From the NCBI GenBank assembly GCA_965197405.1, contig OZ240206.1, positions 1,608,085 through 1,672,084 on the forward strand: a stretch of DNA of 64,000 bases, given 5' to 3'. This stretch comes from Dehalococcoidia bacterium. GTDB lineage: Bacteria > Chloroflexota > Dehalococcoidia > Lucifugimonadales > JAGWBF01. The notes under the pieces are model-generated. The model was not told the origin of the DNA, did no database searches, and saw only the letters and a program-made list of their open reading frames with translations. Position 1 is the first letter of the stretch. The number at the start of each line of letters is the position of its first letter. Position numbers and translations under genes: made by a program. Positions 1-64,000 of this stretch are shown here, piece after piece.

Positions 1-210
1 CATGTAGTCGGGGAACGGGAGAGTTCCCAGGACACCCGGTCGAACGGCGGTGATGCTTCCCTCGGGCCGCTCCCATTCCATGTGCTCCAGGTTGACTATG
101 ACGCAGAGGGCTACCCTGGCGTTCTCCGGCCACTTCAATATCCCTCGTTTTATGAAGGGAGACCATTCGTAGTGGTCGTGGTCCATCCCGAAACGACGCT
201 CTGCCGGCAT
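1..210 (-). CDS. Polysaccharide deacetylase (NodB/CE4-like, PuuE-type) family protein, first 70 codons only; gene runs off window start
   Basis: Absent from ORF track (no stop in window). Minus-strand ATG 210-208 behind GAGGAGGGG. MPAERRFGMDHDHYEWSPFIKRGILKWPENARVALCVIVNLEHMEW... parallels the N-termini of the 253-1164 and 10263-11129 products. Confidence 0.7.
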   Translation of the reverse strand, partial: MPAERRFGMDHDHYEWSPFIKRGILKWPENARVALCVIVNLEHMEWERPEGSITAVRPGVLGTLPFPDYM

Positions 211-252
211 ACTATCCCCTCCTCAGGCGCAGGGTGGATTCGAGACCTGCCC

Positions 253-1164
253 CTACTTGTTAAATTGCTCGGCGTGGCCCACCGCCTGGTCGTAGTAGTT
301 GGCTATGTAGTGCTCGGCTATCTCGTCCGCCGTCGTTTGCCATACCCCTTCGTGGGACATGATATAGCTCAGCGCCTCGTCCAGGTACTTAATCCTGTGG
401 GGCTGACCCAGGAGATAGGGGTGAAGGGCGATGCACATCACCCGTCCGCTCTCCTCGCCTTCCTTGTAGAGCTGGTCGAACTGGGCCTTGCATATCTCGA
501 CGAAATAGTCCCCCTCGTACTGCTGCCGGAAGAGGACGCCATCGTTCAACTCTATGGAGTAGGGCACTGAGACCATTTTCTCCCCGGACCGGACCTTGAT
601 GGGTATGGGTTGGTCGTCGTGCATCCAGTCCGAGTGGTAGATGAGTCCCGCCTCGGCCATCAGGTCGGGGGAGTACACCGAGCTGGAGCCGGCAGGCCCG
701 AACATGCCCTTGAGCTGCTTCCCTGTGTGGCGTTTCAAGGTTGCGATGGAGTCCTGGTAGAACTCCCTCTCCTGCTCCTCGGTGTAGCCGTGCAGGTAGC
801 GGGTGTTGTAAATCCCGTGGCTCATGTAGTCCCAGTTCCTCTGGACCATGGCTTCGCCGATCTCGGGGTAATGCTCCAATACCGCCAGGTTGAGGGACAC
901 ACAGCACCTAATCCCGTGCTTGTCCAGTACCTCCAGCATCCGCCAGAAGCCGACGCGGTTGCCGTAGTCTGGGTAGGAGTACTGCTGTACGTCGGGGTAG
1001 GGTGCACGGGGCCAGGGGTTCCTGAGACCGTCGTAGTCGGGCAGGTATTCGTAGTGCTCAACGTTGGGCGCTATCCAGAGGGCAACGCGCGCATCGTTGG
1101 GCCACTTGATGGTGGGGCGATCAATGATGGGGCTGTAGTCTACCCTGTATGGGGGCAATGGCAT
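253..1164 (-). CDS. Polysaccharide deacetylase family protein (PuuE/allantoinase-like fold)
   Basis: ORF 253-1341 trimmed to ATG 1164 (AAGGAGG upstream; MPLPPYRVDYSPI...). Motifs KWPNDARVALW, NVEHYEY, GFWRMLEVLDKHGIRCCVSLN, ALHPYLLGQPHRIKYL. Confidence 0.8.
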   Translation of the reverse strand: MPLPPYRVDYSPIIDRPTIKWPNDARVALWIAPNVEHYEYLPDYDGLRNPWPRAPYPDVQQYSYPDYGNRVGFWRMLEVLDKHGIRCCVSLNLAVLEHYPEIGEAMVQRNWDYMSHGIYNTRYLHGYTEEQEREFYQDSIATLKRHTGKQLKGMFGPAGSSSVYSPDLMAEAGLIYHSDWMHDDQPIPIKVRSGEKMVSVPYSIELNDGVLFRQQYEGDYFVEICKAQFDQLYKEGEESGRVMCIALHPYLLGQPHRIKYLDEALSYIMSHEGVWQTTADEIAEHYIANYYDQAVGHAEQFNK

Positions 1165-1353
1165 GGGAGATACCTCCTTGAAAGAAGTACGGGGCAAGGT
1201 ATGACTTTTCGGGAACGCCATGGCGGATATGGGGTCCTCAACCATTCGGGAGCGAGTCCGGAGCGATGGGGGCCGGGTGACCGACGGTGCGCCGCTCCCT
1301 ACCGACAAGGCTAGTATACGTATGGCTCTTTGACGTGTCAACCAGCCGCCTCG

Positions 1354-2543
1354 CCAGGGTCTTTTAATTGTGGGGAGGTAGGCCGATTAGCAGCAGTGTC
1401 TCCCAGGGCTTCCAGCCGTAGTGTCGCAGGGCTGCCGATATGTTTTTAACTCCGTTCAGCCTCAACATGCCTATTACCAAGTTCCGCAGCGCCGCCAGCA
1501 GTTGCGGTGCCGACTCCGTTCGCACCTGGCTTTGATCCTCGCCAAAGACCACGTCCCGCACCCAGTGCAGCCGGTTTTCAATGCCCCGGTGCCCACGCCA
1601 TATCCCCAGCAGCCGGGCGGCATCCACCCGCTCCACCGTCTCCCTGCCCTTGTGCCTCCTGGTTCGTTCCATGCAGCAGACCTGTCCCAGACCGGGCCAG
1701 TCCAGGTATTCGTTCAGAACTGCCGATGCCCGCAACCGTCGCCTTTCCCATCGGTCTCCCCGTCGGCCCTCCTGACACGCCTCGGCAAAGCTCTCTCCCC
1801 AGGGCGGCTGCTCAAAGAGGAGACTCACCGCCTCCCTCATCCCAGGCTGATTGTCCTTCAGTGCCCAGAAATAGTCCCCGCCCTGTTCCAGCACTCTCAG
1901 GCTCAACTCCCGCTGCGCATAGAGGGCGTCCCCGGTAACCACCTTCCCCTTCAACTCCAGTCGGGCCAGCAGGCTGGAGGCCAACCCCAGTTCACTCTCC
2001 TTGCGCTCCCCCCTGACCCCCCTTTTGTCCCAGTACCAGGCCGCTCTCCCCAGCATATGCCGCCACCAGCCTCACCCCGGGCAATTCCCTGCCGTGTATT
2101 CCCCGTAGGGCCTTGCCGTCTATGGCAATGACGGCCTCGCCCTCTCCCAAACACTCTTGGGCCCAGCGCCCCAGGGCCGACTCGAAATCATCCACGTCCA
2201 TCCGGCGAAATACGTGATGCAAGGTGGCCACGCAGGGAGTCTGCTCTCGGCTGAATCCCAGCGACCGGGTCAACTGGGGGTGTTCTCGGCCCCACTGGGC
2301 AATGGCGTACAGGCTCCTGGCGCCGCCCAGCATGGCGCAAACTGCCAAGGCCAGAACTGCCCCCAAGGGGTGCCGCACTCCCTTGGGCTTCCTGGGATCC
2401 TCTATCTGGCTCAGGGCATCCAGCAGCCCAGGACCCCAATCCCCAATACTCTCCTCCAACACAACCTTCCTCCACATTCCCCAAAACTCTCACCTAATTA
2501 TCCAACAGCCTGAATATCCCTTTCTACTATTAAAAGACCCTGG
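1354..2543 (-). mobile_element. ISAs1-family insertion sequence (~1.19 kb) with perfect 15-bp terminal inverted repeats
   Basis: CCAGGGTCTTTTAAT at 1354-1368 and its exact reverse complement at 2529-2543 bracket the transposase frames. No flanking target duplication recognisable. Confidence 0.8.
1364..2477 (-). pseudogene. ISAs1-family transposase split into two overlapping frames (1992-2477 and 1364-2056)
   Basis: N-terminal LSQIEDPRKPKGVRHPLGAVLALAVCAMLGGARS and C-terminal IENRLHWVRDVVFGEDQSQVR are ISAs1/H-repeat-type motifs. Frame change maps to an A4G6 run (plus-strand C6T4, 2017-2026): ...GLVLGQK | GVRGERKESELG... Confidence 0.75.
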
Positions 2544-2638
2544 AGAACACAGGCGGGGCCATTGACCGGGCTTGAGCCTATCCCTACAATGCAGGTAGCT
2601 ACAGGGCTTCCCGCGCTATAAACCCGAGGAGGATAAAG

Positions 2639-3475
2639 ATGGCGAGTGAAAAGGTCACTATAGGCAACGTGGAGATTACCTCCTTCTCCGATGGGACCCT
2701 GGACTTCGATCTTTGCGACTTCTACCCCTCCATTCCCGCCGACAGCTGGCGTCCCTACGAGGACGACCTCACGCCGGAGCATGGGGTCCGCTTCAACCTG
2801 GGGTCCTTCCTGGTGCGCTCCGACGGCCGCACTATTCTGGTGGATACGGGAATGGGTCCCAAGCCTGCCGACGCTCCCGATACCGCCTGGGGAGAGCTTC
2901 TCGATAACTTCGAGGGCGAGGGTGTGCGCCTGGACGAGATAGACATGGTGGTCATCACCCATCTGCACCGGGACCACGTGGGCTGGAACCTGCTTTCTCA
3001 GAACGGCAAATACGAGCCTACGTTTCCCAAGGCCCGCTACTGGATTAGCGCCGGGGACTGGGAGTTCTTTCGCCGGCCAGAGAACCTGGACCTGTTCCCC
3101 ACCACTCGGAGATGTGTCCTGCCCCTGGAGGAGATGGGCCTGGTGGAGCTTATGGATGGCGAGCACGCCCTGACCAGCGAGTTGACCACCCTGCCGACCC
3201 CAGGACATACCCCGGGGCACATGAGCATAATAGTCTCATCCCAGGGGCAGAGGGGCCTGATACTGGGTGACGCTGCCCATAGCGTGGTCCAGGTGCATGA
3301 GACCGACTGGTGTTCCCGTGCCGATATAGACCCCGAACTTACCCGGACCACCCGGCGCTCTCTGATGGAGAAATTGGAGCGCGAAGGGACCCTGGTAGCG
3401 TCGGGACACTTCCCCGCTCCGGGGTTTGGGAGGGTGGTGCGCCTGGAGGGGCGCCGCTACTGGCAGGTCCTGTAG
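2639..3475 (+). CDS. MBL-fold metallo-hydrolase
   Basis: 278-aa ORF, GAGGAGG SD; metal motif THLHRDHVGW plus later PTPGHTPGH and ASGHF. Confidence 0.8.
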   Translation: MASEKVTIGNVEITSFSDGTLDFDLCDFYPSIPADSWRPYEDDLTPEHGVRFNLGSFLVRSDGRTILVDTGMGPKPADAPDTAWGELLDNFEGEGVRLDEIDMVVITHLHRDHVGWNLLSQNGKYEPTFPKARYWISAGDWEFFRRPENLDLFPTTRRCVLPLEEMGLVELMDGEHALTSELTTLPTPGHTPGHMSIIVSSQGQRGLILGDAAHSVVQVHETDWCSRADIDPELTRTTRRSLMEKLEREGTLVASGHFPAPGFGRVVRLEGRRYWQVL

Positions 3476-3505
3476 CTTTATCGCTTTCGATTGGAGGCCA
3501 GGACT

Positions 3506-4018
3506 ATGGACGTGTACCAGTGTATCAGGACCCGGGTGGCCGTCAGGAGCTTCACCCCCGACCCCGTTCCGGGGCCTGTCATCGAGAAAATCCTGCGAGC
3601 CGGGCGCTGGGCGCCCAGCCAGAGGAACCGCCAGCCCTGGCACTTCATCGTCGTCCAGGACCGCCAGACCCTGAAGGAGCTCGGCTCCCTGACCGCGAAT
3701 GGCCCCTACATCGCCGACGCGCCCCTTGCCATAGCCATAGCTATGGAAAACGCCGGGATGCCCCAATTCGACGCGGGCAGGCTGATAGAGAATATGCTGC
3801 TGGCGGCATGGAGTGAGGGTGTAGGCACCTGCTTTGTGGGAGGCTTCGACCATGAGAAGGTCAAGGAGCTTCTTCATATACCTGAATCTATGGAGTTCAT
3901 CACTGCGATGCCCTATGGCTACCCCACGGACGCAGCCAAAGCCGGTGGAAAGAGGCGAAAGCCTCTGGCGGAGACCGCGCACAAAGAGCGTTTCGGGGAG
4001 AGGTGGGACGGCGTCTGA
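3506..4018 (+). CDS. Nitroreductase family protein
   Basis: ORF 3491-4018 trimmed to ATG 3506 (GGAGG 8 nt upstream). RSFTPDPVPGPVIEKILRAGRWAPSQRNRQPWHFIVV is the classic nitroreductase N-terminal signature. Confidence 0.8.
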   Translation: MDVYQCIRTRVAVRSFTPDPVPGPVIEKILRAGRWAPSQRNRQPWHFIVVQDRQTLKELGSLTANGPYIADAPLAIAIAMENAGMPQFDAGRLIENMLLAAWSEGVGTCFVGGFDHEKVKELLHIPESMEFITAMPYGYPTDAAKAGGKRRKPLAETAHKERFGERWDGV

Positions 4019-4046
4019 GCGTCCCCACCGCAGCCCCGGGCAGATA

Positions 4047-4181
4047 CAAGGCCTTTTCATTCTCGGAAGTTGTCATTTCGAGCGCAGCGAGAAATCTAAA
4101 ATTCTTCGGTGGGCAGAACGGCGCGAATAACAAGGACTTTAGACCCCTCGCTCTGCTCGGAGTGACAATGAAAACGACCCG
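4047..4181. repeat. MITE family A copy (short variant)
   Basis: Termini CAAGGCCTTTTCATTCTC ... GACAATGAAAACGACCCG; internal arms GTCATTTCGAGCGCAGCGAGAAATCTAAAA and TTTAGACCCCTCGCTCTGCTCGGAGTGAC. Confidence 0.7.
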
Positions 4182-4206
4182 GACGGATAGTCAAGGAGGT
4201 GTCCCG

Positions 4207-4602
4207 ATGGACAAGACTATACTGGAAAGCCCGGGAGTTATGAAGCCCAGGGGGATTATGTCCCAGGGGGTGAAGACCCCCGCTGGCAACCTGGTATTTG
4301 TCTCGGGCCAGGTCGCCCGCAACGCCCAGGGAGAGGTGGTGGGGCGAGGAGACATCAAGGCCCAGACCCGCCAGACGTTGGAGAATGTCAGGTCGGTCCT
4401 GGAGGCCGGAGGAGCTACCCTGGACGACGTGGTGAAGGTGACGGTCTTCGTGACCAACGTGGAGGAGCACTTCTCCCAGATTCACGAGGTGAGGGCCGAG
4501 TTCTTCCGGAAGGACTACCCGGCCAGCACTCTCGTGGAGGTGAAGGCCCTCGCCGACAAAGACTTCCTCATAGAGATTGAGGCCATCGCCGTCACTCAGT
4601 GA
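4207..4602 (+). CDS. ridA: RidA/YjgF/L-PSP family reactive-intermediate deaminase
   Basis: ORF 4003-4602 trimmed to ATG 4207 (AAGGAGG upstream); upstream part of the ORF is translated MITE. GNLVFVSGQVARN...VKVTVFV...PASTLVEV family pattern. Confidence 0.8.
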   Translation: MDKTILESPGVMKPRGIMSQGVKTPAGNLVFVSGQVARNAQGEVVGRGDIKAQTRQTLENVRSVLEAGGATLDDVVKVTVFVTNVEEHFSQIHEVRAEFFRKDYPASTLVEVKALADKDFLIEIEAIAVTQ

Positions 4603-5486
4603 GTGGGGGGCAGGTGCTCTCTGTACCAGTCCAGGGTCGCCGCCATCACCTCGCTGAAGGCGGGTTCGCTGTAGACCTCGTAGTGGCCGTAGCCCTTCAG
4701 CACTACCAACTTCTTCGGCTCCCCGGCGTGGGCGTAAAGCTGCTCCGACTCCTCGGGCGGCACGAGGCGATCGTTGTCCGAGGTGATGAAGAGGATGGGC
4801 CGGGGCGAAACCTTGTCCACAATCCATTCGGGGTTGAAGCCAAGGGTGTCGTCCACGTACTCCATCGGGATGGTGTTGACTGCCGAGGGATTGTTGCGGC
4901 GGGCCGCCGCGGCTAGCTCGGCGGACTGCCGGTCGGGCAGCAGTATATCGCTCCGCTCGACGAACTCCGACTTCCCCGTGGCGACCCTATTCTCGCGGTC
5001 GGCTTTTGAGGTCTCCAGCAGGTCGAACCACTCGTCCACCCGGCGGACCCGGCTCATCCAGCGCGCTCCATTGCCGATGCCCACCACGCTGACTATGCAC
5101 TTGGCCCGCTCGTCCACCGCGCCTACCCACGAGACCGTGGCCCCGCCGTAGCTGGTGCCGTAGAGGCCGAGTCTATCTTCATCCACCTCCGGTTGAAGGC
5201 CCAGGAAGGTCATCGCGGCCTGCACGTCCATGACCCGGCTGTAAGGGGCCAGGCGGCTGCGCGAGCCTTCGCTGTCTCCCCAGCCCTTGTAGTCGAAGGT
5301 CATCGCCACATAGCCGGCCTGGTTCAGCGCCCTCGCGTTATCGGGCAAGTAGAGGTCCTTCACGCCGGTGTAGCCGTGGCATAGGAGGACGGCGGAACGC
5401 TTCTCCCCCGGCCCCATGTCGTCCGGCGTGTAGACGTCGCCGCAGAGCTTGGCCCCCTCGCTGTAGAACTCTATCGCACGCTTCAT
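4596..5486 (-). CDS. Alpha/beta hydrolase (dienelactone-hydrolase/X-Pro dipeptidyl-peptidase-like)
   Basis: ORF 4596-5642; start set at ATG 5486 (MKRAIEFYSEG; alternative ATG 5516). Nucleophile elbow GTSYGG, HGYTG oxyanion region, C-terminal GYGHYE. Confidence 0.7.
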   Translation of the reverse strand: MKRAIEFYSEGAKLCGDVYTPDDMGPGEKRSAVLLCHGYTGVKDLYLPDNARALNQAGYVAMTFDYKGWGDSEGSRSRLAPYSRVMDVQAAMTFLGLQPEVDEDRLGLYGTSYGGATVSWVGAVDERAKCIVSVVGIGNGARWMSRVRRVDEWFDLLETSKADRENRVATGKSEFVERSDILLPDRQSAELAAAARRNNPSAVNTIPMEYVDDTLGFNPEWIVDKVSPRPILFITSDNDRLVPPEESEQLYAHAGEPKKLVVLKGYGHYEVYSEPAFSEVMAATLDWYREHLPPTH

Positions 5487-5655
5487 ATCTGGTCCTCTCT
5501 TGATATGGTCCGGCATGGTTGATTTCGGGCGTATTATAGCATACGGGCGCAGACTCAAGCCTGGGGCCAGCGGGCGCCTTGCCCAGAGGTCCTTGTAGGG
5601 GCAACCCTTGTGGTTGCCCTGGTTGTGCTTGGGCGTCCACAAGGGACGCCCCTAA

Positions 5656-6570
5656 GTAACTATCTCAAATTAGCGAGGCTCCATAGGCGGCGGTACCAGA
5701 TAAGGGCGCAAGCCAATTGAAGCAGGCCCAGGTAATTGGTGGGCTTCTTATCGTAGCGCACCAGTATCGCCCGGCACTTGGACAGCCAGCCCAGGGTGCG
5801 TTCCACCACCCACCGCCGGGCCGGGTGGGTTTTCTCGCCCGATTGGTCCAATTTCTCTTCGCCAATACGCCGGATATGAGGCTGGTATCCGGCGTCGGCG
5901 ACGGTCACGTGGCCGGTGGGATTGTCATACCCCTTGTCCAGGCACAGGTTTTGGACCCCTTCCGGCCGGTCCACCACTATGCTCTCCAGCGTCGGCCTAA
6001 GGAGTTTCGTATCGTGGACATTGGCTCCGGCCACCACCACGCTCAGTGGCCCGCCGGCCGCGTCGACCAGGATGCTCTTCTTGCTCCCAGCCTTGCCCCG
6101 GTCCGTGGGATTGCGTCCAATGGCGCCCCCCCAAAACGCGCTTTTCCCATGGAGCAATCGGCCGACTGCCATTCCCAGTTTACGCCGTCCAATTCCTGGC
6201 ATTCTTCGATCAAGGCAGCCCAGATGCCATCCAGTACCCCACGCTCTACCCAACGCTGGAAGGTCCGGTGGATGGTGCTGTCATCCCCCAGTTCCTTGGG
6301 CAAGTGGTTCCATTGGCAGGAACTGCGCATACGGAAGATGACCCCTTCCAGCATCTTGCGCTGGTCCACCCTTTTGCGCCCCTTCGCCTTGGGCGGGTCC
6401 AACTCCAAAATCACGGGTTCGATTCGCTCCCACAGGCCATCGGATATTTCCCATATCGTTGGCAGAGTCTCGCTCTTTCCCATCATCCACCACCACATGC
6501 GTTTCCCCTATCTTAACCGAACCCCCTACGTTTTCTCCCTTTCAGACCAATCCTATTTTGAGATAGTTTC
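5656..6570 (-). mobile_element. IS5-family (IS427/IS1031-like group) insertion sequence, 915 bp, with 3-bp TAA target duplication
   Basis: Imperfect IRs G(T/A)AACTATCTCAAA at 5656-5669 and 6557-6570 (inverted); TAA at 5653-5655 and 6571-6573. Confidence 0.8.
5660..6498 (-). CDS. IS5-family transposase, OrfA (6043-6498) and OrfB (5660-6253) joined by a -1 frameshift
   Basis: OrfA ...WQSADCSMGKARFGG, OrfB ...GGAIGRNPTDRGKAGSKKSILVD...DKGYD...RWVVERTLGWL. Frames overlap at UUUUGGGGGGG (plus-strand C7 6126-6132), a plausible slippery site. Confidence 0.75.
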
Positions 6571-6652
6571 TAAGTATTGGGCCGTCTGATAGATTGAAAC
6601 AGGTCCAATCCTGGGCGCGGGGGTTGCAAAAAGCTCGCCAGCCTGTCAAGAT

Positions 6653-7540
6653 ATGCTCATGAGGATAGGCGCCTTTGAGATAAAAGAGCCATTGCCCGAC
6701 TTGCAGGAGCCCCACGCTATCAGCATCCTCCGCCCGTGGGTGAACGTGGGACGGTTGGGGACCCAGGTGCTGGGCCGGTTGGAGCGCCAGTTCGGGGCCT
6801 TGGAGCTGGGAGGGCTGGCCCAGCCCGGGCGGTTCTTTGACTTCACGCGCTATCGTCCCAGGACCCGCCTGGTGTCCGACCGCCGGGAGATGAGCATACC
6901 CAACAGTACCCTGAAATACGCCCGGAGGGAGGAGAAGCCCGATTTCCTGTTCCTGAACCTGCGCGAGCCTCACGCCTTCGGCGAAGACTACGTCGAGTCC
7001 GTCGTGGAGATATTGAAGGCCTTCGGGGTGAAGCGGTACTGCCTCATCGGCGGGATGTACGACATTGTGCCCCACACCAGGCCCTTGCTGGTCTCCGGTG
7101 CGATGGGTGGACGAGAGGCGGTGGAGGAAGCGAAGAGGGTTGGGATACAGGAGAGCAGCTACCAGGGGCCTACCAGCATCACCTCGCTAATCACCCAGGA
7201 GGCCCTCAAGCTGGGGATTGACCATATGACCTTTGTGGTACATCTTCCCCAGTACGTCCAGCTCGAGGAGGACTATGCCGGCGCGGCGCGGCTGATGGGG
7301 CTGCTATCTACGATATACCAGCTCCCCCCCCACCTGATAGACGAGGAGCGGGGGCAGAGGCAGTACCAGGACCTCAATGCAGCGGTGGAGCGCAACCCGG
7401 AGCTAAAGGGAGTCCTTCAACAGTTGGAGTCCCAGTATGATGCCAAGCAGGGGCCGCCGCAAGAGCCGCCCCCGCCCCCTCTCTCCCCCGAGGTGGAGAG
7501 GTTCCTTCAAGAGCTGGACCAGAAGGAGGATGAGGGGTAG
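6653..7540 (+). CDS. PAC2 (proteasome-assembly-chaperone-like) family protein
   Basis: 295-aa ORF. The pattern FDFTRYRPRTRLV...IPNSTL...DFLFLNLREPH...VKRYCLIGGMYDIVPHTRP matches the bacterial PAC2 family as I recall it. Confidence 0.6.
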   Translation: MLMRIGAFEIKEPLPDLQEPHAISILRPWVNVGRLGTQVLGRLERQFGALELGGLAQPGRFFDFTRYRPRTRLVSDRREMSIPNSTLKYARREEKPDFLFLNLREPHAFGEDYVESVVEILKAFGVKRYCLIGGMYDIVPHTRPLLVSGAMGGREAVEEAKRVGIQESSYQGPTSITSLITQEALKLGIDHMTFVVHLPQYVQLEEDYAGAARLMGLLSTIYQLPPHLIDEERGQRQYQDLNAAVERNPELKGVLQQLESQYDAKQGPPQEPPPPPLSPEVERFLQELDQKEDEG

Positions 7541-7680
7541 GCCACACCCCCGCCACCAAAGGGCGTTGCGACTCGGCGAGGTGAGAGCAGGACGGCGGGA
7601 GGGGTCTGCTTTGAGCACTCCCAGGCTCTCAACTGTCCGCCTGTTCCCGCCCTACGTTAAAATGCAGGCCGTATGAACCC

Positions 7681-9381
7681 ATGAAAGTCCTGCGCCTATT
7701 GACTCTAGCCCTGGCGCTCCTGCTGGCCGTGGCCTGCGCCGGGGAGAGTCCCACGGCTGTCCCCACTGCCATACCGACGGCCACGCCGCCCGCCACCCCG
7801 GACTTGGAAGCGACGGTGCAAGCTATGGTGTCCGCCGCTCTCCCCACGGCAGCGCCTACCCCCACGCCGGACATTGACGCTACCGTCGAGGCCCGTGTAG
7901 CTGCCACCGTCGCTGCTATGCCAACTCCCACTGATACGCCTATCCCAATACCGACACCTTTAACCACCACGACACCCATGTCCGTCCCAACCGCTACACC
8001 CACGCCGACGTCTATTGCGACGCCGACACCCATTCCGACTATGACACCAACCCCTACGTCTGCCCCAACACCAACCGCTACCCCAGTGTCCACCGCCACA
8101 CCTATCCCTACACCAACTGCGACGCCAACGCCCGCCGCTGCTTTTACCTCTGTCAGTTCCGGACCTCTTCACACATGCGGAGTGAAGACCGACGGCTCCG
8201 TCGCTTGCTGGGGTTTCAATAAGGGCAGGCATGGCAATTTCGCTGGACAAACCACGCCGCCCGCCGGTCCCTTCGCCTCTGTCAGTTCCGGACCTCTTCA
8301 CACATGCGGAGTGAAGACCGACGGCTCCGTCGTTTGCTGGGGCGATAACATATTTGACCAAGTCACATCGCCTGAAGGTCCCTTCACATCCGTCAGTGCT
8401 GGGGCTTATCACACCTGCGGGGTGAAGACCGACGGCTCCGTCCTTTGCTGGGGCTATGATAGTGAGGGTCGGGCCACACCGCCCGCCGGTGCTTTCGCAT
8501 CCGTCAGCGCGGGTCGGTCGCACACCTGCGGGGTGAAGACCGACGGCTCCGTCCTTTGCTGGGGCTATGATAGTGAAGGTCGGGCCACACCGCCCGCCGG
8601 TGCTTTCGCATCCGTCAGCGCGGGTGGGTCGCACGCCTGCGGGGTGAAGACCGACGGCTCCGTCCTTTGCTGGGGCTATGATAGTGAAGGTCAGGCCACA
8701 CCGCCCGCCGGTGCCTTCGCATCCGTCAGCGCGGGTGGGTCGCACACCTGCGGGGTGAAGACCGACGGGTCCGTCGTTTGCTGGGGTTTAAATGAGGACT
8801 TTCGTGGCAATACCGTTGGCCAAGCCACTCCCCCAGACGGTCCTTTCACATCCGTCAGCGCGGGCGGTCTTCACACCTGCGGGGTGAAGACCGACGGGTC
8901 CGTCCTTTGCTGGGGCTATGATAGTGAGGGTCAGGCCACACCGCCCCCCGCCGGTGCCTTCGCATCCGTCAGCGCGGGTAGGTCGCACACCTGCGGGGTG
9001 AAGACCGACGGGTCCGTCCTTTGCTGGGGCTATGATGGTCAAGGTCGGGCCACGCCGCCCGACGGTCCCTTCGCATCCGTCAGCGCGGGTGGGTCGCACA
9101 CCTGCGGGGTGAAGACCGACGGGTCCGTCCTTTGCTGGGGCGCTAACTGGGATGGTCAGGCCGCACCGCCCGCCGGTCTCTTCGCATCCGTCAGCGCGGG
9201 TAGCTCGCACACCTGCGGGGTGAAAACCGACGGCTCCATCGTTTGCTGGGGTTTAAATAAGGACTTTGATTGCAAAATCGTTGACCAAGCCACGCCGCCT
9301 GGCGGAACCGCAGGGACCGGCAGTGCGGGCGCGGCCTATATCCGGGGAGTGAAGACCCCTTGGCTCACTCTATGTCCATGA
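7681..9381 (+). CDS. Secreted/lipoprotein-like protein with Pro/Thr-rich linker and 10-11 RCC1-like (HTCGVKTDGSVLCWG) repeats
   Basis: Signal peptide MKVLRLLTLALALLLAVACAG, about 130 aa of PT-rich low complexity, then blades of 37-43 aa. Ends at TGA 9379-9381. Confidence 0.8.
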   Translation: MKVLRLLTLALALLLAVACAGESPTAVPTAIPTATPPATPDLEATVQAMVSAALPTAAPTPTPDIDATVEARVAATVAAMPTPTDTPIPIPTPLTTTTPMSVPTATPTPTSIATPTPIPTMTPTPTSAPTPTATPVSTATPIPTPTATPTPAAAFTSVSSGPLHTCGVKTDGSVACWGFNKGRHGNFAGQTTPPAGPFASVSSGPLHTCGVKTDGSVVCWGDNIFDQVTSPEGPFTSVSAGAYHTCGVKTDGSVLCWGYDSEGRATPPAGAFASVSAGRSHTCGVKTDGSVLCWGYDSEGRATPPAGAFASVSAGGSHACGVKTDGSVLCWGYDSEGQATPPAGAFASVSAGGSHTCGVKTDGSVVCWGLNEDFRGNTVGQATPPDGPFTSVSAGGLHTCGVKTDGSVLCWGYDSEGQATPPPAGAFASVSAGRSHTCGVKTDGSVLCWGYDGQGRATPPDGPFASVSAGGSHTCGVKTDGSVLCWGANWDGQAAPPAGLFASVSAGSSHTCGVKTDGSIVCWGLNKDFDCKIVDQATPPGGTAGTGSAGAAYIRGVKTPWLTLCP

Positions 9382-9477
9382 GTGTCCACGCGGGCCCACA
9401 CCTGCGGAGTGGAGACCAACGGCTCCGTCGTCTGCTGGGGCGATGACACCTATGGTCAAGCCACACCGCCAGGATAA
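9382..9477 (+). other. In-frame continuation after the TGA encoding one more intact RCC1-like blade
   Basis: Same frame as 7681-9381: VSTRAHTCGVETNGSVVCWGDDTYGQATPPG then TAA 9475-9477. Confidence 0.6.
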
Positions 9478-9543
9478 CGGGCTCAAGGAGGCGGGTGAGG
9501 CATCCTGGGGACCCTGTGCGGAAGTCTATAGCCGCATAGCGAG

Positions 9544-9975
9544 CTACTTCACCTCCTCGGCAAATATGATCCTCCACTCCCCGGCCACCTCCCGGAAGGC
9601 CATGCGGATGCGCCGCTTGCCCAGAGGCTCCTTCATGGTCAGATACATTTCCCTTTCGTTGTGGCCGACTATCCACGGAGGGGTCTCCTCGCTCAGCCCC
9701 AGCTTTACGCCAAAGCGCTTGACCCTTCCTATCTCGCCGCGGACCGTTCCATCCCGCTGCTGGCGGTAGTCCTCCTCCAGATACCCCAACGCTCCGTCGG
9801 CATCGTAGGCGTTGAAGGCCTCCCAATAGGCGAAGGCGAGCTTCCTGAGAGCGTCCGCCTCCTGGGGATCACCCAGGGGGCCAGGGTTCAGCGTTGCGGT
9901 TGGCGAGCTACCGCAGGCCGCGCCGATGGCAGCCAGCGTCATGAACACCCCGAAAGCTGCCCACCGTCTCAGCAT
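9544..9975 (-). CDS. Hypothetical secreted/lipoprotein, NTF2/SnoaL-like fold suspected
   Basis: 143-aa ORF with signal peptide MLRRWAAFGVFMTLAAIGAACGS. The AFAYWEAFNAYDADGALGYLEEDY pattern is typical of SnoaL/DUF4440-type domains. Confidence 0.55.
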   Translation of the reverse strand: MLRRWAAFGVFMTLAAIGAACGSSPTATLNPGPLGDPQEADALRKLAFAYWEAFNAYDADGALGYLEEDYRQQRDGTVRGEIGRVKRFGVKLGLSEETPPWIVGHNEREMYLTMKEPLGKRRIRMAFREVAGEWRIIFAEEVK

Positions 9976-10103
9976 AGATCTCGCGCACCTCCGAGGAGTC
10001 TCACCAGTGGGTCCGGTCTCTTTCCATCAGGCATGTCCGGCGGCTACCCGAGGCATAGCAGTCAGCCGGGACTCCAGACCCCTCGCCCCGCTCGGGGTGA
10101 CAA

Positions 10104-10193
10104 TTACTGATGCGTGAGTAAATATCTAAACCAGTCCCGTCGGGGAAGCGCCAGAATGTAGTGATTCATTCACTTATCAGTAAAAGTCCCCCT
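10104..10193. repeat. Repeat family B copy (short form), abutting a MITE-A fragment (10070-10103)
   Basis: TTACTGATGCGTGAGTAAATATCTAAACC ... GTAGTGATTCATTCACTTATCAGTAA, imperfect terminal inverted repeats. Confidence 0.65.
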
Positions 10194-10262
10194 CTCTCCC
10201 CGAGGTGGAGCGGTCCCTTCAAGGCTGGACCGGAACGGGACGAAGGCCAGGGCGTGCGCCGT

Positions 10263-11129
10263 CTACGACGTTACTTCCTTGTACCAGTCCAGGATTTCGC
10301 TGCCGGTCATGAAGACGACGCCCTCGTGTCTCTTGATGTACTCGAATAGCCTGTCGTAGTAGCGTATGCGGTGGGGCACTCCCGTGATGTAAGGGTGGGT
10401 GGAAACCGCCATTATCCTGGCGCTCTCGGCTCCCTCCTCGTACAGCGTGTCAAAATGGTCTCGCGACCGCTCGAATATCTCCGGCGATGCGTGGTGCTGT
10501 ATCAGGTACATCGGTATGTCGTTAATTTCCACCGTGTAGGGTATGGAGATTAGACTGCCGTTTCTCACCTTCATGGGGTAGGGCTGGTCGTCGTTGACCC
10601 AATCGCATACGTACTCGATGCCCTCCTCGGCCAGGATGTCGGGAGTTTCGAAGGTCTCCGCCAAGCCCGGCCCCATCCATCCCCTGGGGGCCTTGCCCGT
10701 AGTCTCCTTGATTAGCTGGATGGACCTCCTTATGACGTCCCGCTCGTCTTCCTCCAGGTTCAGGGTCCTCTGGATGAAGCCGTGGCCGAGAATCTCCCAC
10801 CCGCTCCGGACGCTCTCCTCCACTATGATGGGGTAAGAGTTGCAGATGGAGGCGTTGAGGCTTACGGTCGCCCTTATCCCGTGCTTGTCCAGCACCCGCT
10901 TCATTCGCCAGAACCCGGCCCTCAGCCCGTAGTCGAACCAGCTGAAGTTGGCGATGTCGGGGATTACCGTGACCCCCTGGGGAGCGGGTATCACCGTGCG
11001 GGCCATCGCGGCGTTGATGTCCCATTCCTCCACGTTGATGATGGGCCATACCGCTATCCGGGCGTTGCCCGGGAGCTTTAGGGGTACGCGGTGAAAGAGG
11101 GGGCTATAGTCGGCTCTGGGATTGCTCAT
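10263..11129 (-). CDS. Polysaccharide deacetylase family protein (third paralogue)
   Basis: 288-aa ORF; GNARIAVWPIINVEEW, GFWRMKRVLDKHGIRATVSLN, STHPYITGVPHRIRYY parallel the 253-1164 product. Confidence 0.8.
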   Translation of the reverse strand: MSNPRADYSPLFHRVPLKLPGNARIAVWPIINVEEWDINAAMARTVIPAPQGVTVIPDIANFSWFDYGLRAGFWRMKRVLDKHGIRATVSLNASICNSYPIIVEESVRSGWEILGHGFIQRTLNLEEDERDVIRRSIQLIKETTGKAPRGWMGPGLAETFETPDILAEEGIEYVCDWVNDDQPYPMKVRNGSLISIPYTVEINDIPMYLIQHHASPEIFERSRDHFDTLYEEGAESARIMAVSTHPYITGVPHRIRYYDRLFEYIKRHEGVVFMTGSEILDWYKEVTS

Positions 11130-11153
11130 CGGCGCTCCTTTCTGCGTGGGGTG

Positions 11154-11523
11154 GTGTTTTCAAATGCCTTCTCCCCTAGCGGGAGAAGGTTAGGATGAGG
11201 GGGAGTTGTCTCGATACCTTCACCCTACCACTGTCAACCATTGATGAATGTACTGGCCTATGGTAGTCTGTCCGCGAAACTTGTAATCTGCAAGTTCGCG
11301 GTTGCGAAGAAGTCTCCACAAAGCTCTTTCTGAGTCAGTTGATTGTTTTCTGAGTCCTCGTGCTCTTGATGTAACACTCATCACCCTCACCTCAATCCTC
11401 TCCCGTCAAGGGAGAGGAGGCCCGATACCCCTCATCCCTTCGGCAAGCTCAGAGCAGGCTCCAACCTTCTCCCGTAAGACGTGAAGGAGCTTTGCAAACA
11501 CCCACTGACCACTAGCCACTGGG
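11154..11523. repeat. Cluster of repeat family C modules
   Basis: GTGTTTTCAAATGCCTTCTCCCCTAGCGGGAGAAGGTTAGGATGAGGGGGA (left), CACCCTCACCTCAATCCTCTCCCGTCAAGGGAGAGGAGG, and an inverted CCTTCTCCCGTAAGACGTGAAGGAGCTTTGCAAACAC with a CCACTAGCCACTGG tail. Confidence 0.6.
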
Positions 11524-11525
11524 GG

Positions 11526-12425
11526 CTATCGCAGGTCCTTGGGCAGGACGAAGGTGATGTTCTCCTCCACGCCTGACATAGTCGTTACGTTATCGGGCGC
11601 AAGCGCGCTTATAACCTCGTCCACCAGCTCCTCCGGCGTCGAGGCGCCGGAGGTTATGCCCACCCGGTTGACGCCAGCCAGCCATTCCCTGTCCATGTCC
11701 TCGGGCCCGTTTATGAGGTATGCGGGCACTCCCTGGGCCTCGGCAACTTCCCGGAGACGGTTGCAGTTCGAGCTGTTCTGCGCGCCTATAACCAGCACGA
11801 TGTCCACCTTGCGGGCCATCTCTTTGGTCGCCTCCTGGCGGTTGGTGGTGGCGTAGCATATGTCCGCCCTGGTTATCACGTTGCGGAAGGTCCTCTGCAT
11901 TTCCTCCACCACGTGCTGGGTGTCATCCACCGAGAGGGTTGTCTGGGTGAGGACGACCACCGGCGTGTCGCTGCTCCATTCCGGCAGGCTCATGCCCTCC
12001 CGCTCGTCCACCAGGGTCATGGGCGTCTGGCCCATAGTCCCACGGACCTCCTGGTGGCCTCGGTGCCCCACCAGGGCTATCTTTCTGCCCTCTCTGTGGT
12101 ACTTCCTTGCCTCGTTATGGACTCGCGTCACCAGGGGGCAGGTGGCGTCTATGACCTTGAGGCCGAGCGCCTCGGCCTTCTGGAAGTCCTCGGGCGGAGA
12201 GCCGTGGGCGGAGAAGACCACCACGGACTTTGGAGGTATCTCCTCGACGTTTTCCACCGTTCTGGCGCCCTTCCTCTCCAGGCTGGCTACCACGTAGGGG
12301 TTGTGGACGATCTGGTGCTTTACGTAGACCGGTGGCCCAAACCTCTCCAGGCACAGCTCCACCACCTCAATGGCCCTCACCACGCCAGCGCAGAAACCCC
12401 TCGGTGAGCTGAGTGTCACTTCCAT
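11526..12425 (-). CDS. ispH: 4-hydroxy-3-methylbut-2-enyl diphosphate reductase
   Basis: MEVTLSSPRGFCAGVVRAIE..., HNPYVV, ATCPLVTRVH, VGHRGHQEV; ATG 12425 behind GGGGAGG. Confidence 0.9.
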   Translation of the reverse strand: MEVTLSSPRGFCAGVVRAIEVVELCLERFGPPVYVKHQIVHNPYVVASLERKGARTVENVEEIPPKSVVVFSAHGSPPEDFQKAEALGLKVIDATCPLVTRVHNEARKYHREGRKIALVGHRGHQEVRGTMGQTPMTLVDEREGMSLPEWSSDTPVVVLTQTTLSVDDTQHVVEEMQRTFRNVITRADICYATTNRQEATKEMARKVDIVLVIGAQNSSNCNRLREVAEAQGVPAYLINGPEDMDREWLAGVNRVGITSGASTPEELVDEVISALAPDNVTTMSGVEENITFVLPKDLR

Positions 12426-12455
12426 CAAGACGCCTCCCCGTGTTTTGAGTCCCTA

Positions 12456-13634
12456 TTAAAGCCACTCTGACATAAGCTCCAGGTACTTGTACCCGGAGCC
12501 TGTGTTCAGCAGTATTATAGTCTCCTCCGGGCCGAGGAATCCATCCTGGACGAGCTCCTTCAGGCCTGACAGGGTTGCCGCTCCTTCGGGGCAGGCGAAA
12601 ACCCCCTCGTCGGAGGCCATCTCTCCCATGGCTGCCATCATGGACTCATCCGTCACCGCCATCGCCGTGCCCCCCGTGTCCCGGATGGCCTGGAGGATGA
12701 TGTAGTCGGCGAAGGGATGGGGGACCCGGAGGCCGCCGGCGAGGGTGTGGGCGCCGGGCCACGGCTCGGCCTGCTGTGCACCTTCGTGGAACGCCTTTAC
12801 TATGGGCTGGCACCCCTCGGCCTGGACGGCGATGAGCTTGGGCAACGCGCCCTCCACCCAGCCAAGCTCCAGTAGCTCGTAGAACCCCTTCCACATGCCC
12901 ACGATGCCCGTGCCGCCGCCGGTGGGGTAGACAATGGCGCCGGGCATTCTCCAACCCAGCTGCATGGCCAGCTCCAGGCCCATAGTCTTCTTTCCCTCCG
13001 CGCGGTAGGGTTCCTGTAGGGTTGACACGTCAAAGAGACCCTCTTTTTGCGCCATGTCCCTGGAGAGGCGTCCGGCGTCACTTATCAGCCCGTCCACCAG
13101 GGTGAGGTGGGATCCCATGATGGCCGACTCCACCTTGTTGGCGTCGGGGGCGTCCCGGGGCATGACCACGTGGGCTTCGAGACCGCCCCTTGCGGCATAG
13201 GCCGCTATAGCCCCGGCCGCATTTCCCGCCGAGGGCATCGCAAACCTTTTCAGGCCCAACTCGTTGGCCTTGGACACCGCTGCCGAGAGGCCCCGCGCCT
13301 TGAAGGTGCCGGTCGGATTGAGGCCCTCGTCCTTAATGTACAGGCTCTTCAGCCCCAGCTTTTTCCCCAGGTTCCGGGCTTCGAGCAGGGGCGTCCCTCC
13401 CTCGCCCAGGCTGAGGACTTTGCCGGGATCCAGGACGGGCAGCAGCTCCGAGAAGCGCCACATGCTGGAGGGACGGTCCAGCAGGTCTTTTCTATCCACT
13501 TCCCGCTTCAACCTTGCCAGGTCGTACCGGGCGAAGAGCACCTTGCCACACTGGGGGCACGTCCTGACGACCTCGGAGGGGGAGCAGGTCTTGCCGCAGT
13601 GGGTACATTCCAGGTGGTCCAGGTAGCTGAACAT
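12456..13634 (-). CDS. thrC: Threonine synthase-like PLP enzyme with N-terminal zinc ribbon
   Basis: CTHCGK...CPQCGK ribbon, PLP-lysine motif NPTGTFKARG, GNAAGAIAAYAA, TGGGTGIVG. Confidence 0.7.
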   Translation of the reverse strand: MFSYLDHLECTHCGKTCSPSEVVRTCPQCGKVLFARYDLARLKREVDRKDLLDRPSSMWRFSELLPVLDPGKVLSLGEGGTPLLEARNLGKKLGLKSLYIKDEGLNPTGTFKARGLSAAVSKANELGLKRFAMPSAGNAAGAIAAYAARGGLEAHVVMPRDAPDANKVESAIMGSHLTLVDGLISDAGRLSRDMAQKEGLFDVSTLQEPYRAEGKKTMGLELAMQLGWRMPGAIVYPTGGGTGIVGMWKGFYELLELGWVEGALPKLIAVQAEGCQPIVKAFHEGAQQAEPWPGAHTLAGGLRVPHPFADYIILQAIRDTGGTAMAVTDESMMAAMGEMASDEGVFACPEGAATLSGLKELVQDGFLGPEETIILLNTGSGYKYLELMSEWL

Positions 13635-13652
13635 GGGCCTGCTCTCCTCGTT

Positions 13653-13862
13653 CAGGACCTTTTCATTGTCACTCTGAGCGATAGCGAAGGGTCTAAAGAC
13701 CTGTCTGGCTGTGTGTCGCGCGCAGACGAGTTCCTCGGTGTCGGTTGCTTGCGAGGTATTTTAGATTCTTCGTCGCTCCGCTCCTCAGGATGACACGCGG
13801 TGGAGGCTTGCCTGCTGTAGGCAGGTCTGTATTCACCTGACGCCGAGAATGAAAAGGCCCTG
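13653..13862. repeat. MITE family A copy (full length)
   Basis: CAGGACCTTTTCATTGTCAC ... GAGAATGAAAAGGCCCTG termini with the two internal hairpin arms. Confidence 0.75.
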
Positions 13863-13961
13863 TCCTTATTGGGGTCGCTTGTATCAAGGGCTGACATATT
13901 ATATCATGCTTGTGCAGAAGCCACGGAAGGGTGGAGGCAGGTCCAGAAAACAGGTCCGAGT

Positions 13962-14120
13962 CAGGGCACCCCTTTTCAATTGTCACCCCGAGCGGAGCGA
14001 GGGGTCTAAAGTCCTGGCTGACCGTGCTGTCTTGCTTCCGGCTTTTGTTAGGCGCCATTTTAGATTCCTCGCTGCGCTCGGAATGACATGGTAGGGGCCA
14101 CGCTGCGTTCGGAATGACCG
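13962..14120. repeat. MITE family A copy (one terminus only, truncated)
   Basis: CAGGGCACCCCTTTTCAATTGTCACCCCGAGCGGAGCGAGGGGTCTAAAG ... TTTTAGATTCCTCGCTGCGCTCGGAATGACA. Confidence 0.65.
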
Positions 14121-14186
14121 AGGGAAGAGACTCGCAGATTGATAACTAAATGACCCTGGGGTCGAGGCACCGCGAAAAGAGAGCTT

Positions 14187-15521
14187 ATGGCTACCATACT
14201 TGAAGAGTATATCCAGAAACATCCGGGGTCGGCCAGTCGCTATGAAGAGGCCAGAGAAATCTTTCCGGGAGGCGTCACCCACGACAACCGCTATGTGACC
14301 CCCTTCCCCATCTACGTGACCCACGGCAGTGGTCCCCTGAAGTGGGACGTGGACGGCAACGAGTACGTGGACTACGTTTCCGGCCACGGCGCCCTCATCC
14401 TGGGCCACTCCCATCCCGAGATAGCATCCGCCGTCGCCAGCCAGGTGTCCAGGGGTACGCACCTTGGGGCCAACACGGAAGAGGAGATGCGCTGGGGCCG
14501 CGCCATAAAGAAGCTGATGCCTTCCATCGAGAAGATACGCTGCCATAGCTCGGGCACCGAGGCGACCCTGATGGCCCTTCGCCTGGCCAGGGCCTATACG
14601 GGCAAGAACAAGATCGTCAAGTTCGAGGAGCACTTCCACGGCTGGCACGACTACGTAGCCGTCAGAAATGATGCGCTGGTTGCCGGTATTCCCGAGACTA
14701 TTTCTCAATCGGTGATTGTGCTGCCCCCTGGCGATATAGCCCTTGTGGAGAACGCCCTGTCCCAGGATGGGGACGTAGCTGCCGTTATCCTGGAACCCAC
14801 CGGTGCCCATTACGGCCAGCTGCCCCTGATGGTCCCCCAGTTCTTGCAGGACTTGAGGGAGGTCACTCGAAGGCATGGCGTCCTGCTCATCATGGACGAG
14901 GTGGTTACCGGTTTTCGCGTATCCCCGGGCGGTGCCCAGGGACGCTTCGGCATTGACCCCGACCTGACCACTATGGCCAAGATCGTGGCGGGCGGCCTGC
15001 CCGGGGGTGTTGTGGGTGGCAAGGCGGACATCATTGACATGATCGCCTTTCGGGACGACCCGCGGTGGGACAGCAGGCAACGCATAGCCCACCCCGGCAC
15101 CTTCAACGCCAACCCTCTATCCGCCGCGGCGGGGGCGACGTGCCTGGAAATGATCGCCAGCCAGCCCATCAATGAGCGGGCAGACGCGGTGGCGTCGCGA
15201 CTGAAGAGGGGCCTGAACGATGTCTTCGCCAAGATGGAAGTGCCGGGCCACGCCCACGGCATGGCTTCCCTGATTCACCTCACCCTGAGCGACTGCGATT
15301 GTGACCGAGAGCTATGCACCATGTCCCACCGGGAGATACAGGAGGCAGCCGGCCCCGCCAAAACCGTCCCCTTGAAGAGGGCCATGATGAACGCCGGAGT
15401 GGACATGATGGGCAGAGGCTCCCTCATAGTCTCCGCTACTCACACGGAGCAGGACGTGGACCGTACCATAGAGGCCTTCGAGGAGTCCCTCGCGGCCATG
15501 CGAGGGGAGGGGATAACCTAG
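14187..15521 (+). CDS. Class-III aminotransferase, glutamate-1-semialdehyde aminomutase-like
   Basis: 444-aa ORF; FPGGVTHDNR, DYVSGHGALILGH, SSGTEATLMALRLARAYTG, LIMDEVVTGFR, TMAKIVAGGLP (PLP lysine). Confidence 0.8.
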   Translation: MATILEEYIQKHPGSASRYEEAREIFPGGVTHDNRYVTPFPIYVTHGSGPLKWDVDGNEYVDYVSGHGALILGHSHPEIASAVASQVSRGTHLGANTEEEMRWGRAIKKLMPSIEKIRCHSSGTEATLMALRLARAYTGKNKIVKFEEHFHGWHDYVAVRNDALVAGIPETISQSVIVLPPGDIALVENALSQDGDVAAVILEPTGAHYGQLPLMVPQFLQDLREVTRRHGVLLIMDEVVTGFRVSPGGAQGRFGIDPDLTTMAKIVAGGLPGGVVGGKADIIDMIAFRDDPRWDSRQRIAHPGTFNANPLSAAAGATCLEMIASQPINERADAVASRLKRGLNDVFAKMEVPGHAHGMASLIHLTLSDCDCDRELCTMSHREIQEAAGPAKTVPLKRAMMNAGVDMMGRGSLIVSATHTEQDVDRTIEAFEESLAAMRGEGIT

Positions 15522-15535
15522 CCTGGATAGAGCTT

Positions 15536-15605
15536 GGACTCCTGCGAAAGCAGGAGTGCCGATGGGAAGCGCCAGGGTTTAGTTCTTTGTTCACTCATCG
15601 GTAAA
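15536..15605. repeat. Repeat family B, right half
   Basis: GGACTCCTGCGAAAGCAGGAGTGCCGATGGGAAGCGCCAGGGTTTAGTTCTTTGTTCACTCATCGGTAA. Confidence 0.55.
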
Positions 15606-15640
15606 TGCCCCTGTATAGACCTGGAGGGCTCCCCTGAGGA

Positions 15641-16132
15641 ATGCAGATGAGGAATGCGGAAGAGGTTGGTCTGCCTCGCTGGCCGTCGAAGGGCAACCGC
15701 CGCAAGCTGGAGGCGCTGTGGCTGGAAGAGTTGGAGCGTCATGGGCTGTCCGTCTTCCTCCCGGAGGCCCCGGTTGACGTACCTCCGGAGCTGTACAAGG
15801 CCATAGGGGCGTTCAACGCCGGGCTGCTCTGGGAGTGTCACGAGACCCTGGAGGGCGTCTGGCTGAGCACGCCTTACCCCCTGCGGTTCTTCTACCATGC
15901 AATCATCAAGGCAGCCGTCGGCTTCTATCACCTGTCCCGCCACAATCGCCACGGCGCCAGGGTGAAGCTGGCCGACGCTGTGAGACTGCTCCGGCTCTTC
16001 TCACCGGACTACCTTGGCGTGCAGACCGACCTGCTCTGCCGTGATACCTCCGCGTGGCTGGCGAAGCTGGAGGGCGGCGACGCCATCAACTGGGCTGAGC
16101 TGGACGACCTGGCCCGCCCGTGCATTCGATGA
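15641..16132 (+). CDS. DUF309 domain protein
   Basis: GAFNAGLLWECHETLEGVW...FYHAIIKAAVGFYHLSRHNRHGA is the DUF309 signature as I recall it; start 15641 or 15647. Confidence 0.65.
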   Translation: MQMRNAEEVGLPRWPSKGNRRKLEALWLEELERHGLSVFLPEAPVDVPPELYKAIGAFNAGLLWECHETLEGVWLSTPYPLRFFYHAIIKAAVGFYHLSRHNRHGARVKLADAVRLLRLFSPDYLGVQTDLLCRDTSAWLAKLEGGDAINWAELDDLARPCIR

Positions 16133-16246
16133 AAATAGGACCGTCCGAAACCTCTTTCGCTTCTCCCCGTCAATCCTGGCAGCGCCCGCCTTGACCACCA
16201 AGAGAAGGGTGCCCCTTCTCCGAGCCCTGATCGCACACGGCCGCGC

Positions 16247-16498
16247 TCAGGTGTGAGTCTCGTCAATGCGGACTATGTCTGCCTGAATCACTGCAACGGC
16301 CTGAACGACCCGTTGGAGTAGTTCGGCCCTGCGCTCGGCAGCCGCGTCCATTTGCTGCATGGATTCGGTGATTTGCTGGACGGACTCAATGACTTGCCGG
16401 ATGGATTCGGCTATACGCCGCTGGTCTTCATCAATCATCGCGAGCATGTCGGCGGTGTACCGAGCAAACTCTTCCATGTTCCTCATGCGCTCTTCCAT
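16247..16498 (-). CDS. Hypothetical small coiled-coil protein
   Basis: 83-aa ORF downstream of trmI and the HD gene on the same strand; internal ESIRQVIESVQQITESMQQ heptad-like repeats. No family recognised. Confidence 0.45.
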   Translation of the reverse strand: MEERMRNMEEFARYTADMLAMIDEDQRRIAESIRQVIESVQQITESMQQMDAAAERRAELLQRVVQAVAVIQADIVRIDETHT

Positions 16499-16555
16499 AT
16501 GCGCTCCTTGCTTTACGGCGACCCAGAGCTTGAGGGTTTTCTCGTTTTCCGCCTG

Positions 16556-17122
16556 CTATGGAGCGCCGGAGTTCAACCCCAGGTCTGCCGCCACGGGCTT
16601 CAGGCTCTCGATAATGAAGGTTATGTGCTCGTCCAGGTCCAACCCCAACTCCTCGGCCCCTTTGACGATGTCGTCACGGTTGACGTCCTTGGCAAAGGCC
16701 TTGTCCTTCATCTTCTTGACCACGGACCTGGGGGTTACGTCGTCCAGGCTTTTGCTGGGCCTCACCAGGGTGACTGCCCTTATGAATCCCGAAAGCTCGT
16801 CCACCGCGAATACGGTACGCTCCATCAGGGTCTCTCGCTGGATGCCCGTGTGGTCGCCATGGGTGAGAACGGCCCGGACGATGGACTCCGGGTAGCCCCG
16901 CTCTCTCAATATGTTTGCGCCGTACATGGGGTGCTCCTCCGGGGTGGGGACGGTCTCCCAGTCGAAGTCGTGGAGCAGCCCGGCGATGCCCCACACCTCC
17001 TCGTCCTCCCCGTACTTGCGGGCGTAGGCCCGCATGGCCGCCTCCACCGCCAGGAGGTGCTTCATAAGGGTATCCGTCTTGACGAACTCCTGGAGAATCT
17101 CCAGGGTGCTCTCTCTATCCAT
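16556..17122 (-). CDS. HD/HDIG-domain metal-dependent phosphohydrolase
   Basis: ORF trimmed to ATG 17122 (MDRESTLEIL), overlapping the trmI stop by 8 nt; LLHDFDWE and LTHGDH metal motifs. Confidence 0.75.
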   Translation of the reverse strand: MDRESTLEILQEFVKTDTLMKHLLAVEAAMRAYARKYGEDEEVWGIAGLLHDFDWETVPTPEEHPMYGANILRERGYPESIVRAVLTHGDHTGIQRETLMERTVFAVDELSGFIRAVTLVRPSKSLDDVTPRSVVKKMKDKAFAKDVNRDDIVKGAEELGLDLDEHITFIIESLKPVAADLGLNSGAP

Positions 17123-17966
17123 CCCGTTCCTCCTTTTCCGGCTCCTCGCGGTCTTCTTCAGCACCGGCTTCCGGGGCCGGTCCGCCCTTGGGCATACACC
17201 TCCGGGCCGTGGTAATAAAGCCTGTGTGGGCCACCATCCGGTGGGCGGGCCTTACGCTGCGGTGGGTCACGCTCCAGGGCCGCAGCAGCACCTCCACCGT
17301 CTCGATTAGCTGAAAGCGTGGGTCGGAGGAGAGGGCCTGCGCCATCTGGTGGACCTGGAGCACGGTGGGCAGGAAGCTGAGGAGGATGCCCCCCATGCTG
17401 AGGGCCTGGGCCGCCGAGGGGACGACGTGCCAAGGCTCCGGCACGTCCAGGACTATCCTGTCCACCTCTCTTTCCTCGATGCCCCGGTATACGTCGCCCA
17501 TGACGAGGATGTGATTGGAGGGGTTGGCTGCGAGGATGCGTATGTTGCGCATGGCTGTCTTCACCATGTCCGCCCGTACCTCGTAGGTTGTGACCCTGCC
17601 CGACTCGCCCACGGCCCTCAGCAGCGCGGCCGTCAGCGCCCCGGAGCCCAGCCCCGACTCCACTACAGTAGCGCCGGGGAAGATGTCGGCGAGTATGAGT
17701 ATGTTGCCCAGGTCTTTGGGGTAAATCACCTGGGCACCTCGGGGCATCTCCAGCACGTAGTCGCCCAGCGTAGGCTTGACGGCCAAGAGGCTCTGGCCGC
17801 GGCTGGTGCGGAACCATCCCCCCTGTTCCTGCCCGATTATCTCCTTGTGGGGCAGGGTGCCGACATGGGTGTGAAAGGAGGCCCCTGCGTCGAGCGTGAG
17901 GAGGTATCTGCGCCCCTTGCGGTCTATGAGGAGTGCCAGGTCGCCTTCCTGAAATTCTTTGCCCAT
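17115..17966 (-). CDS. trmI: tRNA (adenine-N1)-methyltransferase TrmI/Gcd14 type
   Basis: YPKDLGNILILADIFPGATVVESGLGSGALTAALL SAM motif, VLDVPEPW, acidic C-terminal tail. Confidence 0.85.
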   Translation of the reverse strand: MGKEFQEGDLALLIDRKGRRYLLTLDAGASFHTHVGTLPHKEIIGQEQGGWFRTSRGQSLLAVKPTLGDYVLEMPRGAQVIYPKDLGNILILADIFPGATVVESGLGSGALTAALLRAVGESGRVTTYEVRADMVKTAMRNIRILAANPSNHILVMGDVYRGIEEREVDRIVLDVPEPWHVVPSAAQALSMGGILLSFLPTVLQVHQMAQALSSDPRFQLIETVEVLLRPWSVTHRSVRPAHRMVAHTGFITTARRCMPKGGPAPEAGAEEDREEPEKEERDG

Positions 17967-18078
17967 AGTATCTCAGATGACCGGAGTAAGAATTGGCCCC
18001 TGTACCATATATCAGGCAGGCCCGCCGCATCGGGTATACCCTCCTTCGGCAGGCCTGGGGTGGGTCACGGGTATTCGC

Positions 18079-18543
18079 CTAGCCCAGCTTCTCCACCTCG
18101 GTCAGGATGTCCAGCGGGTTGGGGATGTTGGGCGCTGTGTACTCGTGCCTGTACCGTATGACTCCATCCTTGTCAACGATAACCACGGCGCGGTTGGGTG
18201 CCCCGCGCTCCTCGTTCCAAAGGTCGTAGGACTTGGTCATCTGCCCGTGGGGGTGGAAATCGGACAACAGTGGGTAGGGTATGACACCCAGGCTGGTGGA
18301 ATATGCCCGGTGGGAGAATTGACTGTCACAGCTTATGCCCAGTACCTGGGCACCCTTCTCCTCGAACCGGCCGTTGTGCTGCCGGAACAAGGAGACCTGG
18401 TTGGTTCAACCACCGGTGAAATCGAAGATGTGAAAGGACAGGACCACATATTTCTGCCCCTTGTACTGGCTCAAGCTGACCCGCTCGCCATCCTGAGAGA
18501 GAAGGCTAAAGTCGGGAGCAGCCTGTCCTACTTCTGCCGCCAT
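18079..18543 (-). CDS. Peroxiredoxin (AhpC/TSA-BCP type) with in-frame TGA at the peroxidatic position: candidate selenocysteine peroxiredoxin
   Basis: ATG 18543 behind AAGGAGG; MAAEVGQAAPDFSLLSQDGERVSLSQYKGQKYVVLSFHIFDFTGG-TGA(18408-18406)-TNQVSLFRQ... continues into ORF 18079-18390. The TGA aligns with Cys45 of the neighbouring paralogue (FTGVCTTE). Confidence 0.7.
18358..18394 (-). promoter_or_regulatory. Candidate bacterial SECIS hairpin for the peroxiredoxin UGA
   Basis: Starts 11 nt 3' of UGA: CUCCU-UGUU-CCGGC-[AGCACAACG]-GCCGG-UUCG-AGGAG. Two 5-bp helices around an internal loop; G at apical-loop position 2. Confidence 0.45.
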
Positions 18544-18637
18544 CGTTGCTCCTCCTTATACATAATACATAGGACCTGTAGTCTCGGAAAAATCCTGTTT
18601 CTCAAAGGCATTCACAGATAGCCGGACTGCACCGGGT

Positions 18638-19114
18638 CTACCCCGCCAACTGGCTGAGGGACTGCCTGATTTCGGCGTAGTCAGGCTCGTTGACCGGGCT
18701 TGGGGCCACCCATTTGTAGCGCACCACGCCGTCTTTGTCCACCACAAACACGGCCCGGTTCGCGGCCACATACCCTTCCATTCCCGCCAGGTCGGAGAGG
18801 GCGACGTCGTACTGGTTCACCACCTGTCTGTTGTAGTCGCTCAGAATTGGGAAGTTCAGATTGTTCTGGTCAACCCACGCCTTCTGAGAGAAGGGCGGGT
18901 CTACACTGATGCCCAGGACCTGGGCGTTGAGGGAGTTGAACTGGGATTCCTGGTCCCTCAGAGTGCACATCTCAGTGGTGCAAACGCCGGTAAAGGCCCC
19001 CGGGAAGAAAGCTAGGACCACGTTCTTCCCCTTGAACTCGCTCAGAGCACGCTGTTGCCGGTCATGGTCGTACAGGGTGAAGTCGGGAGCTGGCTGACCT
19101 ACTTCTCCCGCCAT
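18638..19114 (-). CDS. Peroxiredoxin (AhpC/TSA-BCP type), Cys form
   Basis: 158-aa ORF; APDFTL...VVLAFFPGAFTGVCTTEMC active site. Confidence 0.85.
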   Translation of the reverse strand: MAGEVGQPAPDFTLYDHDRQQRALSEFKGKNVVLAFFPGAFTGVCTTEMCTLRDQESQFNSLNAQVLGISVDPPFSQKAWVDQNNLNFPILSDYNRQVVNQYDVALSDLAGMEGYVAANRAVFVVDKDGVVRYKWVAPSPVNEPDYAEIRQSLSQLAG

Positions 19115-19237
19115 CGTTACACCTCCTTATCCGTCTTATCCGAATCTATGACCTCTACACGCCCCGGCGATGTGGAGCGGGGCAGCTATCATTATAACCC
19201 ATTTGAAGAGGCGCTTCTACTGCTGCGCTTTCAGTCC

Positions 19238-19395
19238 CAGGGTCTTTCAATTGTCACCCCGAGCGGAGCGAGGGGTCTAAAGTCCTTGCTTTCTTAGGCG
19301 TGCTGCTATCCGAGCATTTTTAGATTCCTCGCTGCGCTCGGAATGACACGCGGCGGGGGCCTGTATTTACCTGGCGTGAGAGTTGAAAGACCCTG
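19238..19395. repeat. MITE family A copy (full length) with 10-bp target duplication
   Basis: CAGGGTCTTTCAATTGTCACC ... GAGAGTTGAAAGACCCTG; flanks CTTTCAGTCC (19228-19237) and CTTTCAATCC (19396-19405). Confidence 0.8.
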
Positions 19396-19428
19396 CTTTC
19401 AATCCCAGGGCCTTTCCATTCTCGACGC

Positions 19429-20218
19429 TCAGACCTTTGCCAAGCACTACAATCGCTGCCGGCAGTTGGACGCACCGGAGTCGTTGCTGCCCCGCAAGCG
19501 AGGCCCCCGGTGGAAGAGTCGTCGCACCCTGCCCTACATAGAGCAGAAGGTGTTGGAGCAGAGACGCAAGGGTATCAATCGCTATGAAATTTATGCCATA
19601 CTTCAGCCAGTCCTTAAAGACCATACTCCCTTGCCTTTCACCATCTATGCCATCACCAAGAGGCACGGACTGAATCGTCTAACACCACCCATGCAACATT
19701 CTAAACGAAAGATAATCAAGAGCCGGTCTGGGGAACCGGGACATCTGGACCGCCACTACCTGAGCCGGGACCTGATAGTGGGTGCCCGGAAGCGGTATTA
19801 CCTGGTGTCCGTGCTGGACGCCTGTACCCGCATAGCCTGGGCAGAGGTGGTGCCTGATCTCAAGAGCATCAACCTGCTGAATGCAGAGTACGGGATACGC
19901 TTCGAAACCATCCTCACGGACAACGGGAAAGAGGTGGCTTTACGAGGTAATGTGTCCCGACATCCCTTTGAGAGGATGCTCAGTGAGCTTGGCATCAAGC
20001 ATCGGTACACCAGACCCTACCGACCCCAGACCAACGGAAAGGTGGAACGGTTCTGGAGAACTCTGGATGAAGACCTGATAGAGGGGACCACCTTTGATTC
20101 CCTTGAGGAGCTGAGGGAGGAGTTAATGCAATGCCTCTACTACAACACTCAAAGGCCCCACCAGGGTCTTAACGGCAAGACTCCCCTCCAAGCCCTGCAA
20201 CTTTTGTCAATGAATTAG
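19429..20218 (+). mobile_element. IS481-family transposase (rve/DDE) remnant, N-terminally truncated and internally shortened
   Basis: ILTDNGKE...YRPQTNGKVERFWRTLDEDL...YNTQRPHQGLNGKTP core motifs. No HTH N-terminus and no IRs of its own. The ORF's first about 25 codons are translated MITE sequence. Confidence 0.65.
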
Positions 20219-20230
20219 CTAACACTTACA

Positions 20231-20323
20231 ATTTCGAACGCAGCGAAGCGGAGTGAGGAATCCCGGATGCGGGCCTATTGGAGAGAATGGATTTTTAGAT
20301 TCCTCGCTGCGCTCGGAATGACA
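20231..20323. repeat. MITE family A internal fragment
   Basis: ATTTCGAACGCAGCGAAGCGGAGTGAGGAATC... and TTTTTAGATTCCTCGCTGCGCTCGGAATGACA match the long A variants at 50782 and 54667. Confidence 0.55.
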
Positions 20324-20347
20324 TCAGAGGGGGTGTAAGCTATTTTG

Positions 20348-21103
20348 ATGGCGATGCCGGATAGACAAGACACTATACAGGCCCAGAGTCCCACCGGAGT
20401 CTGCTCCAGGACTGAGCGTGGGACTCCGCTTCTTGAAATCTACCGCCGCCTGTATGCACACTACGGGCCGCAGCACTGGTGGCCCGGAGAAAGCCCTCTG
20501 GAAATGGTCCTTGGCGCTATCCTGACCCAGGGCACCGCATGGACCAACGTGGAAAAGGCCCTGGCAAACCTCAAGAGGGCCGATTTGCTATCAGTGCAGG
20601 CCCTCAGAGACGTTGCCGAATCCGACCTGGCCGCTATGCTGAGGCCGTCAGGCTACTTCAACGCCAAGGCCAGGAAGGTGAAGGCCTTCATCAACCACCT
20701 GTGGGACAGCTACGACGGCAACCTGGAGACGTTTCTGTGCGAAGAGACCGAGTGGCTTAGGGAGGAGTTGCTCTCGATATACGGCATAGGAGAGGAGACC
20801 GCGGACGATATACTCCTGTATGCCGCCGGAAAGCCGTCCTTCGTTATAGACACCTACACTCGCCGCATCCTGGAGCGCCTGGCAGTGGAGCCGCCGGACG
20901 GCAAGAGCTACCAGGCCTACCAGAGACTATTCCACGGGGGCCTGGCCCGGGATGTATCCCTCTATAACGAATACCACGCACTCCTGGATAGACACGGTAA
21001 GGAGACCTGCAAAAAGGAGCCTCTTTGTGGCGGTTGCTGTCTGCTGGAGCTATGTCCGAGCGGAAAAGTCTGTGTTGACACGCCCAACACACGGCCCCTA
21101 TAA
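20348..21103 (+). CDS. Endonuclease III-related HhH-GPD base-excision DNA repair protein
   Basis: WWPGESPLEMVLGAILTQGTAWTNVEKA, HhH IYGIGEETADDILLYA, C-terminal Cys cluster CKKEPLCGGCCLLELC. Confidence 0.75.
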   Translation: MAMPDRQDTIQAQSPTGVCSRTERGTPLLEIYRRLYAHYGPQHWWPGESPLEMVLGAILTQGTAWTNVEKALANLKRADLLSVQALRDVAESDLAAMLRPSGYFNAKARKVKAFINHLWDSYDGNLETFLCEETEWLREELLSIYGIGEETADDILLYAAGKPSFVIDTYTRRILERLAVEPPDGKSYQAYQRLFHGGLARDVSLYNEYHALLDRHGKETCKKEPLCGGCCLLELCPSGKVCVDTPNTRPL

Positions 21104-21104
21104 T
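21075..21104 (+). promoter_or_regulatory. Sigma-70-type promoter candidate for the thiC leader
   Basis: TTGACA (21075-21080), 18-nt spacer, TATAAT (21099-21104), about 30 nt ahead of the riboswitch. Confidence 0.5.
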
Positions 21105-21130
21105 TACAGGCGTACAGCTAAATACGCTAG

Positions 21131-21235
21131 GCCCGTGGGGGAGCTTGGTTGAGTCAGGCTGAGAGGGCGACCGTTTAATGTCGCCGACCCTTGCGAACCT
21201 GATCTGGGTAATGCCAGCGGAGGGAATGTGGTCCC
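21131..21235 (+). promoter_or_regulatory. TPP (THI-box) riboswitch aptamer
   Basis: GGGGAGC...GCUGAGA...ACCCUUGCGAACCUGAUCUGGGUAAUGCCAGCGGAGGGAA matches the conserved THI-box core; directly upstream of thiC. Confidence 0.9.
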
Positions 21236-21253
21236 AAATGGTAGGAGAAGTCT

Positions 21254-21287
21254 AAGCCGCCAACCCTATGGGGGCGGCTTCTTTTTG
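21254..21287 (+). terminator. Intrinsic terminator (riboswitch expression platform)
   Basis: AAGCCGCC-[aaccctatgg]-GGCGGCTT followed by CTTTTTG. Confidence 0.65.
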
Positions 21288-21381
21288 CCTTTCCTTCGGT
21301 AACTGTCAGGCGGCAACTGTCAAGCGGCGATTATCACGGGGCAGGAACGGGCATAGCCAGCAAGCCAACACGAGGAGGTGA

Positions 21382-23181
<1,800 letters not shown>

Positions 23182-23401
23182 CATTCCCATCCGGCGCCGC
23201 GCGGGGCCTATGGCAGACCGCATGGCGGGGCGCAGAGCAGGGCATAGGAGCTTGCCTTGACGGTAAGCAGTGCCGCACTTGAGAAGGAGCCTCCGATTGA
23301 GACAGCTTCTCGACGGGACTCCCGGTGTGCCGGAAGGCGCTCTCAGGAATCGGACCCTTTCGTGCACGGCTGAGGAGATTATCCGGTTATCTCGAGAGCT
23401 T

Positions 23402-24301
23402 ATGCGGGTGGACAAACCCGTTTCTCGCCAGGACATAGCCGGTCGGCTTGTCTTGGGAGATATTTTTGAAGTGGCAAAGTATTTCCCTCCTGCATTTGCG
23501 GACCTTCTTATCCTGGACCCTCCATATAATCTGTCTAAGGATTATCATGGTAACTCTTTCAAGAGGAGGGGCAAGGACGAGTATCGTTCTTGGTTTCAAG
23601 GAACTATAGACTTGCTGGACCCGATGATGAAGCCCGACGCGACGGTATACGTATGTGCAGATTGGAAAACGTCGGCGCTGGTCCTACCAGTACTGGAGTC
23701 GAAGTTTCACGTCCGAAATAGGATTACTTGGGAACGTGAAAAAGGACGCGGGTCAAAGACGAACTGGAAAAACAACACCGAAGACATTTGGTTTTGCACT
23801 AAATCGGACCGGTACTATTTTGACGCTGAGGCGGTGAAGCTGAAACGCAAGGTGCGAGCACCTTACCGGTCCGGGGGAGAGGCTAAGGACTGGACACAAG
23901 AAGAGGACGGTAAGCATCGCCTGACGCACGCATCCAACATCTGGACCGATATAACGGTCCCATTCTGGTCAATGCTGGAAAATACGGGTCATCCCACCCA
24001 GAAACCCGAGAAATTGCTGGCAAAACTGATTCTCGCAAGCTCAAGGCAAGGAGATTTCGTACTTGACCCATTCCTTGGAAGCGGGACCACTGCGGTCGTA
24101 GCAGAAAAGCTGCTACGGTGCTGGTCCGGAGTAGAAATCAACGCGGAATACCTGTGCTGGACGCTCAAGCGCCTTACTGCGGCAAGAAACGACTTGACAA
24201 TTCAGGGGTATGCGAACGGCGTGTTTTGGGAAAGGAACTCATCCCCCAATCAACACCCGAAGTCTGACTCCAATCGGCGTCAGGCGCCGCTATTCTCATG
24301 A
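23402..24301 (+). CDS. Beta-class DNA methyltransferase (N6-adenine or N4-cytosine)
   Basis: Motif IV LILDPPYNL precedes HPTQKPEKLL and motif I DPFLGSGTTAVVA. Start uncertain (ATG 23402; upstream TTG 23297 has an AAGGAG SD). Sequence visibly AT-richer than its flanks. Confidence 0.8.
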   Translation: MRVDKPVSRQDIAGRLVLGDIFEVAKYFPPAFADLLILDPPYNLSKDYHGNSFKRRGKDEYRSWFQGTIDLLDPMMKPDATVYVCADWKTSALVLPVLESKFHVRNRITWEREKGRGSKTNWKNNTEDIWFCTKSDRYYFDAEAVKLKRKVRAPYRSGGEAKDWTQEEDGKHRLTHASNIWTDITVPFWSMLENTGHPTQKPEKLLAKLILASSRQGDFVLDPFLGSGTTAVVAEKLLRCWSGVEINAEYLCWTLKRLTAARNDLTIQGYANGVFWERNSSPNQHPKSDSNRRQAPLFS

Positions 24302-24966
24302 AGTCAAGCTTCTACTACAACGGAAATCACCTCCAGGTAGCCGCGAATATAAGAGATTACATCAATTCCTCACAGGACTTCCTTTCACCACTGACGGCAC
24401 AGAGTACAAGAGCGGTTGGCGACGCGCTCCAATCGCTTCTTTCGGAGAAGTTCGACGCCTTTCTCGGGGATTGGGCCAGAGAGTATTCGAGCGACTTTTC
24501 ACGCCGCGCGATGGCAGATTTGGCGTTCACGGACAAGGAGGGCGTTTACTCTGTGGTAGACGTCAAGACCCACAGGGAAGATACCAAATTCAATATGCCC
24601 AACCTCACGTCGGTCGAACGGTTGGCTCGGTTCTACGAATCTGATACCAACGTCTTTTCGCTCATACTGATGAAATACTCGGTTGAAGGCACGAGGGTCG
24701 CGGTGTCGGAGGTCATATTCTCTCCGATTGAATTCCTAGACTGGGAATGCCTCACCGTTGGCGCGTTGGGTTGGGGCCAAATCCAGATTGCGAACTCAAA
24801 CGACATCCGCGTGATAGACCAGTACTCGAGAAAGAAGTGGATGTTACAGCTATGTGACGTGATGAACGAATTCTATCCAAGAGAGATTGGCAAAATCCGG
24901 GAGAGAATTGACCGATTCAGGACCGTAAGGGAGCACTGGGAGTCGAAGGAAGACATTTGGGCCTGA
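24298..24966 (+). CDS. Candidate type II restriction endonuclease (PD-(D/E)xK)
   Basis: ATG overlaps the methyltransferase TGA (ATGA). 222 aa with ADLAFTD...VVDVKTH, a D...(D/E)xK arrangement. AT-rich like the MTase. No family recognised. Confidence 0.55.
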
Positions 24967-25062
24967 CGCTCGCCCAAGGGGTCGCGATTCAGATGTTGCC
25001 TCGTCCGCATTAAGAGTACGCATTCCGGGGGATGGCCCCCAGACAAGAGAAATGGGAGAAAA

Positions 25063-25857
25063 ATGGCCGGAGCAAGTCCCAGGGCCATGACTATAGCGGG
25101 TTCCGACTCCGGCGGCGGGGCCGGAATCCAGGCGGACCTCAAGACCTTTGCCGCCCTGGGAGTCTACGGCACTTCGGCGCTCACGGCCATAACTGCCCAG
25201 AACACCGTGGGCGTCACCGGCATCCACGAGATTCCCATTGAGATGGTAGCCGCCCAGATCGAGGCGGTGATTTCCGACATCGGGACCGATGCAGTGAAGA
25301 CGGGTATGCTCTCCAGCAGCGACATCGTAGAGACGGTGTCCAGAGAGCTGGCCCACTTCCGGGTGGACCGCTTGGTCGTTGACCCTGTGATTGTGGCCAA
25401 AAGCGGTGACAGGCTGCTCAGGGAGGAAGCGCTGGACGCCCTGCGGCGCAGCCTTCTGCCCTTGGCCACGGTAGTCACCCCCAACATACCGGAGGCCGAG
25501 GCCCTGACGGGCATGAAGATCGAGTCGGGAGACGACGTCCGGCGCGCCGCGGAGAAGATAGTCGGGATGAGGGCGAAAGCGGTGGTGGTCAAGGGCGGGC
25601 ATCTGCCGGGGCTGCCGGTGGACCTGTTCTACGATGGCCGGGAGTTCCGGGAGTTCAGCGCACCCCGAATCGAGACCAGGAACACCCACGGCACCGGCTG
25701 TACCTTCGCCTCCGCCATAGCTGCGGGGTTGGCAAAGGGAATGGAGGTGGTGGACGCGGTGGCGGGTGCGAAGGAGTATGTGACCGGGGCTATAAGGCGT
25801 TCCCTCAACCTGGGTGAGGGCCACGGCCCCCTGAACCACTTCTACAGGACGTGGTAG
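25063..25857 (+). CDS. thiD: Hydroxymethylpyrimidine/phosphomethylpyrimidine kinase
   Basis: [49 protein letters not shown]. Confidence 0.9.
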
Positions 25858-25872
25858 AGGGGAAAAGAGCTA

Positions 25873-25988
25873 TTACTGATACGTGAGTAAGTAAACATCT
25901 AAACCGGTCTCGCCCGCCATTCCTGCGGAAGCAGGGGAGTGACGTTGGGGAAGCACCATGGTTTAGTTATTTGTTCACGCGTCAATAA
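25873..25988. repeat. Repeat family B copy
   Basis: TTACTGATACGTGAGTAAGTAAACATCTAAACC ... central CCTGCGGAAGCAGGGGAGTGACG hairpin ... GGTTTAGTTATTTGTTCACGCGTCAATAA. Confidence 0.65.
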
Positions 25989-26145
25989 AAGCGGAAGCTC
26001 CGCTCCGCCGCGTCATTCTCCGAGGGCGTCTCTGGGGGAGAGACGAGAGCAAACATTTCCTTGTCCCCGGAGCCGCAAACGGGTAGAATGGGAGCGACCC
26101 ACCTATCCCTGACGGGCAAATCTGATACTGATATGGAGGCACGCG

Positions 26146-27309
26146 ATGAAATTCGGGCTAGCATACGAGATGCAGCGTCCTTTCCTCGATGACCACGCCG
26201 TTGTGGAGGAGACTATCGAGCAGTGCGTCCTGGCCGACGAGATGGGCTGGGACTACGTATGGTTCGTCGAACACCACTTCCTCACGGGCTTCTCCATGTC
26301 CCCCTGCCCGGAGGTCATCTTCGGCGCCCTGAGCAGGATTACCAAGAGAATTAGGCTGGGCTTCGGCGTCGTCATCCTGCCCTATCACCACCCCGTCAGG
26401 GTTGCGGAGAGGGTGGCTATGCTGGACCATCTCTCCAAGGGCAGGGTTGACTTCGGCACGGGGCGGTCTGCCGCCTACGAGCAGACGGGCATGGGCATAG
26501 ACCCGAGGGACACCCGTGATATGTGGGACGAGTCCCTCACCATGATTCCGAAGATATGGGAGTCGGACACCTTCGAGTGGGACGGGCGGTTCTGGAAAGT
26601 CCCGCCGAGAAAGGTCCTGCCCAAGCCCTACCAGCAGCCCCATCCCCCCATCTGGGTGGCCGCCCTCCAACCCTCGACCTACGAGATGGCCGCTAAGAAG
26701 GGCATAGGCGTGATGGCGCTGGGGATAAGCGCGCCCTCAATCCTGGAGCCGCATATCAAGGCGTACAGAGAGAACGTGAAGAAGGCGGACCCCGTGGGCC
26801 AGTACGTCACCAACGAATGGCTCAGCGCGACAATGGGGTATTGCGGCGAGGATGCCCAGTCGGCCAAGGCGCTGTGCGAGCAATCCCTCAAGACCTTCTT
26901 CGGTCCGGACAGGCCCTATCTTCAGGACCAGAAGAACGTTTACGAGACCCTCGTCAAGCAGTGGGGAGGCGTTCCCGACCACCTGAGGCAGAACTTCACG
27001 AGGTATATCGAGAAAGACGAGAAGACGGGCGCGGAGGAAGAGGTCGTTGACCTGTCTGGCGGAGGGTCCCTCGTCCATCGCGCCTGGGCGGAGCTTGACG
27101 CCGATACCCTGGTGGACCGGGGAGTAATGGTAGCAGGGGACCCGGAGAACTGCATCAGGGCCATCAAGCTGCACGAGGAGACCGGCGTTGACCAACTGCA
27201 ATTCCTGATGGCAACGGAGACAATCCCCCACGAAAAGGTGATGAAGTCCATAGAGATGTTCGGGAAGTACGTAATACCGGAGTTCAAGAAGGCGGAAGCC
27301 AGGGTTTAA
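26146..27309 (+). CDS. LLM-class (luciferase-like) flavin-dependent oxidoreductase
   Basis: MKFGLAYEMQ..., WDYVWFVEHHF, LGFGVVILPYHHP, GRVDFGTGRS. Confidence 0.85.
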   Translation: MKFGLAYEMQRPFLDDHAVVEETIEQCVLADEMGWDYVWFVEHHFLTGFSMSPCPEVIFGALSRITKRIRLGFGVVILPYHHPVRVAERVAMLDHLSKGRVDFGTGRSAAYEQTGMGIDPRDTRDMWDESLTMIPKIWESDTFEWDGRFWKVPPRKVLPKPYQQPHPPIWVAALQPSTYEMAAKKGIGVMALGISAPSILEPHIKAYRENVKKADPVGQYVTNEWLSATMGYCGEDAQSAKALCEQSLKTFFGPDRPYLQDQKNVYETLVKQWGGVPDHLRQNFTRYIEKDEKTGAEEEVVDLSGGGSLVHRAWAELDADTLVDRGVMVAGDPENCIRAIKLHEETGVDQLQFLMATETIPHEKVMKSIEMFGKYVIPEFKKAEARV

Positions 27310-27326
27310 GGGGGCGTGTGGAAAGT

Positions 27327-27423
27327 CCCTTCTCCCCCGGCGGGAGAAGGTTAGAATGAGGGGAAGTCGTTCCAACACCTTCACCCTCACCTCAATCCTC
27401 TCCCGTCGAGGGCGAGGAGGCCC
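27327..27423. repeat. Repeat family C copy
   Basis: CCCTTCTCCCCCGGCGGGAGAAGGTTAGAATGAGGGGA ... CACCCTCACCTCAATCCTCTCCCGTCGAGGGCGAGGAGG. Confidence 0.65.
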
Positions 27424-27462
27424 TATGGCAACGCCTTGGGAAACACGCTGTAAGGGGGAGGT

Positions 27463-28995
27463 ATGAAGTACGACGTGATTGTGGTCGGCGCCGGGGCTGC
27501 GGGCTGCGCCCTGGCCGCCCGGGTGTCCGAGGACCCCAAGCGCTCGGTCCTGCTCCTGGAGGCGGGGCAGGACTATCCCGACTTCGCGCAGCTTCCCGAC
27601 GCCCTGAAGTACGGCTACGACGACATCGCCGCCGCCATGGACTCCCCGTACAACTGGGCTTTCTCCGGCACGGGCACTCCCCAGCAGGCCAGGCCGTTGC
27701 TGGTATCGAGGGGCAAGGTAATCGGCGGCGGCAGCTCCATCAACGGGGCCGTTTTCCTGCGGGGCATCCCCGAAGACTACGATAGCTGGGCCTCCGCAGG
27801 CAACACCGAATGGGGCTATCTCCAGGTCCTGCCCTACTTCCGCAAGCTGGAGACGGACGCGGATATACGGGACGACTTTCACGGCTCCGAAGGACCTATC
27901 CCGGTCCGCCGGCACGAGCGCAGGGACTGGCTGCCCTTCCAGGAGGCGTTCTACAGGGCCTGCGTGTCCGAAGGGTTTCCCCAGGGCATGGACACGAACA
28001 ACCCGGAGTCCACCGGGGTATCCCCGCTCACGATGAACGAGCCTGACGGCGTCCGCATGAGCACCGCCGTCGCCTATATCAATCCCAACCGCCACAGGCT
28101 CAACCTGACCATCAGGCCCAATGTCCTGGCAACACGCATCCTGTTCGACGGCAAGAGGGCCACGGCGGTCGAGGTGGAAAGCGGCGGCGAAAGGTTCACG
28201 GTGGAGGGGAACGAGATTGTGCTGAGCGCCGGCGCGCTCGCCACGTCCCAACTGCTGATGCTATCCGGAGTCGGACCGGCGGACCATCTGGGCAGCCTGG
28301 GGATACCGATGGTCCAGGACCTGCCCGGTGTCGGGCAGAACCTGAGAGACCATCCCATAGTAACCCTCTGGTTTCGGGCAAAAAAGGGGTATCGCTCCGA
28401 CGCGGATGCGCCAAGAATACAGGTTGGCCTGCGCTACACCGCCCAGGGTTCGGGTACGCGCAACGACATGCAGGTCATGCCCATGTCCTTCCCCATTCCC
28501 TTCGAGGACGACCCCGACAAGACCTTGGGCCTCCGCGTCATGTGCATCCTGAACCTGGCGGTCGGCTCCGGCGAGCTGCGACTCGCTTCCACCGACCCCC
28601 ACGTACAGCCCCACCTGGACTACCGGTATTTCGCCGACCCCTGGGACCGGCAGCGTATGCGCGAAGCCGTCCGTTTGTGCGCGCGGCTGGCGGAGCACGA
28701 GGCCTTCGGCGACATGGTCAACGGGCGAATGACACCCACGGACGAGGAGATGGCCTCCGACGAAGCGCTGGATGCCTGGCTGCTGCGAAATATAGACACC
28801 GCCCAGCATATGTCCGGCGTGTGCAAGATGGGGCCGGCGTCAGACCCCATGGCCGTGGTAGACCAGCACTGCCGGGTACACGGGTTGGAGGGGCTTCGAG
28901 TGGCCGACACGTCCGTGATGCCCGACGTCCCGAGGGCTAACACCAACGCCTCAGCCGTCATGATTGGGGAGCGGGTGGCAGACTTTATCCTGTGA
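27463..28995 (+). CDS. GMC-family FAD oxidoreductase (choline-dehydrogenase-like)
   Basis: YDVIVVGAGAAGCALAARVSED, GKVIGGGSSINGA, C-terminal HMSGVCKMG and VADTSVMPDV. Confidence 0.9.
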   Translation: MKYDVIVVGAGAAGCALAARVSEDPKRSVLLLEAGQDYPDFAQLPDALKYGYDDIAAAMDSPYNWAFSGTGTPQQARPLLVSRGKVIGGGSSINGAVFLRGIPEDYDSWASAGNTEWGYLQVLPYFRKLETDADIRDDFHGSEGPIPVRRHERRDWLPFQEAFYRACVSEGFPQGMDTNNPESTGVSPLTMNEPDGVRMSTAVAYINPNRHRLNLTIRPNVLATRILFDGKRATAVEVESGGERFTVEGNEIVLSAGALATSQLLMLSGVGPADHLGSLGIPMVQDLPGVGQNLRDHPIVTLWFRAKKGYRSDADAPRIQVGLRYTAQGSGTRNDMQVMPMSFPIPFEDDPDKTLGLRVMCILNLAVGSGELRLASTDPHVQPHLDYRYFADPWDRQRMREAVRLCARLAEHEAFGDMVNGRMTPTDEEMASDEALDAWLLRNIDTAQHMSGVCKMGPASDPMAVVDQHCRVHGLEGLRVADTSVMPDVPRANTNASAVMIGERVADFIL

Positions 28996-29063
28996 CCCGT
29001 CTCGCATCCGGAAAACCGGGGGGATGACCTACATAGTCAGGGCAATCGCACTAGAAACGACGC

Positions 29064-29180
29064 CTTCGTCACTCCAGCAAAAGCGGGAGTGACGAAGTGC
29101 CAGATAGATTGCCGCTTGCGCGGGAAAGACAAGTGAGTGTTTTCACGGGGATGACCTCCATAGCAGAGGTCATCCCCCGA
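29064..29180. repeat. Repeat family D hairpin module(s)
   Basis: GTCACTCCAGCAAAAGCGGGAGTGACG and TTTTCACGGGGATGACCTCCATAGCAGAGGTCATCCCC. Confidence 0.55.
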
Positions 29181-29213
29181 TTATTATCCGACCCCGGCTG
29201 GACGGGGCTATGC

Positions 29214-30968
29214 CTAGCCCCTGCCGTGGCGCAGGAGCCTGCCCGACATAGCTCCCGTTGCCTCCCCGTCTTCAAAGGTCACCTGACCGTTCACCAGGGT
29301 CCAGCGGTAGCCCTCCGGCTTCTGGACCCGCCGCCAATCGCCGCCGGGCAGGTCGTGGACAATCTCCGTCGGCCCTGCCGCCAGCTTCTCCAGATCGTAC
29401 ACCACGATGTCCGCCGGAGCGCCCTCCCGGAGAAAGCCCCGGTCTTGAAATCCACCAAGAAACGCGGGCAGGTAGCTCAGCTTGAAGTGGGCGTCCTCGA
29501 GGCTCACCAGGCCCTCGTCCCGCACAAGCCAGGTAAGCAGGTCTGTTGGGAAGCTCCCGCCCGTGAGAAACTTGACGTGCGCGCCTCCATCGGATACGCC
29601 GGGAATCACTGTGGGCGACTGTAGGACCTCGACCGTGTAGCTGGGGTCCCCATCCACCAGAGGAGTGGTCATGAACTCAGTCTGAAGGTTATCGCCCACC
29701 ACTATGTCCAGCAGGGCGTCAATTACGTGCTTGCCTTCCTTCTGAGCGATCTGCCCGATGGAATCCCCTATGTAGTGCTCGAAGTCCCGCCGGCCCACCT
29801 CTTCCACAACCAACTCCACTACCGAGGATGGGCTGAAGACGGCGTCCTGTTCCCCGATATTCTCCGGTAGCATACTGGCGTCCCACTCCGCCTTCAGGGC
29901 TGCCCGAAGCTCCGGGTCTTGCATCTTGACCTTGCGCTCCGCAGGTGTCCCCACGGTTATCTGTCTCCAGACCGGACTCTCGTCGTAGAGGTTCCAGTCC
30001 TCAAAGGTAAGCTCGACCCCGCCCCGGCGTGTAGCGCCCTGGCCATATACCCGCAGGCCCTTCTTCGCGCACTCCTCCAGCCAACGCAGCCTCTCCCGGT
30101 GTCGTTCGGGATTCCTGGCATTGGCCGCCACAATCTGGTAGAGGAGGGGGCGATTGGATACCTCAGCCAGCTTTTCACAGAGGTTCATGGCCGACTCCTG
30201 GAGCTGACGGCCCTCGGGCTCGCCGTGGTAGGATAGCTCTATGAAGCCCTCGTCGCGCTCTCCCAAGACACGGGCGAAGGTGAGCAACTCCTCATCCGTC
30301 ATGAGGTCCGTAATCATGGGCGTGCCGTCGTAGTCCCGCTGGATGGAGTTGGGGCCATTGGTCTGGGCAGACCAGCCGCAACCCCCGGCATCCATGCCTT
30401 CACTCACAAGGCGGCACATCTCCTTTAGCTCAGCCTCAGTGGGCCGCCTCAGCTTCGCCTCCTCGTAGCCTCCCATCACCCAGGCGTATATGGGCGACAG
30501 GGGCACGTAGCTAATGACGTTAATCCCCTTGGGAATACGGTCCAGGCTATCGAGAAACTCCGGGAAGGTCACCCAGTCCCACAGCATACCCAGCTTCATC
30601 GGCTCGTAGGGGATGGCCTCATTGCGGGTCAGGGCCAGCATCAGCCGGTCCTGGTCCGCCTCATTCGCCGCGCAGGGGGCGAATCCGAACCCGCAGTTGC
30701 CGATGGCTATGGAGGTCACGCCGTGCCAGGCCGATATGGTGCAGTAGGGGTCCCACTGTATCTGGGCGTCGTAATGGGTGTGGAGGTCAACGAAGCCGGG
30801 GGCGACGATGAGGCCCGACGCATCCAGCACCTGGCCGGCGCTGCTGCCGCGCAGGCCCCCGATCTTGGCGACCTTCCCATCCTTGATGGCTAAATCGCTC
30901 ACGTAGCGGGGTGTGCGAGTCCCGTCAACGATAGTGCCGCCCTTGATAATAATGTCGTACTCTGCCAT
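29214..30968 (-). CDS. Amidohydrolase, N-acyl-D-amino-acid deacylase (D-aminoacylase) family
   Basis: ORF trimmed to ATG 30968 (MAEYDIIIKGGTIVDG); APGFVDLHTHYD metal motif; about 584 aa. Confidence 0.8.
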   Translation of the reverse strand: MAEYDIIIKGGTIVDGTRTPRYVSDLAIKDGKVAKIGGLRGSSAGQVLDASGLIVAPGFVDLHTHYDAQIQWDPYCTISAWHGVTSIAIGNCGFGFAPCAANEADQDRLMLALTRNEAIPYEPMKLGMLWDWVTFPEFLDSLDRIPKGINVISYVPLSPIYAWVMGGYEEAKLRRPTEAELKEMCRLVSEGMDAGGCGWSAQTNGPNSIQRDYDGTPMITDLMTDEELLTFARVLGERDEGFIELSYHGEPEGRQLQESAMNLCEKLAEVSNRPLLYQIVAANARNPERHRERLRWLEECAKKGLRVYGQGATRRGGVELTFEDWNLYDESPVWRQITVGTPAERKVKMQDPELRAALKAEWDASMLPENIGEQDAVFSPSSVVELVVEEVGRRDFEHYIGDSIGQIAQKEGKHVIDALLDIVVGDNLQTEFMTTPLVDGDPSYTVEVLQSPTVIPGVSDGGAHVKFLTGGSFPTDLLTWLVRDEGLVSLEDAHFKLSYLPAFLGGFQDRGFLREGAPADIVVYDLEKLAAGPTEIVHDLPGGDWRRVQKPEGYRWTLVNGQVTFEDGEATGAMSGRLLRHGRG

Positions 30969-31114
30969 CTCTGTCCCCTTTCTCACTGTTAACAAGCTCA
31001 ATAGGCGTATGCCTCTGTATATATTATACCCTCCATCCTGTCAAGGGCCTGTGAAACCCGGGGACTGTTTCCATTCAGGTGGTTGAGTTTCCTCTGCGTC
31101 GCACTGCCCACCAT

Positions 31115-31142
31115 GTCATTCCTCGCTGCGCTCGGAATGATG
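31115..31142. repeat. MITE family A core hairpin fragment
   Basis: GTCATTCCTCGCTGCGCTCGGAATGAT. Confidence 0.5.
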
Positions 31143-31278
31143 CACTGCCACTGCCAGACCACCCATAACGCAATGCCGCCATCAATACCGGGCAGGATTT
31201 CGTGGAGGAAACTCGGCAGAACTGCCCGGCCGATACCGTACAGGTCGGGCCCGCCGTCGCGGGACGCTCCGGGGAAAG

Positions 31279-32610
31279 CTACTTGAGAGAACGCAATAGC
31301 TTGAGCTCGTCGGACAGCAGCCTGGGAGTGAGGAAATGACCGCGAATGTACTGACGCCCTCTCCGGCCCATCCTTCTGGCCCTCTTCGGGTTCCGGAGCA
31401 GATAGAGGACTCTGTCGGCACACTCATCAATGCTTTCGACGAGGAACCCTCCTTCCCCGTCTTCCAGTTGCATAGGTATGCCCCCTGCTCTACCTGCCAC
31501 GACGGGCGTGCCCTTCCATAGCGCCTCGGCGACCACCAACCCGAAGCCTTCCCTTATGGACTTCTGGATGACCACGTCGGAATAGCGCTGGAAGGCGTTC
31601 ACCTCGATGCTGCTTGCGGCTGTGTAGTTGGTGAAGAGATAAATATCGGGGTCGTCGCGGGTCTCCTTCACGACCTGGTCGTAAATCCGCCACCCCTCGG
31701 GGTCGTCCATAGCCAGGTGGCCCAGCAGGGCTAGCTGTAGTCCGGGCACATGCTCCCTGACTTTCCGGTAGACCTCAACCACTCCCAGGGGGTCTTTCCA
31801 GGGGTCGAAGCGGGACACCTGGGTGAGGAGTGGCCGGTCGGTTGATATGCCCACCCAGCCGATGATTTTCTTGCAGAACTCCCTGGACAGGGAGACGTTC
31901 TTCGGGCTAAGAGGGTCTATCGCCGGAGGCATGATGAAGACCTTCTCTTTGGGCAGGTCAGGCGACACGTACTGCTGCATGGTAAACACGGTGGCATCGT
32001 GGGCTTCGACGTAGGGTCTGAGGAACTCCCACACGTCGGGGTCCGGGTTTGACGTGTCTATATGGCAGCGCCAGACCCACCTGGCGTCGTTGGAGCCGTG
32101 CAGAAGCCTCATCGCCGCGGGCTGTGGGTCGTGGACGACTATGTAATCGAAATCTGCATTGAGGCACCGGACGTTGCGGGAGTTATTTGACAGGTATACC
32201 TCTTTGGCCCCGGCGTCCAGATGATATTCCCCTCCCTGGAGGGCGTTGTGGAAACCCTTGGTCACGTTGAAGAAGGACTCATCCCCCCGGATTGTCACCC
32301 AGTGGGCGTCAACCCCCAGGCTCCTCAGCAGGGGTATGTGGGAGCGAAGAAGCTCGGCAACGCCGCCTCCGTAGGCGGTGGAGTTGACGTGAAGCACCCT
32401 CGCGTCCCTCATGTCCGCGGCCAGAGACCTCAGCTCCTCAATCTTCTCCTCTCCCATTGCGGAGGTATAGGCCGCTATGGACTGCGCCCCCACGCTTATG
32501 TCTTTGAGCAACTCCACTCTTCCATCACCGCCCAATTCGTACTCATGGTCCGTTGGAATGCCATTTTTTCTGCCATTCATAGCCTCGTGGGTGGCGGCAG
32601 GCTGCTCCAT
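31279..32610 (-). CDS. treT: Trehalose glycosyltransferring synthase-like GT4 glycosyltransferase
   Basis: HVNSTAYGGGVAELL, FFNVTKGFHNALQG, VHDPQPAA, WRCHID, QVSRFDPWKD, EGFGLVVAEALWKG closely follow the archaeal TreT sequence as I recall it. Start uncertain (ATG 32610 or TTG 32631). Confidence 0.7.
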   Translation of the reverse strand: MEQPAATHEAMNGRKNGIPTDHEYELGGDGRVELLKDISVGAQSIAAYTSAMGEEKIEELRSLAADMRDARVLHVNSTAYGGGVAELLRSHIPLLRSLGVDAHWVTIRGDESFFNVTKGFHNALQGGEYHLDAGAKEVYLSNNSRNVRCLNADFDYIVVHDPQPAAMRLLHGSNDARWVWRCHIDTSNPDPDVWEFLRPYVEAHDATVFTMQQYVSPDLPKEKVFIMPPAIDPLSPKNVSLSREFCKKIIGWVGISTDRPLLTQVSRFDPWKDPLGVVEVYRKVREHVPGLQLALLGHLAMDDPEGWRIYDQVVKETRDDPDIYLFTNYTAASSIEVNAFQRYSDVVIQKSIREGFGLVVAEALWKGTPVVAGRAGGIPMQLEDGEGGFLVESIDECADRVLYLLRNPKRARRMGRRGRQYIRGHFLTPRLLSDELKLLRSLK

Positions 32611-32775
32611 TTGGGCCAGGTCCTCCAGCAACTCGACCTCCTGTTATCAAGAAATCCGTTCCCTGCGGGCACAGGGTAACATATCATATACGATTAAGAC
32701 CAGCCGAAGGGACGCCTTACAGGATTTGCCGGGTTTTCGCATACCGTGCCAGGTCAAGCCGTCGTGGGGCATCTT

Positions 32776-32832
32776 CAGTGTCATTCAATCGTCACCCCTC
32801 GCTCCGACCGGGGTGGCAATGAAAAAGCCCTG
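32776..32832. repeat. MITE family A, short derivative
   Basis: CAGTGTCATTCAATCGTCACCCCTCGCTCCGACCGGGGTGGCAATGAAAAAGCCCTG. Confidence 0.55.
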
Positions 32833-32843
32833 TAGATAGAGTC

Positions 32844-32871
32844 TTGACTTGGCACAAATAAGGATTAAACT
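32844..32871 (+). promoter_or_regulatory. Sigma-70-type promoter candidate for the SelW-like gene
   Basis: TTGACT (32844-32849), 16-nt spacer, TAAACT (32866-32871). Confidence 0.4.
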
Positions 32872-32965
32872 ATTAACCAGTCCGCCGCGGTGGGATATTT
32901 CTCCGGCCAGATAAAAGCCGGGACGGACGGCGAAAGATGAGTGAAACATAAAAGGAGGCTTTTCT

Positions 32966-33256
32966 ATGTCTTGTGATCGGTGCAAGGCCCACGTGGAGAT
33001 CGTCTACTGCGTTCCTTGACAGCACCACGCAACCGCCACGTGGATGGCGAACGAGTTCTTCAGGGCCTTCGGCGGCGAGGTGGCTATCTCCATTACCCCG
33101 GGCGGCCACAGCCGGATGGAGGTCTATGTGGACGGCGAGAAGATATTTGACCGGCTGGAGGAGGGGAAAATCTACCCGGACCTCTCCCGGGTCCGTCAAA
33201 TGAAGGCCCGGATTCAGGCAAAGCTGGACTCCATACCAGCCCACGCCGACGACTAG
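32966..33256 (+). CDS. SelW/SelT/Rdx-family thioredoxin-fold protein with CxxU motif: candidate selenoprotein
   Basis: ATG 32966 behind AAAGGAGG; MSCDRCKAHVEIVYCVP-TGA(33017-33019)-QHHATATWMANEFF... runs into ORF 33044-33256 in the same frame. EIVYC-V-P-U followed by W(M/L)A.E and GG..EV.VDG..I(F/W)...E.G.(Y/F)P is the Rdx family pattern. Confidence 0.7.
33023..33049 (+). promoter_or_regulatory. Candidate SECIS hairpin(s) downstream of the SelW-like UGA
   Basis: Two alternative folds: CACCACG-[caaccgcca]-CGUGG(A)UG (33023-33046) or CGCCA-[CGUGGA]-UGGCG (33034-33049). Neither is decisive by eye. Confidence 0.3.
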
Positions 33257-33317
33257 CGAACGAAGAGTCGCCCTATCAAGCCCGTCGTTACTATGAAAAT
33301 AGTCTGCGACCTCCATC

Positions 33318-33470
33318 CCGTCATTCCGGCCCCCGTATCCAGTACGGGGCAGGCTTTGAGCCGGAATCCATATCCCCGGCTTCCGGACTCCCGCTCCCCG
33401 TTTTCACGGGGACAAGCTTTGCTGGAGTGAGGGTGGGAAAGTCCAGGCGTCATTCTCGTCCCCTTACCTG
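33318..33470. repeat. Repeat family D modules
   Basis: GTCATTCCGGCCCCCGTATCCAGTACGGGGCAGGCTTTGAGCCGGAATCC and CCGCTCCCCGTTTTCACGGGGACAAGCTTTGC, as at 44667-44770. Confidence 0.55.
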
Positions 33471-33489
33471 GCGTTGTAAAAGCCATAGC

Positions 33490-33599
33490 GGTTCCGAGCG
33501 CAGCGAGGAATCTCAGCTACAGATGAGAGACCCTCCGCTGCGCTCAGGTCTGCCCTTGGCTTGAGCAGGGGGAGACAGTGAAAGGCCTGTATAAGGACG
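33490..33599. repeat. MITE family A, one-ended copy
   Basis: GTTCCGAGCGCAGCGAGGAATCTCAG...GAGACCCTCCGCTGCGCTCAGG...GAGACAGTGAAAGGCCTG terminus abutting the tmk stop. Confidence 0.6.
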
Positions 33600-33600
33600 C

Positions 33601-34218
33601 TCAGCCCATATTTGCAAGAAGAGGCTGCACCCTTGCCCAGATTTGCCCGGCAAGGGCGTTCTTCCTCTGGGTCCCGTCGGCCACAAGCCAGCCCTCCGGC
33701 TCTTCGGATGCCAGGTCTAAATACCCCTCCCTCACCCTCCTGTGGAAGTCCGCCGCCTCGGACTCGAAGGTATCTCGCGAGCGGTCTTTTTTCCGGGCCA
33801 GCCCCTCTTCTACCAGCACGTCCAGGAACACGGTGAGGTCCGGGCTGAGGCCGTTGGTGGCTGTCTCGTTCAGCCGGTGAATCAGGTCCAAGTCCAACCC
33901 GCGCCCGTAGCCCTGGTAGGCCACCGTGGAAGCGGTGAAACGGTCGCAGACCACCACCCGGTCGGCGACAAGGGCCGGGGATATGACCCTCTGCACAAGT
34001 TGTGCTCTGGCCGAGGCGAAAAGCAGGAGCTCCGTCAGGGGTGTGAGGCCGGGACGGGTCTTCAGCCACCGGCGGACCGCTTCTCCGAGGGGGGTCCCGC
34101 CGGGCTCGCGGACCAGAACGGCGCTGTAGCCCTCGCGGGAGAGTCGCCGGTAGAGGACCCGGGCCTGGGTGCTTTTCCCCGCTCCCTCGCCACCCTCAAA
34201 CACTATCAAGGCGCCCAA
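33601..34218 (-). CDS. tmk: dTMP (thymidylate) kinase
   Basis: ORF 33601-34410 trimmed to TTG 34218 (M)GALIVFEGGEGAGKSTQ; the longer ORF reads through a family C repeat. REPGGT and DRF motifs present. Confidence 0.8.
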   Translation of the reverse strand: MGALIVFEGGEGAGKSTQARVLYRRLSREGYSAVLVREPGGTPLGEAVRRWLKTRPGLTPLTELLLFASARAQLVQRVISPALVADRVVVCDRFTASTVAYQGYGRGLDLDLIHRLNETATNGLSPDLTVFLDVLVEEGLARKKDRSRDTFESEAADFHRRVREGYLDLASEEPEGWLVADGTQRKNALAGQIWARVQPLLANMG

Positions 34219-34246
34219 TGATGTAACCCTGAGACCTTTGGAAGTG

Positions 34247-34420
34247 CCTTCTCTCCTGGTGGGAGAAGGTCGGGATGAGGGGGAGGTGATTGTTTTCTCA
34301 GATGTCGTGCCCTTGGCGCAACCCTCATCACCCTCACCCCAACCCTGTCCCGTCGAGGGAGAGGGGGCAGGACTCCCGCTTCCGCGGGAGAACCACTGAC
34401 CACCGGCCACTAGCCACTAA
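34247..34420. repeat. Repeat family C copy with CCACTAGCCACT tail
   Basis: CCTTCTCTCCTGGTGGGAGAAGGTCGGGATGAGGGGGA ... CACCCTCACCCCAACCCTGTCCCGTCGAGGGAGAGGGGG ... CCACTGACCACCGGCCACTAGCCACTAA. Confidence 0.65.
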
Positions 34421-35988
34421 CCCCTCTGAAATGTGACCCGGCGGTTGGGGTCCCTGCCGCTGCTGACGGAGGAGACGTGATACCTCTCCGCCAAGAGGTG
34501 CTGGAGCCTGCGGATGTAAGCTCGCTGCGGGGTCAGATCTATGGACTTTGCCCCATCAAGCACCTGCTGCGCTGCGCCGTGGGCTTCATTGAGCGCCGAG
34601 TCCACCAGGGTCCCGTCGCCCTGCTCCCTGGCCATCACCTTGAGGAACTGCTCCACCTGGGGCAGCGTGTTCTTTCTGAGCACGTAAACGGGCTTCCCCG
34701 TATTCTCCGCCACTTTGACCAGATGGGAGCCTCGCCGGTAATGGGTCTTGGTGGTCAGGACCACGTCCGCGCCCCGAAGCTCGTTCACCACGTCTATCGG
34801 CAGTCCCACGGTGTCCGCGGCGTGCTCCACCCTCTCGCGGCCCACGCCGAAGAGGAAGATGCGGGTGCCGGGGCCTTCGCTTTTATCCGAGGACTGCTCA
34901 GGGCGGGTATCTGTATCTGGGCGCTCCCGGGGAGACTGGGCAAGGGGCTGGACGGCGGGAGACTCATGGGTGGAGCTTACCTCCCTGGCCTTCATCACCT
35001 GCCCAGCCTCTCCGAGCCACCGGGTCTCCGGCGTAATCGGGTAGCCTCTCAGCCACATGTCCACCACGTGGGCCACGTTATCGTGGACGGCTACCCGCTC
35101 CCAGCTTTGAATCTCCACCACCGCGTCGAAGGTGGGGGGCGCCTTCCGCTCCAGTATGCTCTTCTGGGTGCCCCTCCTCCGGGCTTCCTCATCGCCCAGG
35201 GTCACCGGCTGCACTCCGCCAATCAGGTCGGAGAGAGTGGGGTTCATGATGAGGTTGTCCAGGGTGTTGCCGTGGGCCGTGGCGATGAGCTGCACCCCTC
35301 GCTCTGCGATGGTGCGGGCGGCGGCGGCCTCCAGCTCCGTCCCCATCTCGTCTATGATTATCCCCTCGGGCATGTGGTTCTCCACGGCCTCAATCATTAC
35401 GGCGTGCTGGTGGGCCGGGGTGGGGACCTGCATACGGCGCGCGTGGCCGATGGCGGGGTGGGGTATATCGCCGTCGCCCGCTATCTCGTTGGAGGTGTCC
35501 ACGATGATTACCCGCTTCCTGGCGTTATCCGCCAGGACACGGGCCACCTCTCGCAGCATGGTCGTCTTGCCCACGCCGGGCCTGCCCAGAAGAAGGATGC
35601 TCCTGCCCGAGAAGACCAGGTCCTCGATGATGCTGATGGTCCCATACACGGCCCTGCCCACGCGGCAGGTTATGCCCACGATTCCGCCCTTGCGGTTCCT
35701 TATGGCGGATATGCGGTGCAGCGTGCGGGGAATGCCCGCCCGGTTATCGCCTCCGAACTCCCCCATGTGGTCAACCACATGCCGGAGGTCCTCCTCGTCC
35801 ACCTCCCTGGAGTCCAACATTGTATCCCCGGAGGGGAAGCGGGCTTCCGGGGGGCGGCCAAGGTCCAGTATCACCTCCAGCAACTCGTGCAGGTCGTCCC
35901 TTGTCTTGAGGGGGCTGCTCACCCTGGGTGGCAACGCATCGAGAAGGGCGTCCAGATCGTCCTGGATCCACTTGTCTACAGCTACCAA
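34417..35988 (-). CDS. AAA ATPase with C-terminal R3H domain (Ycf45/SpoIIIAA-like)
   Basis: Walker A LLLGRPGVGKTTML, Walker B IIIDEMGT, ATAHGN. C-terminal LTPQRAYIRRLQHLLAERYHVSSVSSGRDPNRRV is R3H-like. TTG start behind GGTGGAGG. Confidence 0.75.
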   Translation of the reverse strand: MVAVDKWIQDDLDALLDALPPRVSSPLKTRDDLHELLEVILDLGRPPEARFPSGDTMLDSREVDEEDLRHVVDHMGEFGGDNRAGIPRTLHRISAIRNRKGGIVGITCRVGRAVYGTISIIEDLVFSGRSILLLGRPGVGKTTMLREVARVLADNARKRVIIVDTSNEIAGDGDIPHPAIGHARRMQVPTPAHQHAVMIEAVENHMPEGIIIDEMGTELEAAAARTIAERGVQLIATAHGNTLDNLIMNPTLSDLIGGVQPVTLGDEEARRRGTQKSILERKAPPTFDAVVEIQSWERVAVHDNVAHVVDMWLRGYPITPETRWLGEAGQVMKAREVSSTHESPAVQPLAQSPRERPDTDTRPEQSSDKSEGPGTRIFLFGVGRERVEHAADTVGLPIDVVNELRGADVVLTTKTHYRRGSHLVKVAENTGKPVYVLRKNTLPQVEQFLKVMAREQGDGTLVDSALNEAHGAAQQVLDGAKSIDLTPQRAYIRRLQHLLAERYHVSSVSSGRDPNRRVTFQRG

Positions 35989-36126
35989 ACTCTTGCCTCC
36001 ACCGGAGTCAGGGAGGGCCCTTGACCCGCGCCGCTGTGGTCTTGATTAGCATAGAGCAGTGGGCCGCTTCCCTGAAACCTCTATGAATGGGCAATTTCTT
36101 CAGGAATTACTGTGAAAATAGCCTTT

Positions 36127-36250
36127 CGTCGTACTCGCGAAAGCGGGTATCCACGTTCCTTGCGTCCCTGGAGCCCCACTTTCGTGGGAGTGACGGCGTG
36201 GGAGATCATGACGGATTCCCGGTATTCCGAGTCCAGCCAGAATCGGAGGC
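36127..36250. repeat. Repeat family D modules
   Basis: GTCGTACTCGCGAAAGCGGGTATCCACG, CCCCACTTTCGTGGGAGTGACG, GATTCCCGGTATTCCGAGTCCAGCCAGAATCGGAGG. Confidence 0.5.
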
Positions 36251-36314
36251 CTTCCCCGGCCAAGCGTGGTGCAGCATAGCAGGAAGCATGGCTTCCTTGA
36301 CAGGGCGTGGCATA

Positions 36315-36479
36315 AGGGCCTTTTCATTGTCACCCCGAGCGATAGCGAGGGGTCTAAAGTTCTTCTCCTCAGTGTCGTTTCGGTTGCGAGGCATTTTAGA
36401 TTCTTCGTCGCTCCGCTCCTCAGAATGACACGCGGTGGGGGTCTGCACTCACCCAACGTCGAGAATGAAAAGGTCCAGG
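36315..36479. repeat. MITE family A copy (full length)
   Basis: AAGGGCCTTTTCATTGTCACCCCGAGCGATAGCGAGGGGTCTAAAG ... TTTTAGATTCTTCGTCGCTCCGCTCCTCAGAATGACA ... GAGAATGAAAAGGTCCAGG. Confidence 0.75.
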
Positions 36480-36500
36480 AGTGACGTAAGGGCCATCGGT

Positions 36501-37079
36501 CTATCCCAAACTGAGGCCCAGGCTGAGGAAGTACTGGTGCAATCGAGAGTCTCCGGTGAGTTCCGGATGGAAGGACGTGGCCAGGAGATTTTGCTGCTGC
36601 ACGGCCACCGGCCTCCCGTCGGGAAGGCGAGCGAGCACGTCCACGCTATCCCCTACTCTGGATATGACGGGGGCGCGGATGAAAACCGCGCGGAACGGGT
36701 CGCTGCCCAGGGGACGGATTTCCAAGTCTGCCTCGAAGCTGTCCACCTGTCTCCCGAAGGCGTTGCGGACCACCCCGATGTCCATAAGCCCCAGGGGGAT
36801 GGGCTTCTTTTCCGTCAACTCCCCGGCCATCATAATCATACCGGCGCAGGTGCCCCAGATAGGGACCCCTGCGCCGGCCATTTTCTTGATGGGTTCTTTG
36901 AGGTCGTACAAGTCCATCAGGTGGCTGAAGGTGGTGCTCTCTCCACCGGGCATGATGAGCGCTTCCACGCTTTCCAGGTCCTGGGGCAGCCTCACCTCCA
37001 CACTATCCACGCCCAGGCGCTTCAGGACAGCTATATGCTCGGCGAAGTCTCCCTGTACAGCCAGAACTCCTACATTCAC
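36501..37079 (-). CDS. pdxT: Pyridoxal 5'-phosphate synthase glutaminase subunit
   Basis: MNVGVLAVQGDFAEH, LIMPGGESTT, GTCAGMI catalytic Cys, SFHPELT. Confidence 0.9.
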   Translation of the reverse strand: MNVGVLAVQGDFAEHIAVLKRLGVDSVEVRLPQDLESVEALIMPGGESTTFSHLMDLYDLKEPIKKMAGAGVPIWGTCAGMIMMAGELTEKKPIPLGLMDIGVVRNAFGRQVDSFEADLEIRPLGSDPFRAVFIRAPVISRVGDSVDVLARLPDGRPVAVQQQNLLATSFHPELTGDSRLHQYFLSLGLSLG

Positions 37080-37119
37080 CTTGACGGTGCCTCAGTCCAA
37101 GCCTCTGAAAGTCGTCCGC

Positions 37120-38007
37120 CTACAAGTTACCGCGAGGGGCGAGCAACTCTTCCTGACCAAGAGTCCTTACGCCAATGCCCACCATCGGTTCGCCCAGGTC
37201 CCTGGATACTTCGGCCACTATCTTGGGGTCGTTGTAGTGAGTGACCGCCTCCACGACAGCCTTGGCCCGCTTTGCAGGGTCGCTGGACTTGAATATACCG
37301 GAGCCCACGAAGACCCCGTCGGCGCCCAGCTGCATCATCATGGCGGCGTCGGCGGGAGTGGCTACGCCGCCTGCGGCGAAGTTTACCACGGGCAGACGCC
37401 CCTGGTTGCGCGTCTCAATCAGGAGATCCAAGTCCACGCCCAACTCCTTCGCCTGGGTGGGAAGCTCGTCTTCGGGCATGTTCTGCAACCTGCGTATGGA
37501 GTCCATGACGGCCCGCATGTGGCGCACCGCCTCGACCACGTCGCCGGTGCCCGCCTCGCCCTTGGTGCGTATCATGGCTGCGCCCTCGGAAACGCGCCTC
37601 AAAGCCTCTCCCAGGTTGCGGCAGCCGCAAACGAAGGGGACTTTGAAGTTGTTCTTCCACACGTGATGGTCCTCGTCCGCGGGGGTAAGCACCTCCGACT
37701 CGTCTATGTAGTCCACTCCCAGCGCCTCGAGGACCTGCGCCTCCACAAAGTGCCCAATGCGACATTTTGCCATCACCGGGATACTCACTGAGTCTATAAT
37801 CTCAAGAATCCTGGTGGGGTCTGCCATACGCGCCACGCCCCCGGCGGCCCGTATGTCGGCGGGGACCCGCTCCAAGGCCATGACGGACACGGCTCCGGCC
37901 TCATCCGCTATCCGGGCCTGTTCCGCGTTGACCACATCCATGATGACCCCGCCCTTGAGCATCTGGGCCAAGCCCGCCTTGACTCTCCACGTACCCGTAT
38001 CTACCAT
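37120..38007 (-). CDS. pdxS: Pyridoxal 5'-phosphate synthase lyase subunit
   Basis: ORF 37120-38517 trimmed to ATG 38007 (GGAGGA SD; 295 aa). [52 protein letters not shown]. Confidence 0.9.
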
Positions 38008-38160
38008 CCTTATTCCTCCACCGGAAACTCCACGTTCACCATTACCATTATACGATGGCGCGTGGTGTTTATCAATGAGAAGATAGTAGCGAACAGGGGA
38101 TAGGTGTATAATGTTGTGTAGCCTTTTATCTGGGCCGGGGTATTTATGAAGGAGACCGTT

Positions 38161-38601
38161 ATGAGCACTGACGAGACCACCAAGCCCGTGGGCTGGAGTG
38201 GAAAGACGTACCTTTCCATTGACGACCTCGCCGTCATACAGCCGGGCTTGGCTAGAATTATGCCGGAGGTCGGCCAACGATATTGGAAGCTCTACTACGC
38301 CGCCAAAGTGGGCAACTGGGTCATGGCCGAGTTTCAGATCGGGGAAATCCGCGAGCTGATGGAGCTTGGGATTATCACCCGGCCAAAATACGAGGAACAC
38401 CTCGACGCCTTCATGAGTGAAGACATAGGCGCGATGGAAGCGGGAATCAATGCCAAGGACTGGGAGAAGTTCGACGTGGCATTCCAGCAGGGTATCCGCA
38501 ATGCCAATGATTACCACAAGCTGAACGACAAGGAGTACATAGTCTGGAAGCTGCCCGATTACCCCCCGCCGGACCTGGACCTCACTCCACTTGAGCAGTG
38601 A
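38161..38601 (+). CDS. Hypothetical protein (no family recognised)
   Basis: ORF 38146-38601; ATG 38161 has a GAAGGAG SD 6 nt upstream. Good coding look, divergent from pdxS. Confidence 0.55.
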
Positions 38602-38609
38602 AACTTACG

Positions 38610-38638
38610 TTGACAACCCCATGCCTGAGAATTAAAAT
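38610..38638 (+). promoter_or_regulatory. Near-consensus sigma-70 promoter for rpsP-KH-rimM
   Basis: TTGACA (38610-38615), 17-nt spacer, TAAAAT (38633-38638). Confidence 0.55.
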
Positions 38639-38684
38639 CCGTAAGCAACGGGGTAGTGTACCAGATTAACAGGATGATGAGATT

Positions 38685-38954
38685 ATGCTGAGAATTCGCC
38701 TGAGGCGAGTGGGGAAAAAGGGGAGGCCATCTTACAGAATAGTCGTGGCGGACTCCAGAGCACCAAGGGATGGGGCGTACGTGGAGTGGATAGGCCATTA
38801 TGACCCCCTGTATGACCCCCCCAAAGTTACCCTTAACGAGGAAAAGGCCGTTGAATGGCTGAGGAAGGGCGCACAGCCATCCGAGCCTGTCCAGAGGATT
38901 TTCGGGTGGCAGGGAATCTTCGAAAAGGTAAAAGGGAATGAAGGAGCTAATTGA
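38685..38954 (+). CDS. rpsP: 30S ribosomal protein S16
   Basis: MLRIRLRRVGKKGRPSYRIVVADSRAPRDG...GHYDP. Confidence 0.95.
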   Translation: MLRIRLRRVGKKGRPSYRIVVADSRAPRDGAYVEWIGHYDPLYDPPKVTLNEEKAVEWLRKGAQPSEPVQRIFGWQGIFEKVKGNEGAN

Positions 38955-39165
38955 GTATATAGCCAGAAGCCTGGCCAGTAAGCCCGAAGACGTGCGGGTC
39001 ACCGAAGAGATTGAGGACGGCAGGGTGGTCCTGAGGCTCGAGGTGGCCGACGAGGACAAGGGCAAGATAATTGGCAAGCAGGGCCGGGTAGCTCAGGCGA
39101 TGCGCGTGCTCCTGAGGGTGGCGGCGGTGAAGAACGGTACGAGGGCTATTCTTGAGATAATCTAA
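38938..39165 (+). CDS. KH-domain RNA-binding protein (YlqC/UPF0109)
   Basis: 75 aa, overlaps the rpsP end; VADEDKGKIIGKQGRVAQAMRVLL (GxxG KH loop). Confidence 0.85.
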   Translation: MKELIEYIARSLASKPEDVRVTEEIEDGRVVLRLEVADEDKGKIIGKQGRVAQAMRVLLRVAAVKNGTRAILEII

Positions 39166-39304
39166 CCTTCTTTCCGGCTCTCTGGCTCTCCGGTGCGGGC
39201 GGTCTGCGCACCGCTCCACGGCACGGTCTCCCCATAGGCGCGAGAAGACCCTCTTATTCGCCGGACCTGCCCCGGCTTCTCCCCAGCATAGTGAGGTTCG
39301 GCCC

Positions 39305-39835
39305 ATGTACGAAGATGCTGCCTCAACCGGGCCGGTCATAGTGGGCAGGGTCCTGGCTCCCAGGGGCCCGGCAGGCGAGGTCAAAGTAGAGGTCATCAGC
39401 GATTCTCCCGCCAGGTTCTCGAAGGGGAGTGTCCTGTATCTAAAGGGTCAGACCCACCGGATACAACGCTCCTACAGACTCCCCAGGGGAACAATGGCCC
39501 TGAAACTGGAGGGCATCAACAGCCGCAACGAGGCCGAAGGCCTGCGGGACTGCTTCCTGACGGTGTCCGAGGACATGACCCCCCCATTGCCCGAGGGCGA
39601 GTATTATCACTTCCAGATTATTGACATGAGCGTCTACACCCGGAAACTGGAATACCTGGGGCAGATAACCCAGATCCTTCCCACGGGAAGCAACGACGTG
39701 TACGTGGTGTCCGTGGCGTCCGATGAGGACGAGGAGCTATTGATACCCGCCGTGGATGAGGTAATCGTGGAGGTGGACGTGGCGCAGGGGACCATGACCG
39801 TTGACCTTCCCGACGGGCTGAGACCGGGCCATTGA
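39305..39835 (+). CDS. rimM: 16S rRNA processing protein RimM
   Basis: VIVGRVLAPRGPAGEVKV, NSRNEAEGL, PLPEGEYYHFQIIDMSVY (PRC barrel), LIPAVDEVIVEVD. Confidence 0.85.
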   Translation: MYEDAASTGPVIVGRVLAPRGPAGEVKVEVISDSPARFSKGSVLYLKGQTHRIQRSYRLPRGTMALKLEGINSRNEAEGLRDCFLTVSEDMTPPLPEGEYYHFQIIDMSVYTRKLEYLGQITQILPTGSNDVYVVSVASDEDEELLIPAVDEVIVEVDVAQGTMTVDLPDGLRPGH

Positions 39836-39992
39836 CACGATATAGCAACCCTGCTACCATCGCCCTGCCATGAGCAGGCTCACAGGGTAGGTCCCGTGGG
39901 CTTGCCGACCCCGGCGGTATTCCGCTTGATCAATACTCTCTAAAGGGACCAAACAGTCTGCCCAAGAAAAGAGAATTAGTAAGGAGGTCATC

Positions 39993-40904
39993 GTGCCTAT
40001 CGAGCAAGTCTCTCCGGAGCTTGAACGGATTGTTTCACTGGACCAGGAGGTAGAGGAATTGGGGAGGGGTTACAGCGTTGCTGAAGGCCCCCTGTGGCAC
40101 AAGGAAGGAGGATACCTCCTTTTCAGCGACATCCGCAACAACCGGCGGATGAAGTGGACGGCCCAGGAGGGCATAACCCTCCTCCAGGAGGATACCAACG
40201 GGGCAAACGGGCTTACCTGGGACCCCCAGGGCAGAATGGTAATCTGCGAGGGCGGCGCTCGGCGCATGACCCGTCTGGAGGCCGACGGAAGCATCACAGT
40301 CATAGCCAACAACTATCAGGGTACGCTGCTCAACCGCCCCAACGATGTGGTGGTGAAGTCCGACGGGAGCATTTACTTCACCGATCCGGGCGCACCGGAC
40401 CCGGAGCTGGATATGGACTTCTGCGGGGTGTACCGCGTCTCCCCGGACCTGAGCGACATCACCCTGGTGGTCAGGGACTTTGTCCTGCCCAACGGCCTGA
40501 TGTTCTCTCCTGACGAAAGCATCCTCTACATAAACGACTCCGTCGGTGTCTTGAGGCGTGAGGACAACATGTTCCTCAGCATAGGTCATATAAGGGCCTT
40601 CGATGTACAGCCCGACGGGACGCTGACCAACGACCGCGTCTTCAGCGAGCTGAGGTCGGACCGGTCCGGCATCCCGGACGGCATGAAGGTCGATGTGGAG
40701 GGTAACGTATACTGCACGGGGCCCGGGGGACTATGGGTCCTGGACCCGTCGGGCAAGCACCTGGGGACCATTTTGACGGGGGCGGAGCAGACGACTAATA
40801 ACGGCTGGGGTGGCGACGACTGGAAGACCATGTTCATCACCACCATGGACGCCATCTTCCGTATCCAGCTGAACATTCCGGGAGTGCCCGTCCCGTCTCG
40901 TTAG
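39993..40904 (+). CDS. SMP-30/gluconolactonase/LRE family protein
   Basis: GTG start behind AAGGAGG; VAEGPLWHKEGGYLLFSDI, RPNDVVVKSDGSIYFTDP, PNGLMFSPDE, PDGMKVD. Confidence 0.85.
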   Translation: MPIEQVSPELERIVSLDQEVEELGRGYSVAEGPLWHKEGGYLLFSDIRNNRRMKWTAQEGITLLQEDTNGANGLTWDPQGRMVICEGGARRMTRLEADGSITVIANNYQGTLLNRPNDVVVKSDGSIYFTDPGAPDPELDMDFCGVYRVSPDLSDITLVVRDFVLPNGLMFSPDESILYINDSVGVLRREDNMFLSIGHIRAFDVQPDGTLTNDRVFSELRSDRSGIPDGMKVDVEGNVYCTGPGGLWVLDPSGKHLGTILTGAEQTTNNGWGGDDWKTMFITTMDAIFRIQLNIPGVPVPSR

Positions 40905-41049
40905 GGTCAGTGACCAGTGGCTAGTGATTAGTGGTTAGCGTTCAGTGGGTAGTGGATAGTAACTCCATCCGCGCTCTCTGAGATAAGCCCTCGACCAACC
41001 ACCATTCACTAGCCACTATTCACTAATTACTGACCACTAGCCACCGACC
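40905..41049. repeat. ~145-bp imperfect palindrome built from CCACTAGCCACT-type units
   Basis: Left arm GGTCAGTGACCAGTGGCTAGTGATTAGTGGTTAGCG..., right arm ...CACTAGCCACTATTCACTAATTACTGACCACTAGCCACCGACC. The same unit ends the family C copies at 11500 and 34393. Confidence 0.6.
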
Positions 41050-41068
41050 AATTGCTGCCATGCCAGTC

Positions 41069-41097
41069 TTGATTTATAAGAACTTTTGTTCTATAAT
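41069..41097 (+). promoter_or_regulatory. Near-consensus sigma-70 promoter
   Basis: TTGATT (41069-41074), 17-nt spacer, TATAAT (41092-41097). It lies inside the long ORF 41060-41422, arguing for a downstream start. Confidence 0.5.
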
Positions 41098-41113
41098 CCT
41101 TCCACAAGACTGG

Positions 41114-41422
41114 ATGAAGGATGCAGCAATGAGACCTGGAGATACGAGCGCTCTCTTAGCGGACGTGGTCCCTGAAAGATACCCCTACCGTGACGAAGGC
41201 TGCGAGCTGTCGCCTTCCTGCCTCAGATGCCCGCTGCCTCAGTGCAAATACGATGACCCCGGCTGGTTCTACAGGCAGAAGCGAGAGGAGAGGGACAGAG
41301 AAGTGCTAGCGGCGCTGCGGGAGGCTGGCCTGTCGGTGCCGGAGGTGGCGGCCCTGTTCGCCCTGAGCCAGCGCACGATATTCCGCATCCTCAGCAGGGC
41401 CGAGACGCAGGCAATAGCTTGA
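41114..41422 (+). CDS. Small Cys4 + helix-turn-helix protein (putative transcriptional regulator)
   Basis: Start ATG 41114 or 41129. CELSPSCLRCPLPQC (C-x5-C-x2-C-x4-C) followed by LSVPEVAALFALSQRTIFRIL, an HTH-like segment. Confidence 0.5.
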   Translation: MKDAAMRPGDTSALLADVVPERYPYRDEGCELSPSCLRCPLPQCKYDDPGWFYRQKREERDREVLAALREAGLSVPEVAALFALSQRTIFRILSRAETQAIA

Positions 41423-41610
41423 CACCGCATACCGGAGTGATATGATGTAGCTGCCACCCACCCGCCGGGGGGGCGAGCCAGGCAAGGCAGTATTCGATGA
41501 TGGGCCGCTGGGACCCTGCGGGGCCAAGACGGCCGGAAGGCAAGTAGTTGGCACCCCCTTGGCGGGTCCAAGGGGGTGCCCTTCGTTTGTGGGCAAGGGG
41601 AGGCCGTTCT

Positions 41611-42588
41611 GTGGCCAACGCCATAACCGACGTTCAGGGTATAGAGGTGGGCCATTACACGGACCGGGCCGCAGCCACCGGGTGTACGGTGGTGGTCTGC
41701 GCCGAGGGCGCGGTAGGGGGCGTAGACGTAAGGGGAGGCGCTCCCGGCACCAGGGAAACCGCCCTGCTGGGACCGGGGAACCTGGTGGAGCGGGTCCATG
41801 CCGTCCTCCTCAGCGGTGGCAGCGCCTTCGGACTCGACGCCTCGGCGGGGGTGATGCGCTATCTGGAAGAGCGGGGCATCGGGTTCAAACTTGGCCCTGC
41901 CACCATACCCATAGTGCCCGCCGCCATCCTCTTCGACCTCAACCTCATTACCGGCGAGGTCAGGCCCGGCCCCGAAGATGGCTACAAGGCCTGCGCTGCC
42001 CGCTCCAACGGCGCCGTGCCAGAGGGGAGCGTGGGTGCAGGCACGGGGGCTACGGTAGCCAAGGCCCTGGGCATGGAGCGGGCCATTAAAGGGGGCATCG
42101 GCACGGCTAGCCTGGAGCTACAGGGTGGCGTAGTGGTGGGGGCCATTGTGGCGGTGAACGCCTACGGAGGCGTCACGGACCATCGCGCTGGCAGGGTCCT
42201 CGCCGGTCCCCGCAGGGACGACGGAGCGGGGCTCCACGATCCGGTGGACCTGCTCATAAGAGGCGATGGCGAAAGTCCCAGCTCCCCGATGACCAACACC
42301 ACCATCGGGGTCGTCGCCACCAACGCCGCCCTCACGAAAGACCAGGCCCACTTCCTGGCGAGGGTGAGCCACGATGGCCTGGCCCTTACCATCAGGCCAT
42401 GCCACACGATGCAGGACGGCGACACTATCTTTGCCCTGGCCACCGGCAAGGCTGCTGCCGCTCCTGACCTGGTCAGGCTGGGCGCGGCGGCAGTGGAGGT
42501 GACAGCCCAGTCCGTGCTGAGGGCGCTGCTCATGGCCGACGGACTGGGTGGGGTCCCTTCGCTGAGGGAGCTATCTACCCCGCCATAG
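41611..42588 (+). CDS. Peptidase S58 (DmpA/P1 aminopeptidase) family protein
   Basis: GTG 41611 behind AGGGGAGG; NAITDVQGIEVGHYTD, TGCTVVV, GGAPGTRET, LSGGSAFGLDA, NTTIGVVATNA. Confidence 0.8.
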   Translation: MANAITDVQGIEVGHYTDRAAATGCTVVVCAEGAVGGVDVRGGAPGTRETALLGPGNLVERVHAVLLSGGSAFGLDASAGVMRYLEERGIGFKLGPATIPIVPAAILFDLNLITGEVRPGPEDGYKACAARSNGAVPEGSVGAGTGATVAKALGMERAIKGGIGTASLELQGGVVVGAIVAVNAYGGVTDHRAGRVLAGPRRDDGAGLHDPVDLLIRGDGESPSSPMTNTTIGVVATNAALTKDQAHFLARVSHDGLALTIRPCHTMQDGDTIFALATGKAAAAPDLVRLGAAAVEVTAQSVLRALLMADGLGGVPSLRELSTPP

Positions 42589-42655
42589 CGGGCTGGCGGC
42601 CGGTGGCACAACGGCCAGGCGGTCTTGATTACCGGTGCCCAGGTTGAGGTGAGAA

Positions 42656-43540
42656 ATGGATGGCCCGACGATTGGATTCATCGGAGCAGGGGCCGTGGGC
42701 AAAGGTCTCGCCCTGGCCATCGCCTCCAGGGGATACAGCGTCGTGGCCGTCTACAGTCGAAGCCGGACCTCAGCAGAAGCCCTGGCCGCCCGTGTGCCAG
42801 GCTGTGAAAGCCTCCCAGTCCCTCAGGAGGTGGCCGACAGGTGCAGCCTGGTCTTCATCACCACCCCCGATGAGGCTATAAACCGGGTGGCTTCCCAGGT
42901 AAAATGGCGTACCGGACAAGGAGTCGTACACTGCAGCGGGGCCGAGTCCCTGGACATACTGGAGCCTGCCGCCAGGCAGGGTGCCCTTCCAGGCTCCTTC
43001 CATCCCTTTCAGACCTTCGCCTGCCTGGAGACCCCGGAAGAGGCCGTGGAGCGTCTGGAGGGGACTCTATTTTCCATAGAGGGCCATGGCTGGCTCCGGA
43101 GCTTCCTGGAGAAGATAGCCGCCCATCTGGGCGGCAGGTCCATACCCGTCAGACCCGAAGATCGGGCCATCTATCACGCTTCGGCTGTCATGGCTTGTGG
43201 CTATGTGGTGGCCCTGCTGGAAGCCGCCGCCGGCCTGTGGCAGGCTATGGGGGCCTCTCGGGAAGACGCCCTGTCCACAATCGTCCCCCTCGCGAGGACT
43301 ACCCTGGAAAATATCTCCAGGGCGGGACCCGAGGCGAGCGCGACCGGCCCCCTGATGCGCGGGGACGCAGCGACCTTGCAACGGCACCTGGAGGCCCTGG
43401 AAAGCAGGCTGCCCAGGCTCATCCCCCTGTATTCCTCCCTCTCCCTGGAGTCTCTCTCCCTGGCCCGGGAAAAGGTGGGCAGAGACAAGCTGGAGGAGAT
43501 GGAGCGGCTGATTGAAGAGTACGCTCGTAGACACGTTTAG
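42656..43540 (+). CDS. Rossmann-fold NAD(P)-binding + DUF2520-type protein (possible PanG-like ketopantoate reductase)
   Basis: IGFIGAGAVGKGLA dinucleotide fold, SFHPFQTF, DUF2520-like C-terminal half; directly upstream of panB. Confidence 0.6.
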   Translation: MDGPTIGFIGAGAVGKGLALAIASRGYSVVAVYSRSRTSAEALAARVPGCESLPVPQEVADRCSLVFITTPDEAINRVASQVKWRTGQGVVHCSGAESLDILEPAARQGALPGSFHPFQTFACLETPEEAVERLEGTLFSIEGHGWLRSFLEKIAAHLGGRSIPVRPEDRAIYHASAVMACGYVVALLEAAAGLWQAMGASREDALSTIVPLARTTLENISRAGPEASATGPLMRGDAATLQRHLEALESRLPRLIPLYSSLSLESLSLAREKVGRDKLEEMERLIEEYARRHV

Positions 43541-43556
43541 AGGGTGTGCAAAAAGT

Positions 43557-43653
43557 TCCTTCTCCCCTGGTGAGAGAAGGCTAGGATGAGGGGGACGGCC
43601 TTGCCGAGGGGAACGCCCCCTCACTCTAACCCTCTCCCGCGAGGGGCGAGGGG
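43557..43653. repeat. Repeat family C copy
   Basis: GTGTGCAAAAAGTTCCTTCTCCCCTGGTGAGAGAAGGCTAGGATGAGGGGGA ... CTAACCCTCTCCCGCGAGGGGCGAGGGGACTTTGCACA (inverted termini GTGCAAAG). Confidence 0.65.
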
Positions 43654-43665
43654 ACTTTGCACATA

Positions 43666-43735
43666 CCCTGCTGCGAAAGCAGGGAAGTGACGCTGGGGAA
43701 GTCGTCAGGGTTTATTATATTGTTCACCTATTAGT
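43666..43735. repeat. Repeat family B, right half
   Basis: CCCTGCTGCGAAAGCAGGGAAGTGACGCTGGGGAAGTCGTCAGGGTTTATTATATTGTTCACCTATTAGTA. Confidence 0.5.
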
Positions 43736-43776
43736 AGCTGCCAAATGCTCTGCCAAATGCTCTGAAGGAGGGTGAC

Positions 43777-44640
43777 ATGGCCAGGCGGGTGACGGTAAGA
43801 GACATCGCTAGCATGAAGGCCAAGGGTGAGAAGATAGCCATGATCACCGCCTACGACTACACCACCGCCAGGCTGGCCGACGAGTCCGGATTTCCCATGC
43901 TCCTGGTGGGGGACAGCCTGGGCATGGTGGTGTTGGGCTACGACTCCACCATACCCGTGACTATGGAGGACATGCTCCACCACATCAAGGCCGTGGCCCG
44001 GGGCTCGAAACGCTCCCTGATAGTGGGAGACCTCCCCTTCATGGCCTACCGTATAGACACGTCCCAGGCCCTCCACAACGCCGCGCGGCTCCTGCAAGAG
44101 GGCAACGCCCACGCGGTGAAGCTGGAAGGGGGAGAGCGCGTGGCCGGTACGGTGCACCGCATCGTGGAGTGCGGCATACCCGTCATGGGCCACATCGGAC
44201 TCACGCCCCAGTCGGTGAACAGCTTTGGCGGGTACAGGGTCCGGGGCAAGGGCAAGCAGGAGGCTGCCCAGCTGCTCAGGGACGCGATAGCATTGGAGGA
44301 GGCCGGGGCCTTTGCCCTGGTGCTGGAGCTGGTGCCCACAGCCCTCGCCGGCGCCATCACCCGGCGGCTATCCATCCCCACCATAGGCATCGGCGCCGGG
44401 CCTTGCTGCGACGGCCAGGTCCAGGTGCTTCACGATATGCTGGGCCTGTACACGGACTTTGTGCCCAAGCACGCCAGGCAGTACGCCCGCCTGGCCGAGA
44501 GCATGGCCGACGCCTTCAAACGCTACGTGGACGAGGTGAAGGACGGCTCCTTCCCCACCGAGAAAGAGAGCTTCGGCATGGACGAGGGCATTCTGGACGA
44601 GCTGGAAGCCGCTTCGGTAAGGCTACCGGGCGAAGGGTAG
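43777..44640 (+). CDS. panB: 3-methyl-2-oxobutanoate hydroxymethyltransferase
   Basis: KIAMITAYDYTTARLADESG, LLVGDSLGMVVLGYDST, VGDLPF, VKLEGG, GHIGLTPQS. Confidence 0.95.
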   Translation: MARRVTVRDIASMKAKGEKIAMITAYDYTTARLADESGFPMLLVGDSLGMVVLGYDSTIPVTMEDMLHHIKAVARGSKRSLIVGDLPFMAYRIDTSQALHNAARLLQEGNAHAVKLEGGERVAGTVHRIVECGIPVMGHIGLTPQSVNSFGGYRVRGKGKQEAAQLLRDAIALEEAGAFALVLELVPTALAGAITRRLSIPTIGIGAGPCCDGQVQVLHDMLGLYTDFVPKHARQYARLAESMADAFKRYVDEVKDGSFPTEKESFGMDEGILDELEAASVRLPGEG

Positions 44641-44666
44641 AGGGGCGGCTAGGGCGGCGGTGTCTG

Positions 44667-44770
44667 TCGTCACTCCCGCGAACGCGGGAGTCCAAGGGTG
44701 TCGGGGCGGTAGATACCCGCTCCCCGTTTTCACGGGGACAAGCTTCGCGGGTATGGCGAAGGGTACTTTC
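44667..44770. repeat. Repeat family D modules
   Basis: GTCGTCACTCCCGCGAACGCGGGAGTCC and ATACCCGCTCCCCGTTTTCACGGGGACAAGCTTCGCGGGTAT. Confidence 0.6.
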
Positions 44771-44805
44771 ACAGCAATCGCTATCTGAAATACAGGGAGG
44801 GTGCT

Positions 44806-45567
44806 ATGGGGATTCTAGGGATCGAAAACAGAACGGAAAACTGGAAAACCGCGTATTGCTTCTCCCCGTTTTTCAGAGACCCCTCCGCTCGCAGTATTCT
44901 TGCTAATCGCCTACTCAAACCGTTAGATAAGTCTCAATCAAGCGATGTCCATCTCGAGCTATTTTGGTATGGGATGCGGGACTATATTGCCCACCTAAAG
45001 AAGGAAAAGAAGCCCGCCCCCACTCCCCAGGACTTAGCAGAGCGTTATACGTGCCTATTTGGCGACTTGCGTGGACACATTGAAAAGTTCATTGAAGAAT
45101 TTGGGCAATCACGGACTCTGAGACCACTCAATAATACTTGGAACTATGATGTGGGCACGGAAGACAGTGTCAAGAGCTTGTACAGCAACCTGGCCCGCAC
45201 CGAAATAGACATTGTCTTGGAAACCTCCAAGCACCTTTTCATCGGGGAAGCCAAGCACGAGTCGAAATTGGTGGGGGACGGAAGTCGGGTCCTCGTCCAT
45301 CAGTTCATCCGCGAATACGTGATGGCAACAATTCTGGTTGACTTCCGTGCATCCGACGATTACCCCAGGAAAATAGTAATCCCCTTTGTGGTGGGGGATG
45401 ATGCCAAACAACTGAAGGAGTACCATCAGATTAGGTTCATGATCTCGCAAGAGAGGAAGGACCATGACTCCGGCAAGAAATGGCTTGATGAGAAAAATGT
45501 GCTGTCGTGGGACGACATTGAAAACTTCACCCGTAACCCTTCCGCCAAGGCCGAGACTGAACAATAA
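44806..45567 (+). CDS. Orphan PD-(D/E)xK nuclease-superfamily protein (hypothetical)
   Basis: 253-aa ORF behind GGGAGGG, visibly AT-richer than panB/panC. TEIDIVLETSKHLFIGEAKHES gives D...E-x-K spacing typical of the restriction-endonuclease fold. Confidence 0.5.
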   Translation: MGILGIENRTENWKTAYCFSPFFRDPSARSILANRLLKPLDKSQSSDVHLELFWYGMRDYIAHLKKEKKPAPTPQDLAERYTCLFGDLRGHIEKFIEEFGQSRTLRPLNNTWNYDVGTEDSVKSLYSNLARTEIDIVLETSKHLFIGEAKHESKLVGDGSRVLVHQFIREYVMATILVDFRASDDYPRKIVIPFVVGDDAKQLKEYHQIRFMISQERKDHDSGKKWLDEKNVLSWDDIENFTRNPSAKAETEQ

Positions 45568-45590
45568 TAGACTGCCCCCACGAAGGAGAC

Positions 45591-46454
45591 GTGTCGCCTG
45601 ATATGCGAGTCCTTCCCAAGATTGCAGACTTCCAGGGCGTCCGCGGCCGGCTTCACGGCACGCTGGGATTTGTGCCAACTATGGGCTACCTGCACGAGGG
45701 TCACTTAGCCCTGGTGCGCCGCGCGCGTGGGGAGAACGACGCGGTGGCCGCGAGCATATTCGTCAACCCGTCCCAGTTTGGCCCCGGCGAGGACTTCAGC
45801 GCCTACCCCAGGGATATGGACCGCGACCTGTCCCTTCTGGCCGCTGAAGGGGTGGACCTGGTCTTTACCCCGTCCCCGGAGGATGTGTACCCGCCGGGCT
45901 TCGATACCTGGGTCGAGGTCGGGGACATGGCCCGCCGCCTCGAGGGGGAGCATCGCCCCGGCCACTTCCGGGGTGTGGCTACGGTGGTCGCCAAGCTCTT
46001 CAACGTGGTGCGACCCGGCAGGGCCTACTTCGGCCAGAAGGACGGCCAGCAGGTGGCGGTGATAAGGAAGATGGTCTCCGACCTGGACATGGGCATAGAC
46101 ATAGTGGTGGTGCCCACGGTGCGGGAACCCGACGGCCTGGCCCTCAGCAGCCGCAACGTGTACCTGACCCCGGCGCAGCGGGAGGCGGCCCCCGTGATAT
46201 ACAGGGCGCTCTGCGAGGCCGGGAGGCTCTGGGAGGAGGGGGAGAGAGAGGGAGAGCGGCTGCGTCGCGGGGTGCGCCGTATCCTCGAACAGGAGCCCCT
46301 CGTCGAAAGGATTGACTACGTGAGCGTGGCCGACGCCTCCGGCCTGGTGGAGGCGTCGGGCGCTATTCGTCAGCCTGTGATGGTCTCCGTGGCGGTCCAC
46401 ATGGGCAGGACTCGCCTCATAGACAACATCATCCTAGGCTGCCTGCTGGGCTGA
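45591..46454 (+). CDS. panC: Pantoate--beta-alanine ligase
   Basis: GFVPTMGYLHEGHLALV, IFVNPSQFGP, RPGHFRGVATVV, FGQKDGQQ; start GTG 45591 or ATG 45603. Confidence 0.9.
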   Translation: MSPDMRVLPKIADFQGVRGRLHGTLGFVPTMGYLHEGHLALVRRARGENDAVAASIFVNPSQFGPGEDFSAYPRDMDRDLSLLAAEGVDLVFTPSPEDVYPPGFDTWVEVGDMARRLEGEHRPGHFRGVATVVAKLFNVVRPGRAYFGQKDGQQVAVIRKMVSDLDMGIDIVVVPTVREPDGLALSSRNVYLTPAQREAAPVIYRALCEAGRLWEEGEREGERLRRGVRRILEQEPLVERIDYVSVADASGLVEASGAIRQPVMVSVAVHMGRTRLIDNIILGCLLG

Positions 46455-46467
46455 TTGAATGCGCCCG

Positions 46468-47406
46468 CTACCTGCCTCTGCTGCCGGCCCCGGTGCTCCG
46501 CGTGGGGGTCGCAGGGGGCGTCCTGACAAACTGGGCCTTGAGCAGCAGCAGGGGTATCGTTATCGCCAATACCACAAGGGATACGAAATGCGCCTCGTTA
46601 AGCCCTATGGCCCATTCTCTGTCCATGGGCGGCAGCCCGGTCCGCAGGAAGCTGATGAAGAATTTCCCCAGGGAATAGATAGCCAGGTACAGGGCGAAGA
46701 CCATCCCCCGGGGCCTCAGACGGTCTCGCAGCGGCCATATAATCGCCAGAACGACGATGTCCAGGAGCATTTCATACACCACGGCGGGGTGGCTGGACCT
46801 GAGACCATGCACCGCGTTGCTGGGACTCTCCGGGTTGCTGTAGACAAATGCCCAGGGCAGGTTGGAGAGCTTTGCCACGTGCTCGCCGTTGATGATGTCG
46901 CCTATTCTGCCTATGGCCATGCCAATCAGGAGGGCGGGGGCGGCGATGTCGGCCGCGTGCCCCACCGAGGGCAGCGGGGCCTTCTCCAGCCTCCATGACT
47001 TGATCCTCCCGAACACACTGTTCCACCCGTCCAGAAACCGGCTGTGGTTCCTGACCATCACATAGGCTGCCCCGAACAGGAAACCTCCCAGGATGGCCCC
47101 GTATATGGCTATACCCCCGTTCCATATCTGCACTATCCTGACGGGGTCATACTTGTAGAAGTCGCCCCACAGGTCTATGACGTGCAACGCCCTGGCCCCG
47201 ATGATGCCTCCGATTACCCCCCAGACTGCCACGGAGTAGGCGGAGTCCGTGACAAGGCCCTCCTTCCTGGCCCATCTGACCGCCAGGTATACCGCTATGG
47301 CCACGGAGATGAAGGTGAGAAAGCCGTGCCAGGTGAGCACGAAGTTCCCTATGGTAGCCAAGTCGGGGTCAATGCCTATCCTTATACTCATAAAGGGTAT
47401 GCTCAT
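46468..47406 (-). CDS. lgt: Prolipoprotein diacylglyceryl transferase
   Basis: LTWHGFLTFISVAIAVY, GGIIGARALHV, IWNGGIAIYGAILGG, GRIGDIINGEH. Confidence 0.85.
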   Translation of the reverse strand: MSIPFMSIRIGIDPDLATIGNFVLTWHGFLTFISVAIAVYLAVRWARKEGLVTDSAYSVAVWGVIGGIIGARALHVIDLWGDFYKYDPVRIVQIWNGGIAIYGAILGGFLFGAAYVMVRNHSRFLDGWNSVFGRIKSWRLEKAPLPSVGHAADIAAPALLIGMAIGRIGDIINGEHVAKLSNLPWAFVYSNPESPSNAVHGLRSSHPAVVYEMLLDIVVLAIIWPLRDRLRPRGMVFALYLAIYSLGKFFISFLRTGLPPMDREWAIGLNEAHFVSLVVLAITIPLLLLKAQFVRTPPATPTRSTGAGSRGR

Positions 47407-47443
47407 GTTCGCAAGTCTCCTCCTGATTGGGTCATGGCCGGCC

Positions 47444-48328
47444 TCAGCCCGGGGATAGGGGCGCGTCCGGGGCTATAGTGCTTACACAGTACGCCCTGAA
47501 CCCCTTTCTTTTCAAGGACTCGGAGAGCCTTTCGCCCTCCTCCTTGCACGACACAAAGCTATACAGGGCAGGGCCGCTGCCCGATAGGCAGACTCTCTTT
47601 GCCCCCGCTTCCAGGAAGGCTTGCCTGGACTGGTCGAAGCCGTGAAAAGCTACGGGGGCCAGAGGTTCAAAGACGTTGAACAGAAGCTCCTGAGAGAACC
47701 CGCCACCCTCAAGGGTATCCATCAGGCCCCGCGTGTAGCCGCCGCCGGTGTAGCGCTCAGGGGTCATCATGGAGTATAGGCGCGCCGTCTTGCTGGCGAG
47801 GGGGTCGCCCGGCCCCGCATGTGGGAGCGCCGGGCATAGCAGCACGACCCAACTTTGGGATATGGGCGGCAGGTCCCTTATCACGTCGCCTCGCCCCTCG
47901 CCCAGGGCCGTGCCTCCCCTTAGAAAGAAGGGGACGTCGGCCCCCAGGGAAGCTCCGATAGATTGAAGGCGCGCGTCGTCCAGCCCCAGCTCCCAGAGGG
48001 AGTTGAGGGCCTTGAGGGTGGCGGCGGCGTCGCTGCTCCCACCGCCCAGGCCCATGCCGACGGGTATGTGCTTCCCCAGGAGTACCCTGGCCCCTTTGCC
48101 GCACCCGGTGGCCTTCCGCAGGGAGTCCCCGGCCTTCCATGCCAGGTTGTCCTCGACGCCCAGGACAGGCTCGGTGCATTCTATCTCCAACTCCGGTGCG
48201 AGGGTGAAATGGAGCGTGTCCGCCAGGTCTATTGTCTGGAGGACGGTCCTCACCTCATGATAGCCGTCGGAGCGGCGGCCCAGAACCTCCAGGGTCAGAT
48301 TTATCTTCGCATAGGCTTTGGTTTCCAC
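47444..48328 (-). CDS. ispE: 4-diphosphocytidyl-2-C-methyl-D-erythritol kinase
   Basis: (M)ETKAYAKINLTLEVLGRRSDGYHEV, IPVGMGLGGGSSDAAATL; GTG start 48328. Confidence 0.9.
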   Translation of the reverse strand: METKAYAKINLTLEVLGRRSDGYHEVRTVLQTIDLADTLHFTLAPELEIECTEPVLGVEDNLAWKAGDSLRKATGCGKGARVLLGKHIPVGMGLGGGSSDAAATLKALNSLWELGLDDARLQSIGASLGADVPFFLRGGTALGEGRGDVIRDLPPISQSWVVLLCPALPHAGPGDPLASKTARLYSMMTPERYTGGGYTRGLMDTLEGGGFSQELLFNVFEPLAPVAFHGFDQSRQAFLEAGAKRVCLSGSGPALYSFVSCKEEGERLSESLKRKGFRAYCVSTIAPDAPLSPG

Positions 48329-49190
48329 GGTCCCCTTTTCTCCCTCTCCAGGCCCGGTAAAGGCATCCCCACTCCTCCAGGCCCAGGGTCTCTGCCCGGC
48401 GCCTGGGGTCCAGGCCGACCGACGCCAGGAGGGAGCTTGCCTGGTCGGTGGAAACGCCTAGTCCCAGGCCCAGGGAGTTGCGGAGCTGCTTCCTGGGGGC
48501 GGAAAAGCCGGCCCTGACTATATCAAAGAACCCGTCCATGTCGTCCACCTCGACGGCCGGACGGGGGCGAAGGTCTATTCTGACCACGGCGGAAGTGACC
48601 TTGGGGGGTGGATAAAAGGCCCGGGACGGCACTTCACATATTATACTAGGTATGCCGTAAATCTGGATTCCCACCGCAAGGAGGCTCATCCTGCCCCCTT
48701 CCGCCACCATGCTCCTCGCCACCTCCGACTGCACCATGACCACCATCAGGGACGGCTTCGCGTCCGCCTCCAGGAAGCGCCGCATGATGGGGTTTGCGGC
48801 GTAGTAGGGCAGATTGGCGACCATTTTGTAGCGGGTCCCAGCGTCGAGGGCCTCGGCCAGGTCCACCTCCCGCGCATCTGCGTTAATCACCCGGAGGTTG
48901 GGAGGATTACCGAGGCTTCTGCCTAGAGAGGCCGCGAGGCGGTGGTCCATCTCAATGGCAATGACCCTCCCCGCTCTGCCGACCAGCCGGCGGGTGACTG
49001 CTCCCAGCCCGGGCCCCACCTCGACCACCGTATCCGTAGGCTCCAGCTCGGAGGCGGAGAGGATTTGCTGAAGGACGACCTCGTCCGTGAGGAAATGCTG
49101 CCCCAGGGCCTTCCGTGCCGGTACGCGCCGGGCGGCCTCCGGTCCCGGAAGGACCGCCGGTGAAGGGGCAATGCTTCGGGCCTTTTTCAT
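48255..49190 (-). CDS. rsmA: 16S rRNA (adenine1518/1519-N6)-dimethyltransferase
   Basis: ORF trimmed to ATG 49190 (MKKARS...). KALGQHFL, VVEVGPGLGAVT, NLPYY. The 3' tail overlaps ispE by 74 nt. Confidence 0.85.
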   Translation of the reverse strand: MKKARSIAPSPAVLPGPEAARRVPARKALGQHFLTDEVVLQQILSASELEPTDTVVEVGPGLGAVTRRLVGRAGRVIAIEMDHRLAASLGRSLGNPPNLRVINADAREVDLAEALDAGTRYKMVANLPYYAANPIMRRFLEADAKPSLMVVMVQSEVARSMVAEGGRMSLLAVGIQIYGIPSIICEVPSRAFYPPPKVTSAVVRIDLRPRPAVEVDDMDGFFDIVRAGFSAPRKQLRNSLGLGLGVSTDQASSLLASVGLDPRRRAETLGLEEWGCLYRAWRGRKGDRGNQSLCEDKSDPGGSGPPLRRLS

Positions 49191-49339
49191 GCGGGCGCTT
49201 TGAAAATCAACGTAAAATGGTACTGGATGGCATCGCCACAACCCCATGCCACAGGCTGCGGGGCGGCGCTGCTCGCACAGGAGGCCTGGGTGAAGGGGCA
49301 AAGTATGAGGCCGTGCGCCTCCCTTCGACAAAGACCCTT

Positions 49340-49578
49340 GAGCGTACCCTAGAGGACGACTCCAGCCAGGCGTCCCCCCGGCACCCGAAGGGTTCTGCTT
49401 ACCGTTGCTTCCTTCCGGACCTGGCGGGGTTCACAGACCTCCGTCGCGAGGGACCCAACCTTCGATACCATCCTCTGAGGACAGAGGCGCACAGGCCAAG
49501 CCTCAAAAGAGGCGTTCAACCCCGCTGTAGCGGATTGCGGGTACAGGGCACCGCTAGCTCCCCGTCTAGCACAGCCTC
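49340..49578 (-). ncRNA. ffs: Signal recognition particle RNA, long (Bacillus-type, Alu-domain-containing) form; ends approximate
   Basis: Minus strand contains the domain IV core CCAGGUCCGGAAGGAAGCAACGGUAAG...UUCG...GGUGCCGGGGGGACGCCUGG. It also has a 5' segment UGUGCUAGACGGGGAGCUAGCGGUGCCCUGUACCCGCAAUCCGCUACAGCGGGG closely resembling the B. subtilis scRNA Alu domain as I recall it. Confidence 0.8.
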
Positions 49579-49584
49579 ACCTCA

Positions 49585-49613
49585 ATGGTATGGCAGCTAG
49601 AGGGTCCTGTCAA
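49585..49613 (-). promoter_or_regulatory. Sigma-70 promoter candidate for the SRP RNA
   Basis: Minus strand TTGACA (49613-49608), 17-nt spacer, TACCAT (49590-49585). Confidence 0.5.
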
Positions 49614-49642
49614 TCATGCCGCTTCCCAGCTCCCGCAAAGAA

Positions 49643-49824
49643 CAGGGTCTTTCAATTCTCGACGCCAGGTGAATACAGGTCCCCGCCGCGTGTCATTCCG
49701 AGCGCAGCGAGGAATCTAAAATGCTTGAATAGCAGCACGCCTAAGAAGGCAAGGACATTAGACCCCTCGCTCCGCTCGGAGCCTGCCCCTGGCTTGAACA
49801 GGGGGTGACAATTGAAAGGCCCTG
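49643..49824. repeat. MITE family A copy (full length) with 10-bp target duplication
   Basis: CAGGGTCTTTCAATTCTCGACGCC ... GGTGACAATTGAAAGGCCCTG; flanks CCGCAAAGAA (49633-49642) and CCGCAAGGAA (49825-49834). Confidence 0.8.
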
Positions 49825-49892
49825 CCGCAAGGAATGCCTTCCTTGTCCCCTCCCAGCGGGGGTGATAGAATAGGGGCCGTGAGGAGTGGCGA

Positions 49893-50762
49893 ATGAAAGT
49901 CCGCAAAGCTGTCATCCCTGCCGCCGGGCTTGGCACCCGCTTCCTTCCCATCTCCAAGTCCGTCCCCAAGGAGCTGATGCCGCTCCTGGACAAGCCCATG
50001 ATCCAGTACGGCGTGGAGGAAGCCGTAGCAGCCGGCATCGAGCACATCATCATTGTCACGTCCCAGGGCAAAGAGGCGCTGGAACACTACTTTCGCCAGG
50101 ACCCCGAGTTGGAGCAGCTTCTACTGGATGGTGGCTCCGGGGAACTCCTGGAGAGGGTGCGGCGAGTCTCATCCCTGGCCCATGTGTCCTTCGTCAGGCA
50201 GGAGCGTCCCCTTGGCCTGGGCCACGCCGTCCTCACCGCGAAGGACCTGGTCGGGCATCAGCCTTTCGTCGTCCTTCTCCCCGACGACGTCATATGGCAC
50301 ACCGAGGGCGCGACCGGCCAGATGCTTGGCGTTTTCGAGGAGTACGACGCCAGCGTGGTGGCCGTGGAAGAGGTGCCCTACGAGGCGGTGAAAAGCTACG
50401 GAGTCGTCGCCTCCTCGCCCGTTGGCGAAAGGGTGCACAAAGTGAAGGGGATGGTGGAAAAGCCCGACCCCGAAGACGCCCCTTCTAATCTGGCTATCGT
50501 GGGTAGGTACGTCCTCACCCCGGAGATATTCTCGTGCCTTGAACGCACCACGCCGGGGGCCAGGGGAGAGGTCCAGCTCACCGACGGCATGGCGTTGCTG
50601 CTGGAGCGCCAGCCGGTATACGCCTACCAGTTTCTCGGCGCCCGCTACGACGGCGGAACACCCCTGGGACTTCTCAGGGCGTCGGTGGAGATAGGGCTGA
50701 AGCGAGAGGATACCAGGGCGCACGTATTGGAGAGTCTGAAGAGCATCGCTTCCATGCCATGA
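49893..50762 (+). CDS. galU: UTP--glucose-1-phosphate uridylyltransferase
   Basis: KAVIPAAGLGTRFLPISKSVPKELMPLLDKPMIQY, VLLPDD, VEKP. Confidence 0.9.
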   Translation: MKVRKAVIPAAGLGTRFLPISKSVPKELMPLLDKPMIQYGVEEAVAAGIEHIIIVTSQGKEALEHYFRQDPELEQLLLDGGSGELLERVRRVSSLAHVSFVRQERPLGLGHAVLTAKDLVGHQPFVVLLPDDVIWHTEGATGQMLGVFEEYDASVVAVEEVPYEAVKSYGVVASSPVGERVHKVKGMVEKPDPEDAPSNLAIVGRYVLTPEIFSCLERTTPGARGEVQLTDGMALLLERQPVYAYQFLGARYDGGTPLGLLRASVEIGLKREDTRAHVLESLKSIASMP

Positions 50763-50781
50763 ACCGCCTTCACGACGGTAG

Positions 50782-51000
50782 CAAGGTCCTTTGACTCTCG
50801 ACACTAGGTGAATACAGGCCCCCGCCTCGTGTCATTCCGAACACAGCCCTTCGACAAGCTCAGGATAAACTCCGGAGTGAGGAATCTAAAATGGTGCCTA
50901 ACAAAAACCCGAATCAAGGCAGTACAGCCCAGAACAAGACCGCAGTCAGCCAGGATTTTAGACCCCTCGCTTCGCTCGGGGTGACAGTTCAAAGACCTTG
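50782..51000. repeat. MITE family A copy (long variant)
   Basis: CAAGGTCCTTTGACTCTCGACAC ... GGGGTGACAGTTCAAAGACCTTG; shares an extra internal segment with the 54667 copy. Confidence 0.75.
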
Positions 51001-51074
51001 ACAGCGATGGAGACACGGAAGCTGAGCAGGTCGTCAATCACAGGCAGTATATTTTATGGTCAGGAGGAGCGCCA

Positions 51075-51569
51075 TTGACTACGCAGAGGGACTCTTTTCT
51101 CCAGGAAGTCCAGGGCATCCGCAGCGAGTTGGACCGCTTGCTGGAGGGGCTGGACTACAGCTTTGACTGGAAGCCCACCGATGAGGAGTGGTCGGCCCGG
51201 GAGATAGTCTATCATTTGGTGGATACGCCCTCCGACGGGATACATACAACCATCCAGGGGGTCCTGGGGGGAAGCGTACAGGAGATCCCCATAACCGCCG
51301 GCTTGACCAACCTGACCGACGAGCGCAGTGGAAAGGACCTGGCAGGTGCCAAGGGGGACCTGGAGGGCGTCCTTTCCGGCATGGAAAGGACCCTCAACTC
51401 TGCGACGGACGCCGACCTGACGGGAAAGAGCGCGGTCCTGCACTCCTTTATGCGCGGGACTAGGGAGGACTGGAGCGCGGAAAGGCTGGTAGCGGGCATA
51501 TTCGTCCGCCACTGGCGGGAGCACCTGGAACAGCTGGCGGCCCTGCGGGAGGCCCTGGGGCTGGAGTAG
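51075..51569 (+). CDS. DinB/YfiT-like metal-dependent family protein
   Basis: TTG start behind GGAGGAG; WSAREIVYHLVD ... FVRHWREHLEQL four-helix-bundle His motifs. Confidence 0.7.
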   Translation: MTTQRDSFLQEVQGIRSELDRLLEGLDYSFDWKPTDEEWSAREIVYHLVDTPSDGIHTTIQGVLGGSVQEIPITAGLTNLTDERSGKDLAGAKGDLEGVLSGMERTLNSATDADLTGKSAVLHSFMRGTREDWSAERLVAGIFVRHWREHLEQLAALREALGLE

Positions 51570-51609
51570 GGGGTGAAGTCCTGAGATTATCCCTTGGAGC
51601 GGATTGTCG

Positions 51610-52887
51610 CTAGTTCTCGTAAAATACCGCTTCAAGCTCTTCGATGCGTTCGTCAGACGTGAAGCGCCATGTCCCTATGTGACCTCGACGGAGGTCGCCG
51701 TTTTCGTCCCAATCCAGCGTGCTGGCAGCGCCATCGAAATCTATCTTCTGGCCTTCGGCAAGCAGGGACAGGCCATTGGCGACCCCCGCAGGAGTGCCCC
51801 CCACGGTTCTGCCGGGCGGGCCTGCGATTTCCCGCAGGTGGTCGCGGATTGCGGCTCCGCCGACACTACCCGCAGCCTGGGCCGCAAGAGCGAGGGCGAC
51901 AGCGGCATCGTAGGTCTCTTTGACGTAGGCGAGAACGGGCAGTTCGCCGTGCTCGGCAATGAAGGAGGCCTCCCAGTCGGCTGTTGCAGCGTTGCCGGGA
52001 GCGGACGCCCCGGCGGTCCCGTACATCCCTCCCAACTTTTCGCCGCCTATCTCTCGGACAAGGCTTACTCTCTTGGCCGCGTCGCCAAAGACGAACTGGC
52101 TGTAGATGCCCTCATCGAGAGTTTCTCGCACGATGGACAAAGCCTGACCCTCGAAAGCGATAAGGACCAACGCCTGTGCCCCCGCATTGGCGCTCTGAGC
52201 CAACTCCAAAAGGTAGCTCGTCTGGGCCGTATCAATGGAGACAACCCGAATCGTCCCATTCCAGGACTCTTCGAAGGCGGCGGCCAGTCCCCGGCCATAG
52301 GAGTCGTCCTGGTATATCAAGGCAACGTTATCGAAGCCGCGATCCCGGGTCACGCGTGCGAGGACCGGACCCTGGGCAGCATCGGAAAGCGCCGTCCGGA
52401 AGAAGTAGCCATTGTCCTCGACGCCGGTTAGCTGCGGAGAGGTGGCCGAGGGGCTGATTGTGGGGATACGAAGCATCCCCGACACGCTCTGTGCGATTGG
52501 CAATGCCGCCGAGCTGGCATTGGGGCCAACTATCGCATGGACACCCTCGACCTCTACGAGACGCCGGGCAGCATCCGTAGCAACAGACGGGTCTTGAGTA
52601 GCGTCCGCGGCGACGCTTTCCACAGGCATACCGAGTACGCCTCCTCCCTCGTTGATGTGCCGTATTGCCAGGTCGAAGGCCCTCTTTCTGTCCGCAGACG
52701 CCTCCGGAGACCCGGTGAAGTTGAGCAGCAGACCGATTTTCAGTGGGGTTGCGGTGGCCTGATCTTTTGGAGTGTCGGCGCAACCGGAGGCAATGACGAG
52801 CAGGCCAGTCACGGCCACCAGCAAGACTGCGCATAACCTGATTGCCTCATTTTTGACCTTGGGATTCCGTTTAGCTGTTGGCGACAT
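51610..52887 (-). CDS. ABC transporter substrate-binding lipoprotein, branched-chain amino acid (LivJ/K) type
   Basis: ORF trimmed to ATG 52887 (GGGAGGA SD); signal/lipobox LLVIASGCAD; LKIGLLLNFTG..., VHAIVGPNASSAA. Confidence 0.8.
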   Translation of the reverse strand: MSPTAKRNPKVKNEAIRLCAVLLVAVTGLLVIASGCADTPKDQATATPLKIGLLLNFTGSPEASADRKRAFDLAIRHINEGGGVLGMPVESVAADATQDPSVATDAARRLVEVEGVHAIVGPNASSAALPIAQSVSGMLRIPTISPSATSPQLTGVEDNGYFFRTALSDAAQGPVLARVTRDRGFDNVALIYQDDSYGRGLAAAFEESWNGTIRVVSIDTAQTSYLLELAQSANAGAQALVLIAFEGQALSIVRETLDEGIYSQFVFGDAAKRVSLVREIGGEKLGGMYGTAGASAPGNAATADWEASFIAEHGELPVLAYVKETYDAAVALALAAQAAGSVGGAAIRDHLREIAGPPGRTVGGTPAGVANGLSLLAEGQKIDFDGAASTLDWDENGDLRRGHIGTWRFTSDERIEELEAVFYEN

Positions 52888-53164
52888 GAACAACGTATCC
52901 TCCCGCCTCGGACCAACCCGGCCTGTCCCAATAGCTGCTGGGTATAGGGCGGTCTTCGCCGCCCCTATTCTACACCAGTACCAGCACCCGCAGGAAGCGC
53001 CGCATGGCGGGGCTTGTCTCCGTGCGCTTATCATGCCATACTCGTGCCATGACCAGTCTGCAAGCAGAGAGCCTAGCTAGCGCAGGGTGGCCCGGATGAG
53101 CCGGGCAAAGCCCCGTTCCCATGATGGTTCAGCCCCCTCGGAGTCCCAGCGCGGTGGAGGCAGC

Positions 53165-53953
53165 TTGACGGAAGCGGCGCCCATTCTGGAGGTCCGTGAC
53201 GTTGTGAAGGACTTTGGCGGGGTGCGCGCGGTGGACCACTGCTCCCTCCGGGTTATGCCAGGCTCCATCACCGGGCTTATCGGCCCCAACGGGGCGGGCA
53301 AGACGACCCTGTTCAACCTGGTGGCCGGTGCGATGTCCCCCACCGGCGGCCAAATCCTCTTCGGGGGCCGGCGCATCGAGGGGATGAATATGCACCAGAC
53401 CTTCGGGTTGGGCCTCATGCGCACCTTTCAGATTCCCAGGGAGATGAAGCGCATGACGGTGCTGGAGAACCTTATGCTGGTCCCTGCGCCACAGCTCGGC
53501 GAGAGCGTCTGGGCGTCGTGGCTGATGCCGTGGCGAGTCGCCCGGGAGGAGCGCCGCATCGAGGCCCAGGCGATGGAGGTGCTGGAGCTGGTCACTCTTT
53601 CCCACCTGGCCGACGAATACGCCGGCAACCTGTCCGGAGGTCAAAAGAAGCTGCTGGAGCTGGCCCGGACCCTGATGGCCGAGCCCAAGATGGTGCTGCT
53701 GGACGAACCGGGCGCCGGGGTCAACCGGACCCTGCTTCAGGGCATCTCCTCCAACATCCTTCTGGCCAGCGTCGAGCGCAACATCACCTTTGTAATCATC
53801 GAGCACGACATGAGGTTCATCATGTCTATGTGCGACCCCATTATCGTCATGGCCAACGGGGGCGTGATTGCTCAGGGGACCCCGACACAGGTGCAGCAAG
53901 ACCCGGAGGTGCTGGAAGCTTACTTGGGAGGTTCCGCCGGTGGGATTGCTTGA
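53165..53953 (+). CDS. livG: Branched-chain amino acid ABC transporter ATP-binding protein (LivG type)
   Basis: Start uncertain (TTG 53165 behind GGTGGAGG; GTG 53087 and ATG 53096 also open). GPNGAGKTT, LSGGQKKLLELAR, LLDEPGAG. Confidence 0.8.
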   Translation: MTEAAPILEVRDVVKDFGGVRAVDHCSLRVMPGSITGLIGPNGAGKTTLFNLVAGAMSPTGGQILFGGRRIEGMNMHQTFGLGLMRTFQIPREMKRMTVLENLMLVPAPQLGESVWASWLMPWRVAREERRIEAQAMEVLELVTLSHLADEYAGNLSGGQKKLLELARTLMAEPKMVLLDEPGAGVNRTLLQGISSNILLASVERNITFVIIEHDMRFIMSMCDPIIVMANGGVIAQGTPTQVQQDPEVLEAYLGGSAGGIA

Positions 53954-54662
53954 GGCATCCGGACTGCTTGAAGCATCCGATGTGGTGGCGGGGTACGGAC
54001 AGACGGAGATACTGCATAGCGTGTCCATAAGGGTGGGACCGGGGGAGATGGTCACAATCATCGGGCCCAACGGCTGCGGCAAGTCCACACTGATGAAGGC
54101 CATAGTCGGCCTGGTGCGGGTCCGGTCGGGGAGCGTCAAGTTCCAGGGCGCGGACATATCCGCCTACCCTCCCGAGCGGATTGTGCGGACTCGCCTGTGC
54201 TACGTTCCCCAGTCCAATAACGTGTTCCCCTCCCTGAGCATCCGGGAGAACCTGGAGATGGGCGCCTTTATCCGCAGAGACGACTACCAGGGGCGAATCG
54301 AGGAGATGTTCGGGCTGTTCCCGGACCTGGCGCGGCAGCCGGGTCGGAAGGCCGGGACCCTGTCCGGCGGGCAGCGCCAGATGCTGGCCATCGCCCGCGC
54401 AATGATGCTGGACCCCGTGCTGCTGCTGCTGGACGAGCCCTCGGCCGGCCTGTCTCCGGCGATGATGGGCACGGTGTTCGACCGGATTCGCGAGGTCAAC
54501 CAGGCCGGGGTTGCGCTGCTCCTGGTGGAGCAGAACGCCCGGGAGGCGCTGCAAATGTCGGACAGGGGCTACATCCTGGTCGCAGGAGAGAACCGCCTGG
54601 AGGACACCGGCAAGGACCTGCTGAGCAACCCGGAGGTAGCCAGCCTCTACCTGGGGGGATGA
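53940..54662 (+). CDS. livF: Branched-chain amino acid ABC transporter ATP-binding protein (LivF type)
   Basis: GTG 53940 behind GGGAGG, overlapping the livG end; GPNGCGKST, LSGGQRQMLAIARA, LLLDEPSAGL. Confidence 0.8.
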   Translation: MGLLEASGLLEASDVVAGYGQTEILHSVSIRVGPGEMVTIIGPNGCGKSTLMKAIVGLVRVRSGSVKFQGADISAYPPERIVRTRLCYVPQSNNVFPSLSIRENLEMGAFIRRDDYQGRIEEMFGLFPDLARQPGRKAGTLSGGQRQMLAIARAMMLDPVLLLLDEPSAGLSPAMMGTVFDRIREVNQAGVALLLVEQNAREALQMSDRGYILVAGENRLEDTGKDLLSNPEVASLYLGG

Positions 54663-54666
54663 GCGG

Positions 54667-54862
54667 CAGGGTCATTTCATTCTCGGAGTCAGGTAAATAC
54701 AGGCCCCGCCACATGTCATTCCGAACGGAGCGAAGCAGAGTGAGGAATCTGAAATGGCGCCTAACAAAGACCGGAATCAAGGCAGTACAGGCCAGAACAA
54801 GACCGCTGCCAGCCAGGACTTCAGACCCCTCGCTCCGCTCGGGGTGACAGTGAAACAACTCC
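54667..54862. repeat. MITE family A copy (long variant, degenerate right terminus)
   Basis: CAGGGTCATTTCATTCTCGGAGTCAGGTAAATACAGG ... TTCAGACCCCTCGCTCCGCTCGGGGTGACAGTGAAACAACTCC. Confidence 0.7.
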
Positions 54863-54896
54863 GGGATAAGCGGGCCTTGCTCTCGACAGTTGAAGG

Positions 54897-55922
54897 ATGA
54901 CCATCCTACAGAGCACCGCAAGACGAATCAACCTGTCGTGGACGCCTGCCTACACCGCGGTCGTCATTGTGGTGGTGGCGCTGGCAATCGGGTTCCTGCC
55001 CTTCGTGAAGATGGGACTGGTGGTCAACGGCGTTTTCCTGGGCGCTATTATCGCGCTGGGGGCCATCGGACTGACCTTGGTCTTCGGCATCCTCAATTTC
55101 GCCAACGTAGCCCACGGCGATTACATGACCATGGGCGCGTATATCGGGTTGTTCATCGTGGGCAACCTCCTGCCTCACGCGGGGATTGAGGGCAGCGGCC
55201 TGGGGCCGTTCACCTTTGGGTACCCCGTGCTTATTGCCTTGCCGGTGGCGGTAGCTGTCGTGGCAGCCGGGGCTATAGTCCTGGACGTGGCCATATACCG
55301 CCGGCTCCGGGAGCGGGGAGTCAACGCCGTGGTGATGGCGATGGCGTCCCTGGGCATAGCCATCGCGCTGCGCGGGCTGGTGCAAATCGTCTGGAGCGGC
55401 GACACGCAGCACTACCCCCGGGAGTCCAAGCAGGTCTATCACCTGCCTATGGACGTGCGGATACCCCCGGACGCCATCTTCATCGCCATCGTAGCCATCA
55501 TCCTCATAGTGGCCGTCTATCTGGTGCTGACTCGCACCAGGATGGGAAAGGCCATGCGGGCCACGGCGGACAACCCGGACCTGGCCCTGGTGAGTGGCAT
55601 AGACACCCGGCGCGTCACCTGGTGGACCTGGGGCATGGGCGCGGTGCTGGCCGCGACCGCGGGGATACTCCTGGCGGTGTTTCAGGCGCAGATACTGCCC
55701 ATCATGGGGTGGAAGTTCCTCATCCCCTTGTTCGCCGCGGTCATCCTGGGGGGCATAGGCAACCCATACGGTGCGCTGGTGGGCGCGTTCGTCATCGGCG
55801 TGACCTCGGAGGTCTCGACCCAGTGGATTAACCCCAGCTACAAGCCGGCGGTGGCCTTCGCGATCATGACGGGGGTGCTGCTGGTGAGGCCGCGAGGGAT
55901 ATTCGGGGGAGGTAGAAGCTGA
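54897..55922 (+). CDS. livH: Branched-chain amino acid ABC transporter permease (LivH type)
   Basis: 341-aa polytopic membrane ORF; GLTLVFGILNFANVAHGD. Confidence 0.8.
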   Translation: MTILQSTARRINLSWTPAYTAVVIVVVALAIGFLPFVKMGLVVNGVFLGAIIALGAIGLTLVFGILNFANVAHGDYMTMGAYIGLFIVGNLLPHAGIEGSGLGPFTFGYPVLIALPVAVAVVAAGAIVLDVAIYRRLRERGVNAVVMAMASLGIAIALRGLVQIVWSGDTQHYPRESKQVYHLPMDVRIPPDAIFIAIVAIILIVAVYLVLTRTRMGKAMRATADNPDLALVSGIDTRRVTWWTWGMGAVLAATAGILLAVFQAQILPIMGWKFLIPLFAAVILGGIGNPYGALVGAFVIGVTSEVSTQWINPSYKPAVAFAIMTGVLLVRPRGIFGGGRS

Positions 55923-55974
55923 GCATCGAGAGCGGCGGGAGATACCTCGTCTCCTTATTGCAAGGACGAGCAGC

Positions 55975-56958
55975 ATGGACATAGTGGGTATAGCCAACTA
56001 CTTTGTCGGCTTTGTCATAATGGCCGGGATATACGGGGTGTTCACCCTGGGACTGAACGTCCATTGGGGGTTCACCGGGCTGTTCAACATCGGCATCGCG
56101 GGGTTCTTCGCGCTGGGCGCGTATACGGCGGCCCTGATGACGACCCAGCCCCCGGACCCGGCCCTGTTCGAGGACTTCAAGTTCGGAGGCAACTGGTCGA
56201 ACTCGGCCTTTCTGGACCTGGGATTCGACCTGTGGTTCTTCCTGGGCCTCGGGGCCGCGGCCGTGGTGTGCGGGATTATCGCCCTTGCGATAGGCTACGT
56301 CACCCTGCGGCTGCGGGATGACTACCTTGCCATCGCGACCCTGGGGATTGCGGAGACGGTCCGTCTCTTCTTCCTGAATGAGAAGTGGGTGGCCAACGGG
56401 TCCAAGGGGCTGTACAGAATTCCCGAGTTCCTGGGAGAGCTGGTGTCGCCGGAACACTACGACTACCTGTACCTGGTCGTGGTCCTGGTTGTCCTGGCTG
56501 TCCTGTTCCTGGTGGTGGAACGGTCGGTGAAGTCGCCCTGGGGACGGGTGCTGCGAGCTATCCGGGAGGACGAGACGGCAGCCGAGGCCAGCGGCAAGAA
56601 TGTGTTCAGCTTCAAGCTCCAGGCGTTCATCCTGGGAGCGGTAATCATGGGGATTGGAGGGGCGTTGTTCGCCCACAATGTGCGGTTCCTCTCGCCCCTG
56701 ACCTTCGACCCGCTGCTGGCGACCTTTGTCATATGGGCCATGCTGATGGTGGGAGGCTCGGGCAATAACCGCGGCGCCGTCCTGGGGGCCTTCGTGGTCT
56801 GGGGAATCTGGACTGGGACCCAGTTCCTGCCAGGCGTCTTCTCCGACCCCAACCTCCGGTTCTTCATGATAGGCGTGCTCATAGTCGCGGTGATCCTGGT
56901 CCGCCCAGGGGGAATCTTGGGAGAGAGACGCCACGTAACGCGCTCCACCGGCGCTTAG
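55975..56958 (+). CDS. livM: Branched-chain amino acid ABC transporter permease (LivM type)
   Basis: 327-aa polytopic ORF; GFTGLFNIGIAGFFALGAY, LRDDYLAIATLGIAE. Confidence 0.8.
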   Translation: MDIVGIANYFVGFVIMAGIYGVFTLGLNVHWGFTGLFNIGIAGFFALGAYTAALMTTQPPDPALFEDFKFGGNWSNSAFLDLGFDLWFFLGLGAAAVVCGIIALAIGYVTLRLRDDYLAIATLGIAETVRLFFLNEKWVANGSKGLYRIPEFLGELVSPEHYDYLYLVVVLVVLAVLFLVVERSVKSPWGRVLRAIREDETAAEASGKNVFSFKLQAFILGAVIMGIGGALFAHNVRFLSPLTFDPLLATFVIWAMLMVGGSGNNRGAVLGAFVVWGIWTGTQFLPGVFSDPNLRFFMIGVLIVAVILVRPGGILGERRHVTRSTGA

Positions 56959-57039
56959 GGGAACCGCAAAGAGCCAAGGCTGGAGTTGGTGATACAGCCC
57001 CAATGGGTGACTGTAGAGCTATTGTTATCAAGGCGTTTC

Positions 57040-57068
57040 TTGACATGCTGGCCTCTCGACCCAATAAT
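57040..57068 (+). promoter_or_regulatory. Sigma-70 promoter candidate for the RHH gene
   Basis: TTGACA (57040-57045), 17-nt spacer, AATAAT (57063-57068). Confidence 0.4.
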
Positions 57069-57096
57069 GGGCCGAAACCAGAGAGGAGCGCCTTCA

Positions 57097-57324
57097 ATGG
57101 CTGCGACACGAGAGAAGTTTTCCAGCCAGGCCTCCCCGGAGTTGCTGGCTGCGTTGCGAGAGATTGCCCACGAGGAGGGTCGTCACTTCCAAGCGGTGCT
57201 GGAAGACGCAATGCGAGAATACATCGAGAGCAAAGCGAGGGAGAAGGTCCGGCCGGAGGTGATGGCCCACTATCGGGCCAGCGTCGAGAGGCACCACCGC
57301 CTTCTTGAGCTATTCGCCCAGTGA
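57097..57324 (+). CDS. Ribbon-helix-helix (CopG/Phd-like) antitoxin
   Basis: ORF trimmed to ATG 57097 (GAGGAG SD); KFSSQASPELLAALREIAHEEGRHFQAVLEDAMREYI is an RHH pattern. Its stop overlaps the doc GTG (GTGA). Confidence 0.65.
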   Translation: MAATREKFSSQASPELLAALREIAHEEGRHFQAVLEDAMREYIESKAREKVRPEVMAHYRASVERHHRLLELFAQ

Positions 57325-57513
57325 CCCACGATTTCCTCACTATTGAGGAGGCCGCTGCCATACACGATGCCCTAGTCCACGAATTCGGCGGCGCTCCCGG
57401 TATCCGCGCTCATGCGCCCTCAGCTTGGCTATTATGAGGACCTCATTCAAGAGATGGCTGCCCTCATGGAGAGCTTGGCCAACAACCACCCCTTCGTGGA
57501 CGGCAACAAGCGG
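57321..57513 (+). pseudogene. doc: Doc (death-on-curing, Fic-fold) toxin remnant: internal deletion/frameshift and 3' truncation
   Basis: Frame 1 VTHDFLTIEEAAAIHDALVHEFGGAPGIRA. Frame 2 (from 57412) RPQLGYYEDLIQEMAALMESLANNHPFVDGNKR, ending 6 nt before the convergent gene's stop. Everything after the HPFxDGNKR motif is missing. Confidence 0.7.
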
Positions 57514-57519
57514 TCCCCG

Positions 57520-57954
57520 TCACGCCGGCTCCGCAACGAACACCGGAATCCTCCGCGTCGTCCGGTCCTGATATTCCGCGTAGGGCGGGAACGCCGCCAC
57601 CGACAGGTCCCACAACCGCGCCCGTTCCTCCGCATCCTCGACCTCGCGGACCCGCATTGTGTACACCTCAGTCTCGTCCCGGACTTCCACGTTGCCGTCC
57701 GCCCGAAGGTTATACACCCACACCGGGTTCTGCGGCGCGCCGCCCTTGGAACCCACCAGCACGTAGTTGTTCCCGTCCTTAACCCGCATCAGCGGCGTCT
57801 TGCGGATTGCTCCCGTCCGGTTCCCCATGTTCGTCACGATGATGACGGGCAACCCGGTATCGCGCAGGGTCGTTCCATCCGTGCCCTCGCTGCCCTCGTA
57901 AAGTTCCACCTGCTCCCGTACCCAATCGGTGGTTGACGGTATGTACTCGGCCAT
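57520..57954 (-). CDS. Deazaflavin (F420H2)-dependent nitroreductase/oxidoreductase family protein (DDN, PNPOx-like)
   Basis: 144 aa behind AAGGAGGAG; NRTGAIRKTPLM, VLVGSKGGAPQNPVWVYNL, ARLWDLSVAAFPPYAEYQ. Confidence 0.8.
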   Translation of the reverse strand: MAEYIPSTTDWVREQVELYEGSEGTDGTTLRDTGLPVIIVTNMGNRTGAIRKTPLMRVKDGNNYVLVGSKGGAPQNPVWVYNLRADGNVEVRDETEVYTMRVREVEDAEERARLWDLSVAAFPPYAEYQDRTTRRIPVFVAEPA

Positions 57955-58219
57955 GGCTCGCTCCTCCTTCTTGCTTGCCGCCTCATCATAACCCGATAAC
58001 CCGAATCTCTGTTATCTTCTACCACTATCATGCTAACACAACCGCACAATCGTCGTCCCCGCTCCTGTCTAATCACCACTTCAGAGGCCTGGCGGAGGTC
58101 GTGTCTCTCCAGATCTTCGGACGCTTGGGCCAGGAATATCCTGCTCTGAGCGCCATACGATATTTGGTCCATTCTTCTTCGCAGGTATGTCCCCGGTTTC
58201 GTTCAGAGCAATGCCCCGG

Positions 58220-59560
58220 TTAGGGAAGCTCGAACCTGCCCGTGGACTTGATTTCGCCGTCCTCGACCTTCCAAATCTCAATGGTCCCGGATACGTCGCC
58301 GTTTTCGTCAAAGTCCACGGAACCGGCGCCACCCTCGTAGTTGATGTCCTTGCCTTCGGCTATGAGCATCAGGGCGTTCTTGATGCCCTCGACTCCGGGG
58401 CCGACCACCTCGCCGGGAGGGTTGGCTACGGAGCGCAGCGCGTCGCGGATAGCCACCGCGTCGGTGGTGCTGCCAGCCTTGGCCGCCGCCAGGGCTACCA
58501 GCACCGCGGCATCATAGTTCTCGGCTATGAAGGGGTGCTCCGGGGGGGCCCCGTGAACCGCGGCGTAGGAGCGGTGGAACTCCTGGAGTGCGGGGCTGTC
58601 CGGAGCGCCCTGGGCGGTGCCCAACGTACCCTCCAGGGCGTCCCAGCCGACTACTTCTATCATATCGGGGGACTTGGTCGCGTCCACGAACAGGAAGCTG
58701 TCTGCGTATCCGCCTTCCAGGGACTCGCGAAGGTAGACTTCAGCCTGGCCCGGGTAGCTCATGGCTAGCACCACGTCCGGGTCTCCCTCGGTGGCCCTCT
58801 CCAACTCGGAGGCGTAGGTCGGCTGGCTGTCCTCGTGGGGCGACTTCCCGGTGACCCTTCCTCCCAGGGATGTGAAGGTCTCCTCGAACTGGTCGGCCAG
58901 GCCCTCGCCGTAGGCGTTGTTGATGAACATGATGCCGGCGGTCTCATACCCGTTCTCCCGGGCGAGACGGGCCAGCACGACACCCTGGGCGGCGTCGGAT
59001 ACCGTGGTGCGGAAGAGGAAATCGTTATCTTCCAAGACGGTGATAGCGGGAGAGGTGGATGCGGGGCTTATCTGCAAGCGCCGCTTGGGGACGGTGACTG
59101 ACTGGGCCACGGGCAGAGTCACGCCGCTGGCTAGCGCGCCCACGATGGCGACGGCGTTCTCCACGTCCACCAGCGCCCGGGCGGCGTCCACACCCTGTAC
59201 CGGGTTGGTAGCTGTGTCACCGGTTACGATGACCATCTGCGCTCCGTGTATGCCTCCCGCCTCGTTGACGTGGGCAGCGGCCAGCTGAACGCTGTTGTCC
59301 TGCTCCGGACCGAAGTAGGACAGGGAGCCTGTGACAGTGTTGAGATGCCCAACAACCAGCGTGTCCAGCGCTTCTTCCGGTTCTGTCATGGCGGTGGGTT
59401 CGGGGGCTGCTGTGGTAGCGGTGGCTGCCGTGGTTGCGGTAGGCTCGGGGGGCGCAGTGGTGGCGGTGGGTTCCTGGCCGCACGCCGCCAGACCCAGGGT
59501 CAACGTCAAGAGTATGACCATTGCCGTAGCCGCAAGACGAGATTTCATGGTCTTCAACAT
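58220..59560 (-). CDS. ABC transporter substrate-binding lipoprotein, LivJ/K type (second copy)
   Basis: 446 aa behind AGGAGG; lipobox LTLGLAACG, PT/A-rich linker, VAIVGALASGVT. Confidence 0.8.
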   Translation of the reverse strand: MLKTMKSRLAATAMVILLTLTLGLAACGQEPTATTAPPEPTATTAATATTAAPEPTAMTEPEEALDTLVVGHLNTVTGSLSYFGPEQDNSVQLAAAHVNEAGGIHGAQMVIVTGDTATNPVQGVDAARALVDVENAVAIVGALASGVTLPVAQSVTVPKRRLQISPASTSPAITVLEDNDFLFRTTVSDAAQGVVLARLARENGYETAGIMFINNAYGEGLADQFEETFTSLGGRVTGKSPHEDSQPTYASELERATEGDPDVVLAMSYPGQAEVYLRESLEGGYADSFLFVDATKSPDMIEVVGWDALEGTLGTAQGAPDSPALQEFHRSYAAVHGAPPEHPFIAENYDAAVLVALAAAKAGSTTDAVAIRDALRSVANPPGEVVGPGVEGIKNALMLIAEGKDINYEGGAGSVDFDENGDVSGTIEIWKVEDGEIKSTGRFELP

Positions 59561-59736
59561 ATTTCCTCCTAATGCCCAGTCCCATTACTCTACACTAATT
59601 GCAGGGGACGCCCGATGGTTTCGAGAGTGTAGCACCGATAATGTCGCATGCGCAAGCAAGCAACCAAGCTGTTTTTGCGGGACTGCTTCAGGGAGTGTTG
59701 CAGGTGTGCAGAGGACTGAAATAAGGCGAGACGCCC

Positions 59737-60630
59737 TTATCCCCCCAGACCCAACTGCTGCCCCAGCCACCGGGTGCGGAGAACGCCGTGCTGGTGTCCT
59801 CCGCCCTCGCTCCCGCCGTGATACTGGTGGAGGTCTCCGTGCCTCAGCCGGCGCGCCAGTTCCTCGCCCAGCGGAGCGGGGCACTGGCCCCGGTCTCTGG
59901 CTCCCACGCTGAGAAGGGTGGGGCAGCCAATGCGTCCTGCCAGGGCCAGGGGACTGAATACCTCCAGGCTGGTGAGCACGGCCTCTCGCTGCTGTGGATA
60001 GGTGCGGAGGTAATCGTTTATCTCTTCGAGGGGATAGGCCCCGCCCGATCGGTCCAGGGCGTCGGAGGGGCCAACCATGATGGGCGTGTCCACGGCCAAG
60101 GCCTGCACCTGGGGCCGGAAGGCCCCGGATGCTATCGCCAGCGTTCCCCCCAGTCCCGCGCCGGCGACGGCGATGTGCTGGGGGTCTACGGATGGCCTGC
60201 TCAGGAGGAGGTCCACAGCCCGGAGGGCGTCTGCGTAGACCTCTCGCAGGATGTAGGTGCCGGAGCTGCCGATTCCCTGGATAAGCAGCCCGGGGTAATG
60301 GGCCTGGAAAGGGGAGTCGCTGCGGCGCTGGCCGCGATGGCTGGCGTTGAGGACTACCATATCGTGTCTGAGGGAGGTGAAGGGTATATCAACCGCGCTT
60401 CCATAGTCGGGCATCTGTACCAGGGCCGGGAAAGGCCCATCGCCCCGGGGAATGGAGAGCCAGGCAAACAGCCGGTAGCTTCCCAGGCTGCTGTAACGCA
60501 CCTCGAACACGTCCCACTCGGCCTCGGAATAGAAGTTGTTACGGTGGGACTCCGCTTCCAGGGGTACTCGGCCTAGCTCTTCCTCCACCTGCCGCCAAAA
60601 GCTGTCCTGTGCTGGCGCGCTCTGGACCAC
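59737..60630 (-). CDS. Acetyl-xylan-esterase (CE7/AXE1)-like alpha/beta-fold protein lacking the nucleophile serine
   Basis: GTG behind AGGAGG; aligns with the upstream paralogue, but the GxSQGG elbow reads AGAGLGG. Confidence 0.7.
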   Translation of the reverse strand: MVQSAPAQDSFWRQVEEELGRVPLEAESHRNNFYSEAEWDVFEVRYSSLGSYRLFAWLSIPRGDGPFPALVQMPDYGSAVDIPFTSLRHDMVVLNASHRGQRRSDSPFQAHYPGLLIQGIGSSGTYILREVYADALRAVDLLLSRPSVDPQHIAVAGAGLGGTLAIASGAFRPQVQALAVDTPIMVGPSDALDRSGGAYPLEEINDYLRTYPQQREAVLTSLEVFSPLALAGRIGCPTLLSVGARDRGQCPAPLGEELARRLRHGDLHQYHGGSEGGGHQHGVLRTRWLGQQLGLGG

Positions 60631-60654
60631 TCGCCTACCTCCTAAGCCGCTATT

Positions 60655-61590
60655 CTAAGCCTTCGGGGTGAGTCCCATCAGATTTTTCAGCCAGGCGCTT
60701 TCCTTGTCCACGTACTCGCTGGGGCTGCCGTGGGCCGCGTTGGGTATTATCCACACCTCTTTTGGCCCCGCCAGGTTCCTATAGGCGGCGTACTGGGTCT
60801 GAGGGGGACAAATGGCGTCCTCCGCAGGAATGCCCACTGCCATGGGGCAGCGGATGCGGTCCGTGAAATTCACGGCATCGAAATACCGCAGGGTCGTGAT
60901 GACCTGCTCTTCCCGGTCCGGGTAGGCCCGCAGATAGCAGTTCAGCTCGTTGTATGGGTAGGTGCGGGCCAGTCGCATGGAGTCGGGAAAGGAGCAGAGG
61001 AAGGGGCAGCCCGACGCCCCGCCCTTAATCTCCGGGTGCAGGGCTGTGGTAATTAGGGTCAGGCCTCCACCCTGGCTTACGCCGTGGGCGAATATCCGGT
61101 CCTTGTCCACCTCGGGGCGAGTGAGCAAAAAGTCTACACCTCGCACACAGTCGGAGACCACTCCCCGGTAGGAGTAGCTGTCGCGGCTCTCGATACCACT
61201 GGTAAGCAGGCCTGGATAGCCCGGGTTGAATTGCTCATGGCTCCGTCGCTTCCCACGCACGGCAACGCTCAGCACCGCTATGCCCTGTTGCGCCCAGTGC
61301 TTTGGGAATCCGGGTTCGCTTTTGTAGCCGGGAAACTCGATCAGGGCAGGGAACGGTCCCGTACCCCGGGCCGGCGTGCAGTACCAGCCGGCAATGCGGA
61401 CCCCGCCGAGGCTGCGATAATGAGCCTCGTACACGTTGACTTCCGGGGTGGAGTGAAGGGGAACGAGGGAGATTTCCGGCTCCAAGGGCAGGCCCCTGAG
61501 CTCCGACAGGACCCCATCCCAGAAGGACTCGAAATCATCCGGACGCACGACACTGCTGACAAAGGTCTCAAGCTCTACTGCGGTAGCCAC
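60655..61590 (-). CDS. Acetyl xylan esterase / cephalosporin-C deacetylase (CE7) family
   Basis: ORF 60655-61683 trimmed to GTG 61590 (AAGGAG SD); the longer ORF reads into a family B repeat. FWDGVL, FPGY, HGVSQGGGL, DAICPP, AAHG. Confidence 0.8.
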   Translation of the reverse strand: MATAVELETFVSSVVRPDDFESFWDGVLSELRGLPLEPEISLVPLHSTPEVNVYEAHYRSLGGVRIAGWYCTPARGTGPFPALIEFPGYKSEPGFPKHWAQQGIAVLSVAVRGKRRSHEQFNPGYPGLLTSGIESRDSYSYRGVVSDCVRGVDFLLTRPEVDKDRIFAHGVSQGGGLTLITTALHPEIKGGASGCPFLCSFPDSMRLARTYPYNELNCYLRAYPDREEQVITTLRYFDAVNFTDRIRCPMAVGIPAEDAICPPQTQYAAYRNLAGPKEVWIIPNAAHGSPSEYVDKESAWLKNLMGLTPKA

Positions 61591-61601
61591 TGGCCCACTC
61601 C

Positions 61602-61754
61602 TTACTTGCTGATGCGTGAGTAAATATCTAAACCAGTCCCGTTGGTCATTTCTCCGGAAGCAGGAATCCAGCACTTGGTACACTGGACTCCTGCTTTCGC
61701 AGGAGTGACGTCGGGGAAGCGCCAGGATTTAGTGATTCATTCATCCATCAGTAA
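61602..61754. repeat. Repeat family B copy (full length)
   Basis: TTACTTGCTGATGCGTGAGTAAATATCTAAACC ... two central hairpins ... GGATTTAGTGATTCATTCATCCATCAGTAA. Confidence 0.7.
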
Positions 61755-62024
61755 TAGAGGATGCTAAGGGGACATTAGCACGTCCCCTGGCACGAGTCAA
61801 GAAAGCTGCGCGGCGTACAGATTGACAATCCCTTCCCACTATGGTAGTTTGCTAGTGAAATTTTACACAAACGTGACCGTCATCTAACCGGACGGGACCG
61901 GACTGGACAATACGGCGATACAGCAAGGTTACTATCCGAATAGTATGGCCGAATGGTATGACAGACCTTCGGAGCTATCCATTCTCCCGGAGACTCGGCC
62001 CGCCGCGACCGCGAGGTAAATAGC

Positions 62025-63134
62025 TTGTACCACTCTAGCCTGCCGAGGTCCGCTTCAGGGAGGCTGTTTGTCGCTCTGGGACCACCCATCATCTCCCTTG
62101 TGACATCAGCGCGTCCCGTGTACGCTGCGGGTGTATGGCCCCTGCATACCTCGGCCAGTCGAGAGACCCCTGCTCCGGGGGTAGGGAGACCCCAGAGGAC
62201 AGCCGGCCTGCCTTTTCGCTCCCTCACCCTGGTGACGGTGTTCTCCATATTCTCCCTTGTAGCCCTGGGTGGCGCGGTACGGCTGACGGAGTCGGGCCTG
62301 GGTTGCCCGGACTGGCCTCTGTGTCATGGCAAGGTCATCCCTCCCCTGGACACCCCGACCCTTATTGAATACTCTCATCGCTTGGTCGCCTCCCTAGCCG
62401 GGCTGCTGGTGCTGGCAACAGCCCTGGTCGTCTGGGGCCGCTACAGGAGCCGGCCCTGGCTGATGGTCTCTGCCACGGCGGGATTCCTTCTGCTGGTGCT
62501 CCAGGTGCTTCTAGGAGGCCTCACAGTATTGAGCGAGCTGCCGCCGGGGATTGTGCTGGCCCACCTGGCTACCGCCGAAGCTCTGATGGCGGCTATGATA
62601 GTGGTCTGCATGTCCGCCCTGCGCAGCCCTTCCCCATCCGGCTACCGGGAAGAGGGTGAAGCGGGGCGAGGGAGGTTCCCGCTCTTGATGTTGGGAGTGC
62701 TCTTGGGGGCCTACGCGCTCCTCCTGACGGGGTCTTACGTAACGGTGTCGGGTGCGACCACTTCCTGCGGGCAGTGGTGGCCGCTCTGCCAGGGGCAGGT
62801 CATACCCGAGGGGCAATATGCCATGATTCACATGGTCCACCGGGTGGTGGCGCTTCTGGTGGGGGCGCTTATAGTGGCGGTGCTGGTACATACGTGGCGA
62901 CTCAGGAACGAGCGGCCAGCCCTGGGGTGGGCAGCTGCGTTGGTGGGCGGCTTGTTCCTGGCCCAGGTCATCATAGGGGCGTCGGTCCTGTGGATGGGGT
63001 TCCCCATATCCGCACGGCTCCTGCACCTGGTGATGGCTACCGCCGTGTGGGTGGGCCTGGCAGCGCTCACGTTCCTTTCATATACTTCGTACACTGCTCC
63101 GAAGCCCGACCTCAGAGAGGCCAGCCGTGCTTAA
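62025..63134 (+). CDS. ctaA: Heme A synthase (CtaA/COX15)
   Basis: GGAVRLTESGLGCPDWPLCHG, EYSHR, a second ...TSCGQWWPLCQG half, HMVHR. Start uncertain (TTG 62025 behind GAGG; GTG 62118 possible). Confidence 0.8.
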   Translation: MYHSSLPRSASGRLFVALGPPIISLVTSARPVYAAGVWPLHTSASRETPAPGVGRPQRTAGLPFRSLTLVTVFSIFSLVALGGAVRLTESGLGCPDWPLCHGKVIPPLDTPTLIEYSHRLVASLAGLLVLATALVVWGRYRSRPWLMVSATAGFLLLVLQVLLGGLTVLSELPPGIVLAHLATAEALMAAMIVVCMSALRSPSPSGYREEGEAGRGRFPLLMLGVLLGAYALLLTGSYVTVSGATTSCGQWWPLCQGQVIPEGQYAMIHMVHRVVALLVGALIVAVLVHTWRLRNERPALGWAAALVGGLFLAQVIIGASVLWMGFPISARLLHLVMATAVWVGLAALTFLSYTSYTAPKPDLREASRA

Positions 63135-64000
63135 GCCGAGATCCCTGTCATGGCCGAGGCCCACGCATCTCCAGGCGTCCGTGCTGTCTGCCATATCCGA
63201 CTACGTCGCCCTGACCAAACCCCCCATCATACTCCTGCTGCTGATAACGGCCCTCGGAGGGATGTTCCTGGCCGCGCAGGGGACACCGCCCGTATCCATA
63301 ACGTTGCTCCTGCTGTTGGGCGGCGCCGCCGCGGCGGGAGGTGCCAGCGCCATCAACCACTACCTGGACCGGGACATTGACGAGCTTATGAGCCGCACCC
63401 GCCGCCGACCCCTGCCGGGAGGACGCATCTCCCCGGGCGCGGCGCTGGTCTTTGGCATCCTCCTCAATGTCTTCGCCTTTGGCCTGCTCGTCGTCGAGGT
63501 CAATCTGCTGAGCGCCCTACTGACTCTGAGTGGCACCCTCTTCTATACCTTCGTATACACCTGGTGGTTGAAACGCTCCACTCCCCAGAACATCGTCATC
63601 GGGGGCGCGGCGGGAGCGATACCCCCCCTGGCAGGGTGGGCTGCGGTCACCGGTGGGCTGGATATTCCCGCACTGTACCTCTTCGCCATCATCTTCTTCT
63701 GGACGCCGCCCCATTTCTGGGCCCTGGCGCTCCTGATACGGGAAGACTACGCCAAGGCCGGCATCCCCATGCTGCCGGTGGTCAGGGGCATAACCGCGAC
63801 TCGATGGAATATCATGTTTTACACGATAGTGGTGGTCGCCCTCTCGGTCCTCTTCTTCGTCACCACCCAGGCGGTGGGATGGATATACCTGTCCGCCGCC
63901 ATAGTGCTGGGCAGCATTTTCGTGGGGATGGCCTGGCGTCTGGCTTTCGCCGCTCCCCACGACGAAGCGGCGGGGGGCATACGCATGGCGCGGCGGCTGT
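63127..64000 (+). CDS. ctaB: Protoheme IX farnesyltransferase (heme O synthase), 3' end beyond window
   Basis: Not in ORF track (no stop). GTG 63127 overlaps the ctaA TAA; DYVALTKPPII, NHYLDRDIDELMSRTRRRPLP, FFWTPPHFWALAL. Confidence 0.85.
   Translation, partial: MLKPRSLSWPRPTHLQASVLSAISDYVALTKPPIILLLLITALGGMFLAAQGTPPVSITLLLLLGGAAAAGGASAINHYLDRDIDELMSRTRRRPLPGGRISPGAALVFGILLNVFAFGLLVVEVNLLSALLTLSGTLFYTFVYTWWLKRSTPQNIVIGGAAGAIPPLAGWAAVTGGLDIPALYLFAIIFFWTPPHFWALALLIREDYAKAGIPMLPVVRGITATRWNIMFYTIVVVALSVLFFVTTQAVGWIYLSAAIVLGSIFVGMAWRLAFAAPHDEAAGGIRMARRL

Follow-up and report, generated by a model that had tools for sequence, protein, structure and literature searches.

The short intergenic repeats of the window, the whole 64-kb stretch of Dehalococcoidia DNA that was analyzed, are very probably non-autonomous miniature transposons (MITEs) of the ISAs1 family, which would have been moved in trans by a transposase of an ISAs1 clade. 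The assignment is based on their sequence, specifically on ISAs1-type termini and 10-bp target duplications. The window encodes a single ISAs1 transposase, that of an insertion sequence (IS) at positions 1355 to 2542, which the preliminary description had proposed as the autonomous partner of the MITEs. The ISAs1 connection stands; the choice of this particular copy as the partner is not supported. The window IS belongs to the 'CAGGGTCTTT...' clade, which is common in Dehalococcoidia, and the IS/MITE relationship holds for the family or clade, not for the window element itself. With this IS decayed and the MITE copies old, what the window preserves is a former IS/MITE partnership that is no longer active. 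The case is an ordinary pairing of a transposon with a miniature transposon. In the likely course of events, a palindromic module would have captured IR-like ends on both sides, which gave rise to the MITE family. These ends would have been bound by a DDE transposase of the 'CAGGGTCTTT...' clade, supplied in trans, and the MITEs would have been inserted through a 10-bp staggered cut, leaving 10-bp target duplications. The pairing gives an identity to the many small intergenic repeats of these Dehalococcoidia genomes and points to an enzyme family that could move them.

A search of the 64-kb window with an nhmmer profile made from the MITE copies finds 8 full copies, of 135 to 219 bp, and several fragments. 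Every copy is positioned between long ORFs, in agreement with the earlier account of an abundant intergenic family. The copies are non-coding, and no transposase similarity was found in them. Each consists of two CAGGG-type terminal inverted repeats (IRs) of ~17 to 20 bp, with the consensus CAGGG(T/C)CTTT(C/T)(A/C)ATT(G/C)T, which flank an imperfect palindrome of GTCAYYCCGAGCGSAGCGAGGRRTCTAAA modules; the copy at 19238 is predicted to fold into a long hairpin (z = -8.1). Matches to the 18-mer CCAGGGTCTTTTAATTGT with up to 3 mismatches occur 6 times in the window, versus 0.03 expected from shuffles. Identity between the copies ranges from 65 to 92%, with three sub-pairs, and such low values indicate that the family is old.

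Three of the full copies are flanked by 10-bp duplications, each matching at 9 of 10 positions. The copy at 19238-19395 (plus strand, 158 bp) has the ends CAGGGTCTTTCAATTGT and CAGGGTCTTTCAACTCT and the duplication CTTTCAGTCC / CTTTCAATCC. The one at 49643-49824 (minus strand, 182 bp), 92% identical to it, has CAGGGTCTTTCAATTCT at 49643, has the inverted end CAGGGCCTTTCAATTGT at 49808-49824, and is flanked by CCGCAAAGAA / CCGCAAGGAA. The copy at 54667-54863 (minus strand, 197 bp) has one degenerate end and the duplication GGATGAGCGG / GGATAAGCGG. The duplication length is exactly 10 nt in all three, other tested lengths fitting less well; the preliminary description had given this length correctly and had counted two such copies instead of three. 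Comparison of the flanks reveals no convincing duplication at the remaining 5 of the 8 full copies, which are decayed. These are a 219-bp copy with CAAGG... ends at 50782-51000 (minus strand), whose flanks match at 6 of 10 positions; a 210-bp copy of the CCTTTTCATT subfamily at 13653-13862 (plus strand), with the inverted end CAGGGCCTTTTCATTCT at 13846-13862; a 197-bp copy with a 5-nt insertion in its left IR at 13962-14158 (plus strand); a 163-bp copy with degenerate ends at 36314-36476 (plus strand); and a shortened and degenerate copy of about 135 bp at 4047-4181 (minus strand). A 57-bp mini-derivative at 32776-32832 (minus strand) combines two IRs with one module. Small size (below ~300 to 600 bp), the absence of coding sequence, IS-type IRs, duplications of the parental length, and multiple copies are the structural features that define a MITE, and by its sequence the family is one. 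Two other groups of repeats in the window, at 11162-11430 and 10104-10186, do not have CAGGG ends.

The internal module is also found by itself, as GTCACCCCGAGCGGGGCGAGGGGTC at 10049-10106 (minus strand), where it has no terminal repeat, and again at 31118-31141 and 33492-33515. Solitary modules at several sites, along with the strongly palindromic nature of the elements, are features expected of REP/BIME-like palindromic units, which would spread by some other mechanism and resemble IS ends only by coincidence. This interpretation is very unlikely for the family as a whole, given that the CAGGG ends agree at 14 to 17 of 17 nt, that duplications of exactly 10 bp are present at three copies, and that the same ends with perfect 10-bp duplications surround unrelated cores in many metagenomes. 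Even so, the lone modules could mean that part of the spread of the MITE family had another cause.

The window IS is 1188 bp long, is located on the minus strand, and has CAGGG...CCCTG ends. The terminal sequences quoted earlier for the IS and for the MITEs are all present at their positions, those of the IS being CCAGGGTCTTTTAATTGT at 1354-1371 and, on the minus strand, CCAGGGTCTTTTAATAGT at 2526-2543. However, the outermost C/G in these quotes is a flanking base that is missing from the MITE right ends, so that the span given as 1354-2543 narrows to 1355-2542. The IR at the 3' end of the transposase gene, CAGGGTCTTTTAATTGT (1355-1371, plus strand), is the same as the IR of the A-type relatives of this element, and the IR on the 5' side, CAGGGTCTTTTAATAGT (2526-2542, minus strand), contains 1 mismatch. 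ISAs1-family elements have IRs of 14 to 22 bp that start with CAGGG and 10-bp direct repeats (PMC11946415); the 17-bp IRs of the window IS fall within this range, and its length is ISAs1-like (about 1.2 to 1.3 kb). The transposase is encoded on the minus strand in two parts, orfA (1992-2477), which covers the N-terminal DDE_Tnp_1_assoc domain (PF13808, E = 7.7e-23), and orfB (1364-2056), which covers the DDE catalytic domain (PF01609) in the +1 frame relative to orfA. Once the frame is corrected, the product scores 210.6 bits against the NCBIfam model of the ISAs1 family transposase, NF033564, whose cut-off is 70 bits. ISAs1 itself, IS1358, the Escherichia coli H-repeat ISEc1, and Francci3_2330 and Francci3_2941 of Frankia share a DDE transposase of this type and a length of ~1.2 kb. 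The likeness to the family includes the 17-bp CAGGG IRs and, in the relatives of the window IS, a 10-bp duplication as in Frankia (PMC11946415). These sequence features place the element at 1355-2542 in the ISAs1 family, with the caveat of its two-frame gene.

Long-read metagenomes from ENA and many Dehalococcoidia MAGs from GTDB contain relatives of this transposase with 67 to 93% amino acid identity, the best of the matches among GTDB representatives being 87% identical. These relatives were retrieved together with MAGs of “Candidatus Poribacteria,” which suggests a sponge microbiome as the host habitat. More than 30 related IS copies, from other Dehalococcoidia MAGs and from metagenomes, are 1219 to 1221 bp long and carry CAGGGTCTTTTAATTGT on both ends. 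Most of these have perfect 10-bp duplications, for example, in loci L002, L003, L006, L009, L011, L016, and L021 to L029, and one identical element is present at four sites with the duplications GTCCAGACCG, GGTGAATCGG, GACTCGAACC, and GCCCATCTCC. In the sister subclades (about 50% amino acid identity), the IRs are CAGGGTCTTTCGATTCT, CAGGGTCTTTCAGTTTT, and CAGGGTCATTTAATTAT, and 10-bp duplications are found there too. The duplication length, previously cited as fitting the 8 to 10 bp of the ISAs1 family, is 10 bp both at the MITEs and at the related IS copies. Because more than 30 related copies, most with a 10-bp duplication of their own, have the CAGGG-type IR at either end, it is a genuine property of the window-IS lineage.

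The same observation bears on whether the terminal match is an artefact, produced either by an IS that landed in an existing MITE or by ends that belong to an IS481-like element. The first of these scenarios had been raised along with the original proposal and would be in keeping with the lack of a duplication around the window IS; it is ruled out by the related copies, which have the same IRs at unrelated sites, along with perfect 10-bp duplications of their own. In addition, the transposase gene reaches its stop codon (that of orfB) ~10 nt inside one terminus and starts 66 nt from the other, which leaves no space for a second pair of IRs. The second scenario draws on the solo MITE end CAGGGCCTTTCCATTCTCGACGC (19406-19431, plus strand), which adjoins an IS481-like ORF. 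This ORF (19343-20218, plus strand) contains rve/rve_3 integrase core domains and scores 171 bits against NF033577, under the cut-off of 224 bits. It is truncated, and its part at 19432-20218 is enclosed within one broken MITE, between that end, which is the right one, and the middle of the same copy at 20231-20333 (minus strand; profile positions 15 to 127 in the nhmmer search). The other MITE copies have no such gene. The IS481-like gene is an intruder in a broken MITE copy and is ruled out as a partner of the family, and an artefactual origin of the terminal match is extremely improbable in either form.

The window IS is itself a relic. Its flanks agree at only 3 of 10 positions, so it is without a target duplication, and it is 31 to 33 bp shorter than its relatives. 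Protein alignment reveals that, in the window copy only, 11 conserved residues (the AYAITSLPPER region) have been deleted in frame, with the junction at approximately 1625-1635 on the minus strand. The deleted block sits just upstream of the RGHWGIEN motif, which itself has a W-to-R replacement. Together with the IR mismatch, these changes do not fit the role of an autonomous partner, and in its decay and missing duplication this copy departs from the norm of the ISAs1 family.

Comparison of the ends reproduces the 16 identical positions of 17 reported for the best pair of window-IS and MITE termini, with a range of 14 to 16 of 17 nt against A-type IRs, and the similarity indeed stops after the terminal 17 nt. 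The interior of the MITEs was compared with IS interiors and is similar to none of them, which indicates that the MITE is not a simple internal deletion derivative. A true deletion derivative, 863 bp long, is found in locus L034.

The mobilizing enzyme might have come from the subgroup of the window IS or from a sister subgroup whose ends are of the TTTCAATT type; the two sources appear about equally likely. An origin in the A-type lineage (IR CAGGGTCTTTTAATTGT) is plausible, if somewhat short of probable. This lineage supplies the sole ISAs1 transposase of the 64-kb window and the 16/17 pair. Over 17 nt, the window IS matches the MITE left end at a mean of 14.6 positions, the top value of all IS types compared, tied with L209_a, and the right end at 13.7. 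Its IR, with TTTTAA, is intermediate between the MITE IR variants with TTTCAA and TTTTCA. A-type elements also have MITEs of their own in other genomes. For example, locus L084 contains, at 10687-10820, a short element with perfect IRs and the perfect 10-bp duplication CCGCCGGGAC. Locus L039 contains a short element with the same IRs and a perfect 10-bp duplication (8225-8377). A second element in L039, at 1149-1281, is a MITE with the module architecture of the window family and no clear duplication; its TTTTAATTGTCA end matches the ISAs1 element resident in that genome. Apart from the decay of the window copy, the points against the A-type lineage are that the similarity to the MITEs ends at nt 17, while other ISAs1 members reach nt 22 to 27, and that position 16 of the MITE right ends is C, as in B/E-type IRs, and not G. 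Furthermore, a scan of 1.76 Mb of sequence flanking related IS copies with the MITE profile gave essentially no matches, so that, in ~30 other MAGs, the family is nearly absent from the vicinity of A-type IS copies, which argues against a general co-distribution of IS and MITE.

The longer matches come from ISAs1 members outside the window with the ends CAGGGTCTTTCAATT(G/C)TCACCC.... At the MITE left end, the terminus of L209 agrees over 22 of 22 nt and that of L127 at 25 of 27 nt; at the right end, the termini of L127 and L154 agree over 18 of 18 nt. Transposases of other families do not fit, and the better-matching termini are those of other ISAs1 members. Within the first 17 nt, the window IS and the best of the metagenomic ISAs1 ends (L127 and L177) match the MITE ends about equally well, the means for the latter being 13.6 of 17 at the left end and 14.7 of 17 at the right end. 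Over 30 nt of the left end, the mean is 22.5 for these ends versus 16.5 for the window IS, although with ~60 IS ends compared, part of the extra match may reflect selection of the best cases. Locus L099 contains the same MITE family as the window, with ends of this type and the perfect duplication GGGCATCAGG. This subgroup might thus have produced and moved the MITEs, with the window IS being a cousin of the source element, a possibility that also falls slightly below an even chance. Its IS copies come from short contigs of JGI metagenomes, with 0 found in Dehalococcoidia genomes among the 80 loci kept, and their transposases share only 35 to 50% identity with that of the window.

A scan of JGI metagenomes for the exact motif CAGGGTCTTTCAATTSTC retrieved at least 120 loci. 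Among the matches listed, at least 19 loci contain an ISAs1 gene, and at least 13 represent complete ISAs1 elements of 1207 to 1259 bp with these IRs. The matches listed also include at least 17 MITE-like elements of 80 to 204 bp, at least 6 of them with perfect 10-bp duplications. In the closest available genomes, with 86 to 92% amino acid identity of ThiC and 78 to 86% DNA identity, no MITE copy was found in the thiC neighborhoods. The ThiC match of 92% is to a Dehalococcoidia MAG, in agreement with a Dehalococcoidia host. These genomes are rearranged at the relevant spot, and comparison of orthologous sites at this level of divergence revealed no clean empty site for the MITE insertions.

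RUP, associated with IS630-Spn1, is a bacterial MITE tied to an IS family by common ends. MITEAba12 (PMC6382973) is another example. Like both of these, the window MITE is short, non-coding, intergenic, and present in multiple copies, has hairpin potential, and combines the IRs and duplication length of an IS family with a core unrelated to the IS interior. Unlike them, it has ISAs1 as the parent family, and its copies are old and diverged, with no sign of current activity. ISAs1 would thereby join the IS families that spawn MITEs. The preliminary description was not aware of such MITEs as a textbook case, and no description of ISAs1-derived MITEs, or of recoding in ISAs1, was found in the searchable literature. 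The practical gain is modest, consisting of improved repeat annotation and a marker of rearrangements in what are probably sponge-associated symbionts.

The conserved split of the transposase gene could matter more, as split ISAs1 genes would otherwise be annotated as pseudogenes. The ISAs1 family is usually described as having a single-ORF transposase. In contrast to this norm, the transposase of the window-IS clade is encoded in two frames, with the orfA/orfB junction at a conserved A4G6 motif (2017-2027, minus strand; CAAAAGGGGGG on the coding strand). Subclades A, B, and C all retain the motif, CAA AAG GGG GGT, and the +1 relation between the frames, also in Illumina assemblies. Removal of one G results in an ORF of 374 amino acids in the window copy and of 373 to 389 amino acids across copies, and the frame-corrected ORFs are colinear with a single-ORF relative from Poribacteria. 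In both halves of the transposase, dN/dS is 0.07 to 0.21 at dS of 0.4 to 1.0, which indicates purifying selection, and identical split copies with perfect duplications are found at several sites of one genome. The frameshift was considered as a sign of decay, and this was rejected on account of the conservation of the split, the purifying selection, and the occurrence of the split in Illumina assemblies. The two-frame gene looks like a clade-level variant that gives no ground for excluding these elements from ISAs1, and the split at A4G6 with its +1 frame is probably a case of programmed recoding.

Two-ORF transposases produced by programmed frameshifting are known in the IS3 and IS1 families. 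As in those families, the DNA-binding part is encoded upstream of the catalytic part and in another frame, and a short slippery run connects the two. The difference is in the type of shift, which in IS3 and IS1 is the classical -1 shift at A AAA AAG. Here, a -1 slip at A AAG GGG would give the wrong frame, so that a +1 shift at CAA AAG GGG GGT is needed, or a transcript with one G less or two more. An A4G6 run would be an unusual site for recoding of the +1 type. In a metagenomic subgroup from soil and sediment, the gene is split elsewhere, at A6-7G4-6 runs. On balance, we lean slightly toward a view of the 'CAGGGTCTTT' clade as one that combines conserved recoding (a +1 shift or the loss or gain of G, and a -1-type shift in the soil and sediment subgroup) with a widespread and previously undescribed radiation, among environmental bacteria, of ISAs1 MITEs flanked by 10-bp duplications, of which the window family would be one branch.

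The transposase of the ISAs1 element is divided into orfA, the N-terminal part, and orfB, the DDE catalytic part, which lies in the +1 frame relative to orfA. Both in the window (positions 2017 to 2027, minus strand) and in loci L001 to L067 from other genomes and metagenomes, the split is located at an A4G6 motif, CAAAAGGGGGG. It is conserved across three ISAs1 subclades that are approximately 50% apart at the protein level. Both orfA and orfB are under purifying selection (dN/dS of 0.07 to 0.21), and identical split copies have transposed recently. This arrangement probably represents programmed +1 frameshifting or transcriptional slippage, and such split transposase genes risk being wrongly annotated as pseudogenes.

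In a more distant ISAs1 subgroup, found in JGI metagenome loci (L127, L177, L202, L167, L209, and L126), the split is elsewhere, at A6-7G4-6 runs (e.g., AAAAAAAGGGGG) around nucleotides 620 to 660 of each IS. In the L127 element, orfB is in the -1 frame, an arrangement similar to that of the classical A AAA AAG sites.

The internal module of the MITEs, GTCAYYCCGAGCGSAGCGAGGRRTC, is also found in a stand-alone form (10059 to 10105, 31118 to 31141, and 33492 to 33515), so it is possibly a palindromic element in its own right that was captured by ISAs1-type ends. At locus L034, a full ISAs1 copy adjoins an 863-bp internal-deletion derivative with intact inverted repeats (6071 to 6933 of that locus), which looks like an IS-to-MITE intermediate.

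A second intergenic repeat family (11162 to 11430, 27323 to 27426, 34242 to 34377, and 43553 to 43660) lacks the CAGGG ends and forms hairpins, CTTCTCCCC..GGGAGAAGG and TCACCCTCACC..CTCTCCCG..GGGAGAGG. A core resembling this family is flanked by ISAs1-type ends at positions 8225 to 8377 of locus L039. A third repeat family, TGATGCGTGAGTAAATATCTAAACC ... GGGGAAGCGCCAGGATTTAGTGATTCATTCA, is found at 10104 to 10186, 15554 to 15607, 25877 to 25991, and 61606 to 61757. Tandem coding repeats at 8146 to 9470 (about 11 units with a 111-nt period, CACACCTGCGGGGTGAAGACCGACGGCTCCGTC...) presumably encode a repeat-domain protein.

One broken MITE copy contains a truncated IS481-like integrase gene (19343 to 20218). 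In relatives, the HhH-GPD gene is preceded upstream by sfsA, so a rearrangement has taken place at this spot. An ORF for a DNA methyltransferase-like protein with a DPPY motif and a second ORF (23270 to 24966), which probably form a restriction-modification pair, have been inserted between thiC and thiD; in relatives L210 and L212, thiC is directly beside thiD.

Follow-up and report, generated by a model that had tools for sequence, protein, structure and literature searches.

We analysed a 64,000-nucleotide stretch of DNA (the window, 64 kb) from a Dehalococcoidia (Chloroflexota) bacterium, the minus strand of which carries a gene for a peroxiredoxin (Prx) that is interrupted by a single in-frame TGA at the codon for the catalytic residue. 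The gene is called Sec-Prx here, after the selenocysteine (Sec) that the TGA is predicted to specify. The features of the locus, in window coordinates, are the following.

17115..17966, minus strand: TrmI/GCD14-type tRNA m1A methyltransferase gene, the downstream neighbour, named from Pfam labels on public gene calls
18079..18543, minus strand: complete coding sequence of the putative Sec peroxiredoxin, 154 codons with U46 and the stop codon TAG at 18081-18079, from read-through translation
18335..18353, minus strand: second hairpin, (G)UGCCCAG-GUA-CUGGGCA(U), in the codons for G-A-Q-V-L-G-I, from conserved pairing in an alignment
18357..18395, minus strand: SECIS-type bipartite hairpin with an 8-bp lower stem, a 2x2 internal loop, a 5-bp upper stem and a 9-nt apical loop, AGCACAACG, from the minimum-free-energy structure
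18406..18408, minus strand: UGA codon 46, the candidate Sec codon at the peroxidatic position of a TxxU motif (T43-G-G-U46), placed by alignment with the paralogue and with AhpE
18551..18557, minus strand: ribosome-binding site AAGGAGG, 7 nt before the ATG at 18543, read from the sequence
18638..19114, minus strand: Cys-Prx paralogue, 158 aa, FTGVCTTEMC (CxxxxC), PrxQ/BCP-like, 94 nt upstream of the Sec-Prx gene

The start codon of Sec-Prx, an ATG at 18543-18541, is the first possible start because an in-frame TAA is present at 18558-18556, and the frame that leads from this ATG to the TAG at 18079 is open save for one TGA (18408-18406). At this locus, the list of open reading frames for the window contained only a 103-aa ORF (18079-18390, TTG start) and a 45-aa ORF (18406-18543), both in one frame. 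An initial reading of the DNA, made from the letters and a list of their open reading frames (the sequence-only reading), had started from the 103-aa fragment, extended it upstream on the minus strand to the ATG behind AAGGAGG, and placed the UGA at codon 46 of a 154-aa product; our read-through translation agrees with the peptide it gave, and its coordinates were right overall to within one base pair. It had also set the UGA opposite Cys45 of the adjacent Prx, and BLASTP returned the same alignment, with 40% identity between Sec-Prx and Cys-Prx and the TGA opposite Cys45 of FTGVCTTE.

Domain searches were performed with Cys put in place of the stop codon. Pfam AhpC-TSA (PF00578) was matched by residues 5-131, across the TGA, with an E value of 1e-37 and a score of 129.3 bits (cut-off, 26). 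Among solved structures, the closest in sequence were entries for Mycobacterium tuberculosis AhpE (E values of 2.5e-27 to 5e-26), and the TGA of Sec-Prx aligns with the catalytic Cys45 of that enzyme. An AF2 model of a family member that is 62% identical to the window protein (P0003) had a pLDDT of 93.7 and a pTM of 0.90, and its best fold match was AhpE, on which it superposed with a TM score of 0.94-0.95 and an rmsd of 1.1-1.5 A. Position 46 was found at the start of the helix formed by residues 44-55 of this model, where the peroxidatic residue of a Prx normally sits (the first turn of helix 2). Sec-Prx and AhpE are only ~36-40% identical and both ~153 aa in length, and the fold modelled for the family member and the size of Sec-Prx appear closest to those of the mycobacterial protein.

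We scanned one genome per GTDB species and found a relative of Sec-Prx in at least 598 species genomes. The best 80 of these, together with the window, made up a set of 81 orthologous sequences, with the 80 being 51-77% identical in protein sequence to the window. Almost all were from metagenome-assembled Dehalococcoidia/Chloroflexota, SAR202 included, and one was labelled Armatimonadetes. The codon following F-T-G-G was TGA in 81 of 81 sequences, and neither a Cys codon at this position nor a decayed upstream half was found in any of the 80 relatives. Mean pairwise amino acid identity was 64% over the 36 codons upstream of the TGA and 57% over the 99 codons downstream, and 55% of the nucleotide differences in the 36 upstream codons fell at codon position 3. 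The identity and the share of third-position differences indicate that the upstream segment is translated under purifying selection, and both flanks of the TGA appear to be translated, in frame and subject to such selection. Two candidate variants were set aside as doubtful or recent: a Leu form (P0006) with TTA on a scaffold of 696 bp, and a Cys form (P0028) with TGT, in which the contig name gives 5x coverage, the C-terminus is frameshifted and the hairpin is still present.

In the 81 sequences, T43 and R118, which align with the catalytic Thr and Arg of AhpE (T42 and R116), were invariant, as were Q(+3) and F(-4) relative to Sec. The Pro of the PxxxTxxC motif was absent from every sequence, being replaced by V in 39, I in 41 and L in 1 (I39 in the window), and His directly preceded the position of the lost Pro in 77 of 81. 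Similarly, the Glu that lies three residues past the catalytic position was Gln in all 81. Since no resolving Cys was conserved (C72 was present in 48 of 81 sequences and a Cys at +4 in 12 of 81), a 1-Cys-type mechanism with an external reductant is most likely for Sec-Prx. Matches from a representative library included Cys relatives that lack the Pro (P0130, P0131 and P0132, the last with SFHIYSFTKGCTNQ) as well as a UGA form that retains it (P0133). A link between the loss of Pro and the presence of Sec was ruled out by these forms, and the Pro loss and the Glu to Gln change are traits of the clade and not consequences of Sec.

The region immediately 3' of the UGA was folded, and the minimum-free-energy structure was a hairpin of the sequence UCUCCUUG-UU-CCGGC-(AGCACAACG)-GCCGG-UU-CGAGGAGA. 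Ten unpaired nt follow the UGA, the stem begins at the 11th, and the apical loop begins 25 nt after the UGA. The hairpin that had been drawn at 18394-18358 in the sequence-only reading does exist as the minimum-free-energy fold, but was one pair short, since an outer U-A pair extends it to 18395-18357. The likeness to the spacing of the E. coli fdhF SECIS that had been proposed there is loose; the 11 nt of fdhF are counted to the minimal upper stem-loop, and not to the base of the complete hairpin.

We assessed the stability of this structure with a codon-shuffle test, in which synonymous codons were swapped among positions of the same amino acid within each gene and the region was refolded, so that composition was controlled. 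The window hairpin had a free energy of -23.2 kcal/mol, compared to -10.4 kcal/mol for the shuffled sequences (z of -4.5), and none of 200 shuffles was as stable. Across 77 genes of the family, the mean was -17.8 kcal/mol against -9.1 kcal/mol after shuffling, with a mean z of -3.0, and 66 of the 77 had z < -2. The equivalent region of Cys paralogues (n = 10) showed no excess structure (mean of -8.6 kcal/mol, z of -0.4).

Conservation of the pairing was monitored in a gap-free alignment of 69 distinct sequences, extending from 6 nt before the TGA to 78 nt after it. When pairs were counted for the structure given above, 81% of the cells were paired, compared to 37-49% when the partners were slid by 1-3 columns; the covariation score was reached in none of 500 shuffles, and 13 pairs showed changes on both sides. 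The lower stem, encoded by the codons for V-S-S/L-F and F-E-E-K, was 88-99% paired across the 69 sequences. Its three variable pairs all join a third codon position to a third codon position and switch together: pair 24-54 was CG in 51 and UA in 16 sequences, pair 27-51 was GC in 37, AU in 16 and GU in 6, and pair 21-57 was CG in 58 and UA in 4. All of the lower-stem switches run from GC to AU, and drift in genome composition could be part of their cause. The codon-shuffle test and the transversion swaps of the upper stem are free of this weakness. In the upper stem, sequence and register varied between clades while pairing was kept, with GC/CG swaps, and the RNAalifold consensus did not recover this hairpin because of these shifts in register. 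When sequences were folded individually, 65 of 69 showed the same architecture, with an apical loop of 3-9 nt located 24-29 nt after the UGA. Four relatives (L053, L055, L074 and L079) had only a weak hairpin in this register. A G was found within the first two positions of the apical loop in only 28 of 69 sequences by minimum-free-energy folding, and the 9-nt loop of the window, AGCACAACG, has a G at position 2. An Rfam scan of the hairpin region at E values up to 10 returned noise only and no SECIS family. This hairpin is selected and conserved: its stability exceeds what the coding sequence demands, compensatory changes have preserved it, and the Cys paralogues lack it. The conserved element expected in the sequence-only reading is therefore present.

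A second hairpin, at 18335..18353, was also seen in the alignment, with 90% of its cells paired and switches between G-C, A-U and U-A pairs. Its free energy in the Sec genes was -12.0 kcal/mol (z of -2.2), compared to -10.3 kcal/mol (z of -1.1) in the Cys paralogues. As the Cys paralogues form it too, we rejected it as specific evidence for a SECIS, and it is probably for the most part a by-product of an amino acid motif in a GC-rich genome.

Genes for Sec synthesis and insertion were searched for around the locus. No selA, selB, selD or tRNA-Sec was detected in the 64-kb window or in ~640 kb of the flanks of relatives. ARAGORN detected no tRNA of any kind in the window, nor did it detect a tRNA-Sec among 60 loci that flank the gene in relatives, and ten ORFs of the size of SelA, SelB or SelD matched only unrelated families in Pfam. 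Searches of the window and all loci by tblastn with E. coli SelA, SelB and SelD gave matches to GTPase domains only, and we read the match in one of these loci (L018) as EF-Tu because it adjoins a tRNA Thr-Tyr-Thr cluster. Screening of the genes in the window revealed no further in-frame TGA in a coding frame, and the search for other genes with a conserved in-frame TGA in the flanks of the 80 loci yielded only off-frame artefacts of GC-rich genes. The one plausible read-through candidate for a second selenoprotein in the window (25903-27309) was rejected, as its sequence resembles that of a normal luciferase-like oxidoreductase and the region upstream of it looks non-coding. In BSepDB (2026), which covers species with a Sec pathway only, two metagenome-assembled Dehalococcoidia genomes are among the ten bacteria richest in selenoproteins (PMC13326102).

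We consider, with a probability of about 0.92, that the gene encodes a SECIS-directed Sec peroxiredoxin of 154 aa, probably of AhpE-like, 1-Cys type. Each refuting condition of the sequence-only reading that was put to a check came out in favour of that reading. Several observations count against it: the lack of selA, selB, selD and tRNA-Sec in the window and in the flanks of relatives, the absence of an Rfam match, an apical G in only 28 of 69 members, the weak hairpin of four relatives, the GC-to-AU direction of the lower-stem switches, and the missing active-site Pro. Between them, the four rivals, namely a pseudogene, an error of sequencing, a reassigned code and a Sec-like system that inserts Cys, take up a few per cent. 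We infer the insertion of Sec, the binding of SelB, the peroxidase activity and the identity of the reductant; the translation steps are modelled on the established bacterial Sec pathway, and the catalytic steps on Prx chemistry and the conserved residues. When a ribosome arrives at UGA46, SelB-GTP carrying Sec-tRNA(Sec) would bind the apical part of the hairpin, and Sec would be inserted at UGA46 in place of termination. The ribosome would next unwind the hairpin and decode it as codons 50-63. In the folded protein, the selenolate of U46, located at the N-terminus of helix 2 in the motif T43-x-x-U46, is predicted to attack the O-O bond of the peroxide with the assistance of T43 and R118. As the family has no conserved resolving Cys, an external thiol reductant would then recycle the selenenic acid so formed.

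Among the alternatives, the one that survives best is that UGA46 is decoded by a SECIS/SelB-type mechanism that inserts Cys or some other residue, one route being a tRNA that resembles tRNA(Sec) but has Cys identity, so that the product would be a thiol Prx made by recoding. Cys tRNAs that resemble tRNA(Sec) were reportedly described by Mukai and co-workers in 2016. The evidence at the DNA level, that is, the conserved TGA and the hairpin, is silent on which amino acid is inserted, and neither the window nor the flanks of relatives yielded Sec synthesis genes. However, a costly recoding system for the sake of Cys would be hard to maintain in 80 species when a single change of TGA to TGT or TGC gives the same protein. 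Moreover, it is at this position that Prx selenoproteins and their homologues classically have Sec or Cys (PMC2398784), and Dehalococcoidia genomes are documented to be rich in selenoproteins and to have a Sec pathway (PMC13326102). We therefore regard insertion of a residue other than Sec as very unlikely.

A second alternative is that the gene is a pseudogene or a truncated gene, i.e., a Prx inactivated by a nonsense mutation, as standard annotation would imply. The sequence-only reading had anticipated that annotation would truncate the gene, and public gene calls at this locus do split it into pieces of 45 aa and 103 aa. We also searched 5.8 billion proteins, and the figures given here are from the best 120 clusters. 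Approximately 60 of these clusters were pieces of 87-111 aa that comprise the C-terminal two-thirds of the protein only, while proteins of full length (~152-186 aa) came from short contigs of ~0.6-1.4 kb and read FTGGWTNQ, with Trp at the TGA. The split gene calls would fit inactivation, as would the relative with TTA and the relative with TGT and a frameshifted C-terminus. Against this, 81 of 81 sequences with 51-77% identity have the TGA at exactly this codon, which is that of the catalytic residue. Purifying selection acts on both halves, which stay in frame, the hairpin is selected as well, 78 of 81 loci have retained synteny with trmI, and the orthologues do not show random stops and frameshifts. 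Loss of function by nonsense mutation is thus highly improbable. With SECIS-directed insertion of Sec as the preferred reading, public protein sets systematically carry a core antioxidant gene of the Dehalococcoidia in broken form (matches came from at least 598 species genomes, SAR202 included). A need for selenium and a defence against peroxide are both hidden by this annotation in a lineage that is abundant in the environment.

The full-length entries that read FTGGWTNQ could be taken to mean that UGA stands for Trp or Gly throughout the genome (codes 4 or 25). They derive from contigs of ~0.6-1.4 kb, and we infer that a gene caller translated UGA as Trp under code 4 there. An enzyme with Trp as its peroxidatic residue would be inactive. 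In the window, TGA serves as a normal stop codon: it ends 20 of 55 confident genes, while Trp is encoded by TGG 260 times, and no other in-frame TGA was found in a coding frame. Code reassignment is excluded by this use of TGA and TGG, and we give it scarcely any credence. Finally, a sequencing or assembly error that turned TGC or TGT into TGA, from which they differ by one base, is of negligible probability, because four independent assemblies of the same organism (one from ENA and three from Logan) have the 45 + 103 aa split with the TGA, and 80 other species have the TGA as well.

Prx with Sec in a TxxU motif are an established family of bacterial selenoproteins (PMC1088965, PMC2398784, PMC9312934, PMC13188914). 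They have been catalogued since the description of PrxU in 2001, with 43 sequences from the Sargasso Sea, 253 from GOS, and 78 organisms in a 2016 survey (PMC1088965, PMC2398784, PMC5029168). A selenoprotein family is defined by its domain and its Sec motif (PMC9312934), and Sec-Prx belongs to the Prx TxxU family by this rule because it has the same domain and the same Sec motif. The enzyme type is already known and the gene is a further member of the TxxU family, as the sequence-only reading had held in stating that the family is not new. What Sec-Prx shares with the TxxU family (pfam00578/COG1225) is the Pfam domain, the peroxidatic Sec, the existence of Cys homologues, and a stem-loop immediately 3' of the UGA. 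It differs in that the motif given in a review is PxxxTxxU, whereas in this clade the Pro is I, V or L and the Glu of C-T-x-E is Gln, in 81 of 81 sequences each. We found no description in the literature of the clade in Dehalococcoidia or SAR202, or of an active site that lacks the Pro.

Comparison with individual members of the superfamily was also informative. PrxU of Eubacterium acidaminophilum (NCBIfam NF040737, peroxi_PrxU) has been shown experimentally to be a Sec Prx with Sec at the peroxidatic site, as predicted for Sec-Prx, but it is longer (model length of 233) and of a different Prx subtype; Sec-Prx scored 74.9 bits against this model, which has a cut-off of 270, and is not a PrxU equivalog. 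AhpE (Rv2238c; PDB 1XXU, 1XVW, 4X0X and 5C04) is a 1-Cys Prx; it shares with Sec-Prx a length of ~153 aa and the lack of a conserved resolving Cys, and its Thr, peroxidatic residue and Arg align with those of Sec-Prx. It has Cys45, Pro38, Phe37 and Glu48 where Sec-Prx has Sec46, Ile39, His38 and Gln49. The top PDB match was an engineered F37H mutant of AhpE, which by coincidence shares the His with Sec-Prx. The motif T-G-G-U-T within an AhpC/TSA domain has been reported for algal AhpC_a selenoproteins, a family with both Sec and Cys forms (PMC7539508), which we compared by motif only. These eukaryotic genes use a SECIS in the 3'-UTR, unlike Sec-Prx, where the element is in the coding region. 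With bacterial SECIS elements (E. coli fdhF type; bSECISearch consensus), the Sec-Prx hairpin has in common that it is a stem-loop within the coding sequence after the UGA, that the apical loop lies 24-29 nt downstream, and that the loop of the window has G at position 2; its sequence is unrelated, and the lower stem, at 8 bp, is unusually long and consists of Ser-Ser and Glu-Glu codons.

A stronger claim could be made, namely that the Dehalococcoidia TGGU clade is a distinct and undescribed Prx subfamily, with a rewired H-[I/V]-x-x-F-T-G-G-U-T-x-Q site that lacks the near-universal Pro and carries Gln in place of Glu, with Sec in all of the best 80 species, including aerobic marine SAR202, and with more than half of the SECIS hairpins lacking the canonical apical G, which would point to lineage-specific recognition by SelB. 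We consider this claim doubtful. General knowledge of selenoproteins is unchanged by the gene, which would not surprise a specialist; its value lies in the correction of annotation and in providing a widespread example that is restricted to one bacterial class. The clade offers natural material for asking why Sec persists, since it combines Sec in 80 of 80 species with a Pro-less site and with Cys forms for comparison.

The genes that surround Sec-Prx provide some further context. No gene for a redox partner is encoded near Sec-Prx, and no terminator-like site was found in the 94 nt that separate it from the Cys-Prx gene. In 78 of 81 loci, the next gene after Sec-Prx is a TrmI homologue, and the locus is therefore an old core locus that has been inherited vertically. 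The tandem arrangement of Cys-Prx and Sec-Prx was seen only in the window and its nine closest relatives (L008-L015 and L017). The sequence-only reading had seen in this Sec/Cys pair a natural comparison; it is less like-for-like than had been supposed, given that the two proteins are 40% identical and that Cys-Prx is of a different, PrxQ/BCP-like subtype.

Full-length members of the Sec-peroxiredoxin family that carry Trp at the Sec position are present in public protein sets (database entries P0002-P0005, P0009, P0011, P0012, P0021, P0054, P0129, P0133, P0138 and P0145), and the source contigs of those that were checked are approximately 0.6-1.4 kb in length. The Trp residue looks like the product of UGA translated under code 4. 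Truncated C-terminal pieces make up approximately 60 of the best 120 database clusters, and these pieces, together with the Trp-bearing entries, are a systematic annotation artefact.

Two loci of relatives were exceptions at the Sec codon (L087, 1501-1917, and L088, 104-565), with one base changed in each. The exception with TGT (Cys) has a frameshifted C-terminus and retains the hairpin, and the name of its contig indicates 5x coverage, while the exception with TTA (Leu) lies on a scaffold of 696 bp. Possible explanations for the two are error, a recent conversion of the codon, or a copy that is no longer functional. Loci L053, L055, L074 and L079 keep TGA, but the hairpin they form in that register is only weak (z ~0 in a codon-shuffle test), and the SECIS-type element may be placed differently in these relatives.

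Besides the main SECIS-type hairpin, two RNA structures were seen near the UGA of the gene in the window:

18335-18353, minus strand: second hairpin, (G)UGCCCAG-GUA-CUGGGCA(U), on the A-Q-V-L-G-I codons, approximately 52 nt past the UGA
18397-18411, minus strand: small stem, UGGUUG/CAACCA, enclosing the UGA in the minimum-free-energy fold

The second hairpin is conserved across the Sec-peroxiredoxin family, with G-C/A-U/U-A pair switches. Since Cys paralogues form the same hairpin, it is probably a codon by-product. The small stem includes pairs with the U and G of the UGA, which are invariant alignment columns, and the alignment is therefore uninformative for or against these pairs.

The motif Q-T-H-[V/I/L]-x-S-F-T-G-G-U-T-[H/R]-Q-C, which places a Cys at Sec +4, defines a sub-clade of 12 of the 81 sequences (L044, L052, L056, L057, L061, L063-L065, L068, L076, L079 and L080). 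This Cys could act as a resolving Cys, giving a selenenylsulfide.

The Sec-peroxiredoxin gene and its adjacent Cys paralogue are flanked by the following features:

17115-17966, minus strand: TrmI/GCD14 tRNA m1A methyltransferase, next after the Sec-peroxiredoxin gene
19343-20218, plus strand: 291-aa ORF with an integrase catalytic domain (rve and rve_3 on the public gene call at the same locus), immediately upstream of the peroxiredoxin pair

A TrmI/GCD14 gene follows the Sec-peroxiredoxin gene in 78 of 81 loci (the window and L005-L084), and an HD-domain protein does so in 33 of the 81. The synteny with TrmI is tight and class-wide, and a functional link is not obvious. The integrase-domain ORF is likely an insertion sequence.

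No tRNA genes were detected across the whole 64-kb window. Other features noted in it were:

21127-21242, plus strand: TPP riboswitch (63.7 bits vs a gathering score of 54.3)
21385-23181, plus strand: thiC, with the TPP riboswitch upstream, which is the standard arrangement
49311-49574, minus strand: bacterial large SRP RNA (172.8 bits)
7681-9381, plus strand: protein of 566 aa containing ten copies of the RCC1_2 repeat (Pfam E 2.7e-90), bearing no relation to the Sec-peroxiredoxin finding
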